Virus genome (UHGV): UHGV-0274736 | DNA: 13,898 nucleotides | Origin: a virus | Strand: one strand, 5' to 3' | In this document: positions 1 through 13,898 of the stretch, piece after piece | How the letters are laid out: each line of letters starts with the position of its first letter | How positions within the stretch are numbered: position 1 is the first letter of the stretch | Notes under the pieces: model-generated | The model's input: only the letters and a program-made list of their open reading frames with translations | The model's database searches: none | What the model was told of the DNA's origin: nothing | Position numbers and translations under genes: made by a program

Positions 1-349
1 CGGCAATATACTGGCGCTTGTTGGTACGCTTGATAATTGCCGCATCTACCGCCGCCTGAATCGTGGTATGCGTTACACCTTGAGTGCCCGCCGGGCCGAC
101 AACAAAGTCAGGTTGCGCAGGCAGGGTAATCGGGGAAGGATTCCACGCTGCTGCACCTGGTGTCAGGGATGCAAAATAGTGTTGAGCATCGAAATTCTGC
201 GCTTCTTTTGCCGACAGAATCGGGCGAGAAGAGGTACCAGGCGCGGTTTGATCAGAAGGACGTTGATCGGGCGGGGTTGAGCTACAGGCGGTCAGCGTCA
301 CGCCAAAAGCCAATGCCAGCGCCAGACGGGAAACTGAAAATGTGTTCAC
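1..349 (-). CDS. ybhC: YbhC-like outer-membrane lipoprotein (pectinesterase family), 5' portion only; gene continues past the window start
   Basis: Minus-strand frame open from GTG at 347-349 to the window edge; N-terminus VNTFSVSRLALALAFGVTLTAC is a lipoprotein signal peptide with lipobox Cys; GGAG about 7 nt upstream; matches recalled E. coli YbhC, the gene flanking attB-lambda. Not in the ORF track because it has no stop in the window. Confidence 0.7.
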   Translation of the reverse strand, partial: MNTFSVSRLALALAFGVTLTACSSTPPDQRPSDQTAPGTSSRPILSAKEAQNFDAQHYFASLTPGAAAWNPSPITLPAQPDFVVGPAGTQGVTHTTIQAAVDAAIIKRTNKRQYIA

Positions 350-380
350 AGGTTGCTCCGGGCTATGAAATAGAAAAATG

Positions 381-500
381 AATCCGTTGAAGCCTGCTTT
401 TTTATACTAAGTTGGCATTATAAAAAAGCATTGCTTATCAATTTGTTGCAACTAACAGGTCACTATCAGTCAAAATAAAATCATTATTTGATTTCAATTT
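381..500. other. attL (B-O-P'): 15-bp lambda core GCTTTTTTATACTAA at 396-410, host-type B arm to the left, phage P' arm with arm-type Int/IHF sites to the right
   Basis: Core sequence read directly at 396-410; downstream GTTGGCATTATAAAAAAGCATTGCTTATCAATTTGTTGCAAC...CAGTCAAAATAAAATCATTATTTG matches the recalled lambda attP P' arm; upstream tgaagcct matches recalled attB side. Confidence 0.85.
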
Positions 501-1554
501 TGTCCCACTCCCTGCCTCTGTCATCACGATACTGTGATGCCATGGTGTCCGACTTATGCCCGAGAAGATGTTGAGCAAACTTATCGCTTATCTGCTTCTC
601 ATAGAGTCTTGCAGACAAACTGCGCAACTCGTGAAAGGTAGGCGGATCCCCTTCGAAGGAAAGACCTGATGCTTTTCGTGCGCGCATAAAATACCTTGAT
701 ACTGTGCCGGATGAAAGCGGTTCACGACGAGTAGATGCAATTATGGTTTCTCCGCCAAGAATCTCTTTGCATTTATCAAGTGTTTCCTTCATTGATATCC
801 CGAGAGCATCAACATGCAATGTTGTTGGGATGGCAATTTTTACGCCTGTTTTGCTTTGCTCGACATAAAGATATCCATCTACGATATCAGACCACTTCAT
901 TTCGCATAAATCACCAACTCGTTGCCCGGTAACAACAGCCAGTTCCATTGCAAGTCTGAGCCAACATGGTGATGATTCTGCTGCTTGATAAATTTTCAGG
1001 TATTCGTCAGCCGTAAGTCTTGATCTCCTTACCTCTGATTTTGCTGCGCGAGTGGCAGCGACAGGGTTTGTTGTTATATGGCCTTCAGCTATTGCCTCTC
1101 GGAATGCATCGCTCAGTGTTGATCTGATTAACTTGGCTGACGCCGCCTTGCCATCGTCTATGTATCCATTGAGCATTGCCGCAATTTCTTTTGTGGTGAT
1201 GTCTTCAAGTGGAGCATCAGGCAGACCCCTCCTTATTGCTTTAATTTTGCTCATGTAATTTATGAGTGTCTTCTGCTTGATTCCTCTGCTGGCCAGGATT
1301 TTTTCGTAGCGATCAAGCCATGAATGTAACGTAACAGAATTATCACTGTTGATTCTCGCTGTCAGAGGCTTGTGTTTGTGTCCTGAAAATAACTCAATGT
1401 TGGCCTGTATAGCTTCAGTGATTGCTATCCTCCTGTCTCGGCCTAATCCAAACTCTTTACCCGTCCTTGGGTCCCTGTAGCAGTAATATCCATTGTTTCT
1501 TATATAAAGATTAGGGGGTAAATCCCGGCGCTCATGACTTCGCCTTCTTCCCAT
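484..1554 (-). CDS. int: Tyrosine integrase, lambda Int type (356 aa)
   Basis: ORF-track protein MGRRRSHERRDLPPNLYIRNNGYYCYRDPRTGKEFGLGRD...HLLGHKSDTMASQYRDDRGREWDKIEIK matches recalled lambda Int almost throughout; stop abuts attL P' arm. Confidence 0.97.
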   Translation of the reverse strand: MGRRRSHERRDLPPNLYIRNNGYYCYRDPRTGKEFGLGRDRRIAITEAIQANIELFSGHKHKPLTARINSDNSVTLHSWLDRYEKILASRGIKQKTLINYMSKIKAIRRGLPDAPLEDITTKEIAAMLNGYIDDGKAASAKLIRSTLSDAFREAIAEGHITTNPVAATRAAKSEVRRSRLTADEYLKIYQAAESSPCWLRLAMELAVVTGQRVGDLCEMKWSDIVDGYLYVEQSKTGVKIAIPTTLHVDALGISMKETLDKCKEILGGETIIASTRREPLSSGTVSRYFMRARKASGLSFEGDPPTFHELRSLSARLYEKQISDKFAQHLLGHKSDTMASQYRDDRGREWDKIEIK

Positions 1555-1750
1555 TTTTGATCCTCTTCAAAAGGCTACCTGTTACTGGTCGATTTAAGTC
1601 AACCTTTACCGCTGATTCGTGGAACAGATACTCTCTTCCATCCTTAACCGGAGGAGGGAATATCCTGCACTCGCGTACCCATCGACGAACTGTTTCAAGG
1701 CTTCTTGGGCGTCGCTGGCGTGCGTTCCACTCCTGAAGTGTCAAGTACAT
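1532..1750 (-). CDS. xis: Excisionase, lambda Xis type (72 aa)
   Basis: MYLTLQEWNARQRRPRSLETVRRWVRECRIFPPPVKDGREYLFHESAVKVDLNRP... matches recalled lambda Xis; 3' end overlaps int start by 23 nt as in lambda. Confidence 0.95.
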   Translation of the reverse strand: MYLTLQEWNARQRRPRSLETVRRWVRECRIFPPPVKDGREYLFHESAVKVDLNRPVTGSLLKRIKNGKKAKS

Positions 1751-1772
1751 CGCAAAGTCTCCGCAATTACAC

Positions 1773-1800
1773 GCAAGAAAAAGCCGCCATCAGGCGGCTT
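1773..1800 (-). terminator. Intrinsic-terminator-like hairpin on the minus strand (stem AAGCCGCC / GGCGGCTT, loop 4 nt) followed by a TTTCTT run
   Basis: Perfect 8-bp inverted repeat at 1781-1800 with a T-rich tract on the minus strand at 1773-1780; overlaps the stop of the 55-aa ORF upstream of xis. Confidence 0.45.
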
Positions 1801-1957
1801 GGTGTTCTTTCAGTTCTTCAATTCGAATATTGGTTACTTCTGCATGTGCTATCTGCGCCCATATCATCCAGTGGTTATAGCAGTCATTGATGTCCTCTGC
1901 TTCGATAACTATGTCGAATGGCTCTTCATTCCATTCACCTGTGACTCGGAAGTGCAT
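1790..1957 (-). CDS. Small hypothetical protein (55 aa) between xis and the DUF551-like gene
   Basis: ATG at 1955-1957 (minus) preceded by GGAGA 6 nt upstream; translates MHFRVTGEWNEEPFDIVIEAEDINDCYNHWMIWAQIAHAEVTNIRIEELKEHQAA; below the length cut-off of the ORF track. Lambda has a small ORF in the equivalent position. Confidence 0.5.
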   Translation of the reverse strand: MHFRVTGEWNEEPFDIVIEAEDINDCYNHWMIWAQIAHAEVTNIRIEELKEHQAA

Positions 1958-1962
1958 TTATC

Positions 1963-1994
1963 ATCTCCATAAAACAAAACTCGCCGTAGCGAGT
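1963..1994 (-). terminator. Hairpin (AACTCGC-CGTA-GCGAGTT) plus T-rich run on minus strand downstream of the DUF551-like gene
   Basis: 7-bp perfect inverted repeat at 1977-1994; minus-strand continuation TTGTTTTATGG at 1963-1976. Confidence 0.35.
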
Positions 1995-2057
1995 TCATAT
2001 AAAAGAAATCCCCGCGAGTGCGAGGATTGTTATTCACCTTTTACGGCAAGTTGCAGG

Positions 2058-3248
2058 TTAGCCACGGTTAACCTCCTGCGGAGGTTCCGGTAGAGGCATC
2101 CAGTGGGTTACATTGCGGCTCTGTGTTTCGAAAAATTCATCACCATTGCGGACAATATCGAAAAACTCTCCGTCTCGATATTGCGCATAAAGAACGAATG
2201 CGCCATCACATAAAATAATTACGTGCTGACCATCATCTGGCATTAGCTCACTACAGCTTATCCAACCATCCGGAGTTCCCGGAGTTGGTCCATCGAATTC
2301 GGGCATGTCAGGACCTTTTCTGATAGCTTTAGCCAGCTCCAGCGGGTCATCGTAAAGCCAGTCGCCAGTTTGTGGGTGATTTGCTTCTGCAAGCTGCGCA
2401 GCCCATTCAAGACCATCTTTTTGACCTTGGAGATAATCAAGTGGCAACTCTTCATGATTACTTGCAGGTTCGACACACTGAAGCATGGCAGCGTGGCAGG
2501 CATACTCAACGCCCTTAACTTCATCTGCGCAGTAGTTATAGCGATTGCATTCCACTAATTTCCATTTGAGTTTTTCAATTGCCTGCGCGACATCAGCCTG
2601 TATTACAGGAACTGGCGGAACGGCTGTTTGCTCTCGAACGTCATTAGTCGCTATCGGTTCTGCTGCCAACTGACTGGCATATTTGTTAATGGTAACGATA
2701 AGCTCTTGCTCAGCCTCATCCAGACAATCACCGATACCTCGCCTGTCACCGTCAAAATCATCGAAATCGGCACGAATCTTGGCAACCTTCAGGATTGCGG
2801 ACAACACCTCACTAGGAATTACCGGATAGTTGGTTGACGTTTCCGCGATTTCCCGAAAATTATTGGTTGACGAATTCTTGTTTTCCCGAAAGTTTCCGGA
2901 CTGAAGCATGGCGGCGCGGCAGGCGTTCCAGCCATCTGCGTAACAATCTCTGTGTGTCTTGAAATATGTCACCGCCCTTGGTACATCGTTTACGTCTATT
3001 TCATCCGGCACAACCGGCGCAGGTGAGTCAGCATAAACAGGAATAACGTCCGGTTGCTCTTTATTGCTTTCATCCGTTAAAGCCCAGAATAATTTCCCGG
3101 CCGGATGTTTGAAAATATAAGCAACTGGTTCGGCTTCCAGTGATGCCAGCGCAATTCGTGCCAGTTCCATTTGTTCGCCACGGGTAAGCCCGTTATCAAG
3201 CGGATTTTTAATGAATAATTCGATACGTTCTTTGGTAATAGTGGTCAT
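2058..3248 (-). CDS. Prophage protein with C-terminal DUF551-like domain (396 aa)
   Basis: Start ATG with GAGGAT SD; stop overlaps nothing; C-terminal segment WISCSELMPDDGQHVIILCDGAFVLYAQY...THWMPLPEPP resembles the DUF551 signature as I recall it; start codon overlaps the stop of the upstream gene (ATGA). Confidence 0.6.
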   Translation of the reverse strand: MTTITKERIELFIKNPLDNGLTRGEQMELARIALASLEAEPVAYIFKHPAGKLFWALTDESNKEQPDVIPVYADSPAPVVPDEIDVNDVPRAVTYFKTHRDCYADGWNACRAAMLQSGNFRENKNSSTNNFREIAETSTNYPVIPSEVLSAILKVAKIRADFDDFDGDRRGIGDCLDEAEQELIVTINKYASQLAAEPIATNDVREQTAVPPVPVIQADVAQAIEKLKWKLVECNRYNYCADEVKGVEYACHAAMLQCVEPASNHEELPLDYLQGQKDGLEWAAQLAEANHPQTGDWLYDDPLELAKAIRKGPDMPEFDGPTPGTPDGWISCSELMPDDGQHVIILCDGAFVLYAQYRDGEFFDIVRNGDEFFETQSRNVTHWMPLPEPPQEVNRG

Positions 3249-3454
3249 TTGTTAATCCTCAAAACTTTATGCCCGGGCGCAAAAGCACGTGTTTTGTCTT
3301 TACTTATTCGCCACCCGTCTTTACGGGCCTCTTTTGCACAACCAGACCATGACGTACCGATATACTCACCGAAGTCTGGCACTGGATATACACCCTCCGT
3401 ACACTGGCGGCAGTCACAATAGAGATGCATGGTGTAACTTGCAGCGATAGCCAT
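3245..3454 (-). CDS. Small Cys-rich protein (69 aa), possible zinc-binding
   Basis: AAGGAG SD before ATG at 3454; motif C-D-C-x2-C plus a later Cys; translationally coupled to neighbours on both sides. Confidence 0.55.
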   Translation of the reverse strand: MAIAASYTMHLYCDCRQCTEGVYPVPDFGEYIGTSWSGCAKEARKDGWRISKDKTRAFAPGHKVLRINK

Positions 3455-3455
3455 A

Positions 3456-4163
3456 TCACTCTCCTTTGATGCGAATGCCTGCGGCGCGGATTGCAGCGAT
3501 GACTTCAGAAACTTTGTATGCCATTACCGTTTGGTAATCATCGTGAAAATCTGTTCGATGAAGCATGCTGCTACGTTCCGGGAGCGATATTTCCCGAGCA
3601 TCCAGTTCCTTAACGCGTTCCTCCAGTTCGTAGACCCTGCATTGTTCTCTATCATCAATCAGATATAACCCAAGACATTCGCTTTCTACCCAACCGCCAA
3701 AATCATGATCGTAACGCTCACATGAAAACTCACCGTCACCGTCCTTTGTTGGAATGGTGTAACTATCTAATGGGCCACCATATGTCGGCACATTTCCCAA
3801 TGTTGGATGCTCAATCCACATGAAAAATGCACGTCCGGTTATTGGGCAAATATCTGGCCGCCATTGGTTACGAACAGCCTTGGTTTCGGATAATTCTTCA
3901 GCGTGTTGTTTTACTTCCTCAAGCTCAACTCTCAGCTTCCCCACCGTTAGCGCAATATCCTCGTTCTCCTGATCGCGGCTTTTGATGTATTGCAGGTTTC
4001 TTTCCCGTTCATCCAACAATGCCAGCGCGATATCTGGCGAAAAGTGCTTCATAAAATCGTTAAGCGCATTAATTCGCTGATCGAAAGGCATTACAGGTGC
4101 TTCACCAGCAATTTTTGTTTTTTCAGCGATTTCACGAAGCTTTTGATAATCAATCTTGCTCAC
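3456..4163 (-). CDS. Ea22-like protein (235 aa)
   Basis: GTG start with AGGAGG SD; segments LLDERERNLQYIKSRDQENEDIALTVGKLRVELEE and C-terminal AAGIRIKGE resemble recalled conserved N- and C-terminal regions of lambda Ea22, with a divergent middle region. Confidence 0.5.
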   Translation of the reverse strand: MSKIDYQKLREIAEKTKIAGEAPVMPFDQRINALNDFMKHFSPDIALALLDERERNLQYIKSRDQENEDIALTVGKLRVELEEVKQHAEELSETKAVRNQWRPDICPITGRAFFMWIEHPTLGNVPTYGGPLDSYTIPTKDGDGEFSCERYDHDFGGWVESECLGLYLIDDREQCRVYELEERVKELDAREISLPERSSMLHRTDFHDDYQTVMAYKVSEVIAAIRAAGIRIKGE

Positions 4164-4404
4164 TGGTTGCCTCCTGCTTTTCTGCCTTCAACACCATGCG
4201 AGAACCATCATCCAGCTCCCACACGATCTCACCACCTTCAGCCATGACCAGTTGCCACACCAATTGAGCAGCCTCATTGGTAACATCACGACCTAGATCA
4301 TTGCCAACTCGCATACGTCCACCTTCAACATCGCGCATTTTTGCCAGCATGATAGTTTTTGATAGCGGTGAAAAACCAAGCTGTAGTCGTGCGGAATTAC
4401 TCAC
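4150..4404 (-). CDS. Hypothetical protein (84 aa)
   Basis: GTG start with AGGAGG SD 6 nt upstream; 3' end overlaps Ea22-like start; same strand and operon context. Confidence 0.55.
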
Positions 4405-4568
4405 TGCTTGCCTCCTTTACGCCACATCGCATTCAGATATTTGTTGTCATTAACAGAGCCGAAACTATTTCTCTTAAGCAATTCCTCTCTCGATGGCATT
4501 GGCTTTACGCGTTGGCGAATAATCATTTCTGCCGGAAGAATGCCGGGATTGTATGCAAGTCCTCTCAT
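4401..4568 (-). CDS. Hypothetical protein (55 aa from internal Met; track ORF extends to 4601)
   Basis: TAAGGA SD 7 nt before ATG at 4566-4568, directly after the stop of the upstream gene; the longer track ORF start at 4601 lacks an SD and would overlap the upstream gene. Confidence 0.45.
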
Positions 4569-4578
4569 GGTAAATTCC

Positions 4579-4875
4579 TTAGTCATTACTGATAGCGCCA
4601 TAGCGTGAGCGGTAATTACGCAGACGCGGGTCGATATATTCAGGGAATTTGTCTATTGTCGCTTTTCGCAACGGTCTCATTGCTGTTTCGTTTGTTCGGT
4701 CCTTCTCCTGTTTTAGCGCGAGTTGTATATCGCGTCGGTACTTCCGTTCTTCTTTTGTTTCTGGTGGCAGAGCAAGAAACGCGTCGAGATTATTCTTGAT
4801 ATTTTCCAGCACCTCCGATATGGAATTGCCGGAACAGCGGCGCGGGTCGTCCGCACCATATAGAGGCGCTGGCAT
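4579..4875 (-). CDS. Hypothetical protein (98 aa)
   Basis: Complete minus-strand ORF in operon context; weak SD; no recognised motif. Confidence 0.5.
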
Positions 4876-4898
4876 AATGGGAGCCTTATTTTCAGTGA

Positions 4899-5486
4899 TC
4901 AGAAAGGAGGGTAATCGTTCTGGCTGTAACCATAATCATCTGCATGATTATGGCTTACGTTTTTAGAGCGATTGTCTTTATCTTTGAGGCTGGCAACCAT
5001 GTTGGCGATAGTTTCTGGTTGCTTGCCTTCCGCCTTTTCTTTAAGGGTTTGACCTGTTTGTGCAATAAACGGGATGCGTATTTCCATCTGGTAGCTGTCT
5101 GCGCCAGTCTTTTTGTTTGTGGTTAATACTTTCTGGAGCACTAACCCGATTTTCTTTCCATGAAATTCAGGTGCAACAAATTTACTGGCGGAAACCATAT
5201 GTTGCGTTAATTGTCCAATCCCGGCACACCCCATCATGGCGTGAACGACATTTGTGCCAAATTTGTTTTCCGTTCCGTCATTTTTCTGAACACAGACGCT
5301 AAGATATTGGATTTTACGTCCGTCGTCGGATTCGCCAGAAAACTCAATAAATTTGGCTCCTTTTTCTGATTGCTTTAGTTCTGCTTCAGTAATGGTAATG
5401 ATATGAGCGCCAGTTTCGTTAATAAAACCGCCTTGTCCTGCGGTCAGTGCTGCTTCTTCGTTATAAGTAAAAATCACGCTGATCAT
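4899..5486 (-). CDS. SSB-like recombination accessory protein, DUF669-type (195 aa)
   Basis: N-terminal pattern G-x-F/Y...ITEAELKQSEKGAKFIEF typical of DUF669 as I recall it; acidic C-terminal tail ending DDYGYSQNDYPPF resembles the SSB C-terminal DDDIPF tip; ATGA overlap with the upstream ATPase gene. Confidence 0.55.
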   Translation of the reverse strand: MISVIFTYNEEAALTAGQGGFINETGAHIITITEAELKQSEKGAKFIEFSGESDDGRKIQYLSVCVQKNDGTENKFGTNVVHAMMGCAGIGQLTQHMVSASKFVAPEFHGKKIGLVLQKVLTTNKKTGADSYQMEIRIPFIAQTGQTLKEKAEGKQPETIANMVASLKDKDNRSKNVSHNHADDYGYSQNDYPPF

Positions 5487-6163
5487 GCGGCGTTTTCCTT
5501 AATTTGATGAACATTATTGATGCCGTAGTAATCACAAACAGTGGCATCGACGAAAGAGAGATCGTTATCAATCTCATTGGAATCAAACATTCCCATTGGG
5601 GATTTAACAGTGTCTGCACCGTTGTTTTTCGTGATGAAAAAGAACTGGTCATCGCGGGTAAGAGTGCGAAGAACTATAGTAAACATGCCTTCGACAGTGA
5701 TTTTCTCGTCCAGCATTTTGCCGATAGTTTTCATTTTCACGCGCCCCATAGGGGTTTCTTCGGTATGGGCAAGAAAATAGACTCTCAGGTCATCAGGCGC
5801 ATCCTGTGCAGCCTTAATGACCTCCCATGCGTGACGGCCTATCTCAGTGAATTTATCAAACGATTTTTCTTCTGAGCGGCGCATAAACTCATTGCTCATC
5901 ACATACTGGAAGTCATCAACAATAACGATTCTTTTCCCGTATTCGTGAGCACGCTTAATTACGGCAACTATTACGTCCCATTTGTCAGTGGTGACTACGG
6001 TTCCTTTTTTTGCTCTGGCATCCCATGCAAGCCAGTCTTTTGATTTAAATGGTAGCGGCTTGCCTATTGGTTTTATAAGTATTGCTTCCTCGGGATTGAT
6101 ATTTCTCATGCTGGTTGATTTTCCGGTGCCAGACTCACCGAGTATTAATGTCGCAGTTCCCAT
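5483..6163 (-). CDS. Sak4-like RecA-fold ATPase (AAA_24 type, 226 aa)
   Basis: Walker A GESGTGKST near the N-terminus, Walker B RIVIVDDF; size and position next to an SSB-like gene are typical of phage Sak4 recombinases; GAGGTGA SD. Confidence 0.75.
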   Translation of the reverse strand: MGTATLILGESGTGKSTSMRNINPEEAILIKPIGKPLPFKSKDWLAWDARAKKGTVVTTDKWDVIVAVIKRAHEYGKRIVIVDDFQYVMSNEFMRRSEEKSFDKFTEIGRHAWEVIKAAQDAPDDLRVYFLAHTEETPMGRVKMKTIGKMLDEKITVEGMFTIVLRTLTRDDQFFFITKNNGADTVKSPMGMFDSNEIDNDLSFVDATVCDYYGINNVHQIKENAA

Positions 6164-6171
6164 AATTCACC

Positions 6172-6360
6172 TCAGAATGGTAATTCGGATGGAGAGGAAA
6201 GAAACTCGCGCTCATTCATGCGCTCTCTTTGTGCCTGCCATAAAGAAAGTTGTTTCTTTGATTTATCTCCCGCTTTACGCCAGTAACGAGCCTCAGCAAT
6301 GTGATATTCTCTTTTTAATCGACTTAACTCTGGGGTTTTCGCCAGTTCTACCGGAATCAT
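6172..6360 (-). CDS. Small hypothetical protein (62 aa from second Met; track ORF starts at 6372)
   Basis: GGAGG 6 nt upstream of the ATG at 6358-6360; ATGA overlap with kil stop; occupies the position of gam in lambda but is not Gam-like. Confidence 0.45.
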   Translation of the reverse strand: MIPVELAKTPELSRLKREYHIAEARYWRKAGDKSKKQLSLWQAQRERMNEREFLSSPSELPF

Positions 6361-6470
6361 TTTGACCTCCATTTTCTGTAGGCTTCTACGGCTTCACGAA
6401 ACATCTTTTCATCGCCAATAAAAGTGGCGATAGTGAATTTAGTCTGGATAGCCATAAGTGTTTTATCCAT
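6357..6470 (-). CDS. kil: Kil-like host cell-division inhibitor (37 aa)
   Basis: MDKTLMAIQTKFTIATFIGDEKMFREAVEAYRKW resembles recalled lambda Kil; start overlaps cIII stop by 8 nt, as kil and cIII overlap in lambda. The track lists a longer 67-aa ORF with a probably spurious N-terminal extension. Confidence 0.6.
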   Translation of the reverse strand: MDKTLMAIQTKFTIATFIGDEKMFREAVEAYRKWRSK

Positions 6471-6609
6471 TTTTGGGAACTCCTGGCTGATTAAGTACGT
6501 CGATGAGTCGTTTCCATCCGTCACGTAATTTACGGGTGATTCGTTCAAGTAAAGATTCATTTAGTTGGAAGGCACCCATGCGAGCGCCTCCCGCGATTGC
6601 GTAAATCAT
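6463..6609 (-). CDS. cIII: CIII-like protein (FtsH inhibitor, stabiliser of CII), 48 aa
   Basis: Translates MIYAIAGGARMGAFQLNESLLERITRKLRDGWKRLIDVLNQPGVPKNG; the segment ESLLERITRKLRDGWKRLID-LNQPGVPKNG matches recalled lambda CIII; AAGGA SD; below the length cut-off of the ORF track. Confidence 0.8.
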   Translation of the reverse strand: MIYAIAGGARMGAFQLNESLLERITRKLRDGWKRLIDVLNQPGVPKNG

Positions 6610-6633
6610 GGGTGGTTCCTTATGTTGGTTTTA

Positions 6634-7602
6634 TTAGTAGATTATTTTTGTTGCGAATACTTCGCCTTTTACGATGGCTGTTATGATATTTTTAGCAACA
6701 TCTTCTGATGCGCCAACCTTGATAAGGTCAGCAAGTATTTTGTTATTTACTTCTTTCCGGTGAGCTTTATCCTTTGCTCTACGCTCTTCTTCGTCCTTGA
6801 TTCTTTTTTCTTCTGCTATTCTGGCTTGCTCTTTTGCTTCAGCTTCGCGCCGGATTCGTTCAGCCTCCTCCTGTGCTTTTCGGCGTTCTGCTTCAATTGC
6901 CGCCTGCTTTTCTCTTTCAGCTCGTTCTGCTGCCTCTTTTGCTTCGCGCTGTGCTCGTTGCTCGGCTTCAATGCGTTCACGCTCTGCACGTTCCGCTGCG
7001 GCCTTAGCTTCTGCTTCTCGCCTTGCTGCTGCTTCAATTTCGGCTTTTGCCTTTGCTTCGGCTTCAGCTCTGGCTTTCTCTTCAGCTTCTCTTTTTAAGC
7101 GTTCTTCATGCTCTCGCTTTTCCTGCTCCGCTTTGAGTCTTGCCTCTTCTCTTTGGCGGTCAAATTCGCGATCCATCAAAATAGCTATTTCATGGTCAGA
7201 CTCAATTTGCTTTGCGAGAGCTTCAGCTGCTGCCTTAGCTTCTTCTTCGGCTTTAATCCGTGCCTGTTCCTCCTCATAATCAGTAAGAGGCTGGCGCGCC
7301 TTGGCTTTCAGTTCATCAAGGCGATCGCGCACTGTCTTGCGGTTGGCATCAATTAGCTTTGGAATTTCCTTCAGTTCAGCAACAAGGTCTTTGCCAAGAC
7401 CATCGAGATATGTTTTCGTCTGCGCAACTTTATACGCCAGAGAAGCGATCTCCTTTCTGCCCTTTGCCGTTGTGATATCAGGCACAAAGGACATAACTTC
7501 ACGTTCAACCCTTTGAAGGATTTCTTCAATCTGGTCGGCAGACTGAAATACAGTCATTGCATTTGCTTTTTCAATAACAACTAAATCTGTTACTTCACTC
7601 AT
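6634..7602 (-). CDS. Glu/Ala/Lys/Arg-rich coiled-coil protein (322 aa) with globular N- and C-terminal ends
   Basis: GGAGGA SD 5 nt before ATG; about 170 residues of EAKR-type low-complexity repeat (REAEEKARAEAEAKAKAEIEAAARREAEAK...); the plus-strand ORFs in the same interval are antisense artefacts of the repeat. Confidence 0.75.
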   Translation of the reverse strand: MSEVTDLVVIEKANAMTVFQSADQIEEILQRVEREVMSFVPDITTAKGRKEIASLAYKVAQTKTYLDGLGKDLVAELKEIPKLIDANRKTVRDRLDELKAKARQPLTDYEEEQARIKAEEEAKAAAEALAKQIESDHEIAILMDREFDRQREEARLKAEQEKREHEERLKREAEEKARAEAEAKAKAEIEAAARREAEAKAAAERAERERIEAEQRAQREAKEAAERAEREKQAAIEAERRKAQEEAERIRREAEAKEQARIAEEKRIKDEEERRAKDKAHRKEVNNKILADLIKVGASEDVAKNIITAIVKGEVFATKIIY

Positions 7603-7735
7603 ATATCCTCCGTCAAAAAATTGCCCTCACACTGGAGAGCAAAGAAGATTTCCAATAATCAGAACAAGTCTGCTCCTGTTTAGTTACGAGCGACATTGCT
7701 CCGTGTATTCACTCGTTGGAATGAATAAACAGTGC

Positions 7736-7924
7736 TTATTCGTCATGCATTTCAGGTAATTCTTCGTATTCGACTCCCCATACGTTTTTACACCAACTAA
7801 CTCGCTCATATCTTTTACAAAAATCAGACCACATAACTTGGGTTCCATCATGGTTTGTTATTACTTCTGTAATATCACCAACACTAACAAAACTGGTATT
7901 AGAAGCAGTTATTTTTACTTTCAT
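7736..7924 (-). CDS. Hypothetical protein (62 aa)
   Basis: Complete ORF; start overlaps the stop of the upstream 98-aa gene (TAATG); no recognised motif. Confidence 0.45.
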   Translation of the reverse strand: MKVKITASNTSFVSVGDITEVITNHDGTQVMWSDFCKRYERVSWCKNVWGVEYEELPEMHDE

Positions 7925-8220
7925 TACTTATCCCCAAGAGCTTTTCTGATTGCTGCAAGACCTTTATTAACAGCTCCATACCATTCTGGATATGTTGTCG
8001 TTGTTCTATTTTTGGATTGCTTAAGTAATAACTGAAGTGCTTCGAGAAGGTCAGGTGCTGCCGCTATTAGATTGGCATCTTCAATACATTTAACTTCCTC
8101 ACAGATTGCAATATACGAACGCCAGCCTGCGCCATTTTCAAGTGAGTCTGCCTGGATGATTTTAATCTCATCGCCATCCATCATTATTTCCCACTTACCT
8201 TCAGTACCTTTAAATTCCAT
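7924..8220 (-). CDS. Hypothetical protein (98 aa)
   Basis: AGAGG SD 7 nt before ATG at 8218-8220; no recognised motif. Confidence 0.5.
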   Translation of the reverse strand: MEFKGTEGKWEIMMDGDEIKIIQADSLENGAGWRSYIAICEEVKCIEDANLIAAAPDLLEALQLLLKQSKNRTTTTYPEWYGAVNKGLAAIRKALGDK

Positions 8221-8257
8221 GTTAGCCTCTGTTGTTTATGCCAAAAATAAAGGACGA

Positions 8258-8881
8258 CTATGCGGCCTCGGAAGGAAGTCCAATCATCTTATTCAAATCT
8301 TCTACCCGTAAAGCAGGAAGTGCTGTACTTGCTTTATCTGCTTCTTTTGGTAGCAACTCTTTGCTTTCAGGCCAAACCTCAATAAGTCGCTTAACTGTTG
8401 TGACTGAGTTTAAAGCAGCCCATACATTTGATTCGATATCCTTTTTCTTGGCTTCAAGTTTTTGTTGTAATGAGCAGATTTCATCAAACCTTTTTGTTAT
8501 TTCGTGCTCTGCGTCAAACATGCATTTATCTTTTGTCGGAGTAGGAAGCAATATATCTTCGCCGTTGCCGTCTTTCCCATATGAATGCCATCCAACCCTT
8601 CTGCCAGATACAGTCAGATAAATTGAAGTAGAACGAACATCGCATGAGTAAAATGAACATCCCATCTTTTCAAGTTCTTCACTTATAGCTACCAACTTGG
8701 ATGATAACTGATCAACTTCCTCAGTTTTCTTTTTACCGCCAAACGCAATAACTCTGGCGTCAAGTGCAAGCTGGTTCTTTAACTTTGTTACTTCTTCAAG
8801 TTCAGTGAAAACCCCAGACTTAATTAAAGCTTTACGAGCGATTTCCTCTTTCATTCTCGTAGTTAAGCGGATTGATGACAT
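8258..8881 (-). CDS. Hypothetical protein (207 aa from Met-21 of the track ORF)
   Basis: GAGAGGA SD precedes the ATG at 8879-8881, whereas the track start at 8941 has none; predicted helical with two Cys pairs (CSFYSC, C...C); no family recognised. Confidence 0.5.
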   Translation of the reverse strand: MSSIRLTTRMKEEIARKALIKSGVFTELEEVTKLKNQLALDARVIAFGGKKKTEEVDQLSSKLVAISEELEKMGCSFYSCDVRSTSIYLTVSGRRVGWHSYGKDGNGEDILLPTPTKDKCMFDAEHEITKRFDEICSLQQKLEAKKKDIESNVWAALNSVTTVKRLIEVWPESKELLPKEADKASTALPALRVEDLNKMIGLPSEAA

Positions 8882-9088
8882 ATTAATTCCTCTCAAATAA
8901 GTGGTTTGCTGCCTAATTTCATTTTCTGGCGACCAACACAAGTCACACCCATTTCACTGCGTGGCTTGCGGTAGTAAAGATTGTGCCTGTCTTTTAACCA
9001 CATCAGGCTCGGTGGTTCTCGTGTACCCCTACAGCGAGAAATCGGATAAACTCTATTCACCCCTACAGAGAGCAAAAGAGAAACGCCG

Positions 9089-9670
9089 ATGAACAACTCA
9101 TGGTGGCAGGAACTAATGCATTTTTTCCTGCAAGGAATGACACTTAAACAGTTGATTCATATGCTAATCATCCTGATCATATTGATTATTGTTATGCCGG
9201 TAAGCGTAAAAGAATGGATAAACCTGCATAATCCAGAAATCCTTCCTCATTATTGGATGTATTACATCCTGTTGTTCTGCGTTAGCTATGTGCTTAACGG
9301 TGTTGTTAATTCCGCTTATCACGCTGTGACTGAAAGAATTGAGGTATCCGCTGCTCAGAAGCGCAAATCTAAAGAAGAAAAATATGTGCAAGATTTGTTT
9401 GATTCGTTAACTCTTGGAGAAAGAGCGTATTTGGCATTCGCTGTAGCCGCGAATAACAAGCTAAAGACAGAAAAGGGAAGCCCCGAAGCAATCTCATTGC
9501 TCGAAAAAGGGCTTCTTATTCGGATACCTTCTGCTACTGGATATCCTGAAATCGACCGTTTTGTTATCCCGGAACGCTATAGAAATGAGTGCTACATTAG
9601 GTTTGCTGGGAAGAAAGACAGTCTTATGGATGAACTTATCGCTCAGGATAAGCATGGCAAAAACAAGTAA
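9089..9670 (+). CDS. sieB: Superinfection exclusion protein B
   Basis: MNNSWWQELMHFFLQGMTLKQLIHMLIILIILIIVMPVSVKEWINLHNPEILPHYWMYYILLFC... matches recalled lambda SieB; convergent with N as in lambda. Confidence 0.85.
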   Translation: MNNSWWQELMHFFLQGMTLKQLIHMLIILIILIIVMPVSVKEWINLHNPEILPHYWMYYILLFCVSYVLNGVVNSAYHAVTERIEVSAAQKRKSKEEKYVQDLFDSLTLGERAYLAFAVAANNKLKTEKGSPEAISLLEKGLLIRIPSATGYPEIDRFVIPERYRNECYIRFAGKKDSLMDELIAQDKHGKNK

Positions 9671-9686
9671 TTAGCAAATGATTTTA

Positions 9687-10070
9687 TCATCTCGCCGTCA
9701 GTTGTTTTGATTTCCTGTAGCCTGCCGCGTAAATGGCTACGTTTGGAAGACATACACCAGTTTCTGGTTGCTTATGTCCAAACTCATTCGCGTACACAAT
9801 GGCCGCTCGCTCCAGATTGCGTCTGTATTCTTTCTGTTGCCAGATCACGTCCTGTGCCATGAACTTAATTGGCTTAGCGTCTTCTATGCGCTCAGGCGTT
9901 TCGTGAGCACCTTTAGCCTGAATCTGCGCTCTGCTTAGAGTAGGGCGGTGTAATACTTCTGAACTTATTGCTTCTTCGCGGGCCAGCACGCCGTTAGCTA
10001 ATGCCTTTGCCTTTAAACGCTCACGACGACGAGAACGTGAATTGCCTTTGAACTGAGTTCTGCGTGTCAT
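9687..10070 (-). CDS. N: N-type transcription antiterminator (127 aa) with N-terminal arginine-rich motif
   Basis: AGGAGG SD 6 nt before ATG; N-terminal GNSRSRRRERLKAKA is an arginine-rich RNA-binding motif like lambda/P22 N; sits directly downstream of a boxB-like hairpin and pL-like promoter. Could alternatively be a Nun-type factor. Confidence 0.7.
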   Translation of the reverse strand: MTRRTQFKGNSRSRRRERLKAKALANGVLAREEAISSEVLHRPTLSRAQIQAKGAHETPERIEDAKPIKFMAQDVIWQQKEYRRNLERAAIVYANEFGHKQPETGVCLPNVAIYAAGYRKSKQLTAR

Positions 10071-10235
10071 ATAGACCTCCTGATGAACTTTGGTGGTGTG
10101 GTAGGTGGGAGACCCATTTCGACCTGTTTCGGCCTACTTCAATTCGGCAATAGTCCCGCAGGCCTCGCCGCTTTACGTGCGACATATTCCCGTCCATGAA
10201 CCCTTCACCACACCCCAAAGTTCACTTTGGTTATT

Positions 10236-10250
10236 GCGCTTTGTCAGCGC
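10236..10250 (-). promoter_or_regulatory. nutL boxB-like hairpin (GCGCTGACAAAGCGC on the transcribed minus strand)
   Basis: 5-bp stem with 5-nt GACAA loop in the N leader; the same hairpin core with the same 5' flank CTACG recurs downstream of cro (see nutR). Confidence 0.6.
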
Positions 10251-10318
10251 CGTAGATTCATATTCGAATCGTTGTATATTCACCGCCCTGGTGAGTAGTG
10301 CGTCCTGCTGATAGCTAA

Positions 10319-10347
10319 ATAGTACGATGTGTACTTTATTGAGTCAA
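10319..10347 (-). promoter_or_regulatory. pL-like promoter with operator OL candidate in the spacer
   Basis: On minus strand: -35 TTGACT (10342-10347), 17-nt spacer, -10 TACTAT (10319-10324); 15-bp perfect palindrome AGTACGATGTGTACT (10321-10335) overlaps the spacer and -10. Confidence 0.5.
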
Positions 10348-10404
10348 TACAAAATGTTCTAAATATGGTTGGTTTTTTATAACACCTTGTATTTTATTGA
10401 TTTA

Positions 10405-10440
10405 TATTTTGGAAAAAGAAAACCCGACGCTAAGGTCGGG
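10405..10440 (-). terminator. Intrinsic terminator downstream of cI
   Basis: Hairpin CCCGAC-GCTAAG-GTCGGG at 10423-10440 followed on the minus strand by TTTTCTTTTTCC; lies 33 nt past the cI stop. Confidence 0.6.
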
Positions 10441-10472
10441 TTATTGTTGTGTGTTTTAGAGTGGTGATGCTG

Positions 10473-11132
10473 TTAACTAAATGTCTCTTCAGGCCACTGG
10501 CTGGCGATAACTTTCCCTACTACGGAACAGCTATCATTGCATGGGATCATTGGATATTGCGGGTTTAGTGGTTGTAGGAACACCTGACCGCTATCCCTGA
10601 TCAGTTTCTTGAAGGTAAACTCCTCACCACCAAGTCTGGCTATGCAGAAATCACCTGGCTCAACAGCCTGCTCAGGGTCAACGAGAATTAACATCCCGTC
10701 AGGAAAACTTGGCTTGGATCCTGTTGGTGCGGTCATGGAATTACCTTCAACTTCAAGCCAAAACGCACAATCACTGGCTTTTTTGGTTGTGCTGACCCAT
10801 CTCTCCGCATCACCTTTGGTAAAGGTTCTAAGCTCAGGCGAGAACATCCCGGCCTGAACATGAGAAAAAACAGGGTACTCATATTGTTTTTTTACGGGGG
10901 CAGATGAGTATTCGCCAACAGGTGAAAATGTACCGTCGTGGTTGAATGAGACGTTATCAATACCAAGGTATTTAAACACCACACCAATCTCGTCAAGAGA
11001 TGGATGACGAGATCCGCGCAACCAGTGACCAATTCCACCCTGCGTCATACCAAGCTCTTCAGCTAACTTCTCTTGAGTTATGCCGAGCTCTTTCATTCTG
11101 GATCTAGCCAGTTCATACCATTTCATTTTCAT
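10473..11132 (-). CDS. cI: CI repressor: HTH (XRE-type) N-terminal domain plus lambda-type LexA-like S24 autopeptidase C-terminal domain
   Basis: C-terminal roughly 130 aa ([21 protein letters not shown]...GNSMTAP...[27 protein letters not shown]...) match recalled lambda CI including the Ala-Gly cleavage site and Ser/Lys dyad; N-terminal domain differs from lambda. Start is ambiguous (ATG at 11132 or 11126); the track ORF start at 11207 would run through the operator region. Confidence 0.85.
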
Positions 11133-11188
11133 ATCCTTATTATTACGCTCTGTACTAAAACCATCCATGCACAAGATGTATTTTTTGT

Positions 11189-11217
11189 TTGCATTCCAAG
11201 AGTACATATCGTATTAT
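11189..11217 (+). promoter_or_regulatory. pR-like promoter with operator OR candidate in the spacer
   Basis: -35 TTGCAT (11189-11194), 17-nt spacer, -10 TATTAT (11212-11217); spacer contains AGTACATATCGTATT (11201-11215), nearly identical to the OL palindrome. Confidence 0.5.
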
Positions 11218-11243
11218 TGTTTCATAGTTACTATGGAGGGCAT

Positions 11244-11459
11244 ATGAGCAACCTACGAAAATATCGAGAGTCACTGAATATCTCTCAAGCAACCCTTGCT
11301 AAGGCGGTTGGATGCACACAGGGGGCTATCGGACATTGGGAATCTGGTCGTCGCTTCCCAGACCTTAAAACATGCCGTGCTCTTGTTGCGTGCCTAAACA
11401 AGTTAGGCGCAAAAGTCAGTCTTGATGACGTGTTCCCGCCGGAACACCAAGCCGCTTAA
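11244..11459 (+). CDS. cro: Cro-like repressor (71 aa, HTH)
   Basis: GGAGG SD 4-5 nt before ATG at 11244; HTH segment ISQATLAKAVGCTQGAIGHWESG closely parallels the cI HTH ([23 protein letters not shown]); divergent from cI. The track ORF start at 11073 is an upstream extension overlapping cI. Confidence 0.8.
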   Translation: MSNLRKYRESLNISQATLAKAVGCTQGAIGHWESGRRFPDLKTCRALVACLNKLGAKVSLDDVFPPEHQAA

Positions 11460-11461
11460 TA

Positions 11462-11473
11462 AGCGGATCCGCT
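11462..11473 (+). other. 12-bp perfect palindrome AGCGGATCCGCT immediately after the cro stop, overlapping a second palindrome CCGCTTA-A-TAAGCGG across the stop codon
   Basis: Read directly; followed by ATTTTC; may be a weak terminator or protein-binding site. Confidence 0.3.
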
Positions 11474-11500
11474 ATTTTCACAATGGACATTCGTCCTACG

Positions 11501-11515
11501 TCGCTGACAAAGCGA
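11501..11515 (+). promoter_or_regulatory. nutR boxB-like hairpin (TCGCTGACAAAGCGA)
   Basis: Same stem-loop core and CTACG 5' flank as the nutL candidate; located between cro and cII as in lambda. Confidence 0.55.
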
Positions 11516-11590
11516 GTCCCAATATATCTGACCAACTAAGGCCATATGCGTTTCCACGCATACCTTTCAGCTAACTATTCACTATTGGAA

Positions 11591-11623
11591 ATATTAAGAA
11601 ATGACACAAACAAGTTACAGCAA
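11591..11623 (-). promoter_or_regulatory. Candidate pRE (CII-activated promoter) overlapping the cII start
   Basis: Minus strand reads TTGC-TGTAAC-TTGT (11610-11623, cf. the CII site TTGC-N6-TTGC) followed 17 nt later by TAATAT (11591-11596); orientation would drive antisense through cro into cI. Confidence 0.35.
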
Positions 11624-11897
11624 ACTATCACAGCGCGACGTTGATCGCGCTGAAACTGATTTACTTATCAACCTGTCAACGCTTACCCAGCGCGGTCTGG
11701 CAAAGATGATTGGCTGTCATGAATCGAAGATAAGCAGAACGGACTGGAGATTTATTGCTTCGGTCTTGTGTGCTTTCGGAATGGCATCAGACATCAGTCC
11801 GATTAGCAGGGCTTTTAAGTATGCGCTTGATGAAATCACAAAGAAAAAATCCCCGGCCGCCACCGAGGATTTTAAGCAAATTGGTATGCAATTCTGA
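11601..11897 (+). CDS. cII: CII-like transcriptional activator (98 aa)
   Basis: Central HTH region and C-terminus [18 protein letters not shown] resemble recalled lambda CII (...KKRPAATERSEQIQMEF); position after cro/nutR. Confidence 0.8.
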
Positions 11898-11929
11898 GGG
11901 AATTACTGGATCAATCCACAGGAGTAATT

Positions 11930-12076
11930 ATGACAAAACAACTCAGTCCTTACCAGGACAAAATTCACAAACACATACTACGTGATCGCTTCCTGTCCAG
12001 CTTCAAGCAGCCTGGTCGATTCCGGTCTGAGTTGGAAAAAGTGAAGCTGATGCAGAAGGAGAAAGGTCATGAGTAA
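11930..12076 (+). CDS. Small hypothetical protein (48 aa) between cII and O
   Basis: AGGAG SD 6 nt before ATG at 11930; stop overlaps the O start by 8 nt; below the length cut-off of the ORF track. No recognised family. Confidence 0.4.
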
Positions 12077-12929
12077 TATTGCAACCGTAACACATTTAAG
12101 GCCTTCACAACGGCCTGTGGAGCGTCGTGTGGCAGAAGTTGAAGATGGTTATACCCGTCTTGCAAATGCCCTGTATGAAGAGCTTATCGGCGCAGATTTA
12201 ACGAAAAATCAGAGCAAGGTTGCCCACGCCATATGCCGTAAAACATACGGCTACGGTAAAAAGATGGATCGCATCTCTGATAGTCAGTTAGCTCAAATTA
12301 CCAGGCTGCCAAGACAGAAGGTAAACAAGGCCAAGAATGAGCTTATCGCGATGAAGGTTATCCTTCGCGAAGGCCAGCAAATCGGGCCTAACAAGAACAT
12401 CGAGGAATGGCAAATCGAAGGGTGTCACTACTCTGGTGATAATGTCACTGCATTGGTGACAAAAAGTGTCACCAAAACGGTGACAGCGCTGTCACCAAAA
12501 CAGGGACACACAAAAGAAACTATTACAAAAGAAAAAAGAAATAATAAAAACACTATGTCCGAAAGTGTTCGGACGGAGTGTGAAAAATCACCTGACCGTC
12601 ACGAAGAAACCGACAAGGCATTCGAGGAAATATTCTGGTGTGCAGGCATGCGGAAAGCCGGGAAGAAAAACGCAGCTTCGGCATTCAGAACACAGTTCAG
12701 GGAATGGCGTAAAACTACCAGGGGTACGGCAAGCGAGTTTGCCACGATGCTGGCAGAAGACATCGCATGCAGGAATGGTAAGCAGTTCGGATTCGACAGG
12801 TTGTTACCATCGAGCTACCTGAACGGTCAACGCTGGAACGACGAGAAGCCAGAAACTATTCAACCACAATCCAAACCATCATCCGCAATCACCGTATCGA
12901 AAACTGGCTACGTGTTTTTCGACAGGTGA
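12069..12929 (+). CDS. O: Replication initiator, lambda O-like N-terminal domain with a non-lambda C-terminal domain (286 aa)
   Basis: N-terminal segment [73 protein letters not shown]...GPNKNIEEW parallels recalled lambda O; iterons lie inside the gene. Confidence 0.8.
12421..12575. repeat. Replication origin candidate: iterons built on GGTGACA/TGTCACC inverted half-sites, adjacent AT-rich block, then palindrome GTCCGAA-AGTG-TTCGGAC
   Basis: GGTGACAAAAAGTGTCACC and GGTGACAGCGCTGTCACC, each followed by AAAAC, plus degenerate copies upstream; A-rich tract 12505-12550; 7-bp-arm palindrome at 12557-12574. Confidence 0.6.
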
Positions 12930-12932
12930 ACC

Positions 12933-13040
12933 ATGAAATCAAAAATCAAATCGCTACTGGTCGCTGGTTATAACCACGGCTGGTTAAGTATTTCGTTTGT
13001 CGATTTCTGGTTTAAAAATCTCAATCTGAGGGAATCATGA
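12933..13040 (+). CDS. Small hypothetical ORF (35 aa) translationally coupled between O and the primase
   Basis: ATG 4 nt after O stop with AGGTGA upstream; its TGA overlaps the primase ATG (ATGA); hydrophobic/aromatic-rich; could be non-coding. Confidence 0.3.
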   Translation: MKSKIKSLLVAGYNHGWLSISFVDFWFKNLNLRES

Positions 13041-13898
13041 CGCCAAGTGAACTCAGCGACCTGCTTTGGGCGCAGGTTGACAGGGTGGCTCCGCACCTGT
13101 TGCCAAACGGCAAGAAAGAGGGGCATGAGTGGGTTGCCGGTAACGTCAACGGTGACAAGGGAAACAGCCTTAAGGTCAACCTTAGCGGCAAGAAAAAATG
13201 GGCTGATTTCGCTGAGGGAGACGGCGGTGACATGCTTGATTTGTGGATGGCATGTCGTGGAATTAACCTGCATCAGGCGATGCAGGAAGCGAAAGCATTT
13301 CTCGGAATCAAGGATGACGATCACCATTTCGATGCCAAACGTGAGAAGAAATTCTCCAGACCTGATCGCAAGAAGATCGCCCGCTACGTTACCAGAACAG
13401 AATCCCATCTTGAGTACCTGCAATCGCGTGGCATATCGCCAGAAATCGTAAAGCGCTACGAGGTTGTCAGCGGCAAGGTGTGGAATGGAGAGCGGGAACT
13501 GGATGCTCTGGTGATTCCGTACAAACGCGATGGTGAGTTGTTGCAGGTAAAGCGAATCAGCACTGAGCGCCCGGACGGGAAGAAAGTCATTATGGCAGAA
13601 GGTGATTGCGAACCTTGTCTGTTCGGATGGCAGGCTCTGGACGCTGGCGTGAGGGCGGTTGTACTTTGCGAAGGCGAAATTGATTGTATGAGCTATGCGC
13701 AATACGGCATCTCGGCGTTATCCGTGCCGTTTGGTGGCGGGAAAGGCGCTAAGCAACAGTGGATTGAGTTTGAGTATCACAACCTCGACAGGTTTGAGGA
13801 AATATTCATCTCGATGGATGTTGATGATGTTGGTCGTGAAGCCGCAAGGGAAATCGCAAGCCGACTCGGTGAACATCGTTGCCGTCTTGTTACTCTGC
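13037..13898 (+). CDS. Toprim-domain DNA primase (probably a primase-helicase), N-terminal 287 codons; continues past window end
   Basis: Frame open from ATG at 13037 to the window edge; Toprim-like motifs VVLCEGEIDCMSYAQYGISALSVPFGGG and FISMDVDDVGREAA; sits where lambda has P. Not in the ORF track because it has no stop in the window. Confidence 0.75.
   Translation, partial: MTPSELSDLLWAQVDRVAPHLLPNGKKEGHEWVAGNVNGDKGNSLKVNLSGKKKWADFAEGDGGDMLDLWMACRGINLHQAMQEAKAFLGIKDDDHHFDAKREKKFSRPDRKKIARYVTRTESHLEYLQSRGISPEIVKRYEVVSGKVWNGERELDALVIPYKRDGELLQVKRISTERPDGKKVIMAEGDCEPCLFGWQALDAGVRAVVLCEGEIDCMSYAQYGISALSVPFGGGKGAKQQWIEFEYHNLDRFEEIFISMDVDDVGREAAREIASRLGEHRCRLVTL

Follow-up and report, generated by a model that had tools for sequence, protein, structure and literature searches.

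The two near-identical 25-bp sequences that recur in a single reading frame of an early gene of virus UHGV-0274736 are most probably (with a probability of roughly 0.78) two instances of a conserved in-frame joint of about 33 nt, encoding (G)WN-AC(R/H)AAML(Q/H), at which the protein modules of phage early genes are shuffled. The same figure extends, jointly with the whole of this explanation, to the presence of two copies in one gene: a chain of modules that includes B and D carries the joint twice, rather than a domain having been duplicated in place. Positions refer throughout to the window, that is, the whole stretch of DNA that was analysed (13,898 nt).

The repeat and the gene that carries it

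The features concerned are the following.

484-1554: integrase, adjoining neighbour of the DUF551 gene
1532-1750: excisionase, adjoining neighbour of the DUF551 gene
2058..3248, minus strand: 396-aa mosaic early gene of the EaA / "DUF551 domain-containing protein" type (from its ORF and translation)
2058..2267, minus strand: DUF551 domain (module F, aa 328-396), with conserved start and end motifs and a variable core
2268..2476, minus strand: module E (CVEPASNHEELPLDYLQGQKDGLEWAAQ...), preceded elsewhere by many different motif-bearing modules
2477..2501, minus strand: motif copy 2, GCCTGCCACGCTGCCATGCTTCAGT, encoding ACHAAMLQ (aa 250-257) at the end of module D (CNRYNYCADEVKGVEY...)
2502..2899, minus strand: C-D block between the copies, which together with one copy makes up a 423-nt unit present or absent among homologues
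2895..2937, minus strand: full conserved island at copy 1, encoding (G)WNACRAAMLQ(S)
2900..2924, minus strand: motif copy 1, GCCTGCCGCGCCGCCATGCTTCAGT, encoding ACRAAMLQ (aa 109-116) at the end of module B
3127..3167, minus strand: further conserved island, ELARIALASLEAEP, which also bounds homology blocks
4579..6163, minus strand: genes for an abc2 anti-RecBCD protein, an SSB and a Sak4-like single-strand annealing protein (PHROG matches, E = 1e-45 to 1e-107)

A search of the window for repeats returned a direct repeat at 2477-2501 (ACTGAAGCATGGCAGCGTGGCAGGC) and 2900-2924 (ACTGAAGCATGGCGGCGCGGCAGGC), identical at 23 of 25 bases (92%), in which the longest unbroken identity between the gene's two copies is 13 nt and the start-to-start spacing is 423 nt, or 141 codons. 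On the minus strand, both copies are read in one frame, as ...DGWNACRAAMLQSGN... and ...VEYACHAAMLQCVE..., respectively. A degenerate 25-mer with at most three mismatches has the two copies as its only sites in the 13.9 kb; the mean over 200 dinucleotide shuffles was 0.00, and by our own estimate about 1e-6 direct repeats of 23/25 would be expected in a gene of 1.2 kb; a chance origin of the repeat is excluded. The first-pass annotation had described a near-identical, in-frame repeat of about 25 bp in the DUF551 gene, and the repeat search and the shuffles agree that it is real; the peptides NACRAAMLQ and YACHAAMLQ that it read in the same frame are likewise confirmed by translation (...GWNACRAAMLQ... 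and ...EYACHAAMLQ...). Its site at 2476-2501 stands, whereas the one given as 2901-2925 is one base off and lies at 2900-2924; of the 24 identities in 26 bases that it counted, 23 in 25 hold and the twenty-sixth base is mismatched (C2476 versus G2899), and the distance of about 425 bp becomes exactly 423.

The 396-aa gene is a chain of modules, N-B-C-D-E-F, situated just past int and xis of a lambdoid prophage, and the window as a whole gives piecewise matches to lambdoid and P22-like phages of E. coli and Salmonella. The genes for abc2, SSB and the Sak4-like protein belong to the same leftward block (operon) as the mosaic gene, with the Sak4-like gene about 2 kb away. Pfam DUF551 (PF04448) is matched at the C-terminus only (aa 328-391, E = 8.5e-20, 71.8 bits versus a cut-off of 22), and both repeat copies lie outside this domain. 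Besides DUF551, the 396-aa protein has no Pfam match at E <= 1 and no relevant NCBIfam match, and no Pfam or NCBIfam family for the motif-bearing modules was returned with either the query or six short motif-terminated proteins. The Ead_Ea22 signature (PF13935 / IPR025153) is absent from the 396-aa protein in the Pfam search at E <= 1, so that the pro-lysogenic role reported for Ea22 is not transferable to this gene; PF13935 is present in a neighbouring gene of one related locus (L126). Fifteen PHROG families match separate pieces of the gene, several of them stopping near the motifs, at aa 116-122 and 258-260.

Three other islands of 40-55 nt (3127-3167, 2236-2290 and 2058-2113, encoding ELARIALASLEAEP, TPDGWISCSERMP and THWMPLPEPPQE, respectively) have unrelated DNA on either side in other phages and bound homology blocks there. 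The first of these, for example, appears as short HSPs of 90% identity amid unrelated DNA in two loci (L002 and L003), and matches to phage P7 and to E. coli stop at 3156-3167. A histogram of HSP endpoints, which is biased towards the motif when the loci have been selected by the motif, was used for these other islands and not for copy 1. By its sequence, the gene looks like a series of variable cassettes between conserved joints, the variable core of DUF551 included. Just downstream of motif copy 1 lies an imperfect 33-nt tandem repeat (2830-2861 and 2863-2894, 78% identical) that encodes NFRENKNSSTN and NFREIAETSTN; some viral loci hold a single unit (SGNFREISETSTNSP...), so that copy number varies there too. 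Between xis and the DUF551 gene, 1975-2033 on the plus strand gives a sub-threshold Rfam match to Leu_leader (21 bits versus a gathering score of 50, E = 0.16), which is probably due to chance.

Breakpoints, flank combinations and copy-number variants

Coverage of at least 80% of the gene was not found in any phage record or complete E. coli genome; hundreds match pieces of it, and the edges of these pieces recur at the motif. Stx1-converting phages share 2478-2933 only (94%), a segment bounded by the first GWN base at copy 1 and the final codon of copy 2, while the match in POCJ13 covers 2603-2933 and that in L003 likewise ends at 2933. Out of 60 evenly spread phage matches, 18 stop at query 871-881, which is the upstream edge of copy 1, and five begin at query 421, which corresponds to window position 2478 at the end of copy 2. 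Moreover, three phage records match nothing beyond 31-38 nt round copy 1 (within query 840-881), with 97-100% identity. Blocks of homology, in other words, begin and end at this sequence. Junctions also occur elsewhere among the homologues, such as PVPV|TPDGW in P0096 and POCJ13 and "ALAAMDSSESV|ELPLDYLQG", so that several joints exist, of which the motif is one. The EaA protein of POCJ13 was considered as a deletion between the two copies, which proved wrong, since its junction lies downstream of module C.

A further block is found in upf89.5 of phage P7 (L001), where 707 nt (2461-3167) are 98.7% identical, which indicates a recent exchange between lambdoid and P1-like phages. Besides the P1-like plasmid prophage P7, SJ46 and D6 match as well. 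Among complete genomes, the closest match is in the chromosome of E. coli SCAID URN1-2021 (L004, 1314-2519), with 97% identity over 2236-3156; the locus is annotated with a DUF551 ORF and several "incomplete, partial" pseudogene fragments, and this copy of the gene appears to be decaying.

The contexts of the motif were collected by scanning viral contigs with a pattern that fixes A-C-(R/H/Q)-A-A-M-(L/F) and the first two bases of the next codon and leaves synonymous positions free. The viral samples include related prophages, which was countered by deduplication and by using only pairs with unrelated flanks. At least 124 copies were found in viral contigs; 124 of the 124 listed are in frame, in 106 distinct protein contexts. 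The 28 residues upstream of the motif are of many unrelated types, most of which end in ...GWN or ...xWN, and the types downstream include SGNFRENK..., GAEPVSQTYKL..., AGNSPVTPDGW..., SAEPASNHEELPLDYLQG... and GKGE followed by a stop; the motif peptide often stands directly before a stop codon or a linker. When the flanks of the 113 unique loci among the matches listed were clustered, the upstream sides fell into 55 families and the downstream sides into 64, joined in 97 combinations. Within these 113 listed loci, one upstream family meets 13 downstream families, one downstream family meets seven upstream families, and four 2x2 "four-gamete" rectangles are complete. Such a combinatorial pattern of flanks requires exchange at or very near the motif, and the same short DNA is found in different genomes between flanks that are unrelated on both sides.

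The same pattern was run on bacterial genome contigs solely as a control for codon usage and as a rough guide to host range. The matches there are mainly chance, out-of-frame ones in GC-rich genomes, and the copies that are in frame and preceded by WN occur in Enterobacterales only. Across the loci compared, the motif is evidently a widespread joint at the ends of modules in the mosaic early genes that lambdoid and P1-like prophages carry in Enterobacterales. Two short contigs of a "Segatella copri" MAG (L247 and L266, 47-48% GC) carry motif proteins of the enterobacterial-phage type (...DIAAEIWNACRAAMLHGKGE*) and are most likely mis-binned E. coli phage contigs.

The number of motifs per gene varies in nature. 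In the 240 proteins collected, a relaxed pattern picks out two motifs in 110, a single one in 84 and none in 46, and a three-motif (expanded) form was not found among them. The most exact comparison involves P0058 (locus L125), a protein of 406 aa with the N-B-C-D-E-F layout of the window gene and copies likewise 423 nt apart, and two viral loci (L073 and L095) whose one-motif N-B-E-F proteins of 264 aa equal L125 minus 423 bases. Both short genes follow the region upstream of copy 1 in L125 at about 97-99% up to ...GGCTGGAACGCCTGCCG and the region downstream of copy 2 at 100% from GCCTGCCGCGCTGCCATGCTTCAT onward, and the switch falls inside a shared stretch of eight bases, GCCTGCCG, the first eight of the motif. 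The crossover is thereby mapped inside the sequence, with parental-type flanks, and the short genes have exactly the structure of a recombination product between the two copies of L125, or of its reverse. Alignment of these loci shows the joint to be an apparent crossover site, whether the partners are related phage genes or the two copies of one gene. The first-pass annotation had regarded the repeat as a potential substrate for in-frame deletion or expansion, a suggestion upheld by these natural variants that differ in motif number.

A wider range of architectures was found, namely N-B-E-F, N-D-E-F, N-B-C-F, N-B-stop and N-B-C-D-stop with a separate DUF551 ORF. For instance, P0122 is N-B-E and P0042 is N-B-C-D-E-F with near-identical B modules, P0152 is N-D-E, and P0096 and POCJ13 are N-B-C-F. 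Many proteins of 120-147 aa stop 3-7 residues past the motif; an N-B protein ends in ...GWNACRAAMLQGKGE. In a Stx1a-converting phage (L003, 1109-2304), the homologous gene is split: one ORF of 272 aa terminates four codons past copy 2 (...ACRAAMLKGDKS*), and the DUF551 domain is carried by a second, overlapping ORF of 126 aa, an arrangement that reads as a gene fission or fusion at the joint. A synthetic query for the junction of the window gene's own B with E matched many B'-E proteins with other B types; judged by identity and coverage, none of the 120 best matches listed has the window gene's own B type before E. Three loci (L029, L052 and L079) hold two adjacent paralogous genes with one motif each, 670-910 nt apart, between which recombination would fuse the genes in frame; in L052, the B-type and D-type modules are in two neighbouring genes.

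Conservation of the motif, alternative explanations and proposed mechanism

The first-pass annotation had taken the repeat to point to an internal domain duplication. In this explanation, a linker, a small helical module and the motif would have been duplicated in situ, after which the interior diverged and the motif was kept by selection. The two units do share a layout, with a proline-rich stretch (EQPDVIPV...PAPVVP versus EQTAVPPVPV), 35-45 residues and AC(R/H)AAMLQ, and self-comparison of the gene gives one other similarity in register, a weak 72% match of 25-mers in the proline-rich linkers (within EQPDVIPV and EQTAVPPV) at a spacing of 426. Both units are also predicted, at low confidence, to form helix hairpins that end at the motif: the AlphaFold model (57-sequence alignment, mean pLDDT 44.5) is confident for DUF551 alone (pLDDT 70-85) and places the motifs at the C-terminal ends of helices 100-116 and 243-256, the second of a hairpin in each case, with a pLDDT there of 25-36. 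However, BLASTP of 66-aa segments round each copy aligns the 8-aa motif alone (ACRAAMLQ versus ACHAAMLQ), Tandem Repeats Finder returned nothing on the gene, and motif copies from unrelated genes in other phages are as close to each copy as its partner is. Interiors that have diverged to saturation imply saturated synonymous sites in the motif as well, yet five of its six synonymously variable codons are identical. Moreover, the same motif DNA occurs in dozens of unrelated contexts, modules of the B and D types are also found apart, in different genes that are adjacent in some cases (L052; P0152 and P0122), and the D slot can hold alternative cassettes (P0051). Similarity does not span the unit beyond the short motif; a recent in-place duplication is not supported and an older one is quite improbable, though the two module types may share an ancient ancestor. 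The first-pass annotation had set against its proposal a repeat that does not extend together with a copy number that never varies among homologues; the repeat indeed does not extend, but the copy number varies.

The preferred reading, a joint at which modules are exchanged, also has to account for the conservation of the motif at the level of nucleotides. The commonest form is an exact 23-mer, GCCTGCCGCGCCGCCATGCTTCA, which is the sequence of copy 1 and is carried by 71 of the 124 listed viral matches. Over 5914 pairs whose far flanks are unrelated, background identity is about 0.25 and is exceeded solely between -9 and +25, counted from the motif start, with the free third positions in the motif 0.67-0.93 identical. 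This first sample had been picked by the peptide, and the test was repeated on loci picked by module E, with a pattern for ELPLDYLQG; an M(L/F)(Q/H/R) tail stands at most 20 codons upstream of ELPLDYLQG in 60 of the 94 unique loci among the matches listed. Where the upstream sequences are unrelated, identities at codon positions 1, 2 and 3 in this sample are 0.91, 0.87 and 0.77 in the motif versus 0.34, 0.27 and 0.23 further upstream. Identity across the motif falls off from the E side, and several junctions keep just ...AAMLQ or ...AMLQ, as would be expected if crossovers were scattered over the motif. The Leu codon is CTT in nearly all listed copies and is invariant in the sample anchored on module E, and the chance pattern matches in unrelated GC-rich bacteria show no preference for the codons of the motif.

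Purifying selection on the peptide as such (a helix end, a binding site or a processing site), with no role in recombination, would explain part of this pattern. Copies in Brenneria and Pectobacterium keep the peptide with 1-4 synonymous differences, which suggests that the peptide is also constrained as protein, and its conservation in distant Enterobacterales despite codon differences, like its frequent position right before a stop or linker in the manner of a domain terminus, agrees with such selection. Left unexplained, however, are the high synonymous-site identity in unrelated contexts, the near-fixed rare CTT codon, the homology blocks that end at the motif and the crossover mapped inside it, and very little probability attaches to this account on its own. 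A cis element, in which the 33 nt or so act as a DNA or RNA signal within the coding sequence (a protein-binding site, a recombinase or nuclease target or an RNA structure), would fit the conservation at synonymous sites but is barely credible, given that codon positions 1 and 2 are conserved above position 3 as under coding constraint, that the viral matches listed are always in frame, that no Rfam match was found in 1900-3400 at E <= 1 bar the sub-threshold Leu-leader elsewhere, that Chi (GCTGGTGG) is absent from the window, and that unrelated flanks offer no conserved pairing partner.

For the in-frame joint, the mechanism would be homologous recombination on very short homology. Because the reading frame is constant, an exchange yields an intact ORF, whether a new combination, a fusion, a fission, or a deletion or insertion of 141 codons. 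Repeated exchange would in turn keep the DNA of the joint near-identical across contexts that are otherwise unrelated: identical copies would go on exchanging and so reach many contexts, and diverged copies would leave the pool. The peptide itself is probably the C-terminal end of a helix with a flexible linker behind it, under constraint at the protein level. Phage annealing recombinases (e.g., the nearby Sak4-like protein) or RecA are the probable agents of the exchanges. Where homologies are short and diverged, phage recombinases account for most exchange (De Paepe et al. 2014, PMC3945230), and the minimal pairing lengths quoted are 23-27 bp for Red-beta and 31-34 bp for RecA (PMC3945230). 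Among the listed loci, an exact run of at least 23 nt across the motif is found in 42% of the pairs in which both flanks differ, and one of at least 27 nt in 27%. The 13 nt of unbroken identity in the window gene is shorter than these published lengths, and deletion between its copies should therefore be rare; if it occurs, an intact N-B-E-F protein of 255 aa would result.

A further step, unlikely on balance, would be that the island is kept at the DNA level as a dedicated in-frame "splice point", through which annealing recombinases shuffle short effector modules under selection for evolvability; if this were true, the joint would be a DNA-level analogue of exon shuffling, and prophages would hold a combinatorial library of early proteins. 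More speculative still, AML(Q/H) before G, S or A may be a processing site that releases modules. The residue after AML(Q/H) is nearly always G, S or A, and AMLQ|SG resembles the LQ|(S/A/G) sites of 3C-like proteases, a resemblance only.

Comparison with known systems

The mosaicism of temperate phages has long been debated between conserved "linker" sequences and random illegitimate joins followed by selection. Susskind and Botstein reportedly proposed a modular theory of lambdoid mosaicism that works through "linker" sequences at module boundaries, and boundary sequences have been discussed for HK97, HK022 and HK620. The present joint resembles these lambdoid boundary sequences in its short conserved DNA, unrelated flanks, block ends and many flank combinations; unlike them, it lies within an ORF, keeps a single frame, encodes a conserved peptide and occurs twice per gene. 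Since the joint is inside an ORF and always in one frame, protein modules are shuffled at it, not whole genes or operons. It offers a clean and countable case of the linker route within a reading frame, linking dozens of unrelated modules, and a handle for measuring the shortest homology that phage recombinases use in nature. For annotation, "DUF551", "EaA" and hypothetical early genes may be described as chains of cassettes instead of single families, and it becomes possible to predict variants that arise by in-frame deletion, fusion or fission, which are frequent in prophages, those of Stx phages included.

Among studied recombination systems, relaxed recombination by Red-beta, RecT, Erf and Sak (PMC3945230) resembles the exchange proposed here, which would use short, slightly diverged homologies, and the 23-33 nt of the island come near the pairing minima quoted; the effect was shown there for Rad52-like proteins, whereas the window encodes a Sak4-like protein and an SSB. 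The Sak4 of HK620 (PMC5928155) provides a phage recombinase for comparison. Mosaicism of the exo-xis or ea region, with its ea22, eaA and DUF551 genes, has been described in blocks, DUF551 being termed a "portable domain" and one Stx Ea22 variant having a C-terminal DUF551 (PMC10834534). The window gene shares with these cases the genome neighbourhood and the kind of block mosaicism, but its protein has no Ead_Ea22 match, and the blocks of that paper are given without the present joint. Phage mosaicism by short-homology recombination is thus already known; neither the motif string nor the present in-frame joint was found in the searched literature, in which the joint is new. Finally, the gene resembles proteins that change in repeat number, with two in-frame direct repeats 423 nt apart and natural one- and two-copy variants that differ by that unit; unlike in tandem-domain proteins, only the end of the unit, some 25-33 nt, is repeated, and the unit interiors are unrelated.

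Follow-up and report, generated by a model that had tools for sequence, protein, structure and literature searches.

The minus-strand genes at 3245-4875 of the window, meaning the whole 13,898-nucleotide stretch of viral DNA analysed here (UHGV-0274736), very probably belong to a mosaic prophage of the lambda/P22 kind, as the promoter-distal part of its early-left (pL) operon. This part would consist of an Abc2 gene and of accessory cassettes swapped at a short linker sequence. The second to fifth genes would be accessory cassettes of the 'ea/hka' or exo-xis type and not essential. The region combines already known parts into a new mosaic, and its gene string is the usual architecture of lambdoid early-left operons, which needs no special explanation.

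Five ORFs of 98, 55, 84, 235 and 69 aa were found at 3245-4875, at the positions given in a preliminary description of this DNA. Overlapping or abutting stop and start codons had been described throughout the string. This is correct for the junctions 55→84 (4-nt overlap, GTGA), 84→235 (14-nt overlap) and 235→69 (gap of 1 nt, TGAtATG), but not for 98→55, where the gap is 10 nt and the previous stop lies inside the next Shine-Dalgarno (SD) sequence (TAAGGA). The 69-aa gene overlaps the next gene in the string by 4 nt (ATGA), and this overlap was present in 59 of 81 relatives. The next gene (2058..3248, minus strand) encodes a DUF551-containing mosaic protein of 396 aa with PF04448 at residues 328-391, and its N-terminal 49 aa had 84% identity with HK620 hkaE.

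The SD of each gene is embedded in the final codons of the gene before it. Judging from this geometry, a ribosome ending one gene could start the next. Such coupled starts would sit at overlapping or abutting stops, and no internal promoters would be needed. Between 2058 and 6163, 8 promoter-like sites were found against 15.4 expected, and the promoter/terminator scan detected no strong minus-strand terminator in this interval. A moron-like independent transcription unit was considered and is unsupported, as 2058-6163 has no promoter excess and no convincing internal coding-strand terminator. RNA folding of six junctions showed unusual structure in only one (z = −2.1), which gives no general evidence of occluded SDs that depend on upstream translation.

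The small ORFs are judged to be genuine coding genes. Every gene of the string matched a curated or clustered protein family (E 1e-18 to 1e-45), and one of the proteins, Abc2, has a solved homologue. Frame-disrupting polymorphisms in relatives had been proposed as a check on translation; the relatives showed conserved protein lengths and purifying selection, with dN/dS of 0.07-0.36 and pS of 0.18-0.34 in the four genes with many relatives. The two reported GTG starts were confirmed, and ATG and GTG interchange at the identical start position: ATG occupies it in 23/84 relatives of the 84-aa gene and in 12/79 relatives of the 235-aa gene. That some of the small ORFs are untranslated annotation artefacts could be argued from their size (under 100 aa) and from the four genes without known function, but the family matches, conserved lengths, substitution ratios, exchangeable start codons and the solved homologue leave this a negligible probability. 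NCBIfam and PADLOC searches of the string gave nothing meaningful, and an Rfam scan of the entire window matched no RNA family.

The preliminary description saw no recognisable function in the 98-, 55- and 84-aa proteins. This did not stand for the first, which is Abc2; the 55- and 84-aa proteins fall into the known families DUF2737 and DUF7446. The 98-aa gene (4579..4875, minus strand, ATG start) is predicted to encode a full-length member of the Abc2 family, the P22-type anti-RecBCD protein 2. The protein matched PF11043 with 136 bits (cutoff 25, E 5e-40), with residues 1-98 aligned to positions 1-97 of the 97-position profile, and phrog_656 'abc2 anti-RecBCD' (E 1.4e-45). The alignment with P22 Abc2 (PDB 8b1t_A) was full-length (E 1.4e-36). 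The P22 protein attaches to RecC in the RecBCD enzyme of the host and redirects this enzyme for the phage's own recombinase. The 98-aa protein has 66% identity with HK620 hkaJ and has diverged comparably from the P22 protein, so that RecC binding is only assumed for it. Conservation with P22 Abc2 covers the first 18 residues, P68 and the C-terminal motif IDPRLRxYRSRY, whereas the central part has diverged; the dN/dS of the gene was 0.36. The role proposed for P68 (RP at 67-68 in the 8b1t_A alignment) is entry into the active site of PpiB (PMC9836394).

The recombination (Rec) module ends with the abc2 gene. This gene lies directly downstream of a Sak4-like annealase gene (5483-6163, minus strand, phrog_2872) and a phage SSB gene (4899-5486, minus strand, phrog_743), as in HK620. 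The two proteins had 99% and 97% amino acid identity with HK620 hkaL and hkaK, respectively. By these similarities, Sak4, SSB and Abc2 are assigned to the HK620-type Rec module, which has been described before (PMC5928155, PMC12315714). The abc2 gene adjoins a phage annealase module both in P22 and here, but the partner recombinase is Erf in P22 and Sak4 with SSB here, and abc1 is absent here. For annotation, the 98-aa gene should be named abc2 and grouped with the Sak4/SSB module, while the other genes should carry their family labels and not orphan status.

The second gene (4401..4568, minus strand, ATG start, 55 aa) is a DUF2737 gene and a homologue of HK620 hkaI (PF10930, phrog_1117). The protein scored 105.3 bits against PF10930 (cutoff 25) and had 93% identity with hkaI. 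Its length was 54-56 aa in 75/77 relatives, and the dN/dS was 0.32. A mechanical ORF list gives 66 aa for this gene, 11 codons more. The 55-aa start is correct because PF10930 spans residues 1-51, because hkaI begins at the same Met, and because the 11-codon extension is missing where the upstream gene differs.

The third gene (4150..4404, minus strand, GTG start, 84 aa) belongs to the DUF7446 family (PF24233, phrog_1578). The match covered residues 7-79 with 67.9 bits (cutoff 24.1), and RefSeq relatives carry the name 'DUF7446 family protein'. Its homologues formed 381 clusters in Enterobacterales, with a dN/dS of 0.12. The 4-nt overlap with the upstream gene was kept in 76/84 relatives. The structure model reached a pLDDT of 46.7 on a shallow alignment (≥80% identity). 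When the proteins were compared by sequence with solved structures, Abc2 alone gave a match; weak PDB matches of the DUF7446 protein to LHCI chains of 9vfj (E 1e-4), in which no stretch passed alone, were treated as spurious.

The fourth gene (3456-4163, minus strand, GTG start, 235 aa) has the recombination genes on one side of it in the pL operon and xis/int on the other. It had been called Ea22-like, and PF13935 bore this out with 65.9 bits (cutoff 27) at residues 2-94. The protein is interpreted as an Ead/Ea22 N-terminal domain (residues 1-97, 3873..4163, minus strand) fused to an independent C-terminal module (residues 98-235, 3456..3872, minus strand, NQWRPDICPITG...), which is a separate gene elsewhere. 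In tblastn, residues 1-171 were 36% identical to proteins annotated as Ea22 in records of lambda-derived and related phages, residues 1-93 had 89% identity to Salmonella phage SE10, and P22 EaD matched residues 46-97. At another locus (L083), a 154-aa ORF directly behind the same linker was near-identical to residues ~96-190, with 55/60 aligned positions identical in the second alignment block. The tblastn results show that the N- and C-terminal segments recombine independently among phages.

The C-terminal module matched no Pfam family and no PDB chain at E ≤ 1, in a database that should include the solved C-terminal domain of lambda Ea22. Ea22 C-terminal domains vary, and the N-terminal/coiled-coil part is conserved (PMC10834534, PMC7093339); because the C-terminal domains differ among Ea22 proteins, the mismatch does not exclude membership of the Ead/Ea22 family. 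Ea22 was reported to be pro-lysogenic in the same papers. A BrxC match (E 0.007) was dismissed, as it falls on the coiled-coil part of the protein.

The closest layout was that of phage HK620 (AF335538), whose early-left operon reads pL-nutL-N...kil-hkaM-hkaL(sak4)-hkaK(ssb)-hkaJ(abc2)-hkaI-hkaH-hkaG(eaD/Ea22-like)-hkaF-hkaE...int, where N encodes an antiterminator. Gene order and orientation are identical, the overlapping junctions match, and hkaG has 42% identity with the Ea22-like protein. The two differ in that the DUF7446 gene replaces hkaH and the 69-aa gene (phrog_926) replaces hkaF, and the C-terminal part of the Ea22-like protein is not alike. The HK620 integrase is annotated as cps-53-like, whereas int and xis of the window look lambda-type when their translations are read by eye. 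The best single phage record covered at most 41% of the window in one place. The exo-xis region of lambda and Stx phages (ea22, ea8.5, orf60a, orf61, orf63, orf73) occupies the same position in the early pL operon, with the recombination genes on one side and xis/int on the other, and contains a member of the Ea22 family. In the Pfam and PHROG scans, none of the genes examined matched ea8.5, orf60a, orf61, orf63 or orf73/TraR. The gene content is of the HK620/P22 type, in agreement with the earlier remark that it is unlike the ea8.5 region of lambda.

Both GTG starts lie within a 16-nt direct repeat of the general form AGGAGGCAA(G/C)CAGTGA. The first copy of this linker (AGGAGGCAAGCAGTGA, 4401..4416, minus strand) contains the SD, a 6-nt spacer and the DUF7446 GTG, which overlaps the TGA of DUF2737. 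The second copy (AGGAGGCAACCAGTGA, 4160..4175, minus strand) contains the SD, the spacer and the GTG of the Ea22-like gene, and DUF7446 reads through it in another frame, ending in ..QEATSEQD. The repeat extends to 20 nt (4397-4416) with 90% identity and a spacing of 241 nt, and 0/200 shuffles of the window gave any match. The 'identical AGGAGG spacing' of the preliminary description thus understated the similarity.

The linker recurs between many unrelated genes. The 128 motif-selected instances from IMG/VR had 17 downstream families, about 15 upstream families and 35 combinations of the two, and 59 combinations were seen among 182 instances from loci selected by homologues. The linker is read in several upstream frames, with proteins ending in ..KGGNQ (4-nt overlap), ..QEATSEQD (14 nt) or ..KEATSE (8 nt) and others overlapping by 20-29 nt. 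The Ea22-like gene kept a 14- or 4-nt overlap in 69/79 relatives. HK620 carries the same linker (AGGAGGCAGCCAGTGA) at the hkaH/hkaG junction. The information content of the linker is inflated, as instances were chosen by similarity to the motif. A search of full-text literature that did not include Clark et al. 2001 gave no occurrence of the motif string.

A second conserved junction type (AAAGGAGAGTGAtATG, 3452..3467, minus strand) precedes the 69-aa gene and consists of the SD, the Ea22-like stop, 1 nt and the ATG. The 1-nt gap was kept in 84/89 relatives. The unrelated ORFs upstream of the 69-aa gene all ended in ..IKGE, ..TKGE or ..GKGG. HK620 has the same type of junction (AAAGGAGAGTGA) after hkaG and before the unrelated hkaF.

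The genome comparison places homology breakpoints at the linker. Between the window and phage JEP4, homology stops at 4420 and returns exactly at 4175, the first base of the second linker copy. The comparison with HK620 also returns at 4175. The DUF7446 gene, which has a linker copy at either end, is interpreted as an exchangeable cassette; its position is occupied by Eae in JEP4 and by hkaH in HK620. The left end of the DUF7446/Eae replacement, at 4420, is 4 nt upstream of the first linker copy, which counts against a swap at the linker. JEP4 has a different junction sequence at this left joint.

Among pairs of contexts that resemble each other on one side of the linker, the other side was unrelated in 81%, compared with 4% at the sole clean control point, which was set 150 nt into the downstream gene (+150 nt). 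The control points at −150, −250 and +250 nt gave 41-66% switching, which is high because they fall on neighbouring gene boundaries. Phage mosaic joints fall at gene boundaries anyway, since selection removes joints inside genes.

The linker most likely has two roles, one as a ribosome-binding site and the other as a short homology patch for the insertion, deletion or swap of cassettes. Cassettes would recombine at the short homology of the linker, as the comparative data suggest, and phage annealases are plausible catalysts of the exchange. It is unlikely that AGGAGGCAA(C/G)CAGTGA is only an optimal initiation and coupling signal, selected independently at each junction and without a role in recombination. 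Such a signal would agree with the perfect SD, the 6-nt spacer and the start overlapping the stop, and the mostly unstructured junction RNAs are consistent with accessible ribosome-binding sites. However, conservation goes beyond the SD to the spacer CAACCA and the post-start bases GTGAGY, even where the flanking genes are unrelated and the upstream frames differ. Homologues of the same genes also work with other junctions such as CAGAGAGGTTCGAAGTG or GAAGGAGCCGCACTATG, so the exact 16-mer is not required for expression. The coincidence of homology breakpoints with the linker also speaks against a role in initiation alone. RNA structure as the cause of linker conservation is unsupported, as there was no common fold and the two linker copies fold differently.

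It was also considered whether the five genes form one functional unit, either a complex or an anti-defence system around the Ea22-like protein, with coupling for stoichiometric co-expression. The very tight junctions, including the well-kept 1-nt gap before the 69-aa gene, could be taken in its favour, as could the neighbourhood of Abc2 and DUF2737 in most loci that have both. However, the genes assort independently: dozens of architectures were seen that keep, lack or replace individual members. DUF2737 was downstream of non-Abc2 genes in 41/121 cases, and the ORF before the 69-aa gene was Ea22 N-terminal-like in only 32/98. Homologues of the 69-aa protein also occur in a different gene context in virulent Ackermannviridae phages of ~157 kb, and PADLOC gave no noteworthy matches. 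We consider a single functional unit highly improbable, and prefer an operon of separately exchanged accessory cassettes.

With its ribosome-binding site, the linker fits the boundary or linker idea of lambdoid modular evolution. According to PMC3029335 and PMC3233612, the concept of a short conserved boundary sequence comes from work on HK620 by Clark et al. 2001 and from Susskind and Botstein 1978. The PeSL regulatory cassettes of T4-type phages (PMC2839356) and the linkers of modular theory are also short conserved sequences between exchangeable genes. As with these, the sequence described here is at the same time an expression signal, and mosaic joints coincide with it. It differs from a PeSL, which is a promoter plus stem-loop, in being a 16-20 nt translation-initiation/stop junction inside an operon, and it is not an intergenic segment.

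We speculate further that AGGAGGCAACCAGTGA(GY) and the second junction type AAAGGAGAGTGAnATG may be crossover sites of an operon-embedded gene-cassette system of lambdoid phages, a possibility that we rate somewhat below an even chance. Single accessory genes would be inserted, deleted and swapped by short-homology annealing, for which adjacent annealases of the Sak4, Erf or Red-beta type are plausible agents. Translation would stay coupled, and unrelated proteins would receive a common C-terminal tail (..KGGNQ or ..KGE). The linker idea in the modular theory of phage evolution reportedly goes back to Susskind and Botstein (1978), Botstein (1980) and Clark and co-workers (2001). If the junctions are crossover sites, this decades-old 'linker' model would gain a defined and abundant test substrate. 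The linker could be used to test homologous recombination at linkers against random illegitimate recombination followed by selection.

The last of the five genes (3245..3454, minus strand, ATG start) encodes a 69-aa protein that matched phrog_926 over 69/69 positions (E 9.2e-37). The preliminary description had counted this Cys-rich protein among the recognisable ones; it matched nothing in Pfam, NCBIfam or PDB sequences, and its AF2 model (pLDDT 78.8) gave no significant PDB fold (best E 0.23). In BFVD, the model matched uncharacterised phage proteins and, weakly, a 'CHC2 zinc finger' (E 0.08). The protein carries the signature YCDCxxC...GWxISxD...APGH. Within the close family, C13, C15, C18 and H62 do not vary, and C13 is invariant across 46 diverse members. 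The protein is possibly metal-binding. Its length was conserved in 87/89 relatives with a dN/dS of 0.07, and the wider family comprises 407 clusters at 50% identity. A homologue lies downstream of ea22 in the Stx phage ST2-8624. Very strongly conserved and with homologues in both temperate and virulent phages, the 69-aa protein is a reasonable candidate for functional study.

Int and xis genes in the window are followed by leftward-transcribed genes that extend up to the repressor/cro/cII/O region at ~10.4-12.9 kb, so the window was assigned to the left arm of a lambdoid prophage. From translations read by eye, we take 484-1554 to be a lambda-type int and 1532-1750 to be xis. A strong GC-rich hairpin at 1781-1800 has a T-run after it on each strand and so forms a bidirectional terminator-like site; it lies upstream of xis and immediately beyond the stop codon at the 3′-end of a 55-aa ORF (1790-1957). 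Two more minus-strand terminator-like sites are located at 2028-2007 and 1996-1977.

Five minus-strand ORFs of 98, 55, 84, 235 and 69 aa are present at 3245-4875, as the preliminary description had stated. Its claim that their stop and start codons overlap or abut holds for the junctions 55/84 aa (4-nt overlap, GTGA), 84/235 aa (14-nt overlap) and 235/69 aa (1-nt gap). The 98- and 55-aa genes, by contrast, are separated by a 10-nt gap, and the TAA stop of the first lies inside the SD sequence of the second (TAAGGA). The 69-aa gene overlaps the next gene, which encodes a 396-aa DUF551 protein (2058-3248, minus strand), by 4 nt (ATGA), and the Sak4-like (5483-6163) and SSB (4899-5486) genes upstream of the string also overlap each other by 4 nt.

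The second gene is 66 aa long in a mechanical ORF list; a 55-aa start is supported by the coverage of the Pfam model, by hkaI of phage HK620 and by relatives with a different upstream gene. The 84- and 235-aa genes use GTG starts with identical AGGAGG spacing, as described earlier; each start sits in one copy of a direct repeat (AGGAGGCAAGCAGTGA at 4416-4401, AGGAGGCAACCAGTGA at 4175-4160), referred to here as the linker. Both starts are supported, since this codon position is occupied by ATG in 23/84 relatives for the 84-aa gene and in 12/79 for the 235-aa gene. Gene lengths were kept in relatives, and all five genes were under purifying selection. The dN/dS was 0.07 for the 69-aa gene, 0.12 for the 84-aa gene (DUF7446), 0.32 for the 55-aa gene (DUF2737), 0.36 for the 98-aa gene (abc2), and 0.11 for the 235-aa Ea22-like gene, the last value being based on one full-length relative. 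Frame-disrupting polymorphisms, named beforehand as grounds for rejecting these genes, were not observed in relatives, and the genes are considered real.

The 98-aa protein is identified by its sequence matches as Abc2, the P22-type anti-RecBCD protein 2. It matched PF11043 at 136 bits, phrog_656, and PDB 8b1t_A over the full length (E 1.4e-36), with P68 conserved; the preliminary description had not recognised this gene as abc2. Abc2 binds RecC and redirects RecBCD (PMC9836394), and the same activity is expected of the 98-aa protein by analogy. The Sak4-like annealase and SSB encoded just upstream share 99% and 97% identity with HK620 hkaL and hkaK, and together with abc2 they form an HK620-type recombination module (PMC5928155, PMC12315714). 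Abc2 is only 66% identical to that of HK620, and this divergent allele, paired with HK620-type Sak4/SSB, has 96-97% DNA identity to the copy in phage JEP4. The ssb/abc2 boundary at 4875-4899 looks like a mosaic joint within the module.

The 55-aa protein is a DUF2737 protein with 93% identity to HK620 hkaI, and the 84-aa protein is a DUF7446 protein (4150-4404, minus strand). In a phmmer search of the PDB, DUF7446 unexpectedly matched several LHCI light-harvesting chains of 9vfj at residues 8-43 (E 1e-4 to 0.7); these matches are probably spurious, because no single stretch passed on its own. The 235-aa protein has an Ead/Ea22 N-terminal domain (PF13935) at residues 2-94. Its residues 1-171 show 36% identity to annotated Ea22 in lambda-derived and related phage records, and residues 46-97 align with P22 EaD. 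A pro-lysogenic role has been reported for Ea22 (PMC7093339, PMC10834534), and by analogy a protein of this family would be expected to bias towards lysogeny. The N-terminal, middle and C-terminal segments match different phage sets, and residues ~96-190 occur as a near-identical separate ORF in another viral contig (L083). The C-terminal 138 residues (3456-3872, minus strand; NQWRPDICPITG...) form a separate module. Around position 1144 of L083 this module is encoded on its own, by a 154-aa gene whose start comes immediately after the linker sequence, and the 235-aa protein is therefore an in-frame fusion.

The 69-aa protein (3245-3454, minus strand) belongs to phrog_926 and had no match in Pfam, NCBIfam or PDB searches. 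Its moderately confident model (pLDDT 78.8) is α/β; a fold search found no match to any solved structure, and in BFVD the model matched uncharacterised phage proteins only. The conserved signature is YCDCxxC...GWxISxD...(C)xAPGH, which points to putative metal binding. The family comprises 407 clusters at 50% identity. Homologues with 40-46% identity are found in ~157-kb virulent Kuttervirus/Ackermannviridae (L281 2498-2716; L282 3001-3216), after dCMP deaminase and a 'membrane-flanked domain' gene, so the family is not specific to temperate phages. A closer homologue (88%) is located downstream of ea22 in the exo-xis region of Stx phage ST2-8624. This highly conserved protein is of wider interest, though less so than the linker.

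The well-defined junction linker is the main element of wider interest in the region. Its direct repeat extends to 20 nt with a copy spacing of 241 nt, and no match arose in any of 200 shuffles of the window. In IMG/VR the exact 16-mer is abundant, with at least 120 stretches. When instances were selected by the motif only (n = 128), the linker preceded 17 unrelated downstream families and followed ~15 upstream ones in 35 combinations, and the Ea22 family dominated downstream (86 instances). Loci chosen by homology to the window gave 59 combinations in 182 linker instances. Upstream genes read the linker in different frames, ending in ..KGGNQ* (4-nt overlap), ..QEATSEQD* (14 nt), ..KEATSE* (8 nt) or others with 20-29 nt overlap, which indicates conservation at the nucleotide level. 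Some phages carry homologous genes that have quite different junctions, and the exact sequence is thus not required for expression.

The first base of linker copy 2 is exactly where the homology of the window to JEP4 or HK620 begins again. Among context pairs that resembled each other on one flank of the linker, 81% were unrelated on the other flank; at a control point located 150 nt into the downstream gene, the value was 4%. The remaining control points coincide with the boundaries of neighbouring genes and are not clean. These results show that the linker is a recurrent mosaic joint. A second junction type, AAAGGAGAGTGAnATG, located before the 69-aa gene, behaves like the linker: the unrelated ORFs upstream of it all end in ..KGE* or ..KGG*, and in HK620 it also precedes hkaF, which is unrelated to the 69-aa gene. 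RNA folding of the junctions revealed no common structure, and an Rfam search gave no match. We infer recombination at the linker, for which phage annealases tolerating short or diverged homology may be the catalysts, an idea taken from PMC2327257 and PMC3945230. The literature traces conserved short boundary sequences at the mosaic joints of lambdoid phages to Clark et al. 2001 and Susskind & Botstein 1978. The motif string of the linker was absent from the literature that is open to text search, a set outside which Clark et al. 2001 falls. T4-type phages have a functional analogue in their PeSL cassettes.

Parts of the region were found in 382 phage records and in 2,514 of the 5,426 complete E. 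coli genomes; none of these carried ≥80% of it in one place, and coverage of the window at a single place reached at most 41% in any phage record. The gene order kept in relatives is abc2, DUF2737, DUF7446, Ea22-like, 69-aa, DUF551 protein and xis/int, with individual genes present, absent or replaced. JEP4 differs from the window core solely by an Eae gene in place of DUF7446. The closest known system is HK620 hkaJ-hkaE; the abc2/ea region of P22 comes next, and then the exo-xis region of lambda and Stx phages. The annotated HK620 map (pL, nutL, N, ..., kil, hkaM, hkaL, hkaK, hkaJ (abc2), hkaI, hkaH, hkaG (eaD-like), hkaF, hkaE, ..., int) is a direct template for the arrangement in the window. 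By eye, int/xis (484-1750) look lambda-type, whereas the accessory and recombination genes (2058-6163) are HK620/P22-type. The finding is thus real yet ordinary: known cassettes, in an operon of a known kind, are assembled here into a new mosaic.

The analysis established the gene identities, the operon-like packing and a conserved junction geometry. The analogy with annotated HK620, together with a scan of 2058-6163 that found no excess promoters and no convincing coding-strand terminators, suggests that transcription would start from pL and involve N antitermination. The SD sequences inside preceding genes and the stop/start overlaps suggest that the string would be translationally coupled. 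The operon assignment is supported by what we take, from translations read by eye, to be a SieB-like membrane protein (9089-9670, plus strand) beside an arginine-rich N-like antiterminator (9687-10070, minus strand). This pair resembles HK620, in which a gene close to N and hkaQ but on the other strand, hkaP, carries the annotation of a putative superinfection-exclusion protein.

The 396-aa DUF551 gene contains a 25-nt direct repeat (92% identical) at 2477-2501 and 2900-2924, which codes ..AC(R/H)AAMLQ.. twice on the coding strand. In other phages, ORFs ending in ..AAMLQGK.. are found upstream of the 69-aa gene, and the repeat may be an intragenic domain-boundary linker. A 322-aa protein encoded at 6634-7602 (minus strand) has a long E/K/A/R-rich, repetitive, coiled-coil-like segment. 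Its gene contains several families of imperfect direct repeats, and its relatives are variously annotated as TolA, 'cell envelope biogenesis protein' and Smchd1-like.

Follow-up and report, generated by a model that had tools for sequence, protein, structure and literature searches.

A probable HK620-type recombination module with a Sak4-like annealing ATPase and an atypical SSB in a lambdoid prophage

The window analyzed here is the whole 13,898-nucleotide stretch of the virus genome UHGV-0274736. Positions 4899–6163 are filled exactly by two minus-strand open reading frames of the ORF list, which encode proteins of 226 and 195 residues. The two genes belong to a module of four co-oriented genes, hkaM-sak4-ssb-abc2, in the slot between kil and the Ea22 region, where the original prediction had placed the pair. 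The genes of this part of the window are:

3456..4163: Ea22-like gene
4401..4568, minus strand: hkaI homologue (DUF2737; Pfam DUF2737 match of 2.7e-30), marking the downstream limit of the HK620-like block
4579..4875, minus strand: abc2, anti-RecBCD protein 2, directly downstream of ssb and the fourth gene of the module
4899..5486, minus strand: ssb (hkaK homologue, "SSB-2"), encoding a 195-residue protein predicted to be an atypical OB-fold ssDNA-binding protein
5483..6163, minus strand: sak4 (hkaL homologue), encoding a 226-residue RecA-core-only ATPase, a putative single-strand annealing protein
6172..6360, minus strand: hkaM homologue, encoding a 62-residue protein at the head of the module
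6357..6470, minus strand: kil (37 codons), which bounds the module upstream
6463..6609, minus strand: cIII (Pfam Lambda_CIII, 1.9e-24), upstream context

The 226-residue protein contains the Walker A motif GESGTGKST at residues 9–17 and the Walker B motif RIVIVDDF at residues 78–85. Residues G9, S11, G12, G14, K15, D83, and D84 are invariant among 37 homologues. The 195-residue protein ends in ...HADDYGYSQNDYPPF (also given as ...DDYGYSQNDYPPF), and the codons of its last six residues, NDYPPF, are located at positions 4902–4919. The stop codon of sak4 and the start codon of ssb overlap as ATGA at positions 5486–5483, read in the sequence gccgcATGAtcagc. The ORF list and the sequence thus bear out the original description of a Walker A/B ATPase joined to a 195-residue protein by an ATGA overlap. 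Shine-Dalgarno-like sequences precede both starts, GAGGTG in the case of sak4 and AAGGAAA in that of ssb. A scan of positions 4300–6700 for promoters and terminators yielded nothing above chance.

Phage genomes were searched with tblastn, which identified phage HK620, whose corresponding genes are named hkaL (Sak4) and hkaK (SSB). Pairwise comparison showed that 224 of the 226 residues of the ATPase are identical to HkaL (99%), and 190 of the 195 residues of its partner are identical to HkaK, also named SSB-HK620 (97%), including the C-terminal NDYPPF. The ATPase matches PHROG 2872, "Sak4-like ssDNA annealing protein", at 1.6e-107 and PHROG 124 at 1.5e-5, and the 195-residue protein matches PHROG 743, "single strand DNA binding protein", at 1.7e-65. 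Given these profile matches and identities, the two genes are not chance open reading frames. The similarity to HK620 extends beyond the pair: positions 4420–6558 of the window align with cIII-kil-hkaM-sak4-ssb-abc2-hkaI of HK620 as one continuous block of 2141 base pairs with 94% DNA identity. The two substitutions in Sak4 and the five in SSB are located outside the Walker motifs and the tail.

The flanking genes follow the same pattern. The 62-residue HkaM is read from the second ATG (position 6360) of a 66-residue ORF at 6172..6372, and this ATG overlaps the stop codon of kil as ATGA. It is identical to HK620 HkaM at 60 of 62 positions (97%) and matches PHROG 1723 at 6.6e-32. A 62-residue gene in the position of gam had been noted in the original prediction, correctly as to its presence, but the "unknown" protein is HkaM. 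The kil gene corresponds to the last 37 codons of the ORF 6357..6560, and Pfam Lambda_Kil matches residues 32–62 of this 67-residue ORF (4.1e-21); 36 of the 37 residues of Kil are identical to those of HK620 Kil. The hkaI homologue is near-identical to HK620 HkaI.

The product of the fourth gene matches the Pfam family Anti-RecBCD_p2 (PF11043) at 5e-40, with a score of 136 bits (cut-off, 25), and PHROG 656, "abc2 anti-RecBCD", at 1.4e-45. It also matches the P22 Abc2 structure 8b1t over its full length (1.4e-36). Abc2 of the window shares 65 of 98 residues (66%) with Abc2 of HK620. The two Abc2 proteins are mosaic relative to each other, with near-identical ends and a divergent middle, while the flanking genes are 97–99% identical. 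The Pfam and PHROG scan covered 20 window ORFs of at least 48 residues, including every ORF of the early left operon from int to N, and detected no homologue of Gam, Bet/RecT, or Exo/YqaJ in any ORF of that operon. The original statement that neither an exonuclease nor a Gam homologue is recognizable is literally true, but it missed the RecBCD-modifying Abc2 encoded downstream.

Proteins of the Sak4 family have been defined as shorter than 290 residues, with a single domain that lacks the RecA C-terminal, Rad51 N-terminal, and DnaB domains (Lopes 2010, PMC2896510). The window ATPase has the size, the Walker A and B motifs, and, in its predicted structure, the RecA/Rad51 core fold of this family; the model comprises one alpha/beta domain with a pLDDT of 86. 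The Pfam family AAA_24, which had been proposed as a check along with a Sak4 profile, is matched only marginally above its cut-off (8.1e-7; 29.5 bits, cut-off 27). Searches of the PDB with Sak4 alone and with a profile of nine Sak4 sequences returned P-loop noise only. It is highly improbable that the 226-residue protein acts in replication or packaging, for instance as a helicase loader, a terminase-like NTPase, or a motor of the DnaB/KaiC kind, and not as a recombinase, the outcome that the original prediction had named as its refutation. As judged from the profiles and the predicted structure, the window ATPase is a Sak4-type annealing ATPase. The 90% identity clusters of Sak4 and SSB comprise 1407 and 1036 member sequences, respectively.

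The 195-residue partner is predicted to have an OB-type fold, as anticipated in the original prediction, and residues 177–193 have pLDDT values below 50, as in a disordered tail. A Foldseek comparison of the model with viral models identified similarities to proteins named DUF669 and to SSBs of N4-like phages, in agreement with an HHsearch link to N4 gp45 published earlier. The terminal phenylalanine is kept in at least 90% of the SSB homologues. No Pfam match to the classical bacterial SSB family (PF00436) was found for the 195-residue protein, a PDB search with a profile of 34 SSB homologues retrieved no SSB, and NCBIfam provided no usable match. Because the PDB searches by sequence and profile were uninformative for both SSB and Sak4, structure prediction was needed. 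According to the model, the fold is SSB-like (OB), yet the protein is remote from bacterial SSB.

Assignment of the 195-residue protein to DUF669, as originally predicted, was not upheld at the level of the profile. The Pfam family DUF669 (PF05037) does not match it even at E ≤ 10. A profile search of 1.84 billion representative sequences provided 669 representatives, and one of the 62 distant SSB relatives drawn from them matches DUF669, weakly (E = 0.0066). None of 120 SSB homologues has a precomputed Pfam domain, although many are named DUF669 by NCBI. Membership of the protein in PF05037 was therefore rejected, and the DUF669 label survives as a name in NCBI and UniProt annotation and, in the structural models, as a fold-level resemblance.

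The near-identity to the HK620 proteins, the profile matches, and the predicted folds support the central element of the original prediction, that a Sak4-type ATPase and an SSB-like partner take the place of lambda gam-bet-exo. We consider it very probable (roughly 0.92) that this locus of a lambdoid prophage is a homologous-recombination (Rec) module of the HK620 type, whose genes would be transcribed leftward from pL, following N, cIII, and kil. The identity and order of the genes, the sequence motifs, the predicted folds, and the conserved adjacency of sak4 and ssb are direct results of the present analysis. Nothing in the sequence argues against such a module.

The biochemistry of the HK620 pair has been published. 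HK620 Sak4 binds ssDNA and anneals complementary strands, both only in the presence of ATP, and it does not perform strand exchange in vitro (PMC5928155). HK620 SSB stimulates annealing by Sak4 and raises recombineering from approximately 15-fold to approximately 210-fold over background; deletion of its last six residues, NDYPPF, causes a 10-fold drop and abolishes the binding of Sak4 to SSB-coated ssDNA (PMC5928155). Abc2 and HkaM have no added effect in HK620 oligonucleotide recombineering (PMC5928155). Abc2 of P22 binds RecC and redirects RecBCD (PMC5928155, PMC12315714). Since only two and five positions of the window proteins differ from HK620, outside the key motifs, they may be expected to follow the same pathway, and the window Sak4 would, by analogy, bind and anneal ssDNA in an ATP-dependent manner and support recombineering. 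The window alleles would then behave as the HK620 pair, and the role of Abc2 would be that known from P22.

In the proposed sequence of events, Abc2 would bind RecC of the host RecBCD and stop its response to Chi, as in P22, which would turn it into a resecting enzyme that produces 3' single strands at the ends of phage DNA. The phage SSB, with its atypical OB-fold, would coat the resulting ssDNA, and the DNA-bound SSB would recruit Sak4 through the C-terminal NDYPPF tail. Sak4 with ATP would bind the ssDNA and anneal complementary strands. The module could in this way support recombination-dependent replication, repair, and mosaic exchange, standing in for Gam, Bet, and Exo of lambda and for Arf, Erf, Abc1, and Abc2 of P22.

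The pair might instead serve mainly in phage DNA replication or in protection of ssDNA, for example, in a switch to rolling-circle replication or in shielding from host nucleases and defense systems, with annealing as a side activity. The RecA-independent crossover recombination by HK620 Sak4 and SSB in vivo is weak, 500-fold below that of RecA in conjugational crosses (PMC5928155), which would suit this explanation, as would the implication of lambdoid Rec modules in the theta-to-sigma replication switch (PMC12315714) and the occurrence of the SSB family together with RecT, Exo, and Gam-like modules, so that it is not tied to Sak4. However, annealing and recombineering have been demonstrated directly for the HK620 proteins, and recombination-dependent replication is an accepted role of such modules, which makes a replicative function compatible with the HK620-type recombination module. 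As a separate explanation, a main role in replication or protection is decidedly unlikely.

The C-terminal PSELPF of HkaM shows no variation between the E. coli copies and that of Salmonella phage g341c, in which an HkaM homologue with 66% identity is encoded between kil and erf; the copies compared include window positions 6172..6360 (minus strand), L006 2501–2689, and L002 4127–4315. The record of Salmonella phage GE_vB_TR, which is marked UNVERIFIED and is full of frameshifts, was left out of the comparison. PSELPF resembles protein-docking tails of SSBs, namely DDDIPF of E. coli SSB and NDYPPF of SSB-HK620. HkaM heads modules with unrelated annealases, Sak4 in the window, HK620, and HK629 and Erf in g341c, and is thus not specific to Sak4. 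HkaM could conceivably imitate an SSB tail and, by recruiting SSB-tail-binding proteins or competing for them, tune host or phage recombination, although this is a speculative and rather improbable idea, with the motif noticed after the fact in five sequences that represent two diverged forms. The label "recombinase" attached to HkaM in PHROG and RefSeq looks like a leftover of an old "arf" annotation.

The recombination block lies in a mosaic left arm. DNA similar to that of lambda is restricted to patches at positions 396–2033 (attP core, int, and xis; 97.9%), 6368–6558 (kil-cIII), and 10479–10883 (the C-terminal half of cI), along with four further segments of about 100–120 base pairs; at the recombination module, the homology to lambda DNA ends at kil-cIII. 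The original prediction recognized the swapped recombination module correctly, but the otherwise lambda-like left arm in which it placed the module appears, from these DNA comparisons, only patchily lambda-like, and the recombination block HK620/P22-like. Positions 1–395 have no DNA match to lambda 27000–40500, the attP-int region that was compared. Because the lambda attP core begins at position 396 and the preceding segment lacks a match to lambda, the window covers the left prophage end, most likely flanked on that side by host DNA; it would then start at a junction of prophage and host at an attachment site of the lambda type. The cI-like repressor gene (10473..11207, minus strand) has a lambda-like C-terminal half (94%), whereas the half encoding the N-terminal DNA-binding domain differs, which indicates a putative hybrid immunity region.

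Several neighboring genes were characterized in passing. The pL-operon gene at 8258..8941 (minus strand) encodes a 227-residue protein with the Pfam domain Nmad5 (nucleotide modification associated domain 5; 2.3e-69); phage APC_JM3.2 has it under the name "Smchd1". Positions 6634..7602 (minus strand), between the Nmad5 gene and cIII, encode a highly charged 322-residue protein of PHROG 1376 with a long stretch rich in E, A, K, and R, for which related phages have the annotation "TolA" or "cell envelope biogenesis protein". Within the leftward pL operon but on the opposite (plus) strand, just downstream of N (9687..10070), positions 9089..9670 contain a superinfection-exclusion gene of the SieB type (Pfam, 2.2e-25), an arrangement as in lambda.

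The position of the window at a prophage end, with a probable host flank at 1–395 followed by the lambda attP core and int, and the limited coverage of the window by any isolated phage, at most 41% in one place, could be taken to mean that the genes are non-functional relics in a defective prophage. Against this reading, the four ORFs are all intact, with conserved motifs, the tail, translational coupling, and ribosome-binding sites present; the few substitutions relative to HK620 are outside the key motifs; and the int, xis, N, cI, cro-side, and O genes around the module are also intact. Decay of the module is barely conceivable.

The HK620-type module is widely distributed. Lambdavirus HK629 contains the same Rec module in the same order, kil-hkaM-sak4-ssb-abc2-DUF2737. 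At least 80% of the block is held by 65 phage records, including many Stx1a and Stx2a phages, and by 180 of 5426 complete E. coli genomes. Beyond these close relatives, sak4 is followed by an SSB of the same family in phages of Enterobacter, Acinetobacter, Pseudomonas, Shewanella, and Moraxella, identified in part by hmmsearch, and the sak4-ssb order also occurs in three metagenomic or genomic contigs. The pair of the window has a 79% match to the locus of an Enterobacter phage (L005). The SSB homologue of Enterobacter phage vB_Ecl_MII_001 (L005 3001–3582) is annotated "putative repair nuclease", apparently in error, as no support for a nuclease was found. In Anaerostipes phage AC844P1 (L012 2141–2743), sak4 is followed by an ORF of 200 residues with the SSB-like C-terminus ...EEIPFN; this ORF has no match to the SSB-2 profile or to any Pfam family and, judging from its position and ending, may be another divergent Sak4-partner SSB.

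The SSB is also found next to other recombinases. A copy with 86% identity follows RecT, Exo, and Gam-like genes in Stx2a phage P13374 (L003 4001–4588) and in an E. coli contig (L015 2501–3088), and the DNA homology of the window to a locus of the P13374 type is limited to the SSB gene. The combination of SSB and RecT was noted for TL-2011c in a 2025 survey (PMC12315714). The RecT-associated SSBs end in YGSDSF or YNYDQF, in place of NDYPPF in the window. It was considered whether the tail co-varies with the partner, with "...PF" next to Sak4 and other endings next to RecT; however, the Sak4-adjacent SSBs end in GDFEQF, DDDIDF, YANQDF, NDYPPF, and DDAPF, and only the final phenylalanine is constant across both groups, so the idea was rejected.

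The recombineering and tail experiments that the original prediction proposed were published for the HK620 pair in 2018 (PMC5928155), and the finding is thus already known; a 2025 paper on module exchange in this slot distinguishes 13 types of lambdoid Rec modules and lists that of HK620 among the well-studied examples (PMC12315714). The gene pair is a studied model for the annealing of SSB-coated DNA by a RecA-core-only protein. The window is a textbook case of lambdoid module shuffling and has little import beyond correct annotation: E. coli prophage genes labeled "AAA family ATPase" and "DUF669" or "hypothetical protein" should be read as Sak4 and its cognate SSB, Abc2 should be annotated with sak4-ssb as one unit, and two database labels, "recombinase" on HkaM and "putative repair nuclease" on SSB, lack support.

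The closest known system is the HK620 Rec module, hkaM-hkaL(sak4)-hkaK(ssb)-hkaJ(abc2) (Clark 2001; Hutinet et al. 2018, PMC5928155), with which the window shares the genes, their order and overlaps, and the flanking kil and hkaI. HK620 is a P22-like podovirus with IntS, whereas the window has lambda-type int, xis, and attP and a different immunity region. HK629, the Stx1a- and Stx2a-converting phages, and E. coli prophages match the window at approximately 97%, not 100%, and have other genes around the module, a difference to be expected of mosaic lambdoid genomes.

Lambda Red (gam-bet-exo) occupies the same slot after kil in the pL operon and performs the same job of RecBCD control, ssDNA making, and annealing. 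However, Bet of lambda is Rad52-like and ATP-independent, whereas the window annealase has a RecA fold and would be ATP-dependent; the window module encodes its own SSB, lacks a nuclease of its own, and would use Abc2-modified RecBCD. The arf-erf-abc1-abc2 module of P22 has an Abc2 homologous to that of the window and a similar slot for a small gene after kil, but its Abc1 is absent from the window. Both in P22 and in the hkaM-erf-ssb-nuclease-abc2 modules of the g341c/epsilon34 type, the annealase is the Rad52-like Erf, not Sak4; the SSB of the latter modules is of the classical type. Sak4 of staphylococcal phages, whose structure was determined with SaPI2 Stl (PDB 8rc5), and Sak4 of lactococcal phage phi31 (PMC2896510) have 13% identity to the window Sak4; they are from phages of Gram-positive bacteria and are partnered by SSBs that come closer to the classical type. 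The SSB of the window can be compared to PrgE of plasmid pCF10 (PDB 8s4s) and to phage SSBs of the N4 gp45 type. PrgE is 14% identical to it and also binds dsDNA and forms filaments, whereas SSB-HK620 has been reported to be a tetramer with a tail like that of E. coli SSB (PMC5928155).

Follow-up and report, generated by a model that had tools for sequence, protein, structure and literature searches.

Genes and Features of the Early Region

We analyzed a stretch of 13,898 nt of the virus genome UHGV-0274736 (the window), which its gene content identifies as a lambdoid prophage's early region. In addition to an xis gene and a block of Ead/Ea22 and DUF551 genes, the window contains the following features, given by their positions in it:

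484-1554: integrase
4579-4875: Abc2 (anti-RecBCD)
4899-5486: DUF669 protein
5483-6163: AAA_24 ATPase
about 6357-6609: kil and cIII, downstream of the coiled-coil gene
6634-7602, minus strand: coiled-coil gene, 322 aa (phrog_1376, phrog_21365, phrog_17211), part of the context of the three genes studied here
7615-7642, minus strand: hairpin resembling a terminator and followed by a T-run, between ORF-C and the coiled-coil gene
7736-7924, minus strand: ORF-C, 62 aa, pI 4.8, with GGGGA 6 nt upstream
7924-8220, minus strand: ORF-B, 98 aa, pI 4.8, with AGAGG 5 nt upstream
8258-8881, minus strand: ORF-A, 207 aa, ATG at 8881, with GAGAGG ending 7 nt upstream
8893-8975, minus strand: fossil 3′ end of a lambda-type N gene, 27 codons, directly upstream of ORF-A
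9089-9670, plus strand: the superinfection-exclusion gene sieB (Pfam SieB, E = 2.2e-25; phrog_1301, E = 3.8e-123)
9687-10070, minus strand: N antiterminator (Pfam N_peptide, E = 2.2e-15; phrog_271)
10347-10319: pL-like promoter
10473-11207: CI-like repressor, followed by cro, cII, and replication genes

ORF-A, ORF-B, and ORF-C lie between sieB and the coiled-coil gene, in the N-to-cIII stretch of the pL operon, just where an earlier reading made from the sequence alone (the sequence-only reading) had placed them; the coordinates and product lengths (207, 98, and 62 aa) that it gave for three closely spaced minus-strand ORFs with Shine-Dalgarno sequences were exact. A mechanical ORF list begins ORF-A at a TTG codon (8941), but all of its homologues begin with MSSIRLT, so the ATG at 8881 was used as its start. 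A gap of 37 nt separates the stop of ORF-A from the start of ORF-B, and the TAA of ORF-B shares one base with the ATG of ORF-C (TAATG). All three ORFs are real genes: ORF-A has a full-length Pfam match of 234.5 bits (see below), and ORF-B and ORF-C are under purifying selection, with dN/dS values against divergent alleles of about 0.12 (0.218/1.761) and about 0.21 (0.236/1.114), respectively.

On the upstream side, the translation of the fossil N fragment, YYRKPRSEMGVTCVGRQKMKLGSKPLI*, matches the C-terminus of the 99-108-aa N proteins found at other loci, and the fossil marks a mosaic junction; the block 8228-8978, which spans it, is kept as one piece in other phages. The sieB gene is an opposite-strand insertion between N and ORF-A: at many loci that carry a relative of ORF-A (an Nmad5 gene, see below), an N gene 98% identical to the one in the window is found about 64 nt upstream, without sieB. 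On the downstream side, the hairpin consists of an eight-pair stem (TTGCTCTC/GAGGGCAA) followed by TTTTTTG. The linker containing it is conserved, also in phages that lack ORF-B and ORF-C, and positions 7616-7740 form a separate matching piece in phages that carry Nmad5 alone. An Rfam search of the window returned no RNA family.

ORF-A Is a Member of the Nmad5 Family

ORF-A matched the Pfam family Nmad5 (PF18757) over the entire profile (positions 1-206 of 206; E = 1.7e-69; 234.5 bits, with a gathering cut-off of 27), and also phrog_1965 (E = 8.8e-83). Proteins 96-99% identical to it carry the PGAP label “Nmad5 family putative nucleotide modification protein.” The sequence-only reading had found no recognizable family for any of the three proteins, which fails for two of them, ORF-A (PF18757) and ORF-B (very probably PF27050, XkdD/Y8K6; see below). 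Judged by sequence identity, all three are already known: catalogued prophage proteins match them at 95-100% identity, and two of the three have a named family; NCBIfam gave no match for ORF-A, ORF-B, or ORF-C. The profile search for Nmad5 returned 2304 clusters at 50% identity, and the best 150 of these consist almost entirely of stand-alone proteins about 200 aa long. For PF18757, PF27050, and the PHROG identifiers, a literature search found no papers, and the papers that were found on Nmad5 report no biochemical activity for any member.

The AlphaFold2 model of ORF-A (mean pLDDT 85.5) predicts, in this order, three long N-terminal helices, a beta-hairpin, a long helix, and a small compact C-terminal helical module that is attached via a flexible linker; the long helices that had been proposed for the 207-aa protein are thus supported by the model. 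Compared by Foldseek to BFVD (predicted viral protein structures), the fold matches viral relatives in the Nmad5 family, with E-values down to 1e-12 and query-normalised TM-scores up to 0.74; the same comparison gave nothing beyond other Nmad5 proteins, and no enzyme fold. The alignments of ORF-A and of ORF-B, used as profiles against the PDB sequences, gave no match.

The residues conserved across the family are mostly glycine, proline, and hydrophobic residues, together with R5, R43, E172, E175, and N197, and a conserved set of catalytic-type residues was not found among them. The most constrained region is the C-terminal module, which contains an invariant motif, T-x-K-[KR]-L-I-x-x-W-P-E ... 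L-N-x-x-x-G-L-P (in ORF-A: T162, K164, R165, L166, I167, W170, P171, E172, L196, N197, G201, L202, and P203; the conserved L176 and P178 are present as well). Conservation of these C-terminal residues extends over 147 family members and the proteins of YuA, Pam3, and Dhillonvirus, which share only 25-37% identity with ORF-A. For example, gp15 of the Pseudomonas phage YuA and ORF-A contain an identical block of 15 amino acids (NSVTTVKRLIEVWPE), although the DNA encoding it is identical at only 31 of 45 positions, which indicates selection on the protein rather than recent transfer.

The “two Cys pairs” of the sequence-only reading need correction: ORF-A contains the pair C75/C80 plus C120 and C136, of which only C120 is nearly invariant among close relatives, and no cysteine reaches 60% conservation family-wide. 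Since the cysteines are not conserved, no metal site is indicated, and we rejected a cysteine-based zinc- or metal-binding role for ORF-A.

ORF-B and ORF-C

ORF-B matched phrog_1273 (E = 2.6e-31). Its assignment to PF27050 is based on precomputed matches of near-identical proteins: homologues of 56-98% identity, including clusters of 95-98%, have a precomputed PF27050 match, and a homologue of 96% identity is labeled “XkdD/Y8K6 family phage-associated protein” by PGAP. A literature search for XkdD found a single incidental mention in a biological context. Two invariant motifs, G-T-x-G-x-W and L-I-A-A-A-P-D-L-L-E-A-L, are common to more than 160 homologue clusters, and the family is mosaic, with alternative N- and C-terminal segments joined at the invariant LIAAAPDLLEAL motif. 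The AlphaFold2 model of ORF-B (mean pLDDT 73) consists of three strands and a helical hairpin. ORF-C matched phrog_10407 (E = 2.9e-46); its homologues form 21 clusters, none with a Pfam match, and those that are named are from E. coli and Salmonella. Small and acidic, ORF-B and ORF-C probably act by binding to other proteins.

An Exchangeable Slot in the pL Operon

The suggestion that the three genes occupy an exchangeable accessory slot is borne out. This part of the pL operon is hypervariable, containing ral, Nun, DUF2528, or gp17-type genes, or no extra genes, at other loci, and Nmad5 is separated from cIII by between about 109 and about 2100 nt. In phages mEp235 and HK542 and in Stx1 phages, Nmad5 is found alone between N (or Nun) and cIII. 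The link to defence or anti-restriction that had been proposed for the three genes found no support: none of them matches known defence-system proteins or Ral. PADLOC-DB profiles gave no match at E <= 0.1 to ORF-A, ORF-B, or ORF-C, and similarity of the three proteins to Ral, sought in Pfam, PHROGs, and NCBIfam, was not found. In E. coli FREC5, a true ral gene adjoins Nmad5 as a separate gene.

The Three Genes Occur Independently of One Another

We examined the gene order at IMG/VR loci, using for each query the 80 best matches; these samples are ranked by similarity and not dereplicated, so the co-occurrence fractions given here are approximate, whereas the qualitative result is robust. Among 85 loci with an Nmad5 gene 94-99% identical to ORF-A, ORF-B was present at about 15 (∼18%) and ORF-C at about 7; one locus contained ORF-A and ORF-C without ORF-B. 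Starting from ORF-B (80 loci), we found ORF-A upstream in only 7 (9%) and ORF-C downstream in 28, so that 91% of the ORF-B loci lack ORF-A and about 65% lack ORF-C. At the 56 ORF-C loci, ORF-B was directly upstream in 41 (73%), and ORF-A was present in 6. Complete E. coli genomes gave a similar picture: DNA of ORF-A was found in 211, of ORF-B in 160, and of ORF-C in 94 out of 5426 genomes, and the stretch 7600-9100 was covered to at least 80% in only 7 of the 5426; about 7 of the 211 carriers of ORF-A thus have all three genes. In E. coli FREC5, the order is ral, Nmad5, and ORF-B, followed only by a divergent, unannotated relative of ORF-C (52% identical). The neighboring coiled-coil gene varies independently as well, as it was found at only some of the Nmad5, ORF-B, and ORF-C loci.

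These data bear on the main proposal of the sequence-only reading, that the three genes are one co-functional accessory, defence, or counter-defence module whose products are expressed and act together. Their common strand, tight spacing, and the 1-nt stop/start overlap of ORF-B and ORF-C speak for such a module, as does the use of the same slot by ral and gp17-type genes in other phages. In addition, the same trio is found in E. coli GF4 and in several IMG/VR contigs, and phage APC_JM3.2 shows this arrangement too, its third ORF being shorter. But each gene is mostly found without the others, only a few of the E. coli genomes with ORF-A contain the trio, the PADLOC search gave no match, and distant Nmad5 homologues have no conserved neighbor at the sequence level (their 211 neighbor proteins fall into 183 clusters). 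We therefore consider a three-gene module highly improbable: the genes assort independently of one another, an outcome that the sequence-only reading had itself named as a refutation, and the reading of them as a unit is, on the comparative sequence evidence, largely refuted in favor of separately shuffled accessory genes that do not form a linked three-gene system.

A narrower proposal is that ORF-B and ORF-C form a two-gene cassette, their products being paired, e.g., in a complex, with ORF-A unrelated. Translational coupling is implied by the TAATG overlap, the two proteins are alike in being small and acidic, and ORF-B is the direct upstream neighbor at 73% of the ORF-C loci; this, together with an A-B junction that is identical in nearly all loci containing both genes, makes some pairwise functional linkage possible. 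However, about 65% of the ORF-B loci lack ORF-C, and at the 27% of ORF-C loci without ORF-B the gene upstream is mostly an unrelated one of 44 aa, again joined to ORF-C by TAATG. This gene has only its last few codons in common with ORF-B (...ALG[GD][EK]), and these carry the ribosome-binding site of ORF-C, so the B/C junction looks like an expression signal of ORF-C rather than a protein partnership. A paired function of ORF-B and ORF-C is thus unlikely in our view.

Nmad5 Genes in Other Phages

Nmad5 was reportedly defined by Iyer and colleagues in 2013, and its context in base-modification clusters is said to be the origin of the family name. Such contexts do exist. In Pam3, the Nmad5 gene (Pam3_51) lies between aGPT-Pplase1 and a thymidylate-synthase-like dU-hydroxymethylase, and in YuA and the M6-like phage SN1 it is found in the corresponding thymidine-hypermodification cluster. 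In other phages the neighbors are different: in an N4-like Salmonella phage, Nmad5 adjoins ThyX and DNA polymerase; in an N4-like Vibrio phage, it is flanked by SSB and RusA and preceded by primase, DUF2800, and an AAA ATPase; in eiAU, it follows a helicase-primase; in an Oceanospirillum phage, it follows a helicase and has a deoxyribosyltransferase and methylases next to it; and in a further Vibrio phage, RecE and a replication initiator are nearby. Among 123 neighbors of 27 distant Nmad5 lineages, the families that could be recognized are mainly DUF2800, DNA_pol_A, PD-(D/E)XK, ssDNA-binding proteins, AAA_24, helicases, RecT, YqaJ, DnaG, and dUTPase, along with CI-type repressors; hypermodification enzymes are absent from the top families of this census. 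The trend is one of functional category only (replication and recombination). The Dhillonvirus nmad5 gene does not fit this picture: it lies within the head module, encoded by the opposite strand. Overall, Nmad5 is found mainly in replication/recombination modules outside the lambdoid phages, and rarely in base-modification clusters.

The location in the Pam3, YuA, and SN1 clusters raises the question of whether ORF-A could be a nucleotide- or DNA-base-modifying enzyme, by which phage DNA is modified to evade restriction. A role in nucleotide chemistry is conceivable from the YuA/M6-like and Pam3 clusters, and further points for an enzyme are the ThyX neighbor in the N4-like phage, the deoxyribosyltransferase and methylases in the Oceanospirillum phage, and the PGAP name and the Dhillonvirus paper (see below), both of which suggest such a role. 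The window, however, contains no aGPT-Pplase, kinase, hydroxymethylase, rSAM, PLP enzyme, or other modification gene; most Nmad5 members belong to phages without modification clusters; and the family has neither conserved catalytic-type residues nor a detected enzyme fold. In addition, lambdoid coliphages are not known to carry hypermodified bases, which also counts against this role. A modifying enzyme is for these reasons quite improbable. The family membership of ORF-A stands regardless, since association with modification genes is a matter of context and not a sequence criterion, and for most Nmad5 members the name “nucleotide modification protein” in the databases probably misleads.

The Conserved Motif and Escape from Tmn

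Experimental data bearing on Nmad5 come from Dhillonvirus. Mutants that escape the host defence Tmn have nmad5 substitutions, K216E in SM_A8 and K296E in SM_S22; reversion of the nmad5 mutation restored sensitivity to Tmn, whereas deletion of nmad5 did not lead to escape, and cloning of the gene failed, apparently on account of its toxicity (Yamashita et al., 2025; PMC11846954). We fetched both genes and aligned their products to ORF-A: K216 of SM_A8 and K296 of SM_S22 both align with R165, inside the invariant motif. The constrained surface of Nmad5 is thereby linked to an interaction that is important for host immunity, although in proteins that are only 25% identical to ORF-A.

The Tmn data also suggest another role for ORF-A, that of a counter-defence or host-takeover protein that would bind and inhibit a host factor or defence system, the association of the family with replication genes then reflecting only its early expression. 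A single K-to-E change in the motif escapes Tmn while deletion does not, which suggests the gain of an inhibitory interaction; the apparent toxicity upon cloning would agree with an inhibitor, and ORF-A resides in a slot used by ral, Nun, and gp17-type genes. Nevertheless, searches of Pfam, PHROGs, NCBIfam, and viral structures gave no known anti-defence protein, and the Tmn data come from a distant homologue (25% identity). The family is also very broad, with a motif that is invariant across hosts from Pseudomonas to a cyanobacterium, and such invariance is more in keeping with a conserved core partner than with a rapidly evolving defence target. We regard an inhibitor role as a minor possibility.

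A Possible Role for Nmad5 in Lambdoid Phages

Taking the evidence together, we lean slightly toward a reading in which the three ORFs are independent delayed-early accessory cassettes of the lambdoid N-to-cIII interval, with Nmad5 acting as a non-catalytic adaptor in early DNA transactions. Transcription of ORF-A, ORF-B, and ORF-C as delayed-early genes would occur by N-antiterminated read-through from pL, which would span the terminator-like hairpin just downstream of ORF-C. ORF-C may be translationally coupled to whichever gene precedes it. ORF-A would serve early phage replication, recombination, or nucleotide supply as an adaptor that binds protein or DNA; it may dock via its C-terminal motif, and the host Tmn defence may respond to the same surface. 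An adaptor is favored because the family has no catalytic signature or enzyme fold, a replication/recombination neighborhood, and a motif that is kept across distant hosts; going by the absent catalytic signature, the absent fold match, and the gene neighborhood, it is the most likely role for ORF-A.

A bolder version of this scenario would have the Nmad5 module dock on a conserved replication component of the host or the phage, and Tmn (a KAP-family NTPase) read the docking surface. The anti-restriction slot of lambdoid prophages would then hold a portable replication adaptor that is also an immune trigger, and host factors would be inhibited by the small acidic ORF-B and ORF-C as well. We consider this rather improbable as a whole.

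The finding is an ordinary one overall. The remaining lead is Nmad5 itself, which combines a large family, a constrained motif, a replication/recombination neighborhood, and the link to Tmn. Lambdoid phages of the mEp235 type, in which Nmad5 is alone in a dispensable slot, offer convenient genetics for finding the role of the family, and learning that role in lambdoid phages would correct the name “nucleotide modification protein.”

Comparison with Known Systems

ORF-A shares its fold, its C-terminal motif, and a full-length HMM match with other Nmad5 members, namely mEp235_037, YuA gp15, Pam3_51, and the nmad5 products of SM_A8 and SM_S22. Unlike the genes of YuA and Pam3, it lies in the pL N-to-cIII slot of a temperate lambdoid phage, with no hypermodification cluster, and unlike the Dhillonvirus nmad5 genes, whose products are the only members with experimental data, it lies outside the head module. 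ORF-B, which is 96% identical to a protein named for the XkdD/Y8K6 family (PF27050), contains the same two invariant motifs. The three genes resemble the early-left genes of lambda and P22 and their relatives (ral, P22 gene 17, nun of HK022 and mEp235, and sieB) in their genomic position and small size, in their dispensable, exchangeable character, and in belonging to the same N-dependent pL transcription unit; in sequence and profile, however, ORF-A, ORF-B, and ORF-C resemble neither Ral nor gp17, Nun, or SieB.

Mosaic junctions flanking ORF-A, ORF-B and ORF-C

The elements considered around the Nmad5-family gene (ORF-A), ORF-B (98 aa) and ORF-C (62 aa) are as follows.

8893-8975, minus strand: 3′-terminal fossil (27 codons, YYRKPRSEMGVTCVGRQKMKLGSKPLI followed by the stop) of a lambda-type N gene
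2367-2501 in L176, L178, L180 and other loci compared: 44-aa gene (MNAVEFTKWMAEQD...ANALGGE), upstream of ORF-C
7616-7740: conserved linker of ∼125 bp, consisting of a terminator-like hairpin (7615-7642, minus strand) and its flanks
6634-7602, minus strand: highly charged coiled-coil protein, 322 aa

The N-gene fossil lies directly upstream of ORF-A, and a functional N (127 aa) and sieB, on the opposite strand, are found farther upstream. Since a complete N of 99-108 aa with the YYRKPRSEMGVTCVGRQKMKLGSKPLI tail adjoins the same downstream genes at other loci, recombination appears to have brought in sieB together with the current N, leaving the end of the old N in place.

At the other end of the set, the majority of the ORF-C loci that lack ORF-B have the 44-aa gene upstream of ORF-C. 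This gene overlaps ORF-C by 1 nt, as ORF-B does (compare position 7924), and its final few codons are common to ORF-B. These shared last codons and the identical overlap place the mosaic breakpoint inside the 3′ end of the gene preceding ORF-C, in the part that encodes the ORF-C ribosome-binding site.

The ORF-B family (in the window, 7924-8220, minus strand) is itself mosaic (alignment A2): there are at least two unrelated kinds of N-terminal beta segments and several kinds of C-terminal segments, joined at an invariant LIAAAPDLLEAL motif, and nearly all members end in an AAISKALGEE-like tail.

The ∼125-bp linker is present in >2000 E. coli genomes and many phages, regardless of the accessory genes that precede it; because of this wide conservation, a 1.5-kb query matched 2274 E. 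coli genomes, but each single gene only 94-211. The coiled-coil gene is present or absent independently of ORF-A, ORF-B and ORF-C. Its product has two PHROG matches, one to the N-terminal and one to the C-terminal part. Some records name it "TolA" or "cell envelope biogenesis protein", probably an artefact of low complexity.

Tmn-escape substitutions in Nmad5

Substitutions that escape the host defence system Tmn, K296E and K216E, have been published for Dhillonvirus nmad5 (PMC11846954). The genes compared are:

L312 (PP627283), 5005-6009: Dhillonvirus nmad5
L313 (PP920553), 5047-5811: Dhillonvirus nmad5

Within the invariant motif K-[KR]-L-I-x-x-W-P-E, both substitutions fall on the [KR] position, which is R165 in ORF-A. 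The nmad5 annotation of phage SM_S22 has 80 additional N-terminal residues, missing from SM_A8 and Bas84, that overlap the scaffold gene; this start call looks over-long.

Recombination module

4899-6163, minus strand: recombination module, Sak4-like AAA_24 ATPase and a 195-aa protein

The anti-RecBCD gene Abc2 comes after this pair. AAA_24, ssDNA-binding and DUF2800 families, as in this module, recur beside distant Nmad5 genes. A local Pfam search gave no match to the 195-aa protein at E≤0.001; in APC_JM3.2, its same-position counterpart carries the annotation DUF669 domain-containing protein.

Follow-up and report, generated by a model that had tools for sequence, protein, structure and literature searches.

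In phage lambda, the work of Steege in 1987, Kameyama in 1991 and Wilson in 1997 and 2002 reportedly describes a hairpin in the leader of the N message. RNase III is said to cut this leader at +88/89 and +197/198, positions attributed to Steege in 1987 and to later papers from the Court laboratory, and the main effect of the cleavage is reported to be uncoupling from nutL-bound N. Folding of the lambda pL leader (J02459) places boxB ahead of GGCUUUGGGGUGUGUG (+81 to +96), which pairs with CACACACC-A-CCAAAGCU (+188 to +204), and this second arm is followed by the Shine–Dalgarno sequence (SD) and the AUG at +223. On this fold the reported cuts fall between G88 and G89 and between C197 and A198, inside the invariant core, with a 2-nt 3' overhang of the kind that RNase III produces. 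RNase III is called a positive regulator of lambda N in a passage of PMC9032294 that cites Kameyama 1991, and the N leader is named as an RNase III target in an excerpt of a secondary source citing Steege 1987. According to a section of PMC5725501 that cites Wilson 1997 and 2002, translation of N is repressed by N together with Nus factors at NutL, across a leader that is 'highly structured'.

In the Escherichia coli rrn operons, a nut-like boxB-boxA element is followed by boxC (UCUGUGUGGG), which lies in the 5' strand of the leader–trailer helix and overlaps an RNase III site, and the antitermination complex has been proposed to hold this 5' strand until its partner emerges (PMC10250234). The phage leader has the same arrangement, in which a nut-like element precedes a G/U-rich 5' strand and long-range pairing of this strand builds an RNase III substrate (a predicted one in the leader studied here), and in both systems the structure of the helix outweighs the sequence of its strands. 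The rrn helix spans 1.5 kb of 16S rRNA and functions in ribosome biogenesis, whereas the phage helix encloses 40–198 nt and serves the translational control of a downstream regulator (a role that is predicted here); the two share no sequence homology beyond their G/U richness. The leaders of lambda cIII and E. coli adhE also resemble the present one in that RNase III promotes translation by way of a structured leader, as is proposed below, but in those leaders the ribosome-binding site itself is occluded, whereas the SD considered here is largely accessible.

The window, which is the whole 13,898-nt stretch of the viral genome UHGV-0274736 that was analysed, contains a region of an E. coli lambdoid prophage that spans the immunity and early-left functions. 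The N leader of this prophage contains a long-range stem with arms homologous to those of lambda (GGCUUUGGGGUGUGUG and CACACACCACCAAAGCU), and both stems possess the CUUUGG/CCAAAG core and a bulged A. In an ungapped anchored alignment the arms of the window and of lambda are in register and have CUUUGGGGUGUG and CACACCACCAAAG in common, while the differences between them are compensatory: G-C is replaced by A-U at column pair 13/59, and in the upper stem U-A is replaced by G-C and G-C by U-A. The order nutL, stem, SD and N is common to both leaders, with 91 nt between the arms in lambda and 101 nt (10204–10104) in the window. The window differs in having a lower stem that is 3 bp longer (11 bp versus 8), a stem-to-SD gap of 1 nt rather than 6 nt, a boxB-to-stem gap of 10 nt rather than 17 nt and an interior unrelated to that of lambda; its boxB is of the P22/H-19B type (GACAA loop) and its N is of the 127-residue 933W type, both unlike lambda. 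An earlier reading of the sequence by itself had likened the repeat to the RNase III-sensitive lambda leader, but as an analogous structure of much longer range. The link to lambda was correct, whereas the homology of the lambda arms at an equal scale, together with spans of 40–198 nt in related leaders, indicates that the stem is the same one and not a longer-range variant. By comparison of sequences and predicted folds, the stem is the orthologue of the lambda N-leader structure in a leader of the 933W/HK97 type, conserved and of low novelty.

Organization of the N leader

The features of the leader and its neighbours are listed in Table 1. The promoter is σ70-like, and the start of the transcript is placed near 10312 (the A of AUCAGCAGGACGCAC) by homology to the +1 of lambda pL, AUCAGCAGGACGCAC being the start of the leader in both phages. 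Hairpins observed in the folds of nutL comprise a 5' hairpin (10294–10280), a spacer dyad GAUUC..GAAUC (10270–10255) and boxB (GCGCUGACAAAGCGC, 10250–10236). The spacer hairpin, GAUUC-GAAUAU-GAAUC on the minus strand, sits between the first leader hairpin and boxB and matches the dyad symmetry that Neely and Friedman reportedly described in 2000 for H-19B-type nut site spacers. Following the transcript, pL is succeeded by nutL ending in boxB, 10 nt, the 5' arm, the interior, the 3' arm, a single nucleotide, the SD and N, so that in the pL transcript the stem separates boxB from the N ribosome-binding site. The 933W record carries no annotation between nutL and N, and a search of the whole window with Rfam cmscan (E ≤ 1) produced no family match within 10040–10320. 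An intrinsic terminator or attenuator was considered and rejected, the 3' arm being followed by CAGGAGGUCUAUAUG, which lacks a U-run, and no site resembling a terminator being reported at the stem.

Table 1. Positions of the N leader elements and adjacent features in the window
Feature	Position	Strand	Description and basis
LexA/cI-type repressor	10473–11207	-	Peptidase_S24 and HTH
pL-like promoter	10319–10347	-	-35 TTGACT 10347–10342, 17-nt spacer, -10 TACTAT 10324–10319; consensus scan
nutL	10236–10302	-	933W annotation mapped onto a leader of 99.6% identity
Local alternative hairpin	10215–10230	-	CCAAAG-UGAA-CUUUGG; overlaps the lower half of the 5' arm; local folds
5' (distal) arm	10206–10225	-	GUGAACUUUGGGGUGUGGUG; repeats, folds, homology to lambda +81 to +96
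Enclosed interior, structured, cassette type A	10104–10205	-	About 91–97% identity with phi80, CL707, 683R2 and Stx2a_F765
3' (proximal) arm	10083–10103	-	UACCACACC-A-CCAAAGUUCAU, bulged A10094; repeats, folds, homology to lambda +188 to +204
Predicted RNase III cut, 3' arm	10091–10092	-	Between C10092 and A10091; homology to the reported lambda cut between C197 and A198
N ribosome-binding site	10068–10081	-	SD AGGAGG 10081–10076, AUG 10070–10068
N antitermination protein gene, 127 aa	9687–10070	-	Pfam PF25694 N_peptide, E = 2.2e-15

The leader and the 5' end of the N gene are 99–100% identical in DNA sequence to those of 933W, HK97 and Stx phages, in which the gene is annotated as N, and N proteins in IMG/VR share 98–99% identity with that of the window. 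The stretch from 10312 to the N start is likewise 99–100% identical to 933W, HK97 and many Stx1/Stx2 leaders. The repressor/operator segment (10312–11300) differs from that of these phages and is of a rare immunity type, unlike the common N leader and N gene, and coverage of at least 80% of 9600–11300 is found in only two of 5426 complete E. coli genomes; the combination of a rare immunity segment with a common leader and N gene points to a mosaic junction near pL. On the plus strand a SieB gene is in convergent orientation. Elsewhere in the window, three inverted-repeat units (TGTCACTGCATTGGTGACA, TGTCACCAAAACGGTGACA and TGTCACCAAAACAGGGACA) are present at 12443–12508 on the plus strand within an open reading frame (12069–12929) that is a Phage_rep_O gene (Pfam E = 1e-37), and these repeats are almost certainly origin iterons, as in the lambda origin within O.

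Pairing and conservation of the long-range stem

Read directly as RNA of the minus strand, 10225–10205 is GTGAACTTTGGGGTGTGGTGA and 10103–10083 is TACCACACCACCAAAGTTCAT. In the N-sense transcript, 10225–10206 pairs with 10103–10083 to give 20 bp, two terminal G·U pairs included, with one bulge (A10094) separating a lower stem of 11 bp (G10225·U10083 to G10215-C10093) from an upper stem of 9 bp (G10214-C10095 to G10206·U10103). A repeat search recovered both halves independently as two inverted repeats, one of them a 10/10 match. In RNAfold the stem is present in both the minimum free energy (MFE) and the centroid structures, with ensemble pair probabilities of 0.98–1.0 for the core pairs and an arm–arm duplex energy of -31.9 kcal/mol; the whole 271-nt leader has a folding z of -3.56. 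The stem is thus a thermodynamically dominant duplex of about two helical turns. The sequence-only reading had claimed an inverted repeat (10083–10103 and 10205–10225) forming a roughly 20-bp duplex with one bulge in the leftward transcript, and had named folding of the leader as a check; the repeat, the duplex and its stability are all borne out. It had also recognized the two neighbours of the arms, and the distal arm does begin 10 nt after boxB, but the proximal arm is separated from the SD by 1 nt (C10082) and not by 2 nt.

That the repeat arose by chance and is without function is refuted, this reading keeping practically no probability. It could appeal to the general frequency of short inverted repeats and to nothing more. 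Across 300 dinucleotide-preserving shuffles of the leader, the longest helix with at most one 1-nt bulge averaged 11.5 ± 1.3 bp and never exceeded 17 bp, so that none of the 300 attained the 20 bp of the real leader, and a stem with covariation is found in more than 25 distinct leaders.

The leaders used for comparison were gathered by similarity of the N gene or of the leader and not by the arms. The set consisted of 933W, phi80, P22, ES18, 21, PA28, Sf6, HK542, CL707, 683R2, ST2-8624, Oslo, epsilon34, S135, SF6, sal5, an Enterobacter phage, ENT47670, SH2026Stx1, two genome contigs (the useful ones among seven loci obtained in an N-protein search) and 80 IMG/VR contigs. MFE folds place the stem adjoining the N ribosome-binding site in all of them except two IMG/VR contigs. 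The stem precedes N in HK97-type leaders and in six Salmonella and Enterobacter phages, and it is upstream of N in 78 of the 80 IMG/VR loci, the exceptions being one truncated and one rearranged contig. Throughout the lambdoid leaders examined the CUUUGG/CCAAAG core is near-invariant and a bulged purine is found on the 3' arm. HK542 combines a compensated G-C to A-U change in the core with the absence of a bulge, indicating that the bulge is not essential.

As in the window, the N (gene 24) leaders of P22 and 21 carry, just 5' of the N start, a long-range stem built on a UUUGG/CCAAA core and containing a bulged purine; they do not share the upper stem and interior of the window, and the lower stem of P22 has internal mismatches. 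The antitermination regions of lambda, 21 and P22 are said to have been compared by Franklin in 1985 in the Journal of Molecular Biology, under the phrase 'conservation of genome form but not sequence'. In the HK022 (nun) region, the record of which has no annotated nun, no clear counterpart was found. Two further loci show irregular copies of the 3' arm. In IMGVR_UViG_3300045988_069239 (L067), the 3' arm, the SD and the first four N codons are present upstream of N in a second, partial copy, which lies ahead of the regular one and is fused to the 3' half of boxB (AUGACACGCAGA joined to GCGCAAUAACC), which represents either a rearrangement or an assembly artefact. In Erwinia phage Eho59 (NC_048198; L109), a 3'-arm-like sequence followed by an SD (CAUCCAAUCACCAAAAUCAUC...GGAGGUCAAUAAUG, at about 260–300 of the locus) precedes not N itself but a small open reading frame upstream of, and overlapping, an N-like gene.

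Covariation was assessed for 26 distinct arm pairs in an ungapped alignment on the core, scored against the pairing scheme of the window. In this comparison of related and mosaic sequences, with the anchor pair taken from MFE folds, 90.2% of the cells form standard pairs, as against 38–47% when the 3' partner is slid by one to three columns. Changes on both sides are found at 14 of 22 pairs, including all nine of the upper stem, so that the compensation between the arms in related phages that the sequence-only reading had named as a further check is present. The observed value was matched by none of 500 shuffles on four of five measures and by 39 of 500 on the remaining one, further pair types. 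Upper-stem variants with a matching complement in each case are GGUGUGGUG, GGUGAAUGC, GAUGCGAUG, GAAGGCG, GAUUG, ACUGGCG and CGGUGAUGU, and at least eight independent solutions in the upper stem make the conclusion robust despite the relatedness and mosaicism of the sequences. Near-invariance is seen at the five pairs from U15-A57 to G19-C53, on either side of the predicted scissile bonds. G·U cells far outnumber A·C cells (47 versus 3), which argues that selection maintains the pairing in the N-sense RNA, as opposed to the DNA or the antisense strand. The stem is strongly conserved and functionally constrained.

The G/U-rich upper part of the 5' arm corresponds to GGUGUGUG of lambda, which has been called the 'boxC' of nutL. 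The 5' arm could accordingly be regarded as a boxC bound by NusA or the antitermination complex, with its pairing to the 3' arm secondary. Its sequence, GGGGUGUGGUG, does resemble both the lambda element and the rrn boxC, and nut sites have been described as boxA-boxB-boxC (PMC2724277, PMC10250234). This reading is nevertheless highly improbable: in other leaders the G/U-rich sequence is replaced (GGUGAAUGCAG, GAUGCGAUG, GAAGGCG or ACUGGCG) and the complementarity alone is kept, and in rrn the structure of the helix matters much more than the boxC sequence (PMC10250234). Since the G/U-rich sequence is exchanged while complementarity persists, the 5' arm is better viewed as a strand of a helix than as a protein-binding box.

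The enclosed interior and the local hairpin

Comparison of 10104–10205 with the equivalent segments of other leaders (L003–L012, L100–L110 and L020/L024) shows that the enclosed segment reassorts as a cassette, with at least ten unrelated types of 40–198 nt occurring in all combinations with five N types, independently of N type, and with mosaic breakpoints at the arms. Type A, that of the window, occurs with N of the 933W, lambda and phi80 types, and type D with N of the 933W, P22, lambda and 21 types. Within type A the interior varies little and includes one compensated pair. The same arms and a type-A interior are found in Stx2a_F765 (AP012534; L011, about 600–760) with no N annotated downstream; after CCAAAGCATTTC the sequence diverges into a promoter-like, terminator-containing stretch ahead of an antirepressor gene.

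This mosaicism could be taken to mean that the arms serve mainly as recombination junctions for lambdoid modules at the DNA level and that the pairing of the RNA is incidental, a reading with which the position of the breakpoints at or beside the arms and the divergence of Stx2a_F765 directly after CCAAAGCATTTC would agree. It is very unlikely, given that the upper stems are wholly different between cassettes and yet complementary, with every upper pair doubly changed, and that the excess of G·U over A·C cells has meaning only for the N-sense RNA. Use of the arms as junctions is better seen as a by-product of sequences conserved for RNA structure.

Directly 5' of the 5' arm, the core of the 3' arm recurs as CCAAAG (10230–10225) and can pair locally with CUUUGG. 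Local folds reveal a counterpart of this hairpin in all 19 of 19 leaders, with the versions UCAAAGC/GCUUUGG in lambda (+70 to +88, L002), CCAAAC/GUUUGG in P22 (L100), CCAGAAC/GUUUUGG in 21 (L108) and CCACA/UGUGG in L015. Where the long-range stem of P22-type leaders and of L015 contains mismatches, the local hairpin is compensated, which hints that it is itself under selection. The predicted RNase III cut falls at the 3' end of the local hairpin, and the predicted 5' cleavage product folds with the hairpin at its 3' end. The local hairpin may protect a tethered nut RNA or may merely guide co-transcriptional folding. A three-part device, in which the local hairpin caps and protects the tethered nutL RNA after processing and the interior is freed as a structured RNA that might act in its own right, is put forward tentatively and is on balance doubtful.

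Predicted RNase III processing and control of N

The inverted repeat is probably the stem of an RNase III-sensitive pL/N leader hairpin orthologous to that of lambda. Cleavage is reported for the lambda leader and is predicted by homology for the leader of the window, and the positions of the cuts and the regulatory outcome are likewise projected from the lambda literature. The putative partner of the cut in the 3' arm would fall in the 5' arm between G10215 and G10214, the homologues of G88 and G89 at the reported lambda cut, and the two cuts would leave a 2-nt 3' overhang.

In the proposed mechanism, the stem would set the boxB-bound N/Nus complex beside the N ribosome-binding site, and N would thereby repress its own translation in cis. 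The same stem would offer two turns of double-stranded RNA to the host RNase III, the staggered cuts of which (10215/10214 and 10092/10091) would cut out the interior and detach nutL from N mRNA, leaving the processed message with a 21-nt open leader. Autorepression would be relieved, and the level of N would be tied to the cellular activity of RNase III and would be higher when the enzyme is abundant. The base of the stem is at -13 from the AUG, within the 30S footprint, and the SD is not strongly sequestered. On processing, the predicted mean unpaired probability would change from 0.53 to 0.58 for the SD and from 0.41 to 0.56 for the region of the ribosome footprint. Simple sequestration of the SD was rejected on these grounds, the predicted accessibility of the SD being barely altered by processing; plain unmasking of the SD is therefore unlikely to be the effect, in agreement with the uncoupling from nutL reported for lambda. 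Among the papers searched, none connects RNase III with the N leader of 933W.

The stem might instead act as a structural scaffold or translational operator without RNase III cleavage, either holding nutL-bound N and Nus factors by the ribosome-binding site or hindering the 30S subunit. The location of the base of the stem and the low unpaired probability of the footprint (only 0.41) are compatible with such a role, as is the possibility of two outer C-G pairs with the first two guanines of the SD in 17–18 of the 26 leaders. Looping, helped by a structured leader, accounts for N autorepression in a section of PMC5725501, and G-C pairs by the scissile bond can be catalytic antideterminants of RNase III according to a passage of PMC1540722, the predicted cuts here being flanked by G-C. 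Against this, the homologous lambda stem, in which identical G-C pairs occupy the corresponding positions, is reported to be cleaved, and the 5 bp of the core surrounding the predicted cuts are near-invariant while the rest of the stem covaries freely, suggesting sequence-specific recognition by an enzyme and not just a helix of any sequence. A stem that acts without cleavage is thus considered improbable, and an RNase III-sensitive hairpin of the lambda kind is preferred.

The result extends textbook lambda biology and introduces no new principle. Since no Rfam family matched the element, the comparative data could seed one, defined by an invariant 5-bp core with a bulge at the predicted cut, a covarying upper stem and a reassorting interior. 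The level of N sets the pace of early gene expression, and in the Stx phages that have this leader, namely 933W and many Stx1/Stx2 phages, it also governs progress to Q and to the expression of toxin. Conservation of the hairpin in the 933W/HK97-type leader suggests that the lambda circuit, in which RNase III, itself dependent on growth rate, lifts the autorepression of N, probably operates in such clinically relevant prophages.

Follow-up and report, generated by a model that had tools for sequence, protein, structure and literature searches.

The stretch of DNA considered here, which is called the window, comprises 13,898 nucleotides of the UHGV virus genome UHGV-0274736. Its early region is lambdoid: gene N and the pL leader are followed by cI and cro, and then by nutR, cII and O (Table 1). 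The start of the pL transcript can be placed by homology at the A at 10312 (ATCAGCAGGACGCAC / ATCAGCAGG), as in lambda pL, and the leader start ATCAGCAGGACGCAC is common to the window, lambda, P22 and H-19B. In AP005153, the region homologous to the pR-like promoter bears the annotation of major rightward promoter. Counted from the presumed pL start, the leftward boxB hairpin lies 57-76 nt downstream (at about +63 to +77), at a distance of 165 nt from the N ATG. Its rightward partner is found 42 nt past the cro stop codon, and cII begins 86 nt further on.

Table 1. Genes, promoters and RNA elements of the early region, with positions in the window
Feature	Position	Strand	Remarks
sieB	9089..9670	+	
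Gene N	9687..10070	-	antitermination protein of 127 aa; arginine-rich arm, FKGNSRSRRRERLKAKAL; Pfam PF25694 N_peptide, E = 2e-15
N leader with long-range closing stem	10084..10224	-	arms 10207..10224 and 10084..10102 (repeats I11/I15)
nutL boxB, GCGCU-GACAA-AGCGC	10236..10250	-	5-bp stem; N-binding hairpin by H-19B/P22 identity
20-mer CTACGGCGCTGACAAAGCGC	10236..10255	-	pL leader, upstream of N
UACG linker, nutL	10251..10254	-	joins the spacer hairpin to boxB; columns invariant when 12 distinct nut sites are aligned
nutL spacer hairpin, GAUUC-GAAUAU-GAAUC	10255..10270	-	MFE fold
Leader hairpin, UCACC-AGGGC-GGUGA	10280..10294	-	MFE fold; downstream of the pL start, upstream of the nutL spacer hairpin
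pL-like promoter	10319..10347	-	-35 TTGACT, 17-nt spacer, -10 TACTAT; consensus scan
cI, LexA-type	10473..11132	-	
pR-like promoter	11188..11217	+	TTTGCA, 18-nt spacer, TATTAT; upstream of cro; consensus scan
cro	11244..11459	+	71 aa, HTH_3
nutR boxA-like CGCUAUUUU (DNA CGCTATTTT)	11470..11478	+	2 mismatches to CGCUCUUUA; inside the RS662 sense strand
nutR spacer CACAAUGGACAUUCGUCCUACG	11479..11500	+	exact match to the RS663 sense strand, "nutR spacer of H-19B"
nutR spacer hairpin, GGAC-AUUC-GUCC	11485..11496	+	MFE fold
20-mer CTACGTCGCTGACAAAGCGA	11496..11515	+	just 3' of cro
UACG linker, nutR	11497..11500	+	followed by boxB
nutR boxB, UCGCU-GACAA-AGCGA	11501..11515	+	5-bp stem; inside the RS664 match, "nutR boxB of H-19B"
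tR1-region hairpin, UAUGCGU-UUCC-ACGCAUA	11545..11562	+	downstream of nutR; identical in H-19B
cII	11601..11897	+	
O	12069..12929	+	

The two early leaders share a short motif. The pattern CTACGNCGCTGACAAAGCG has exactly two matches in the window, at 10237..10255 on the minus strand and at 11496..11514 on the plus strand, and none of 200 dinucleotide-preserving shuffles contained even one. A preliminary description of this DNA, made from the letters alone, had reported identical 20-nt nut cores in the left and right early leaders. There are indeed two cores, one in each leader, but they agree at 18 of 20 positions: going from nutL to nutR, stem position 1 changes from G to U and position 15 from C to A. 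Together these differences make a compensatory swap, so that the outermost boxB pair, G-C at nutL, is U-A at nutR. The plus-strand copy lies after cro, as described, with its coordinate corrected to a start at 11496. When the 15-mers are folded, nutL boxB has a predicted energy of -7.1 kcal/mol (z = -3.2) and nutR boxB of -5.6 kcal/mol (z = -3.8), and at both sites the fold places a GACAA pentaloop on a stem of 5 bp. A search of the whole window with Rfam at gathering thresholds returned no family, a result that is uninformative either way because Rfam holds no nut or boxB model.

Do these copies act as RNA, or do they act as DNA? No inverted repeat in 9600..12200 is longer than the 20-mer pair (I1, 19 nt, 95%), and this rank gives some ground for the second view, according to which 19-20-bp copies, placed 1.24 kb apart around the immunity region, serve as recombination linkers in the exchange of modules, or as a site where a protein binds or inversion takes place. 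The same view can call on the fact that the copies bracket cI-cro, a unit exchanged among lambdoid phages, and that the same N is found with several immunity regions. Nevertheless, the two copies differ in a way that preserves pairing in RNA, and for this and other reasons given below, a role at the level of DNA appears very improbable as the explanation.

As for the surroundings of boxB, the MFE folds place a spacer hairpin at both nutL and nutR. At nutL its arms read GATTC (10255..10259) and GAATC (10266..10270) in the DNA, and 4 nt (UACG) separate it from the boxB stem; the inverted repeat GATTC...GAATC that had been pointed out at 10255-10270, 4 nt from the nutL boxB, is thus confirmed, and in the MFE fold it is the nutL spacer hairpin. 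The preliminary description had missed both the spacer hairpin of nutR, GGAC-AUUC-GUCC, and the degenerate nutR boxA, CGCTATTTT. The latter, at 11470..11478, is the sole 9-mer near a nut site to differ from CGCTCTTTA at two positions or fewer. At the same threshold, the pL leader (10236..10312) contained no such 9-mer, in agreement with the earlier remark that no clean boxA is visible at nutL. One candidate for a nutL boxA, CGCACTACT at 10290..10298, where the nutL annotation of 933W starts, was rejected, having four mismatches to CGCTCTTTA. In 74 loci with the same N, the nutR boxA position reads CGCTATTTT in 44, CGCTCTTTT in 28 and CACTCTTTT in 2, and this polymorphism fits a weak or relaxed constraint on boxA.

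Other structures occur in the same transcripts. The leader hairpin at 10280..10294 falls within the 67-nt nutL feature of 933W, and in the relatives its variation is confined to the loop, except for 2 loci with a change in the stem. In the DNA, the same positions make up a palindrome, TCACC-N5-GGTGA, with half-sites like those of a lambda operator; the half-sites stand 2 bp further apart than in lambda, however, and the palindrome lies inside the transcript. Closer to N, the long-range stem that closes the N leader stops just ahead of the N Shine-Dalgarno sequence. The fold of this leader has a z of -3.6 (0/200 shuffles), and the stem has compensatory changes in five relatives; it may be analogous to the RNase III stem of the lambda N leader. 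On the rightward side, the tR1-region hairpin is also present in Sakai and POCJ13, and its equivalent in g341c is annotated as a putative tR.

These nut sites are not new: experimental work on the same sequence in H-19B goes back to 1998-2000 (Neely and Friedman 1998/2000, followed by papers of the Sen laboratory). In this phage (AF034975), the pL leader from ATCAGCAGGACGCAC / ATCAGCAGG through boxB to CTTTGGGGTG is letter for letter that of the window, and the same is true of the cro-cII intergenic region from CCGCTATTTT through the boxA-like sequence, the spacer, boxB and the tR1 hairpin. The two N proteins are identical at 123 of 127 positions (97%), and the N-terminal half is without change. 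Differences are found elsewhere: between its nut sites H-19B carries another cI/cro allele than the window, whose own allele is ∼93-97% identical to alleles of other Stx and non-Stx phages. Because the immunity allele differs, so does the end of cro upstream of boxA (TAAGCGGATCC in the window, AAGTAACACC in H-19B). Another difference lies in the central part of the N leader, although the closing stem is kept.

The oligonucleotides published for H-19B offer a second way to align the two phages. RS663, RS664 and RS665 are antisense to the nutR spacer, to boxB and to the downstream flank, and their sense strands match the window exactly at 11479..11541; the sense strand of RS662 ("antisense to nutR boxA of H-19B") matches from CCGCTATTTTCAC on. 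The H-19B nutR RNA contains two hairpins, and N together with NusA/NusG protects the spacer and boxB and leaves boxA unprotected (PMC3526286). The spacer is also protected by Rho, and nutR/tR1 is an overlapping nut/rut Rho-dependent terminator (PMC3526286). N-dependent read-through of terminators has been demonstrated for this nutR sequence, which is identical to that of the window (PMC3526286, PMC4499122). Given this identity, the published biochemistry of H-19B should apply directly to the sites described here.

A similar picture emerges from 933W (AF125520), where the segment with N and nutL is 99.2% identical to the window. A 67-nt feature of this phage, "nutL; putative N-utilization leftward", maps to 10236..10302 of the window, so that its last base coincides with that of boxB; one or two bases differ at its 5' end (CGCATTACT in 933W, CGCACTACT in the window). 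In 933W several genes, including stk, stand between nutL and cI, whereas in the window cI comes directly next. The proposal that the two hairpins are the boxB elements of nutL and nutR is therefore borne out by the H-19B identity, by the 933W nutL annotation and by the matches to the H-19B nutR oligonucleotides. Among 5426 complete E. coli genomes, 1609 (∼30%) contain the module in part, and 48 have the full arrangement.

Small stable hairpins in 5' leaders are open to another reading, namely that they serve in termination, attenuation or RNase processing and not in the binding of N. The region is in fact also involved in termination, since nutR of H-19B overlaps the rut of the Rho-dependent tR1. 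However, the stems measure just 5 bp, no U tract follows either boxB, and neither hairpin was called by the terminator scan. Moreover, identical sequences have been defined experimentally as boxB, and the loop co-varies with the type of N, a feature that a terminator does not need. A purely terminating or processing function is accordingly given hardly any credence.

With regard to P22, its nutL boxB (GCGCTGACAAAGCGC; RNA GCGCUGACAAAGCGC) is identical to that of the window at 15/15 positions. The GACAA loop recurs in P22 nutR, where it is carried by another stem whose closing position is C/C. Lambda has the same layout (pL - nutL - N and cro - nutR - tR1 - cII) and, like the window, a boxB made of a 5-bp stem and a G...A pentaloop, but its loops are GAAGA/GAAAA and its stem is GCCCU/AGGGC. 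The comparison with the lambda and P22 nut sites that had been suggested thus supports the earlier statement that the GACAA loop is P22-like and not lambda-like. Outside boxB, the window differs from both phages: in P22, nutL and nutR each possess a clear boxA (GCTCTTTA) and neither a spacer hairpin nor a UACG linker, and lambda combines a clean boxA (CGCTCTTA) with a short, unstructured spacer.

The N proteins lead to a comparable result. BLASTP against P22 gp24 covered the C terminus only, and for this reason the arm was aligned separately, with a shuffle control. The arms of window N (RTQFKGNSRSRRRERLKAKAL) and of P22 gp24 (KSTFAGNAKTRRHERRRKLAI; reference sequence GNAKTRRHERRRKLAIER) are of the same type, F.GN..(S/T)RR.ER, and align with a local score of 46, which is reached by 2/2000 shuffles. 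The lambda N arm is a poorer match to window N than gp24, its score being reached by 65/2000 shuffles. The C-terminal 30 aa of window N are 67% identical to gp24, and the central part is unrelated. The alignment of the arm with gp24 and the 97% identity with H-19B N are both in line with the non-lambda N that had been postulated.

Structural information is available for P22. For P22 boxB, both the sequence and the complex formed with the N peptide (NMR structure, PDB 1A4T) are described in PMC11480772. The GACAA loop has a GNRA-like fold, and the looped-out cytosine touches His7 and Arg11 of the peptide (PMC12550061). In window N, these two contact residues are Arg and Lys. A PDB sequence search with window N returned a chance match only (E = 1.7), and P22 did not appear because the chains of its peptide lack the length or the similarity needed to register.

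Another source of evidence is the natural variation among related phages, for which two sets were compiled, 160 related IMG/VR loci in all: 80 with an N 98-99% identical to that of the window (933W-type), and 80 with a Sakai-type N. In the 933W-type set, nutL CTACG plus boxB is identical in 79 of 80 loci, and the nutR core is identical, on the opposite strand, in 74 of 80. The arms of the nutL spacer hairpin are invariant in 79 loci, with loops that read GAATAT, AAATAT, AAGCAA or AAACAT; in the nutR spacer stem, the sole variant is a G.U wobble. When the two sets are compared, the boxB loop follows the type of N: it is GACAA with the 933W-type N (nutL 79/79, nutR 74/74) and GAAA with the Sakai-type N (nutL 79/79, nutR 74/74), these counts being of close relatives and not of independent events. 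Since the same cro-end flanks occur in both N groups, the nutR loop tracks the distant N gene and not the adjacent cro allele.

The phages of the second type, VT2-Sakai and g341c, have the scaffold of the window, and the same cI/cro alleles occur in them as in window-type phages. Their nutR is otherwise identical (GGACAUUCGUCC UACG UCGCU...AGCGA), but the GAAA tetraloop is one C shorter than the window loop, the N arm (FKGTAASRRRAHRAELQ or FNGSAAGRRRERRAALQ) is unlike that of the window, and nutL has a clear boxA, GCTCTTTAA, which the window nutL lacks. More generally, the distant relatives of N keep the scaffold of spacer hairpin, UACG and boxB, with equivalent spacer hairpins of other sequences at the same place, and the loop changes along with the N arm. 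In SPN9CC (N 86% identical) the loops are GUCAA at nutL and GACAA at nutR, in g341c and SI5 (67-70%) GAAA, in VT2-Sakai (40%) GAAA at both sites, and in POCJ13 (35%) GCAA at nutL and GAAA at nutR.

The pairing itself was assessed on the 12 distinct nut sites. Standard pairs fill 98.8% of the cells, both partners vary in 4 of the 7 pairs tested, covariation scores 0.554, compared with 0.139 in shuffles (0/500), and all slid registers collapse; the sites are related and were chosen for fitting the scaffold, so that these values are supportive and not an independent proof.

These data return us to the idea of copies acting as DNA. In the relatives, the stems change on both sides with the pairing kept, the loop follows the N allele and not the neighboring cro allele, and in H-19B the footprint of N and NusA/NusG is on RNA (PMC3526286). 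Recombination may well occur incidentally at conserved nut sequences, but it leaves these features unexplained. Both this idea and that of terminators or processing sites fail because compensatory stems, absent U tracts, co-variation of loop and N, and published RNA footprints have no place in them. The reading of the hairpins as nut sites has its observed basis in the H-19B identity, the predicted folds, the compensatory stem changes and the co-variation of loop and N, and none of the evidence gathered speaks against it. We therefore regard it as almost certain that the two hairpins of the window are nutL and nutR of a lambdoid prophage with an N/nut module of the H-19B/933W type.

How would these sites work? 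Each of the two early transcripts, pL leftward and pR rightward through cro, would carry a spacer hairpin, UACG and the GACAA boxB, and the arginine-rich N terminus of N would bind the boxB loop on the nascent RNA. By analogy with the complex of the P22 N peptide and boxB, this loop would adopt a fold resembling a GNRA tetraloop, and its looped-out C would touch the peptide. N would then bring NusA to the spacer and, with NusG, remain attached to RNA polymerase; the polymerase modified in this way would resist the Rho-dependent tR1, which overlaps nutR, and the terminators further downstream, and the delayed-early genes would be expressed. The spacer hairpin may shorten the effective distance between boxA and boxB, and an N of the window type would probably need NusA but neither NusB/S10 nor boxA. 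In this regard, Neely and Friedman reportedly found in 2000 that H-19B N requires NusA and not NusB or S10, and that boxA is dispensable for it; they are also said to have seen in the spacer dyad a structure that brings the flanking sequences together. These points accord with the present data.

A further thought, which we put forward tentatively and think rather less probable than its opposite, is that a common scaffold exists in two alleles, GACAA with the 933W/H-19B N, to which the window sites belong, and GAAA with the Sakai/g341c N, and that N specificity is perhaps set by the single looped-out base. If the N/boxB pairs proved orthogonal, this would explain that co-resident Stx prophages do not cross-activate their early operons. 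It would also make the pair a natural one-nucleotide specificity switch, a point that concerns the family and not this window in particular. The cross-tabulation of loop and N type is itself a natural confirmation, at the level of sequence, of the boxB loop as determinant of N specificity, and may help in selecting orthogonal N/boxB pairs for use as tools.

For the window, the value of the finding lies mainly in annotation: the nut sites identify it as a lambdoid prophage whose N/nut module is that of the Shiga-toxin phages H-19B and 933W. Delayed-early transcription is under the control of this module, as is, in the end, the expression of the toxin in Stx phages.

The association between the boxB loop and the type of N protein is perfect across the 160 related loci. 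On the same scaffold, phages with a Sakai/g341c-type N (L091-L170 and L087-L090) carry a boxB with a plain GAAA tetraloop, and their nutR differs from that of the window (11501..11515) only in that the loop C is missing. Identical cI/cro alleles are found alongside both this N type and that of the window. As for the pair that closes the loop, it is C/C in P22 nutR (ACCGC-C-GACAA-C-GCGGU; L003, 3938..3971) and in the nutL of phage SPN9CC (GCUC-C-GUCAA-C-GAGC; L086), and U-A in the other sites. A flanking C-C pair is also described for the boxB hexaloop of phage 21 (PMC12550061).

The nutR boxA position (window 11470..11478) varies among phages that share the same N (L006-L085): CGCTATTTT occurs in 44 of them, CGCTCTTTT in 28 and CACTCTTTT in 2. 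Both the window and H-19B carry the A allele, which is further from the consensus.

The other features of the region are collected in the table; the leftward early genes lie in series between the integrase/Xis-like ORF and N.

Coding and structural features accompanying the nut sites
Feature	Coordinates	Strand	Remarks
Lambda-type integrase	484..1554	minus	window left end
Xis-like ORF	1532..1750	minus	window left end
Coiled-coil-rich ORF	6634..7602		among leftward early genes
N-leader long-range stem	10084..10102 + 10207..10224	minus (RNA)	~19 bp; closes the leader
Perfect palindrome TCACC-AGGGC-GGTGA	10280..10294	minus	transcribed pL leader
Hairpin, T-rich tails on both strands	10421..10442		directly downstream of cI
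Conserved hairpin TATGCGT-TTCC-ACGCATA	11545..11562	plus	30 nt 3' of nutR boxB; followed by CCTTTCA
Strong terminator-like hairpin and T tract	11846..11873	minus	within cII

The hairpin that follows nutR is found unchanged in H-19B and also occurs in Sakai and POCJ13, and its equivalent in g341c is annotated as a putative tR; it is probably part of the tR1 region. The terminator-like hairpin within cII matches the lambda oop terminator in position. As for the hairpin downstream of cI, the 933W record places a tM terminator between cI and nutL.

Another element is the palindrome of the pL leader, which lies inside the segment called nutL in the 933W annotation. Its half-sites are similar to those of the lambda operators (TATCACCGC), but their spacing is 2 bp wider. 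The palindrome folds into a hairpin, and in most relatives variation is limited to the loop. The palindrome may serve as a second spacer hairpin, or it may be what is left of an operator.

Lastly, the long-range stem of the N leader encloses a variable insert of ~100 nt, and the N Shine-Dalgarno sequence, GGAGG (about 10077..10081), lies a few nucleotides beyond its end. H-19B retains the ends of the stem, with an insert different from that of the window, and the leaders of SPN9CC, g341c, SI5, VT2-Sakai and POCJ13 have the same predicted stem, with compensatory changes. In lambda, an RNase III stem in the N leader couples nutL to N translation, and the stem described here looks like its counterpart.

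Follow-up and report, generated by a model that had tools for sequence, protein, structure and literature searches.

The 13,898-nucleotide stretch of virus genome UHGV-0274736 analyzed here, referred to below as the window, contains two look-alike 15-bp sequences, AGTACGATGTGTACT at 10321-10335 and AGTACATATCGTATT at 11201-11215, each embedded in a promoter-like element, which raises the question of whether they are operators, to what kind of switch they might belong and which proteins might read them. A preliminary description of the DNA had proposed that they are operators shared by promoters resembling pL and pR, and this reading is supported by their position, by a motif family of six sites, by conservation of the site arms, by co-variation with recognition helices and by prior annotation. 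Very probably, the two sequences correspond to OL1 and OR1, the operators nearest the promoters, in a lysis/lysogeny switch that is of lambda type and has VT2-Sakai ('CI2c') immunity. The sites are real, ordinary and already annotated in Stx phages, and as elements they are of a familiar kind. What was computed here is the motif family, the restriction of its members to the control regions, the selective conservation, the protein co-variation and the gene and domain content.

A lambdoid immunity region

The region around the sites is a lambdoid immunity region of textbook layout, running through the window as N (minus strand), pL/OL, a terminator, cI (minus strand), OR, cro (plus strand), cII and O. 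Searches against Pfam recovered the lambdoid gene order SieB, N, CI (HTH_3 and Peptidase_S24), Cro (HTH_3), CII and O, as follows.

9089-9670: SieB (Pfam)
9687-10070, minus strand: N antiterminator (Pfam N_peptide)
10473-11132, minus strand: cI repressor, 219 aa (Pfam HTH_3 N-terminal domain, Peptidase_S24 C-terminal domain)
11244-11459, plus strand: cro, 71 aa (Pfam HTH_3)
11601-11897: CII (Pfam Phage_CII)
12069-12929: replication protein O (Pfam Phage_rep_O)

The divergent cI and cro genes (minus and plus strand, respectively) are separated by an intergenic region of 111 bp, and early genes lie on both flanks, with N and a candidate nut site on the left and cII and the replication genes on the right. 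A scan of the whole window with Rfam at gathering thresholds returned no RNA family and thus gave no pointer to an RNA-level explanation.

The segment 10200-11260 shares 99.5% identity with an E. coli MB46 prophage, and about a quarter of the complete E. coli genomes (1399 of 5426) contain a match to it. The DNA spanning cI, OR and cro is about 93% (92.8%) identical to that of AP005153, Stx2 phage II, Nil2, 2851 and the PA series, and the CI protein is 96.3-96.8% identical over its full length to those of VT2-Sakai, PA29 and Stx2a_WGPS4.

Pfam places the HTH_3 domain of CI at residues 11-58 and the Peptidase_S24 domain at residues 87-209; by sequence, CI thus combines a helix-turn-helix with a LexA-like S24 self-cleaving domain. 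Residues 84-218 are approximately 97% identical to the C-terminal domain of lambda CI, and the alignment of the two proteins shows conservation of VQAGMF, GNSM and FKKL, which hold the Ala-Gly cleavage site and the catalytic Ser and Lys. A PDB sequence search with the CI N-terminal domain yielded no close structure. Smith et al. (PMC3430580) described a CI of this type ('CI2c') as having a C-terminus in common with lambda CI and a unique N-terminus, and noted that the N-terminal annotation is inconsistent. The annotated start that gives a 231-aa CI, extending through OR3, is probably wrong. The recognition helices of the two regulators are nearly alike, CTQGAIGHW in Cro and MTQGGIGHW in CI.

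Promoter-like elements and the six operator sites

Three promoter-like elements lie in the two control regions, one on the left of cI and two between cI and cro.

10319-10347, minus strand: pL-like promoter, -35 TTGACT (10347-10342), 17-nt spacer, -10 TACTAT (10324-10319), 9/12 match
11189-11217, plus strand: pR-like promoter upstream of cro, -35 TTGCAT (11189-11194), 17-nt spacer, -10 TATTAT (11212-11217)
11139-11167, minus strand: putative PRM, -35 TGGATG (11167-11162), 17-nt spacer, -10 AATAAT (11144-11139), 6 nt from the cI ATG

The scan reported the pR-like promoter as TTTGCA-18-TATTAT (11188-11217, 9/12), which is equivalent to TTGCAT-17-TATTAT. Taken alone, the promoter scan was not above chance (4 found, 3.2 expected), and the assignment of pL and pR therefore rests on context, namely their direction towards N and cro, the boxB-like hairpins downstream, hexamers that relatives conserve and the annotation of AP005153 at homologous places. 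The pL-like promoter is directed at a candidate nutL and N, and its hexamers are kept in relatives. We infer PRM from the sequence and from lambda geometry; its -35 is the same one that is annotated in AP005153.

The cI transcript is probably leaderless. The arrangement of a -10-like hexamer, 6 nt and ATG recurs in more distant relatives, with CI N-terminal domains 82% (L088) and 50% (Proteus group) identical to the one here, and one of these has no Shine-Dalgarno sequence. The centres of OR2 and OR3 lie 43 and 17 bp upstream of the cI ATG, close to the positions of their lambda counterparts (about -42 and -19).

Four further features bear on the layout; the two boxB-like hairpins were read from the sequence.

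10236-10250, minus strand: boxB-like hairpin GCGCTGACAAAGCGC, candidate nutL downstream of pL
10421-10442, bidirectional: intrinsic-terminator hairpin between OL3 and the cI stop codon
11501-11515, plus strand: boxB-like hairpin TCGCTGACAAAGCGA, candidate nutR downstream of cro
11223-11235: CATAGTTACTATG, a 6-1-6 palindrome in the cro 5' leader, outside the operator set

The hairpin at 10236-10250 presumably resembles a P22-type boxB. That at 10421-10442 probably ends the leftward cI transcript and so separates it from OL; a tM terminator is annotated in the analogous place in 933W.

The operator family of the window has six members of 15 bp, divided equally between OL and OR, and its consensus is A-R-T-A-C-R-N3-Y-G-T-A-Y-T.

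10321-10335: OL1, AGTACGATGTGTACT, best motif match, with 4 nt in the pL -10 and the other 11 in the spacer
10346-10360: OL2, AATACAAAATGTTCT, abutting the pL -35 with a 2-nt overlap, centre 25 bp from OL1
10379-10393: OL3, ATAACACCTTGTATT, an inverted copy of OL2, centre 33 bp from OL2
11142-11156: OR3, ATTACGCTCTGTACT, overlapping the putative PRM -10, centre 26 bp from OR2
11168-11182: OR2, TGCACAAGATGTATT, abutting the putative PRM -35 and 6 nt upstream of the pR -35, centre 33 bp from OR1
11201-11215: OR1, AGTACATATCGTATT, with 4 nt in the pR -10 and the other 11 in the spacer

At the sequence level, multiple related and partly symmetric sites therefore overlap the promoter-like hexamers of pR, pL and PRM. 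The sequences and coordinates given in the preliminary description (AGTACGATGTGTACT at 10321-10335, AGTACATATCGTATT at 11201-11215, TGTACT at 11151-11156 and CATAGTTACTATG at 11223-11235) are all correct. It had also placed the two main sites in the same position relative to their promoters and called these promoters near-identical across spacer and -10, and both statements hold: each site has 11 of its nucleotides in the spacer and the remaining 4 in the -10, and the reverse complement of 10318-10335 agrees with 11201-11218 at 16 of 18 positions. The description of 10321-10335 as a perfect palindrome has to be given up, however, since symmetry is limited to the outer five pairs (AGTAC/GTACT), pairs 6/10 (G6/T10) and 7/9 (A7/G9) being asymmetric, which leaves 10 of 14 pairable positions. 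OR1 is less symmetric still (8/15).

A search of the 13.9 kb for AGTAC-N5-GTACT with up to two mismatches, as had been suggested, gave 6 matches where 2.6 were expected, and 4 of the 6 fell inside the two control regions of about 100 bp each. The full set of six comprises these four control-region matches together with two weaker sites that are annotated at homologous positions in AP005153. Among the 12 half-sites, position 1 is A in 11, position 2 is G or A, position 3 is T in 9, positions 4 and 5 are A and C in all 12, and position 6 is a purine in all 12. OL1 and OR1 are the two best of the six sites. OR2 is the weakest match, with three arm mismatches, and is intrinsically weak, as in lambda, whose OR2 depends on OR1.

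Matrices cross-trained so that one operator set was used to find the other provided a non-circular test. The OL-trained matrix placed OR1, OR3 and OR2 at ranks 4, 5 and 6 of 13,884 positions, directly after its training sites, and the OR-trained matrix placed OL1, OL2 and OL3 at ranks 1, 4 and 6 of 13,884, the top matches outside its own training sites. For either control region, none of 5000 first-order Markov shuffles yielded three such matches. The AGTAC-type pattern in the control regions is beyond chance.

Two additional elements had been put forward as partial sites completing the operator sets. GTACT (11152-11156) does belong to the set, not as a partial site but as the right arm of the full site OR3. 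The second, CATAGTTACTATG, does not fit the motif and has no motif-matrix score, and its symmetry is not conserved: it is perfect in one of 31 natural OR variants, that of this window, the majority reading CATGGTTACTATG. It is a feature of the cro leader and not an operator, and it was rejected as a fourth OR site.

Two further candidates were discarded. A mirrored OR layout, with a site 25 bp from OR1, would use 11176-11190 (ATGTATTTTTTGTTT), which lacks the arms, and a rightward promoter over OL3 (ATAACA/18/TATATT) has a non-conserved -35 and poor spacing. OL3 with its flank was seen to resemble OR1 with its flank.

Spacings and the proposed working of the switch

The steps of the mechanism outlined here are derived from the positions of the sites and from analogy with lambda. 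Dimers of CI and of Cro would both read the 15-bp pseudo-symmetric sites, the conserved contacts being predicted to fall in the five outermost base pairs of each half-site. Bound at OL1 and OR1, CI would cover the spacer and -10 of pL and pR and switch off N and cro. At OR2, which abuts the weak PRM -35, it could stimulate its own synthesis from the probably leaderless transcript, and at OR3, over the PRM -10, it would bring about auto-repression. Since the C-terminal domain is about 97% that of lambda CI, with the residues for cleavage and catalysis retained, self-cleavage stimulated by RecA would be expected as in lambda, and likewise pairwise cooperativity and looping between OL and OR (822 bp).

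The window resembles lambda in gene order, in the tripartite OL and OR, in the position of O1 over the -10 and spacer of pL and pR, in OR2 beside the PRM -35, in OR3 over the PRM -10 and in the probably leaderless cI start. It differs in that the CI N-terminal domain is weakly similar (E about 1e-3), that the sites are of 15 bp with an ARTAC half-site whereas those of lambda are of 17 bp with TATCAC, that OR2 does not overlap the pR -35, and that Cro, in contrast to lambda Cro, belongs to HTH_3 and carries a recognition helix resembling that of CI. The spacings differ as well, being 26/33 bp in OR and 25/33 bp in OL compared with about 23/24 and 24/20 in lambda. They are not mirror-symmetric, the lambda-like short distance falling between OL1 and OL2 on the left and between OR2 and OR3 on the right.

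The short spacings are fixed: all 88 loci examined for it have 26 bp between OR3 and OR2, and 76 of 77 have 25 bp between OL1 and OL2. OR1-OR2, which measures 33 bp here, ranges from 32 to 35 bp in nature, as set by a run of 5-8 T, and OL2-OL3 from 33 to 34 bp. With 33 bp (32-35) in place of the 24 bp of lambda, cooperativity between OR1 and OR2 in the style of lambda is not assured; 33 bp corresponds to about three helical turns, which would put OR1 and OR2 on the same face.

One possible, although rather unlikely, alternative is that the sites are real operators working by a logic unlike that of lambda, in which a lambda-identical cooperativity domain is joined to a non-lambda operator layout, the cooperative OR pair is OR2-OR3 instead of OR1-OR2, and activation and auto-repression of PRM are coupled. 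The C-terminal domain of lambda CI pairs dimers about 24 bp apart, and that of the present CI is essentially the same. The 26-bp and 25-bp distances are constant, and the long ones vary through the T-run. A flexible linker may tolerate 33 bp, however, and the intrinsic weakness of OR2 is again as in lambda, where OR1 is needed. Were OR2-OR3 the pair, occupation of the activating site would bring with it occupation of the auto-repressing one, and CI would be held at a low level. Similar occupancy of OR2 and OR3 reported for the 933W and BAA2326 repressors (PMC5977221) counts in favor of such pairing, which would here be reached by a different route.

Conservation of the sites and their proposed readers

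The preferred reading, operators of a lambda-type switch recognized by the CI and Cro encoded beside them, was examined further in natural variants. The sample of 80 viral contigs plus several genome loci encoding the same CI N-terminal domain comprised 31 different sequences of OR and 36 of OL, in which 6 of 60 arm columns are variable as against 105 of 158 other columns (Fisher p = 1.7e-14, a value that overstates independence because the variant sequences are related to one another); of the centre columns, 18 of 30 vary. Substitutions within the 15-mers are almost confined to the central five positions, and the spacers between sites change freely, with indels. Among the 36 OL variants, the arms of OL1 are invariant and its centre alone varies, while OL2 likewise has invariant arms and a centre that changes solely in the two most divergent sequences. 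OR3 is unchanged in 26 viral-contig OR variants and differs by one centre base in the 82%-identity relative. OR2 keeps its arms and varies in the centre, and centre position 8 is the only variable position of OR1. The arms are selectively conserved, a pattern that is plain in the variants despite the generous p-value.

More distant relatives add a second line of evidence. In a prophage from Enterobacteriaceae whose N-terminal domain is 82% identical, the recognition helix is unchanged and all arms are kept, while centres and surroundings have diverged; its OR sites are ATTACGCTTTGTACT, TGCACGTTATGTATT and AGTACATATTGTATT and its OL sites AGTACATGTTGTACT, AATACATTTTGTTCT and ATAACGTATTGTTTG, with OL 2.2 kb from cI. 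In Moellerella, Providencia and Proteus prophages, whose N-terminal domains are 50% identical, the 3+3 layout is retained: relative to the cI ATG the OR sites lie at +9, +36 and +70, and the OL sites are 23 and 34 bp apart. Their half-site is TATAC/AATAC, however, and AGTAC is never present. The CI helix reads SKGAVGHW in this group compared with TQGGIGHW here, and the Cro helix TKGNISHY compared with TQGAIGHW. The change from Gln to Lys in helix 3, the recognition helix, of both proteins, together with the altered site, is as expected if CI and Cro both read the sites. In distant relatives, the operator arms thus co-vary with the CI and Cro recognition helices.

A comparable sharing of sites is found in 434 and P22, where HTH_3-type CI and Cro proteins with common recognition-helix residues read the same short symmetric sites, although sequence similarity to the present proteins is distant (E 0.003-0.4) and both half-site and site length differ. 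In the repressor and Cro sites of 434 and P22 the outer bases are conserved and the centre is variable.

That another protein reads the sites, for example a co-resident 933W-type repressor or a host factor, seems very improbable. The 933W operators have been footprinted and are 15-bp rotationally symmetric sites of GTAC-N7-GTAC geometry (oR1 = CGTACTGAAAGTACG; PMC3317979), and the present sites share positions 2-5, G-(A/T)-A-C, around a central base pair. The 933W repressor prefers a pyrimidine at position 6, binding sites with A-T or G-C there much more poorly, and is indifferent to position 1 (PMC3317979), whereas all 12 half-sites here carry a purine at position 6, and position 1 is A. There is no 933W-type repressor within the window, and alignment of the two CI repressors gives about 20% identity (E 9e-9), largely from the S24 region, while the Cro proteins do not align. 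933W also has two OL sites only and an OR1-OR2 spacing of 24 bp. Membership in the 933W operator family was rejected on repressor homology and on the purine at position 6, and the likeness to 933W operators is one of resemblance, not membership. Moreover, the sites always travel with this cI/cro pair, in 80 of 80 viral contigs and in the genome loci, and change when the CI and Cro helices change.

Equally improbable is that the sites are alike merely through shared promoter ancestry or a sigma-70 consensus, with no repressor reading the AGTAC/GTACT arms: both do overlap -10 hexamers, and the flanks of OL3 and OR1 and those of OL1 and OR3 are alike as direct repeats, a hint of ancient duplication, but four further motif sites (OL2, OL3, OR2 and OR3) lie outside the -10/spacer regions, the symmetric arms are conserved even in non-consensus spacer while centres and flanks drift, and in the Proteus group altered arms go with altered CI and Cro helices.

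The operator set and the CI of the window place it with VT2-Sakai, AP005153, Stx2-converting phage II, Nil2 and 2851 ('CI2c/Cro4'), in which CI is 96-97% identical and all six sites are homologous. The CI DNA-binding domain and Cro are of the same type, the arms are identical at all six sites, and the one or two base changes relative to the window fall in the site centres (in VT2-Sakai, for example, OR1 is AAGTACATATTGTATTT, OR3 TATTACGCTCTGTACTG and OL1 TAGTACGATATGTACTT). OL adjoins cI in the window, with 822 bp between OL2 and OR2, whereas extra genes place OL 1.9-2.3 kb away in Stx phages and some others. In the Stx1-converting phage AP005153 the homologous positions are annotated as 'putative operator' of 17 bp, along with pR (as 'putative major rightward promoter'), pL and PRM. 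The records of the CI2c phages give 17-bp sites, whereas the conserved unit is 15 bp, and we propose this refined operator unit in place of the annotated one.

The OR1-3 and OL1-3 of VT2-Sakai are tabulated in Table S1 of PMC10742460, in site-for-site agreement with the present mapping; lambda CI was the only CI tried there on the VT2-Sakai sites by EMSA, with a micromolar apparent KD (PMC10742460). A full-text literature search for the operator strings themselves returned unrelated papers only, and no footprint, EMSA or transcription data with the cognate CI or Cro (VT2-Sakai or Sp5-type phages) were found in the literature searched. The affinities of cognate repressor and operators, likewise not found there, bear on the inducibility of Stx phages.

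The switch described here is of a type carried by prophages that include Shiga-toxin phages and the Nissle 1917 prophage, among others. The shared operator sequences would be the basis of homoimmunity within the VT2-Sakai/CI2c group, and the GTAC core held in common with 933W may allow cross-talk with 933W-type repressors in strains carrying both prophages. The E. coli and Proteus types together form a natural co-variation series that could guide experiments on specificity.

Operator geometry and spacing

The operators of phage 933W, which have been footprinted (OR at 7776-7846 of the 933W comparison locus, L004), share with OL and OR of the window a 15-bp GTAC-N7-GTAC geometry, despite the 933W repressor being ~20% identical to the CI encoded here. 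At the sixth base of the half-site, all 12 half-sites of the window carry a purine whereas 933W has a pyrimidine, and this position may separate the two specificities. Beyond the six putative operators, the top match to the motif matrix is AAAACATGCCGTGCT (11367-11381), located inside cro and scoring 11.2 vs. 12.6 for OR2; it is probably a chance occurrence.

The T-run that separates OR2 from the -35 element of pR (11183-11188 in the window) comprises 5 to 8 T in prophages whose CI is identical (loci L005-L088), which shifts the phasing of OR1 and OR2 by as much as 3 bp. Despite this variation, OR2-OR3 and OL1-OL2 stay at constant distances (88/88 and 76/77 loci, respectively). OL directly adjoins cI in the window (10394-10472 between them), with 822 bp from OL2 to OR2. 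Stx phages and some other prophages carry one to several additional genes between cI and OL, bringing the distance to 1.9-2.3 kb (compared: L001/L002, L088 and L165). The cI-OL interval is a moron insertion hotspot, to which rexAB of lambda is comparable.

Start and end of cI transcription and translation

RefSeq and GenBank records give cI as a 231 aa protein starting at an ATG at window position 11168 (3274-3969 of comparison locus L003), in which case the coding sequence would cross OR3 and the inferred PRM promoter (region 11133-11168). A start at 11132 is supported by the N-terminus MKMKWYEL, which is conserved in the 50%-identical relatives (Proteus, Providencia and Moellerella prophages, identity over the CI N-terminal domain). 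Inconsistent N-terminal annotation of cI has been noted as well in PMC3430580.

The hairpin of a strong bidirectional intrinsic terminator lies at 10421-10442, with OL3 on one side and the cI stop codon on the other, where it probably terminates PRM/PRE transcripts; in 933W the tM terminator is annotated at the analogous place. Within the first codons of cII is the motif TTGC-N6-TTGT (11610-11623, minus strand), whose pattern and position are those of the CII-activated PRE promoter of lambda.

Candidate nut sites

Judging from sequence, two boxB-like hairpins with a common GACAA loop may serve the N protein (9687-10070) as nutL and nutR, the right-hand one being preceded by a boxA-like element:

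10236-10250, minus strand, boxB-like hairpin GCGCTGACAAAGCGC, downstream of pL, candidate nutL
11470-11477, boxA-like CGCTATTT, upstream of the right-hand boxB-like hairpin
11501-11515, plus strand, boxB-like hairpin TCGCTGACAAAGCGA, downstream of cro, candidate nutR

Cro and its relatives

The cI-OR-cro module is also present, at 91.5% identity, in a prophage of Nissle 1917 (L166; CP035486, from a derivative of this E. coli strain). Bury et al. 2018 (PMC5987069) reported partial protection of K-12 against lambda and Stx phages by a 410-bp amplicon of Nissle prophage 3, described as a 'phage repressor'. Since one of the amplicon primers matches the sequence just 3' of cro in the window, the Nissle 'pr' gene may be the Cro homologue. 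Cro itself (11244-11459) matches a protein of known structure over its full length at E 5e-17: PDB 28tn ('lambda repressor-like protein'), a homologue that could be used as a template to model operator recognition.

Follow-up and report, generated by a model that had tools for sequence, protein, structure and literature searches.

A VT2-Sakai-type immunity region in a lambdoid prophage, with a repressor that is a head-tail mosaic relative to lambda CI

The control region around cI and cro in the window (the whole stretch of DNA analysed, 13,898 nt of the virus genome UHGV-0274736) is, with a probability of about 0.9, the immunity module (OL/pL, terminator, cI, OR/PRM/PR and cro) of a lambdoid prophage of the VT2-Sakai immunity type, which has already been described. 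The carriers of this type very probably include the Stx1-converting phage AP005153, Stx2 II, Nil2, 2851, 1717, YYZ-2008, vB_EcoP-720R6, Dewey and phi458. The gene content, the homologies, the breakpoint within cI and the conservation of the operators were established directly in this analysis. The head-tail mosaic of the repressor is real but belongs to a common type, described for Shiga-toxin phages in 2000, and is thus already known.

The repressor and its cognate Cro

The genes and domains concerned are the following.
10473..11126, minus strand: cI repressor gene, 217 aa from ATG 11126 (ORF, Pfam and homology)
ATG 11132, minus strand: alternative start of cI, giving 219 aa
10884..11126, minus strand: head of cI, the HTH_3 DNA-binding domain and the first part of the linker, of VT2-Sakai and not of lambda type
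10473..10883, minus strand: lambda-like block of cI, comprising the linker end, the Ala-Gly site and the complete S24 domain for oligomerisation and autocleavage (Y82-S217 and stop)
11244..11459, plus strand: cro, 71 aa, all-helical, Pfam HTH_3 (E 4e-12)

The longest minus-strand ORF of cI (10473-11207) reaches into the operators, and the start of translation is likely either ATG 11126, with the Shine-Dalgarno sequence AAGGA 7 nt upstream, or ATG 11132. The head domain was recognised as Pfam HTH_3 (E 8e-11, residues 11-58) and the tail as Peptidase_S24 (E 9e-29), and the residues A92-G93, S130 and K173 (217-aa numbering) fall in invariant columns of the alignment with lambda CI, opposite A111-G112, S149 and K192 of the lambda protein. 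The product has, accordingly, the domain composition of the LexA/lambda-CI-type self-cleaving repressors, namely an N-terminal HTH domain, an S24 domain with the Ser/Lys dyad and an Ala-Gly pair in the linker. The exact 217-aa protein is already present in NCBI, as is the exact Cro protein; the former occurs on 41 contigs, and its 90% cluster counts 1686 members.

The first-pass annotation had described the C-terminal domain as lambda-like, and the alignment bears this out: the block 10883-10473, from the Tyr-Glu-Tyr-Pro codons to the stop, matches lambda cI without gaps in 384 of 411 nucleotides and 132 of 136 residues, so that CI agrees with lambda CI at about 97% over its C-terminal two thirds, with the Ala-Gly site and the Ser/Lys dyad preserved, and the near-identity in BLASTP extends through the C-terminal end. 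The lambda repressor structures 3bdn, 8gmu, 2ho0, 1kca and 1f39 were matched by the tail at E 1e-63 to 1e-96. Since 22 of the codon differences from lambda are synonymous and only 4 non-synonymous, the tail appears to be under purifying selection. The breakpoint could be placed at the nucleotide level, with its 5' edge near 10883, where similarity falls to background within a few bases of TATGAGTACCC; at the 3' edge the background level begins from the last codon and stop. Judged from these alignments, CI is a domain mosaic relative to lambda, and its junction falls within the linker, some 10 codons 5' of the predicted Ala-Gly self-cleavage site.

The head shares with that of lambda CI only 17 of 81 aligned residues (21%). 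The earlier claim of an unrelated DNA-binding domain is nevertheless an overstatement: the two heads belong alike to the lambda-repressor-like HTH class, and the PDB sequence search with the present head weakly retrieves the lambda N-terminal domain (E 7e-4). The heads of the Salmonella phages g341c, SPN9CC and ST64T are about 54% identical, and the PDB sequence search returned no 434 or P22 repressor structures for the head at E <=0.01. Among the other repressors compared, P22 C2 is 38% identical overall and uniformly distant, while HK022 CI (19%, E 0.06) and phi80 CI (E 0.016 over 23 residues) show essentially no similarity.

Cro was correctly recognised at first pass as an HTH protein with a recognition helix close to that of CI (TQGAIGHW in Cro versus TQGGIGHW in CI, aligned as CTQGAIGHW versus MTQGGIGHW). 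It is identical to the CI head at 22 of 62 positions (35%, E 6e-11), and on this similarity is read as a paralogue of the head. Cro and repressor have similar recognition helices also in the classical switches of the 434/P22 type, whose Cro is an HTH_3 protein paralogous to the repressor head; by its HTH_3 fold and the detectable similarity to the cognate head the present Cro is assigned to the same type. It is 97% identical to VT2-Sakai Cro (69/71) and 43% identical to g341c Cro, and it matches PDB 28tn at E 5e-17 and, weakly, the structures of the P22 C2 N-terminal domain, whereas no BLASTP alignment with lambda Cro was obtained at E <=100.

Operators, promoters and the segment after cI

The predicted control sites are given below, the operators without strand.
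11141..11157: OR3, TATTACGCTCTGTACTA, with the motif ARTAC-N5-GTAYT; corresponds to an operator annotated in AP005153
11167..11183: OR2, ATGCACAAGATGTATTT, adjoining the -35 of the candidate PRM; operator annotated in AP005153
11200..11216: OR1, GAGTACATATCGTATTA, perfect motif; overlaps the spacer and -10 of PR
10378..10394: OL3, TATAACACCTTGTATTT, motif with 2 mismatches; operator annotated in AP005153
10345..10361: OL2, CAATACAAAATGTTCTA, motif with 1 mismatch; overlaps the -35 of pL
10320..10336: OL1, TAGTACGATGTGTACTT, perfect motif; overlaps the -10 and spacer of pL
11188..11217, plus strand: candidate PR, TTTGCA, 18-nt spacer, TATTAT (promoter scan), at the position of the PR annotated in AP005153
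11139..11167, minus strand: candidate PRM, -35 TGGATG (11167-11162) and -10 AATAAT (11144-11139), from reading of the sequence
10319..10347, minus strand: candidate pL, -35 TTGACT (10347-10342), 17-nt spacer, -10 TACTAT (10324-10319) (promoter scan)
10411..10442, minus strand: intrinsic terminator directly after cI, with an 8-bp stem of 5 G-C pairs (stem 10442-10421) plus UUUUCUUUUU, and a U-tract

With at most one mismatch the operator motif was found 4 times versus 0.85 expected, all within the two control regions, an enrichment that is partly circular because the motif was derived from the same sites; with 2 mismatches its count across the whole window (21 versus 13.8 expected) shows no enrichment, and only the matches with at most one mismatch and their clustering are informative. 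Independent support comes from the Stx1-converting phage, VT2-Sakai and 720R6, in which the half-sites are invariant versus varying centres and spacers, and from the operators annotated at matching positions in AP005153. Thus, OR3 has the same sequence in all three phages, and OL3 is kept in the Stx1-converting phage and 720R6; OR2 and OL2 keep their half-sites with variable centres, the former among the relatives at large; the half-sites of OR1 are likewise kept, and this site is a reverse-complement repeat of OL1, whose half-sites are invariant, with G, A or T as the central base in three phages. Operators of lambda type (TATCACCG-type) have no match in the window at up to 3 mismatches.

In the promoter and terminator scans, shuffled sequence gave roughly the same number of sites as the real one; the calls are therefore based on where the sites lie and on their being conserved in relatives. 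In AP005153 the annotated "maintenance promoter" occupies the place of the candidate PRM, whose predicted start lies near ATG 11132; the cI mRNA may be leaderless, as in lambda. The centre-to-centre spacing of OR1 and OR2 is 33 bp versus 24 bp in lambda, so that a lambda-like pairwise cooperativity at these sites is not guaranteed.

From the cI stop to OL3 there are only 78 bp, occupied by the terminator, which has a dG of -12.4 kcal/mol (z -4.4, with none of 200 shuffles as stable) and is identical in 720R6; a tblastn search of the window with lambda RexA and RexB gave only noise (best E = 2). The order of cI, terminator and pL without rexA/rexB was, thus, read accurately at first pass. The suggestion that the missing rexAB is unusual was rejected: the P22 repressor gene c2 is also followed directly by OL/pL, without rex genes, so the absence is not special, and the slot after cI carries differing cargo among the relatives.

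The flanking features on both sides are these.
10236..10250, minus strand: nutL, boxB-type hairpin, GCGCTGACAAAGCGC
9687..10070, minus strand: N antiterminator, first gene of the pL operon, Pfam N_peptide (E 2e-15)
11501..11515, plus strand: nutR, boxB-type hairpin, TCGCTGACAAAGCGA
11601..11897, plus strand: cII, Pfam Phage_CII (E 9e-32)
11623-11610, minus strand: candidate PRE, a CII-box-like TTGCTGTAACTTGT, from reading of the sequence

Downstream of the candidate pL the nut hairpin is followed by N. A 13-mer, CGCTGACAAAGCG, is common to the nutL hairpin and to the region after cro, and we take both hairpins to be boxB of the P22 type. PRE is placed at the CII-box-like site as a candidate, by analogy with lambda and P22. 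The Rfam scan of 9600-12100 gave no matches at E <=1.

A rival reading, in which a cryptic prophage has left here only a degenerate immunity region that no longer functions, may draw on the mosaic scars of the window, such as an N gene remnant, and on the best coverage of the window by any record in one place, which is 57%. It is very improbable, since the ORFs of cI, cro, cII, N and O are all intact and matched by Pfam over their full length, the operators, promoters and terminator are intact and conserved, the tail of CI bears the mark of purifying selection, and the isolated phages 720R6, Dewey, Louie and 683R2 match the module, including the cI-terminator-pL order, at 97%.

Immunity type and age of the mosaic

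The overall layout of the switch, with three operators on each side, is that of lambda cI/cro/rexAB. Lambda differs in the head, in a Cro of another family, in its own operators and spacings and in the presence of rexA/rexB, and the region is, accordingly, not imm-lambda by its N-terminal domain, Cro, operators or rexA-rexB. The comparison supports the head, Cro and the predicted operators as a specificity set of their own, separate from that of lambda. The distinct immunity specificity claimed at first pass holds in this respect; its novelty does not, because the type is shared with the VT2-Sakai group.

CI and its counterpart in the Stx1-converting phage AP005153 share 96% identity over the full length and within each half, with 3 residue differences in the head and 5 in the tail, none of them in the HTH helices and none in the segment of helix 2 and helix 3. 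Over 83 aa, the head is 95.2% identical to that of VT2-Sakai and 96.4% to those of the Stx1-converting, Stx2 II, 2851 and 1717 phages; the values are 95-96% for YYZ-2008 and 100% for vB_EcoP-720R6 and phi458, and the DNA of the immunity region is 93% identical to that of Nil2. The VT2-Sakai group has the same six operator half-sites, PR/pL layout and cII type as the window, and differs from it by few amino acids and by the operator centres. By the CI head and recognition helix, the cognate Cro and the half-sites of OR and OL, the region is assigned to the VT2-Sakai immunity type, and homoimmunity is predicted. The gap between cI and OL contains only the terminator in 720R6, Dewey, Louie and 683R2, like in the window, whereas in VT2-Sakai and the Stx1/Stx2 II phages additional ORFs, orf22/b63 among them, take up about 1.5 kb there; therefore, OL and OR are about 0.9 kb apart in the window and about 2.3 kb apart in VT2-Sakai and the Stx phages.

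The first-pass annotation had stated that its reading would be refuted if the entire repressor resembled one known phage repressor evenly, without a breakpoint, and the AP005153 protein is such a repressor. According to PMC10742460 (2023), Fattah et al. (2000) described VT2-Sakai CI as highly homologous to lambda CI in its C-terminal part and little so in its N-terminal part. The mosaic is, with high confidence, old and common to all members of the immunity type, and did not arise in this prophage. In the C-terminal block the three pairwise nucleotide identities are nearly equal (93.4% for window-lambda, 92.2% for window-Stx1-converting phage and 92.9% for lambda-Stx1-converting phage), with almost all differences in third positions, which argues that the exchange is not recent. 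In the phage collection, at >=95% identity, 96 records have the CI tail, 63 the VT2-Sakai head and 36 the lambda head; going by these totals, the two head types roughly account for all tail records.

A recent recombination in this prophage lineage, placing a lambda C-terminal domain onto a foreign head and so making a new specificity, could appeal to the sharp breakpoint between cI and lambda cI and to the int, xis and att DNA of the prophage, lambda-like at 98-99%, which makes contact with lambda-like genomes plausible. However, at least 63 phage records have the same combination of head and tail at 95-100% identity, the exact protein is present on 41 contigs, cI runs alongside that of the Stx1-converting phage with no breakpoint and similar divergence in both halves (nucleotide identity of 94.8% for the head and 92.2% for the tail), the tail and that of lambda are no more alike (93.4%) than those of lambda and the Stx-phage allele (92.9%), and the immunity type was published in 2000, as PMC10742460 relates of Fattah et al. 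Such an origin has hardly any likelihood left and was rejected, as known repressors match uniformly over the full length.

As to the recombination at the domain linker proposed earlier, the junction relative to lambda does lie in the linker, but the direction need not be that of a lambda tail onto a different head; lambda could equally be the recipient. That the combination of HTH_3 head and tail is the older one, with lambda cI as the recombinant that gained the tail, is a serious contender at somewhat below even odds. It agrees with the full-length CI relatives in g341c, epsilon34 and Oslo (head 51%, tail 78%) and with the lambda head, whose nearest relative, the PA2-type CI (56%), has a tail only 65% identical to that of lambda, the lambda tail being closer to that of g341c (81%). 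However, there is no clock for the direction of exchange, and heads of the same lineage also stand on P22-class tails (Salmonella SEN22, head 54% and tail 47%; Vibrio phages, 50% and 45%); with such repeated reshuffling of heads and tails, either or both lineages could be recipients. The C1 switches of g341c, epsilon34 and Oslo resemble the present one also in Cro (43%) and in the same cII type, and differ in being more diverged, in other annotated repressor-binding sites and in two small ORFs after the repressor gene.

As a discovery, the old, shared mosaic carries little weight. It illustrates, in textbook fashion, how lambdoid phages exchange modules: the repressor head, Cro and the operators move together as a single unit of specificity, and the domain for oligomerisation and cleavage is swapped independently of them at the linker.

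Predicted working of the switch

CI dimers would bind the six 17-bp sites, three in OR and three in OL, through the half-site ARTAC and shut PR and pL, and CI at OR2 probably activates PRM. Cro, with its nearly identical helix, would bind the same sites and favour lytic growth. By homology with lambda, the CI tail is expected to provide dimerisation as well as pairwise and higher-order cooperativity, the latter of which may permit an OL-OR loop of about 0.9 kb, and to undergo RecA-stimulated self-cleavage at Ala-Gly by the Ser/Lys dyad, which would give SOS induction like that of lambda. The practical use lies in annotation: the prophage can be placed in the VT2-Sakai immunity group, common in Shiga-toxin phages, and this placement predicts which superinfecting Stx phages would be excluded, together with lambda-like SOS inducibility.

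Because the oligomerisation domains are near-identical (97%), mixed dimers or higher oligomers of CI and lambda CI might form in double lysogens and couple or weaken both immunities, a conjecture from the sequences that we regard as rather unlikely. If true, these oligomers would act via subunit titration or shared induction thresholds, and might underlie the "cross immunity" between VT2-Sakai and lambda that Fattah et al. (2000) are reported to have observed although the operators are dissimilar.

Repressor and Cro genes of the immunity region

The interval 10473-11459 comprises two divergent genes, cI and cro, and, with the neighbouring genes annotated by Pfam, identifies the region as that of lambdoid prophage immunity:

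11207 to 10473, minus strand: cI open reading frame, with the HTH_3 and Peptidase_S24 domains (Pfam)
11244-11459, plus strand: cro, 71 codons, HTH_3 (Pfam)
9687-10070, minus strand: N, intact
9089-9670, plus strand: SieB
11601-11897, plus strand: CII
12069-12929, plus strand: replication protein O

The plausible starts of cI are ATG 11132 (219 aa) and ATG 11126 (217 aa), the latter having AAGGA 7 nt upstream and being the start annotated in phage vB_EcoP-720R6. In the databases, this CI occurs with three starts (217, 219 and 231 aa), and the 231-aa form begins inside OR2/OR3 (11130-11168, minus strand). The first-pass annotation had described Cro as an HTH protein with a CI-like recognition helix (TQGAIGHW against TQGGIGHW), and the alignment of the CI head (the N-terminal HTH_3 domain with the first part of the linker) with Cro bears this out, with 22/62 residues identical (E 6e-11), MTQGGIGHW standing opposite CTQGAIGHW, and seven of the eight residues of the recognition helix shared. 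No alignment at all was found between this Cro and lambda Cro. The PDB entry 28tn, a 'lambda repressor-like protein', is a relative of Cro (11244-11456, plus strand) with a solved structure (E 5e-17, residues 1-69).

The CI mosaic and the known immunity type

In BLASTP, lambda CI was near-identical to the CI of the window over the later part, up to the C-terminus, with little similarity ahead of that. The alignment of five proteins gave 132/136 identical residues in the C-terminal block (the Peptidase_S24 tail), in agreement with the lambda-like C-terminal domain initially proposed, and 17/81 in the preceding aligned residues. At the nucleotide level, positions 10883-10473 of cI (411 nt) align without gaps to lambda 37637-37227 with 384/411 identities, the codon differences being 22 synonymous and 4 non-synonymous. 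The breakpoint was located at TATGAGTACCC, where the identity to lambda rises from ~0.3 to >0.83, and just past the cI stop codon it drops to ~0.2 (30-column windows). The junction falls in the interdomain linker. The Ala-Gly cleavage site, ~10 codons downstream of it, is invariant in the alignment together with the Ser and Lys matching the lambda catalytic dyad. Thus, judged from the alignments, the mosaic relation of CI to lambda is real, and the factual elements of the first-pass finding were all confirmed, except that 'unrelated to lambda' was slightly too strong for the head, since the lambda N-terminal domain is a weak match to it (E 7e-4).

However, the mosaic is not a novelty, nor is it peculiar to this locus. 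Uniform similarity to one known repressor, which the first-pass annotation had set against its own reading, was found in the CI of the Stx1-converting phage record AP005153 (96% overall; head 78/81, tail 131/136, alike in both). The head, compared over 83 aa, shares 95.2% of its residues with that of VT2-Sakai and 100% with the heads of 720R6 and phi458, and 69/71 residues of Cro are identical to VT2-Sakai Cro. NCBI contains exact copies of both the 217-aa CI and Cro, coming from E. coli genomes, and CI falls in a 90% cluster of 1686 members. Megablast of 10300-11600 against phage genomes returned the same region in 183 records, including the coliphages 720R6, Dewey, 683R2 and Louie (97% over 10300-11459) and a large set of Shiga-toxin phages, such as Nil2, 2851, 1717, YYZ-2008, AP005153, Stx2 II and the PA series (~93% over 10473-11600). 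According to Fattah et al. 2000, as relayed in a passage of a 2023 paper (PMC10742460), the homology of VT2-Sakai CI to lambda CI is high C-terminally and low N-terminally. The 2023 paper itself measured only weak binding of lambda CI to the VT2-Sakai operators, with an apparent Kd of ~4-6 uM versus 0.2-3 uM on its own sites (PMC10742460). Because of the near-full identity of CI and Cro to those of Stx phages, the NCBI copies and the published description, the mosaic, as read from sequence comparison, is part of an immunity type that is already known and widespread, and was made elsewhere than in this prophage. Mosaic joints were also observed at gene borders, the match to 720R6, Dewey, Louie and 683R2 ending at the cro stop codon (11459) and that to the Stx phages at the cI stop codon (10473).

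Among the other named repressors, P22 C2 is uniformly 38% identical to this CI, HK022 CI and phi80 CI showed essentially no similarity to it, and no 434 structure was among the matches of the head with E <=0.01, 434 being judged by structure matches rather than by direct comparison.

The nucleotide identities of the tail block are nearly equal in three directions (window-lambda 93.4, window-Stx1-converting phage 92.2 and lambda-Stx1-converting phage 92.9%), with differences mostly in third codon positions, which indicates that the exchange was not recent. In the phage collection, at >=95% identity, the tail was found in 96 records, the VT2-Sakai head in 63 and the lambda head in 36, so that the two head types account roughly for all tail records, as totals compared and not record by record. 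The Salmonella phages g341c, epsilon34 and Oslo carry a relative of this CI over its full length (head 51%, tail 78%), while the closest relative of the lambda head, of PA2-type (56%), has a tail 65% identical to that of lambda; these relationships hint that lambda may be the recipient of the tail. Heads of this lineage are also found on P22-class tails (tail identity ~47% in Salmonella phage SEN22 and ~45% in Vibrio phages), and the shuffling of heads and tails is general.

Operators, promoters and the proposed switch

The candidate control elements are as follows:

11141-11157: OR3, 17-mer, operator candidate by motif
11167-11183: OR2, 17-mer, operator candidate by motif
11200-11216: OR1, 17-mer, operator candidate by motif
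10320-10336: OL1, 17-mer, operator candidate by motif
10345-10361: OL2, 17-mer, operator candidate by motif
10378-10394: OL3, 17-mer, operator candidate by motif
11188-11217: PR candidate (TTTGCA, 18 nt, TATTAT), overlapping OR1
10347-10319: pL candidate (TTGACT, 17 nt, TACTAT), overlapping OL1 and OL2
-35 at 11167-11162, -10 at 11144-11139: weak PRM candidate, adjoining OR2
10442-10421: stem of the cI terminator, a strong hairpin with a U-tract after the cI stop (-12.4 kcal/mol, z -4.4)

The motif ARTAC-N5-GTAYT occurs four times in the window with <=1 mismatch versus 0.85 expected, all four inside the two control regions, and two mismatches recover the remaining operator-like sites. Since the motif was derived from these same sites, the comparison with relatives is the better evidence: the half-sites are kept in the Stx1-converting phage, VT2-Sakai and 720R6, with the central bases and inter-operator DNA variable (the OL1 dyad centre is G, A or T among the compared phages), and the operators annotated in AP005153 coincide with the proposed sites. 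No lambda-type operator was present in a search of the window. Transcription from PRM may start near ATG 11132, like that of the leaderless cI mRNA of lambda, and the AP005153 annotation agrees with this PRM.

As the first-pass annotation had stated, cI is followed by a terminator and pL, with the three operator-like sites and the pL-like promoter lying 3' of the hairpin. The 13-mer CGCTGACAAAGCG is present in identical form in the pL leader (10250-10236, minus strand) and after cro (11501-11515, plus strand), giving in both places a hairpin with a GCGC stem (GCGCUGACAAAGCGC); we take it to be a P22-type boxB, probably of nutL and nutR, and this pair supports the pL assignment. A boxA-like CGCTATTTT is seen at ~11470-11478.

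By homology, CI dimers would use the HTH_3 head to bind the six sites, repressing PR and pL and activating PRM from OR2, and the lambda-type tail would provide dimerisation, cooperative tetramer/octamer contacts and RecA-stimulated self-cleavage, so that prophage induction should be tied to the SOS response, like that of lambda. Cro, a paralogue of the CI head, would compete with CI for these operators, in the manner known from 434 and P22. OR1 and OR2 are spaced 33 bp apart, versus 24 bp in lambda, hence the details of cooperativity may differ.

The slot after cI and the prophage context

Between the cI stop and OL3 is a slot (10395-10472) whose cargo differs among phages: lambda and SfI have rexAB there, VT2-Sakai and the Stx1-converting phage orf22/b63 with neighbours, g341c gp41 and gp40, PA2 a DNA methyltransferase and phi80 gene 40A, whereas in P22, 720R6 and the window it is empty. 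The reported lack of rexA/rexB holds, as tblastn with lambda RexA and RexB against the window gave noise matches only; with cargo this variable, it is an ordinary state of the slot. The OL-OR distance is ~0.88 kb in the window, short because of no insert after cI, whereas the Stx1-converting phage has ~2.3 kb and lambda 2.4 kb.

Bases 1 to ~394 are unlike lambda, and from the core GCTTTTTTATACTAA on (junction ~395-409) the DNA is lambda-like at 98-99% identity, which places the beginning of the window at a prophage/host junction with a lambda-type attachment site:

after the att core: P' arm, lambda-like (98-99%)
484-1554, minus strand: int, lambda-like (98-99%)
1532-1750, minus strand: xis, lambda-like (98-99%)

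Coverage of the window at one place by any one genome or phage record reached at most 57%, and such partial coverage is normal for mosaic lambdoid prophages. A short open reading frame at 8893-9096 (minus strand) ends in ...YYRKPRSEMGVTCVGRQKMKLGSKPLI, which shares 16/27 residues with the lambda N C-terminus (E 2e-7); by this resemblance the frame looks like the remnant of an additional, dissimilar N gene across sieB, the intact N (9687-10070) being of another type.

The genes of the pL operon span 2058-8941 (minus strand) and include DUF7446, Ead/Ea22 and DUF551 proteins, as well as the following:

8258-8941, minus strand: Nmad5 (nucleotide-modification-associated) protein
5483-6163, minus strand: AAA_24 ATPase
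4579-4875, minus strand: Abc2 anti-RecBCD protein

Three open reading frames of this operon (2058-8941) had no Pfam match, one of them encoding a 322-aa protein (6634-7602), rich in Glu, Ala, Lys and Arg and probably coiled-coil.

Follow-up and report, generated by a model that had tools for sequence, protein, structure and literature searches.

A lambda-type initiator and in-gene origin beside a predicted T7 gp4-type primase-helicase in a lambdoid replication module

How is replication begun at a lambda-type origin when the initiator gene O is followed by a gene for a Toprim protein in the place of the DnaB loader P? This question is raised by the right-hand end of a 13,898-nt stretch of viral DNA (UHGV-0274736; the whole stretch is called the window below), which, judged from sequence, is very probably the early-right replication module of a lambdoid prophage of the P22-like/ES18 type. 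We found that the module is made up, by homology, of a lambda-type O with an origin inside its gene, a 35-aa ORF and a predicted T7 gp4-type primase-helicase where lambda has P. Its features are as follows, with the strand given for coding features.

11930-12076, plus strand: 48-aa DUF2740 ORF, homologue of ES18 gp58 (Pfam DUF2740, E = 3.3e-28)
12069-12929, plus strand: O-type replication initiator, 286 aa (Phage_rep_O, E = 1.2e-37; TIGR01610, E = 1.7e-30)
12126-12410, plus strand: origin-binding N-terminal domain of O, aa 20-114 (Pfam and NCBIfam domain limits)
12423-12508: four 19-bp dyad-symmetric iterons, TGTCAC-N7-GTGACA (pattern search and shuffles)
12509-12549: A-rich block, 41 bp (71% A on the plus strand, 83% A+T)
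12537-12929, plus strand: non-lambda C-terminal domain of O, aa 157-286 (phrog_33384, E = 1.7e-88)
12550-12581: imperfect palindrome with 14-nt arms, 86% complementary
12933-13040, plus strand: 35-aa ORF, homologue of ES18 gp60 (phrog_21848, E = 4.4e-26)
13037-13898, plus strand: primase-helicase, first 287 codons of 626 aa (Toprim_2; phrog_239 primase/helicase, E = 2.1e-73)

Gene layout and the origin inside O

The 48-aa ORF and the start of O share 8 nt, and in alignment the ribosome-binding site and ATG of this ORF fall where lambda O begins. The 35-aa ORF begins 3 nt past the O stop codon, and its own stop overlaps the primase-helicase start in an ATGA at 13037, from which the frame is open for 287 codons up to the window end, where the gene is cut. 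In the ORF list and in the Pfam and PHROG searches, O is followed by the 35-aa ORF and then by the gene for the Toprim protein, and a gene for a P-type DnaB loader is absent next to O. The original prediction had placed a 48-aa ORF ahead of O with an 8-nt overlap and, instead of P, a Toprim primase reached through a coupled 35-aa ORF; we find the former at 11930-12076 against an O start at 12069, and the latter is borne out by the Toprim_2 and phrog_239 matches together with the ATGA overlap. The order of DUF2740 ORF, O with internal origin, 35-aa ORF and primase-helicase, 3' of cro-cII, is that of ES18 gp57-gp61 with its rep_origin, and the prophage has an SSB gene of its own. A tRNA search of the window found none, and a promoter scan gave no more sites than shuffled sequence. 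Rfam models gave zero matches, either across the entire window with the gathering threshold or near cII-O with E <= 1, leaving an oop-like RNA there without model support.

Next, we examined the origin. The pattern TGTCAC-N7-GTGACA, with at most two mismatches, occurs six times in the window against 0.48 expected, a count reached in 0 of 200 shuffled windows, and four of the matches lie within 86 bp, starting at 12423, 12443, 12467 and 12490 with start-to-start spacings of 20, 24 and 23. These iterons code for the linker between the two domains of O. They are followed by the A-rich block, which is presumed to be the unwinding element, and by the palindrome, whose perfect core has 7-bp arms (GTCCGAA-agtg-TTCGGAC) at 12557-12574. 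An origin recognisable within O by iterons, an A-rich block and a 7-bp-arm palindrome had been predicted, and all three elements lie where they had been placed. When set against ori-lambda, the columns are collinear across iterons 1-4 (the annotated lambda iterons), but the iteron sequence is different. Overall, the locus resembles lambda in the N-terminal domain of O, the in-gene origin, the four 19-bp dyad iterons, a near-identical A-rich block and the palindrome that then follows, whereas it differs in iteron sequence, in the C-terminal domain of O and in the palindrome itself; additionally, P is replaced by the 35-aa ORF and the primase-helicase, and the 48-aa ORF is inserted ahead of O.

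The initiator and its neighbours

The two halves of O have different relatives. Residues 20-114 match Phage_rep_O (PF04492) at 128.8 bits against a cut-off of 28.7, and TIGR01610 (phage_O_Nterm) matches O at 105.3 bits against a cut-off of 45.5, while in BLASTP aa 1-157 align with aa 1-155 of lambda O at 49% identity (E = 1e-42). Beyond aa 157, the same comparison gave nothing significant that would indicate homology to the P-binding C-terminus of lambda O. The O-like PHROG profiles cover only aa 1 to about 175, whereas the match for the C-terminus is phrog_33384. When the C-terminus was searched against Pfam, NCBIfam and the sequences in the PDB, no family and no solved relative came up, and a large protein database yielded mostly truncated proteins and little diversity for this domain. 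The C-terminus ends in a strongly conserved 15-letter tail. The AlphaFold model of O, built on a 17-sequence alignment, was too poor for a fold search (mean pLDDT 51, pTM 0.34), with a helical/winged-helix N-terminal region at only moderate confidence. A lambda-like N-terminal domain joined to a different C-terminal domain, as had been proposed for O, thus agrees with the PF04492 and TIGR01610 matches and with the loss of lambda similarity past aa 157.

The 35-aa ORF shows the marks of a conserved coding sequence in length and substitution pattern, as its 35 codons are kept exactly in three diverged variants (25/35 and 17/35 identical) and the closest informative pair has a pN/pS of 0.37. The sampled DNA variants of the protein type found in the window carry synonymous changes only, with stop codons in the other frames.

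Upon examining the primase-helicase, we find that the Toprim domain starts at about aa 207 (13655 onward), with a Pfam Toprim_2 match at aa 209-283 of the fragment (E = 9e-10). Its acidic residues within the window, E212 in EGEID and D261 and D263 in DVDD, align with EGEID and DMDE of T7, and all 34 relatives compared, the most distant at 38% identity, keep them unchanged; a third acidic motif, KDINE, lies just past the window end in full-length copies. Complete copies, about 99% identical over this part of the window (L003), are 626 aa long, and the ES18 protein is 94% identical. The helicase domain is read from these near-identical copies, as the window ends before it: AAA_25/DnaB_C-like matches cover aa 355-594, AAA_25 at 28 bits (cut-off 27) and DnaB_C at 23.9 bits, which is under its cut-off of 27. 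The 626-aa copies align with T7 gp4 (E = 2.7e-23), the helicase alignment reaching aa 539 and including the Walker A motif GHGKT, and with Twinkle (E = 6.5e-14). We assign the protein to the T7 gp4/Twinkle type, with predicted Toprim primase and SF4 hexameric-helicase domains. The earlier suggestion of a phage that brings its own primase and possibly a helicase is therefore supported on both counts, by the Toprim catalytic residues E212, D261 and D263 and by the C-terminal helicase region for which a domain search of the full protein had been proposed.

The model of the fragment is of high quality (pLDDT 91), and Foldseek matched it to the zinc-binding and RNA-polymerase domains of Aquifex DnaG (2au3), to Twinkle, to the T7 gp4 primase fragment (1nui) and to the B. 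stearothermophilus zinc-binding domain 1d0q. The protein thus shares with T7 gp4 and Twinkle a zinc-binding-domain (ZBD) fold, a Toprim RNA-polymerase domain and an SF4 RecA-type helicase domain. However, the ZBD-like fold, at about aa 23-90 (13103-13306), is without zinc ligands: among aa 1-100 the sole cysteine is C73, and histidines 20, 30, 79, 96 and 97 are off the knuckle positions. T7 gp4 has these ligands, whereas the protein in the window lacks them, like metazoan Twinkle. The zinc-binding domain of T7 gp4 is needed for template-directed priming, and since the fold here has no Cys/His ligands, the predicted primase activity is not assured.

The Toprim domain could accordingly be degenerate and non-priming, as in metazoan Twinkle, leaving the protein a helicase only and the primers to host DnaG or another source. 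We consider this unlikely. It would fit with the absence of Cys/His zinc ligands from the N-terminal domain in all 34 family members compared, and with a model that fits human Twinkle about as well as T7 gp4. Human Twinkle, however, has lost the Toprim acidic residues, which the protein in the window keeps, and the invariance of E212, D261, D263 and many nearby positions down to 38% identity points to selection on catalysis. Furthermore, DnaG comes through DnaB, and the helicase here is not DnaB.

Distribution and mosaicism of the module

The module is already known, having been annotated since the ES18 genome record, and by sequence matches it is widespread. Across the entire region, the DNA of mEp043, Sf101 and vB_EcoP-720R6 is 98.9% identical to that of the window, with mEp043 and Sf101 showing no meaningful difference from the window. 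SEN22 is 96% identical to the module and ES18 about 92% identical over a shared 72%; to the right of the start of the fourth iteron, identity is about 92% for both ES18 and epsilon34. ES18 has the same order of DUF2740 ORF, O with origin, 35-aa ORF and 626-aa primase-helicase, as do epsilon34, mEp043, Sf101, SEN22 and 720R6; gp58-gp61, the origin and the primase/helicase are labelled in ES18, a comparison that rests on the GenBank annotation. The module has been described for epsilon34 (genes 49-52) (PMC2629481) and for P22-like typing phages (PMC10307801). Among complete E. coli genomes, at least 170 have the module in full, and 940 of 5426 contain matches to parts of it. It is also carried by Stx2-converting phages, in which the primase-helicase is sometimes mislabelled "P". 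In the literature that could be searched, we found no experiment or biochemical study on the module.

We regard it as very improbable that the module in this genome is the non-functional piece of a decayed prophage. The window is mosaic and intact in no complete E. coli genome, the best match covering 57%, and the primase-helicase is not visible in full, as the window ends within it; these points would suit a remnant. On the other hand, every ORF of the module is unbroken as far as the window reaches and has a 99% identical counterpart in plaque-forming phages; integrase, repressor, cro and cII are likewise intact.

When comparing the relatives, we observe the C-terminal domain of O (91-100% identical) in company with both the 35-aa ORF and the primase-helicase, and this set follows no fewer than four N-termini that are diverged from one another or unrelated, namely the window type, the lambda type of ES18, the HTH_36 type of Stx2 phages and the Fraca type. 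ES18, for instance, has its own lambda-type O N-terminus and iterons of lambda sequence, in contrast to the TGTCAC-N7-GTGACA type of the window. Conversely, PhiR12_1 carries the N-terminus and iterons of the window at 99.8% identity, joined to a lambda-type C-terminus and then P. Similarity to PhiR12_1, ES18 and the Stx2-phage type breaks at about 12490-12550, by which the A-rich block is identified as the recombination joint between the module halves. The palindrome shows 93% identity to ES18, against about 27-30% to lambda and PhiR12_1; on these identities, it is inherited with the half that holds the O C-terminal domain and the primase-helicase, not with the iterons.

The full C-terminal domain with its tail adjoins the primase-helicase at every locus examined in our sample of enterobacterial phages and viral contigs, and this co-inheritance suggests that the C-terminal half of O may be specific for its primase-helicase partner. 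The trio of C-terminal domain, 35-aa ORF and primase-helicase was rejected as universal: distant primase-helicase relatives (43-47% identical) have a DUF1376 protein upstream, no 35-aa ORF and no detectable similarity to the O C-terminal domain.

Additionally, the C-terminal core (aa ~170-260) occurs in Vibrio phage initiators (PVA1 and the D59 group) without an adjacent primase-helicase, so that the domain may bind something more general. Its target might be a factor of the host, such as DnaB, or DNA, such as the unwound strand, with the primase-helicase joining independently or only later, in rolling-circle replication, an arrangement that we find quite unlikely. The Vibrio initiators would be consistent with it, as would the 34 of 314 lambdoid phages that have an O homologue only, without a helicase or loader (Genome Research, PMC12315714). 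The similarity of the Vibrio initiators to the C-terminal domain is nevertheless partial, with about 40-44% identity over a portion of it, and recruitment of the primase-helicase is favoured by the full domain and tail beside it in all sampled enterobacterial loci, behind four N-termini, and by the replacement of the domain with a lambda-type C-terminus where P is present.

A proposed route of initiation and related systems

In the mechanism that we propose, O made from the rightward early transcript would bind the iterons through its N-terminal domain and distort the neighbouring A-rich block, as in ori-lambda. Recruitment of the phage primase-helicase would then fall to the non-lambda C-terminal domain, perhaps together with the palindrome and the 35-aa peptide, where in lambda the P-DnaB complex is recruited. 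The gp4-like ring would load itself, unwind the DNA and make primers, and initiation would depend on DNA polymerase III of the host but could do without its DnaB, DnaC and DnaG. We put forward only tentatively the fuller reading, in which the C-terminal domain, the palindrome and the coupled 35-aa peptide would form a dedicated loader of a zinc-less gp4-like primase-helicase at a lambda-type origin, with initiation independent of P, DnaB, DnaC and DnaG and with template recognition that dispenses with a zinc finger.

Other known systems share parts of this arrangement. T7 has transcription-primed origins and its own polymerase; the protein in the window, by contrast, sits in the context of a theta-type, initiator-dependent lambdoid origin without a phage DNA polymerase. 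P22, with genes 18 and 12, is similar in having an O-like initiator and a phage-encoded replicative helicase with no DnaB loader, but that helicase is DnaB-like, without a primase domain and not homologous to the protein here (PMC10307801). Among Stx phages, the Eru1 type (TL-2011c: SF2 helicase, Toprim protein and DUF1367 protein) likewise has a non-O/P replication region with a Toprim protein; it is a different module, with no O homologue, a separate SF2 helicase and a Toprim protein of only 323 aa (PMC8044961). The Stx-phage replication types Eru1-3 were rejected as the class of this module, as an O homologue with a fused primase-helicase after it is absent from all of them (PMC8044961).

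Overall, the locus is a clean case of domain-level mosaicism in lambdoid replication modules, in which origin specificity, carried by the iterons and the O N-terminus, and helicase-system specificity, carried by the palindrome, the O C-terminus and its partners, appear to recombine at a shared A-rich block. Independence from host DnaB, DnaC and DnaG, if shown, would be relevant to blocking the replication of Stx phages.

Gene order and identity in the replication module

The replication module comprises four consecutive plus-strand genes, laid out as in the original prediction, with a 48-aa ORF overlapping the initiator gene O and a coupled 35-aa ORF, all of which were recovered by ORF calling. 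The Toprim ORF starts on the stop codon of the 35-aa ORF (ATGA).

Features of the replication module and its origin
11930-12076, plus strand: 48-aa ORF, Pfam DUF2740; 8-nt overlap with the start of O
12069-12929, plus strand: O, 286 aa; Pfam Phage_rep_O, aa 20-114, E 1.2e-37
starts 12423, 12443, 12467, 12490: four 19-bp iterons, TGTCAC-N7-GTGACA, with internal dyad symmetry
12509-12549: A-rich block, 41 bp, 71% A
12550-12581: imperfect palindrome, perfect core GTCCGAA-agtg-TTCGGAC
12933-13040, plus strand: 35-aa ORF, starting 3 nt past the O stop; own family phrog_21848, E 4.4e-26
start 13037, plus strand: primase-helicase N-terminal part, 287 codons, then the window end; Pfam Toprim_2; phrog_239

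We found that O aligns with lambda O at 49% identity over aa 1-157 (BLASTP, E 1e-42) with no match beyond aa 157, and that in PHROGs the O-like profiles reach only from aa 1 to ~175, while aa 157-286 match phrog_33384. This bears out the predicted lambda-like N-terminus joined to a different C-terminal domain. For the C-terminal 130 residues, neither Pfam nor NCBIfam gives a family and no relative has a solved structure; the structure model of O was too low in quality for use. The last 15 residues (aa 272-286, window 12882-12926) are almost invariant even where the preceding 20 vary, and are therefore a candidate docking motif.

The iterons, A-rich block and 7-bp-arm palindrome that had been placed inside O were all found there, the last being the perfect core within 12550-12581, and the origin encodes the O linker (aa 119-171). 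Allowing up to two mismatches, the iteron pattern has six matches in the window against 0.48 expected, a count reached in none of 200 shuffles; four of the six lie within 86 bp. Upon alignment with ori-lambda, each of the four iterons coincides with one of the four annotated in lambda and the A-rich blocks hardly differ, whereas the iteron sequence and the palindrome are unlike those of lambda.

The 287-codon fragment belongs to the DNA primase/helicase family phrog_239 (E 2.1e-73). Full-length copies, read from ~99% identical E. coli chromosome copies and ES18 gp61, encode 626 aa with Toprim_2 and AAA_25/DnaB_C-like matches, so the C-terminal helicase suspected beyond the window exists; they match T7 gp4 (E 2.7e-23, aa 192-539) and Twinkle (E 6.5e-14). 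The AlphaFold model of the fragment is confident (pLDDT 91); structurally it most resembles Aquifex DnaG (zinc-binding plus RNA-polymerase domains), human Twinkle and the primase fragment of T7 gp4. Since E212 (EGEID) and D261/D263 (DVDD) align with the T7 residues and are invariant across 34 relatives, down to 38% identity, the assignment as a Toprim primase stands. The reading of the module as a whole is supported. A zinc-ribbon fold of the DnaG/gp4 type at primase aa ~23-90 (window 13103-13306) is common to T7 gp4 and this family, but zinc Cys/His ligands are present in none of the 34 aligned family members, which prompts the question of whether and how the primase-helicase recognises priming sites.

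In Stx2 phage records HM208303 (vB_EcoP_24B) and EU311208 (Min27) this gene is labelled 'P' or 'putative replication protein P'; the protein is unrelated to lambda P. In vB_EcoP-720R6 (ON470605, locus L002 5136-7035) it is split into two CDS, suggesting a frameshift or sequencing error.

Known copies and prophage context

The module is a common lambdoid replication module that has been annotated before. Over its 2 kb, phages vB_EcoP-720R6, mEp043 and Sf101 share 98.9% identity with it and SEN22 shares 96%; to the right, starting at the fourth iteron, identity is ~92% with ES18 and epsilon34 and 96-98% with several Stx2 phages. In the ES18 record, gp59 is described as lambda-O-like with a rep_origin "similar to lambda ori", gp60 has 36 codons including the stop, and gp61 is entered as a "putative primase/helicase; similar to phage T7 gene 4". 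Matches occur in 940 of the 5426 complete E. coli genomes; in 170 genomes they cover 80% or more of the region.

Upstream lie cII, cro and a LexA-type repressor (Pfam), and to their left the following genes.

Genes left of the repressor region
484-1554, minus strand: integrase
4899-5486, minus strand: phage SSB
5483-6163, minus strand: Sak4-like annealing protein
9089-9670, plus strand: SieB-type superinfection-exclusion gene
9687-10070, minus strand: N-like antiterminator

This gene content identifies the window as a lambdoid prophage's left arm plus its early-right region. The window is not present in full in any complete E. coli genome, the best coverage being 57%, so known modules are combined here in a new mosaic. 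Between the cII stop codon and ATG 11930, positions 11890-11935 align with the lambda interval from cII stop to O start; the 48-aa DUF2740 ORF therefore uses lambda's O translation start. The 'tail protein' label that its homologues carry in RefSeq phage records and PHROGs (phrog_1913) has very likely been propagated in error, because the ORF lies between cII and O in the early-right operon. A strong minus-strand terminator-like hairpin with a T-run (11846-11873, inside the cII 3' end) sits where the lambda oop antisense RNA terminates; Rfam searches of the window and of the cII-O region matched no family.

Mosaicism of the initiator and the 35-aa ORF

Across 63 compared loci, 60 of which were IMG/VR loci with a primase-helicase at least 99% identical, the C-terminal 130 residues of the initiator keep 91-100% identity to those in the window; the one exception is the more distant phage Fraca (47%). 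The N-terminal 150 residues are of the window type, the lambda type (ES18, 47%) or an unrelated HTH_36 type (Stx2-phage type, 18-21%). Fraca has a further, DnaD-like-loader-type N-terminus; its C-terminal domain is 55% identical and is accompanied by a 35-aa ORF that lacks annotation and by a primase-helicase of 62% identity. Conversely, in PhiR12_1 an N-terminal half and iterons 99.8% identical to those of the window are followed by a lambda-type C-terminus, P and ren. By sliding identity, every joint falls at ~12490-12550, where the fourth iteron and the A-rich block lie. The palindrome belongs with the C-terminal and helicase half, being 93% identical in ES18 versus ~30% in lambda and PhiR12_1.

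The 35-aa ORF most likely encodes a real small protein. It has exactly 35 codons in three diverged versions (25/35 and 17/35 residues identical to the window's), its N-terminal half is conserved (MK..[IL]K.LL[VI]AGYN.G.L), and stop codons interrupt the other frames. The closest informative pair gives pN/pS = 0.37, and every DNA variant sampled for the window's protein type differs by synonymous changes only. A second version, MKSRIKSLLIAGYNHGWLSSAFVEFWFNRLDLRSA, with 24 differences in 105 nt, occurs in four loci (L009, L057 and L076 at ~3394-3501; L063 at ~445). The O sequence upstream is identical and the primase-helicase downstream at least 99% identical: the micro-ORF by itself forms a very small mosaic cassette. 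In two viral contigs (L058, L071; 3010-3504), an inserted 164-aa ORF, by eye a candidate HNH/NUMOD-type homing endonuclease, occupies the exact junction of the 35-aa ORF and the primase-helicase gene and alters the first primase codons.

Proposed mechanism and division of specificity

No experimental work on the module was found in the literature searched. From lambda biology and co-inheritance, O would bind the iterons and open the A-rich block; its C-terminal domain, perhaps with the 35-aa peptide, would bring in the phage primase-helicase, which may self-load like gp4 and prime synthesis by host polymerase III. Host DnaB, DnaC and DnaG may then be dispensable.

Two groups of loci limit the case for the proposed recruitment by the O C-terminus. 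The core of this domain (O aa ~170-260) also occurs, at ~40-44% identity, in Vibrio phage initiators with HTH_36 N-termini (PVA1, L007 3096-3998; D59, L008 3129-3923), which are followed by small proteins (phrog_25641/32663) with no primase-helicase or known loader next to them. Additionally, for more distant primase-helicase relatives the gene immediately upstream encodes a DUF1376 protein; the small ORF is missing there and nothing resembles the O C-terminus.

Finally, from the joint positions, the co-variation of the palindrome and the swapped N- and C-termini, we infer that origin specificity would be set by the left half of the module and helicase-system specificity by the right half.
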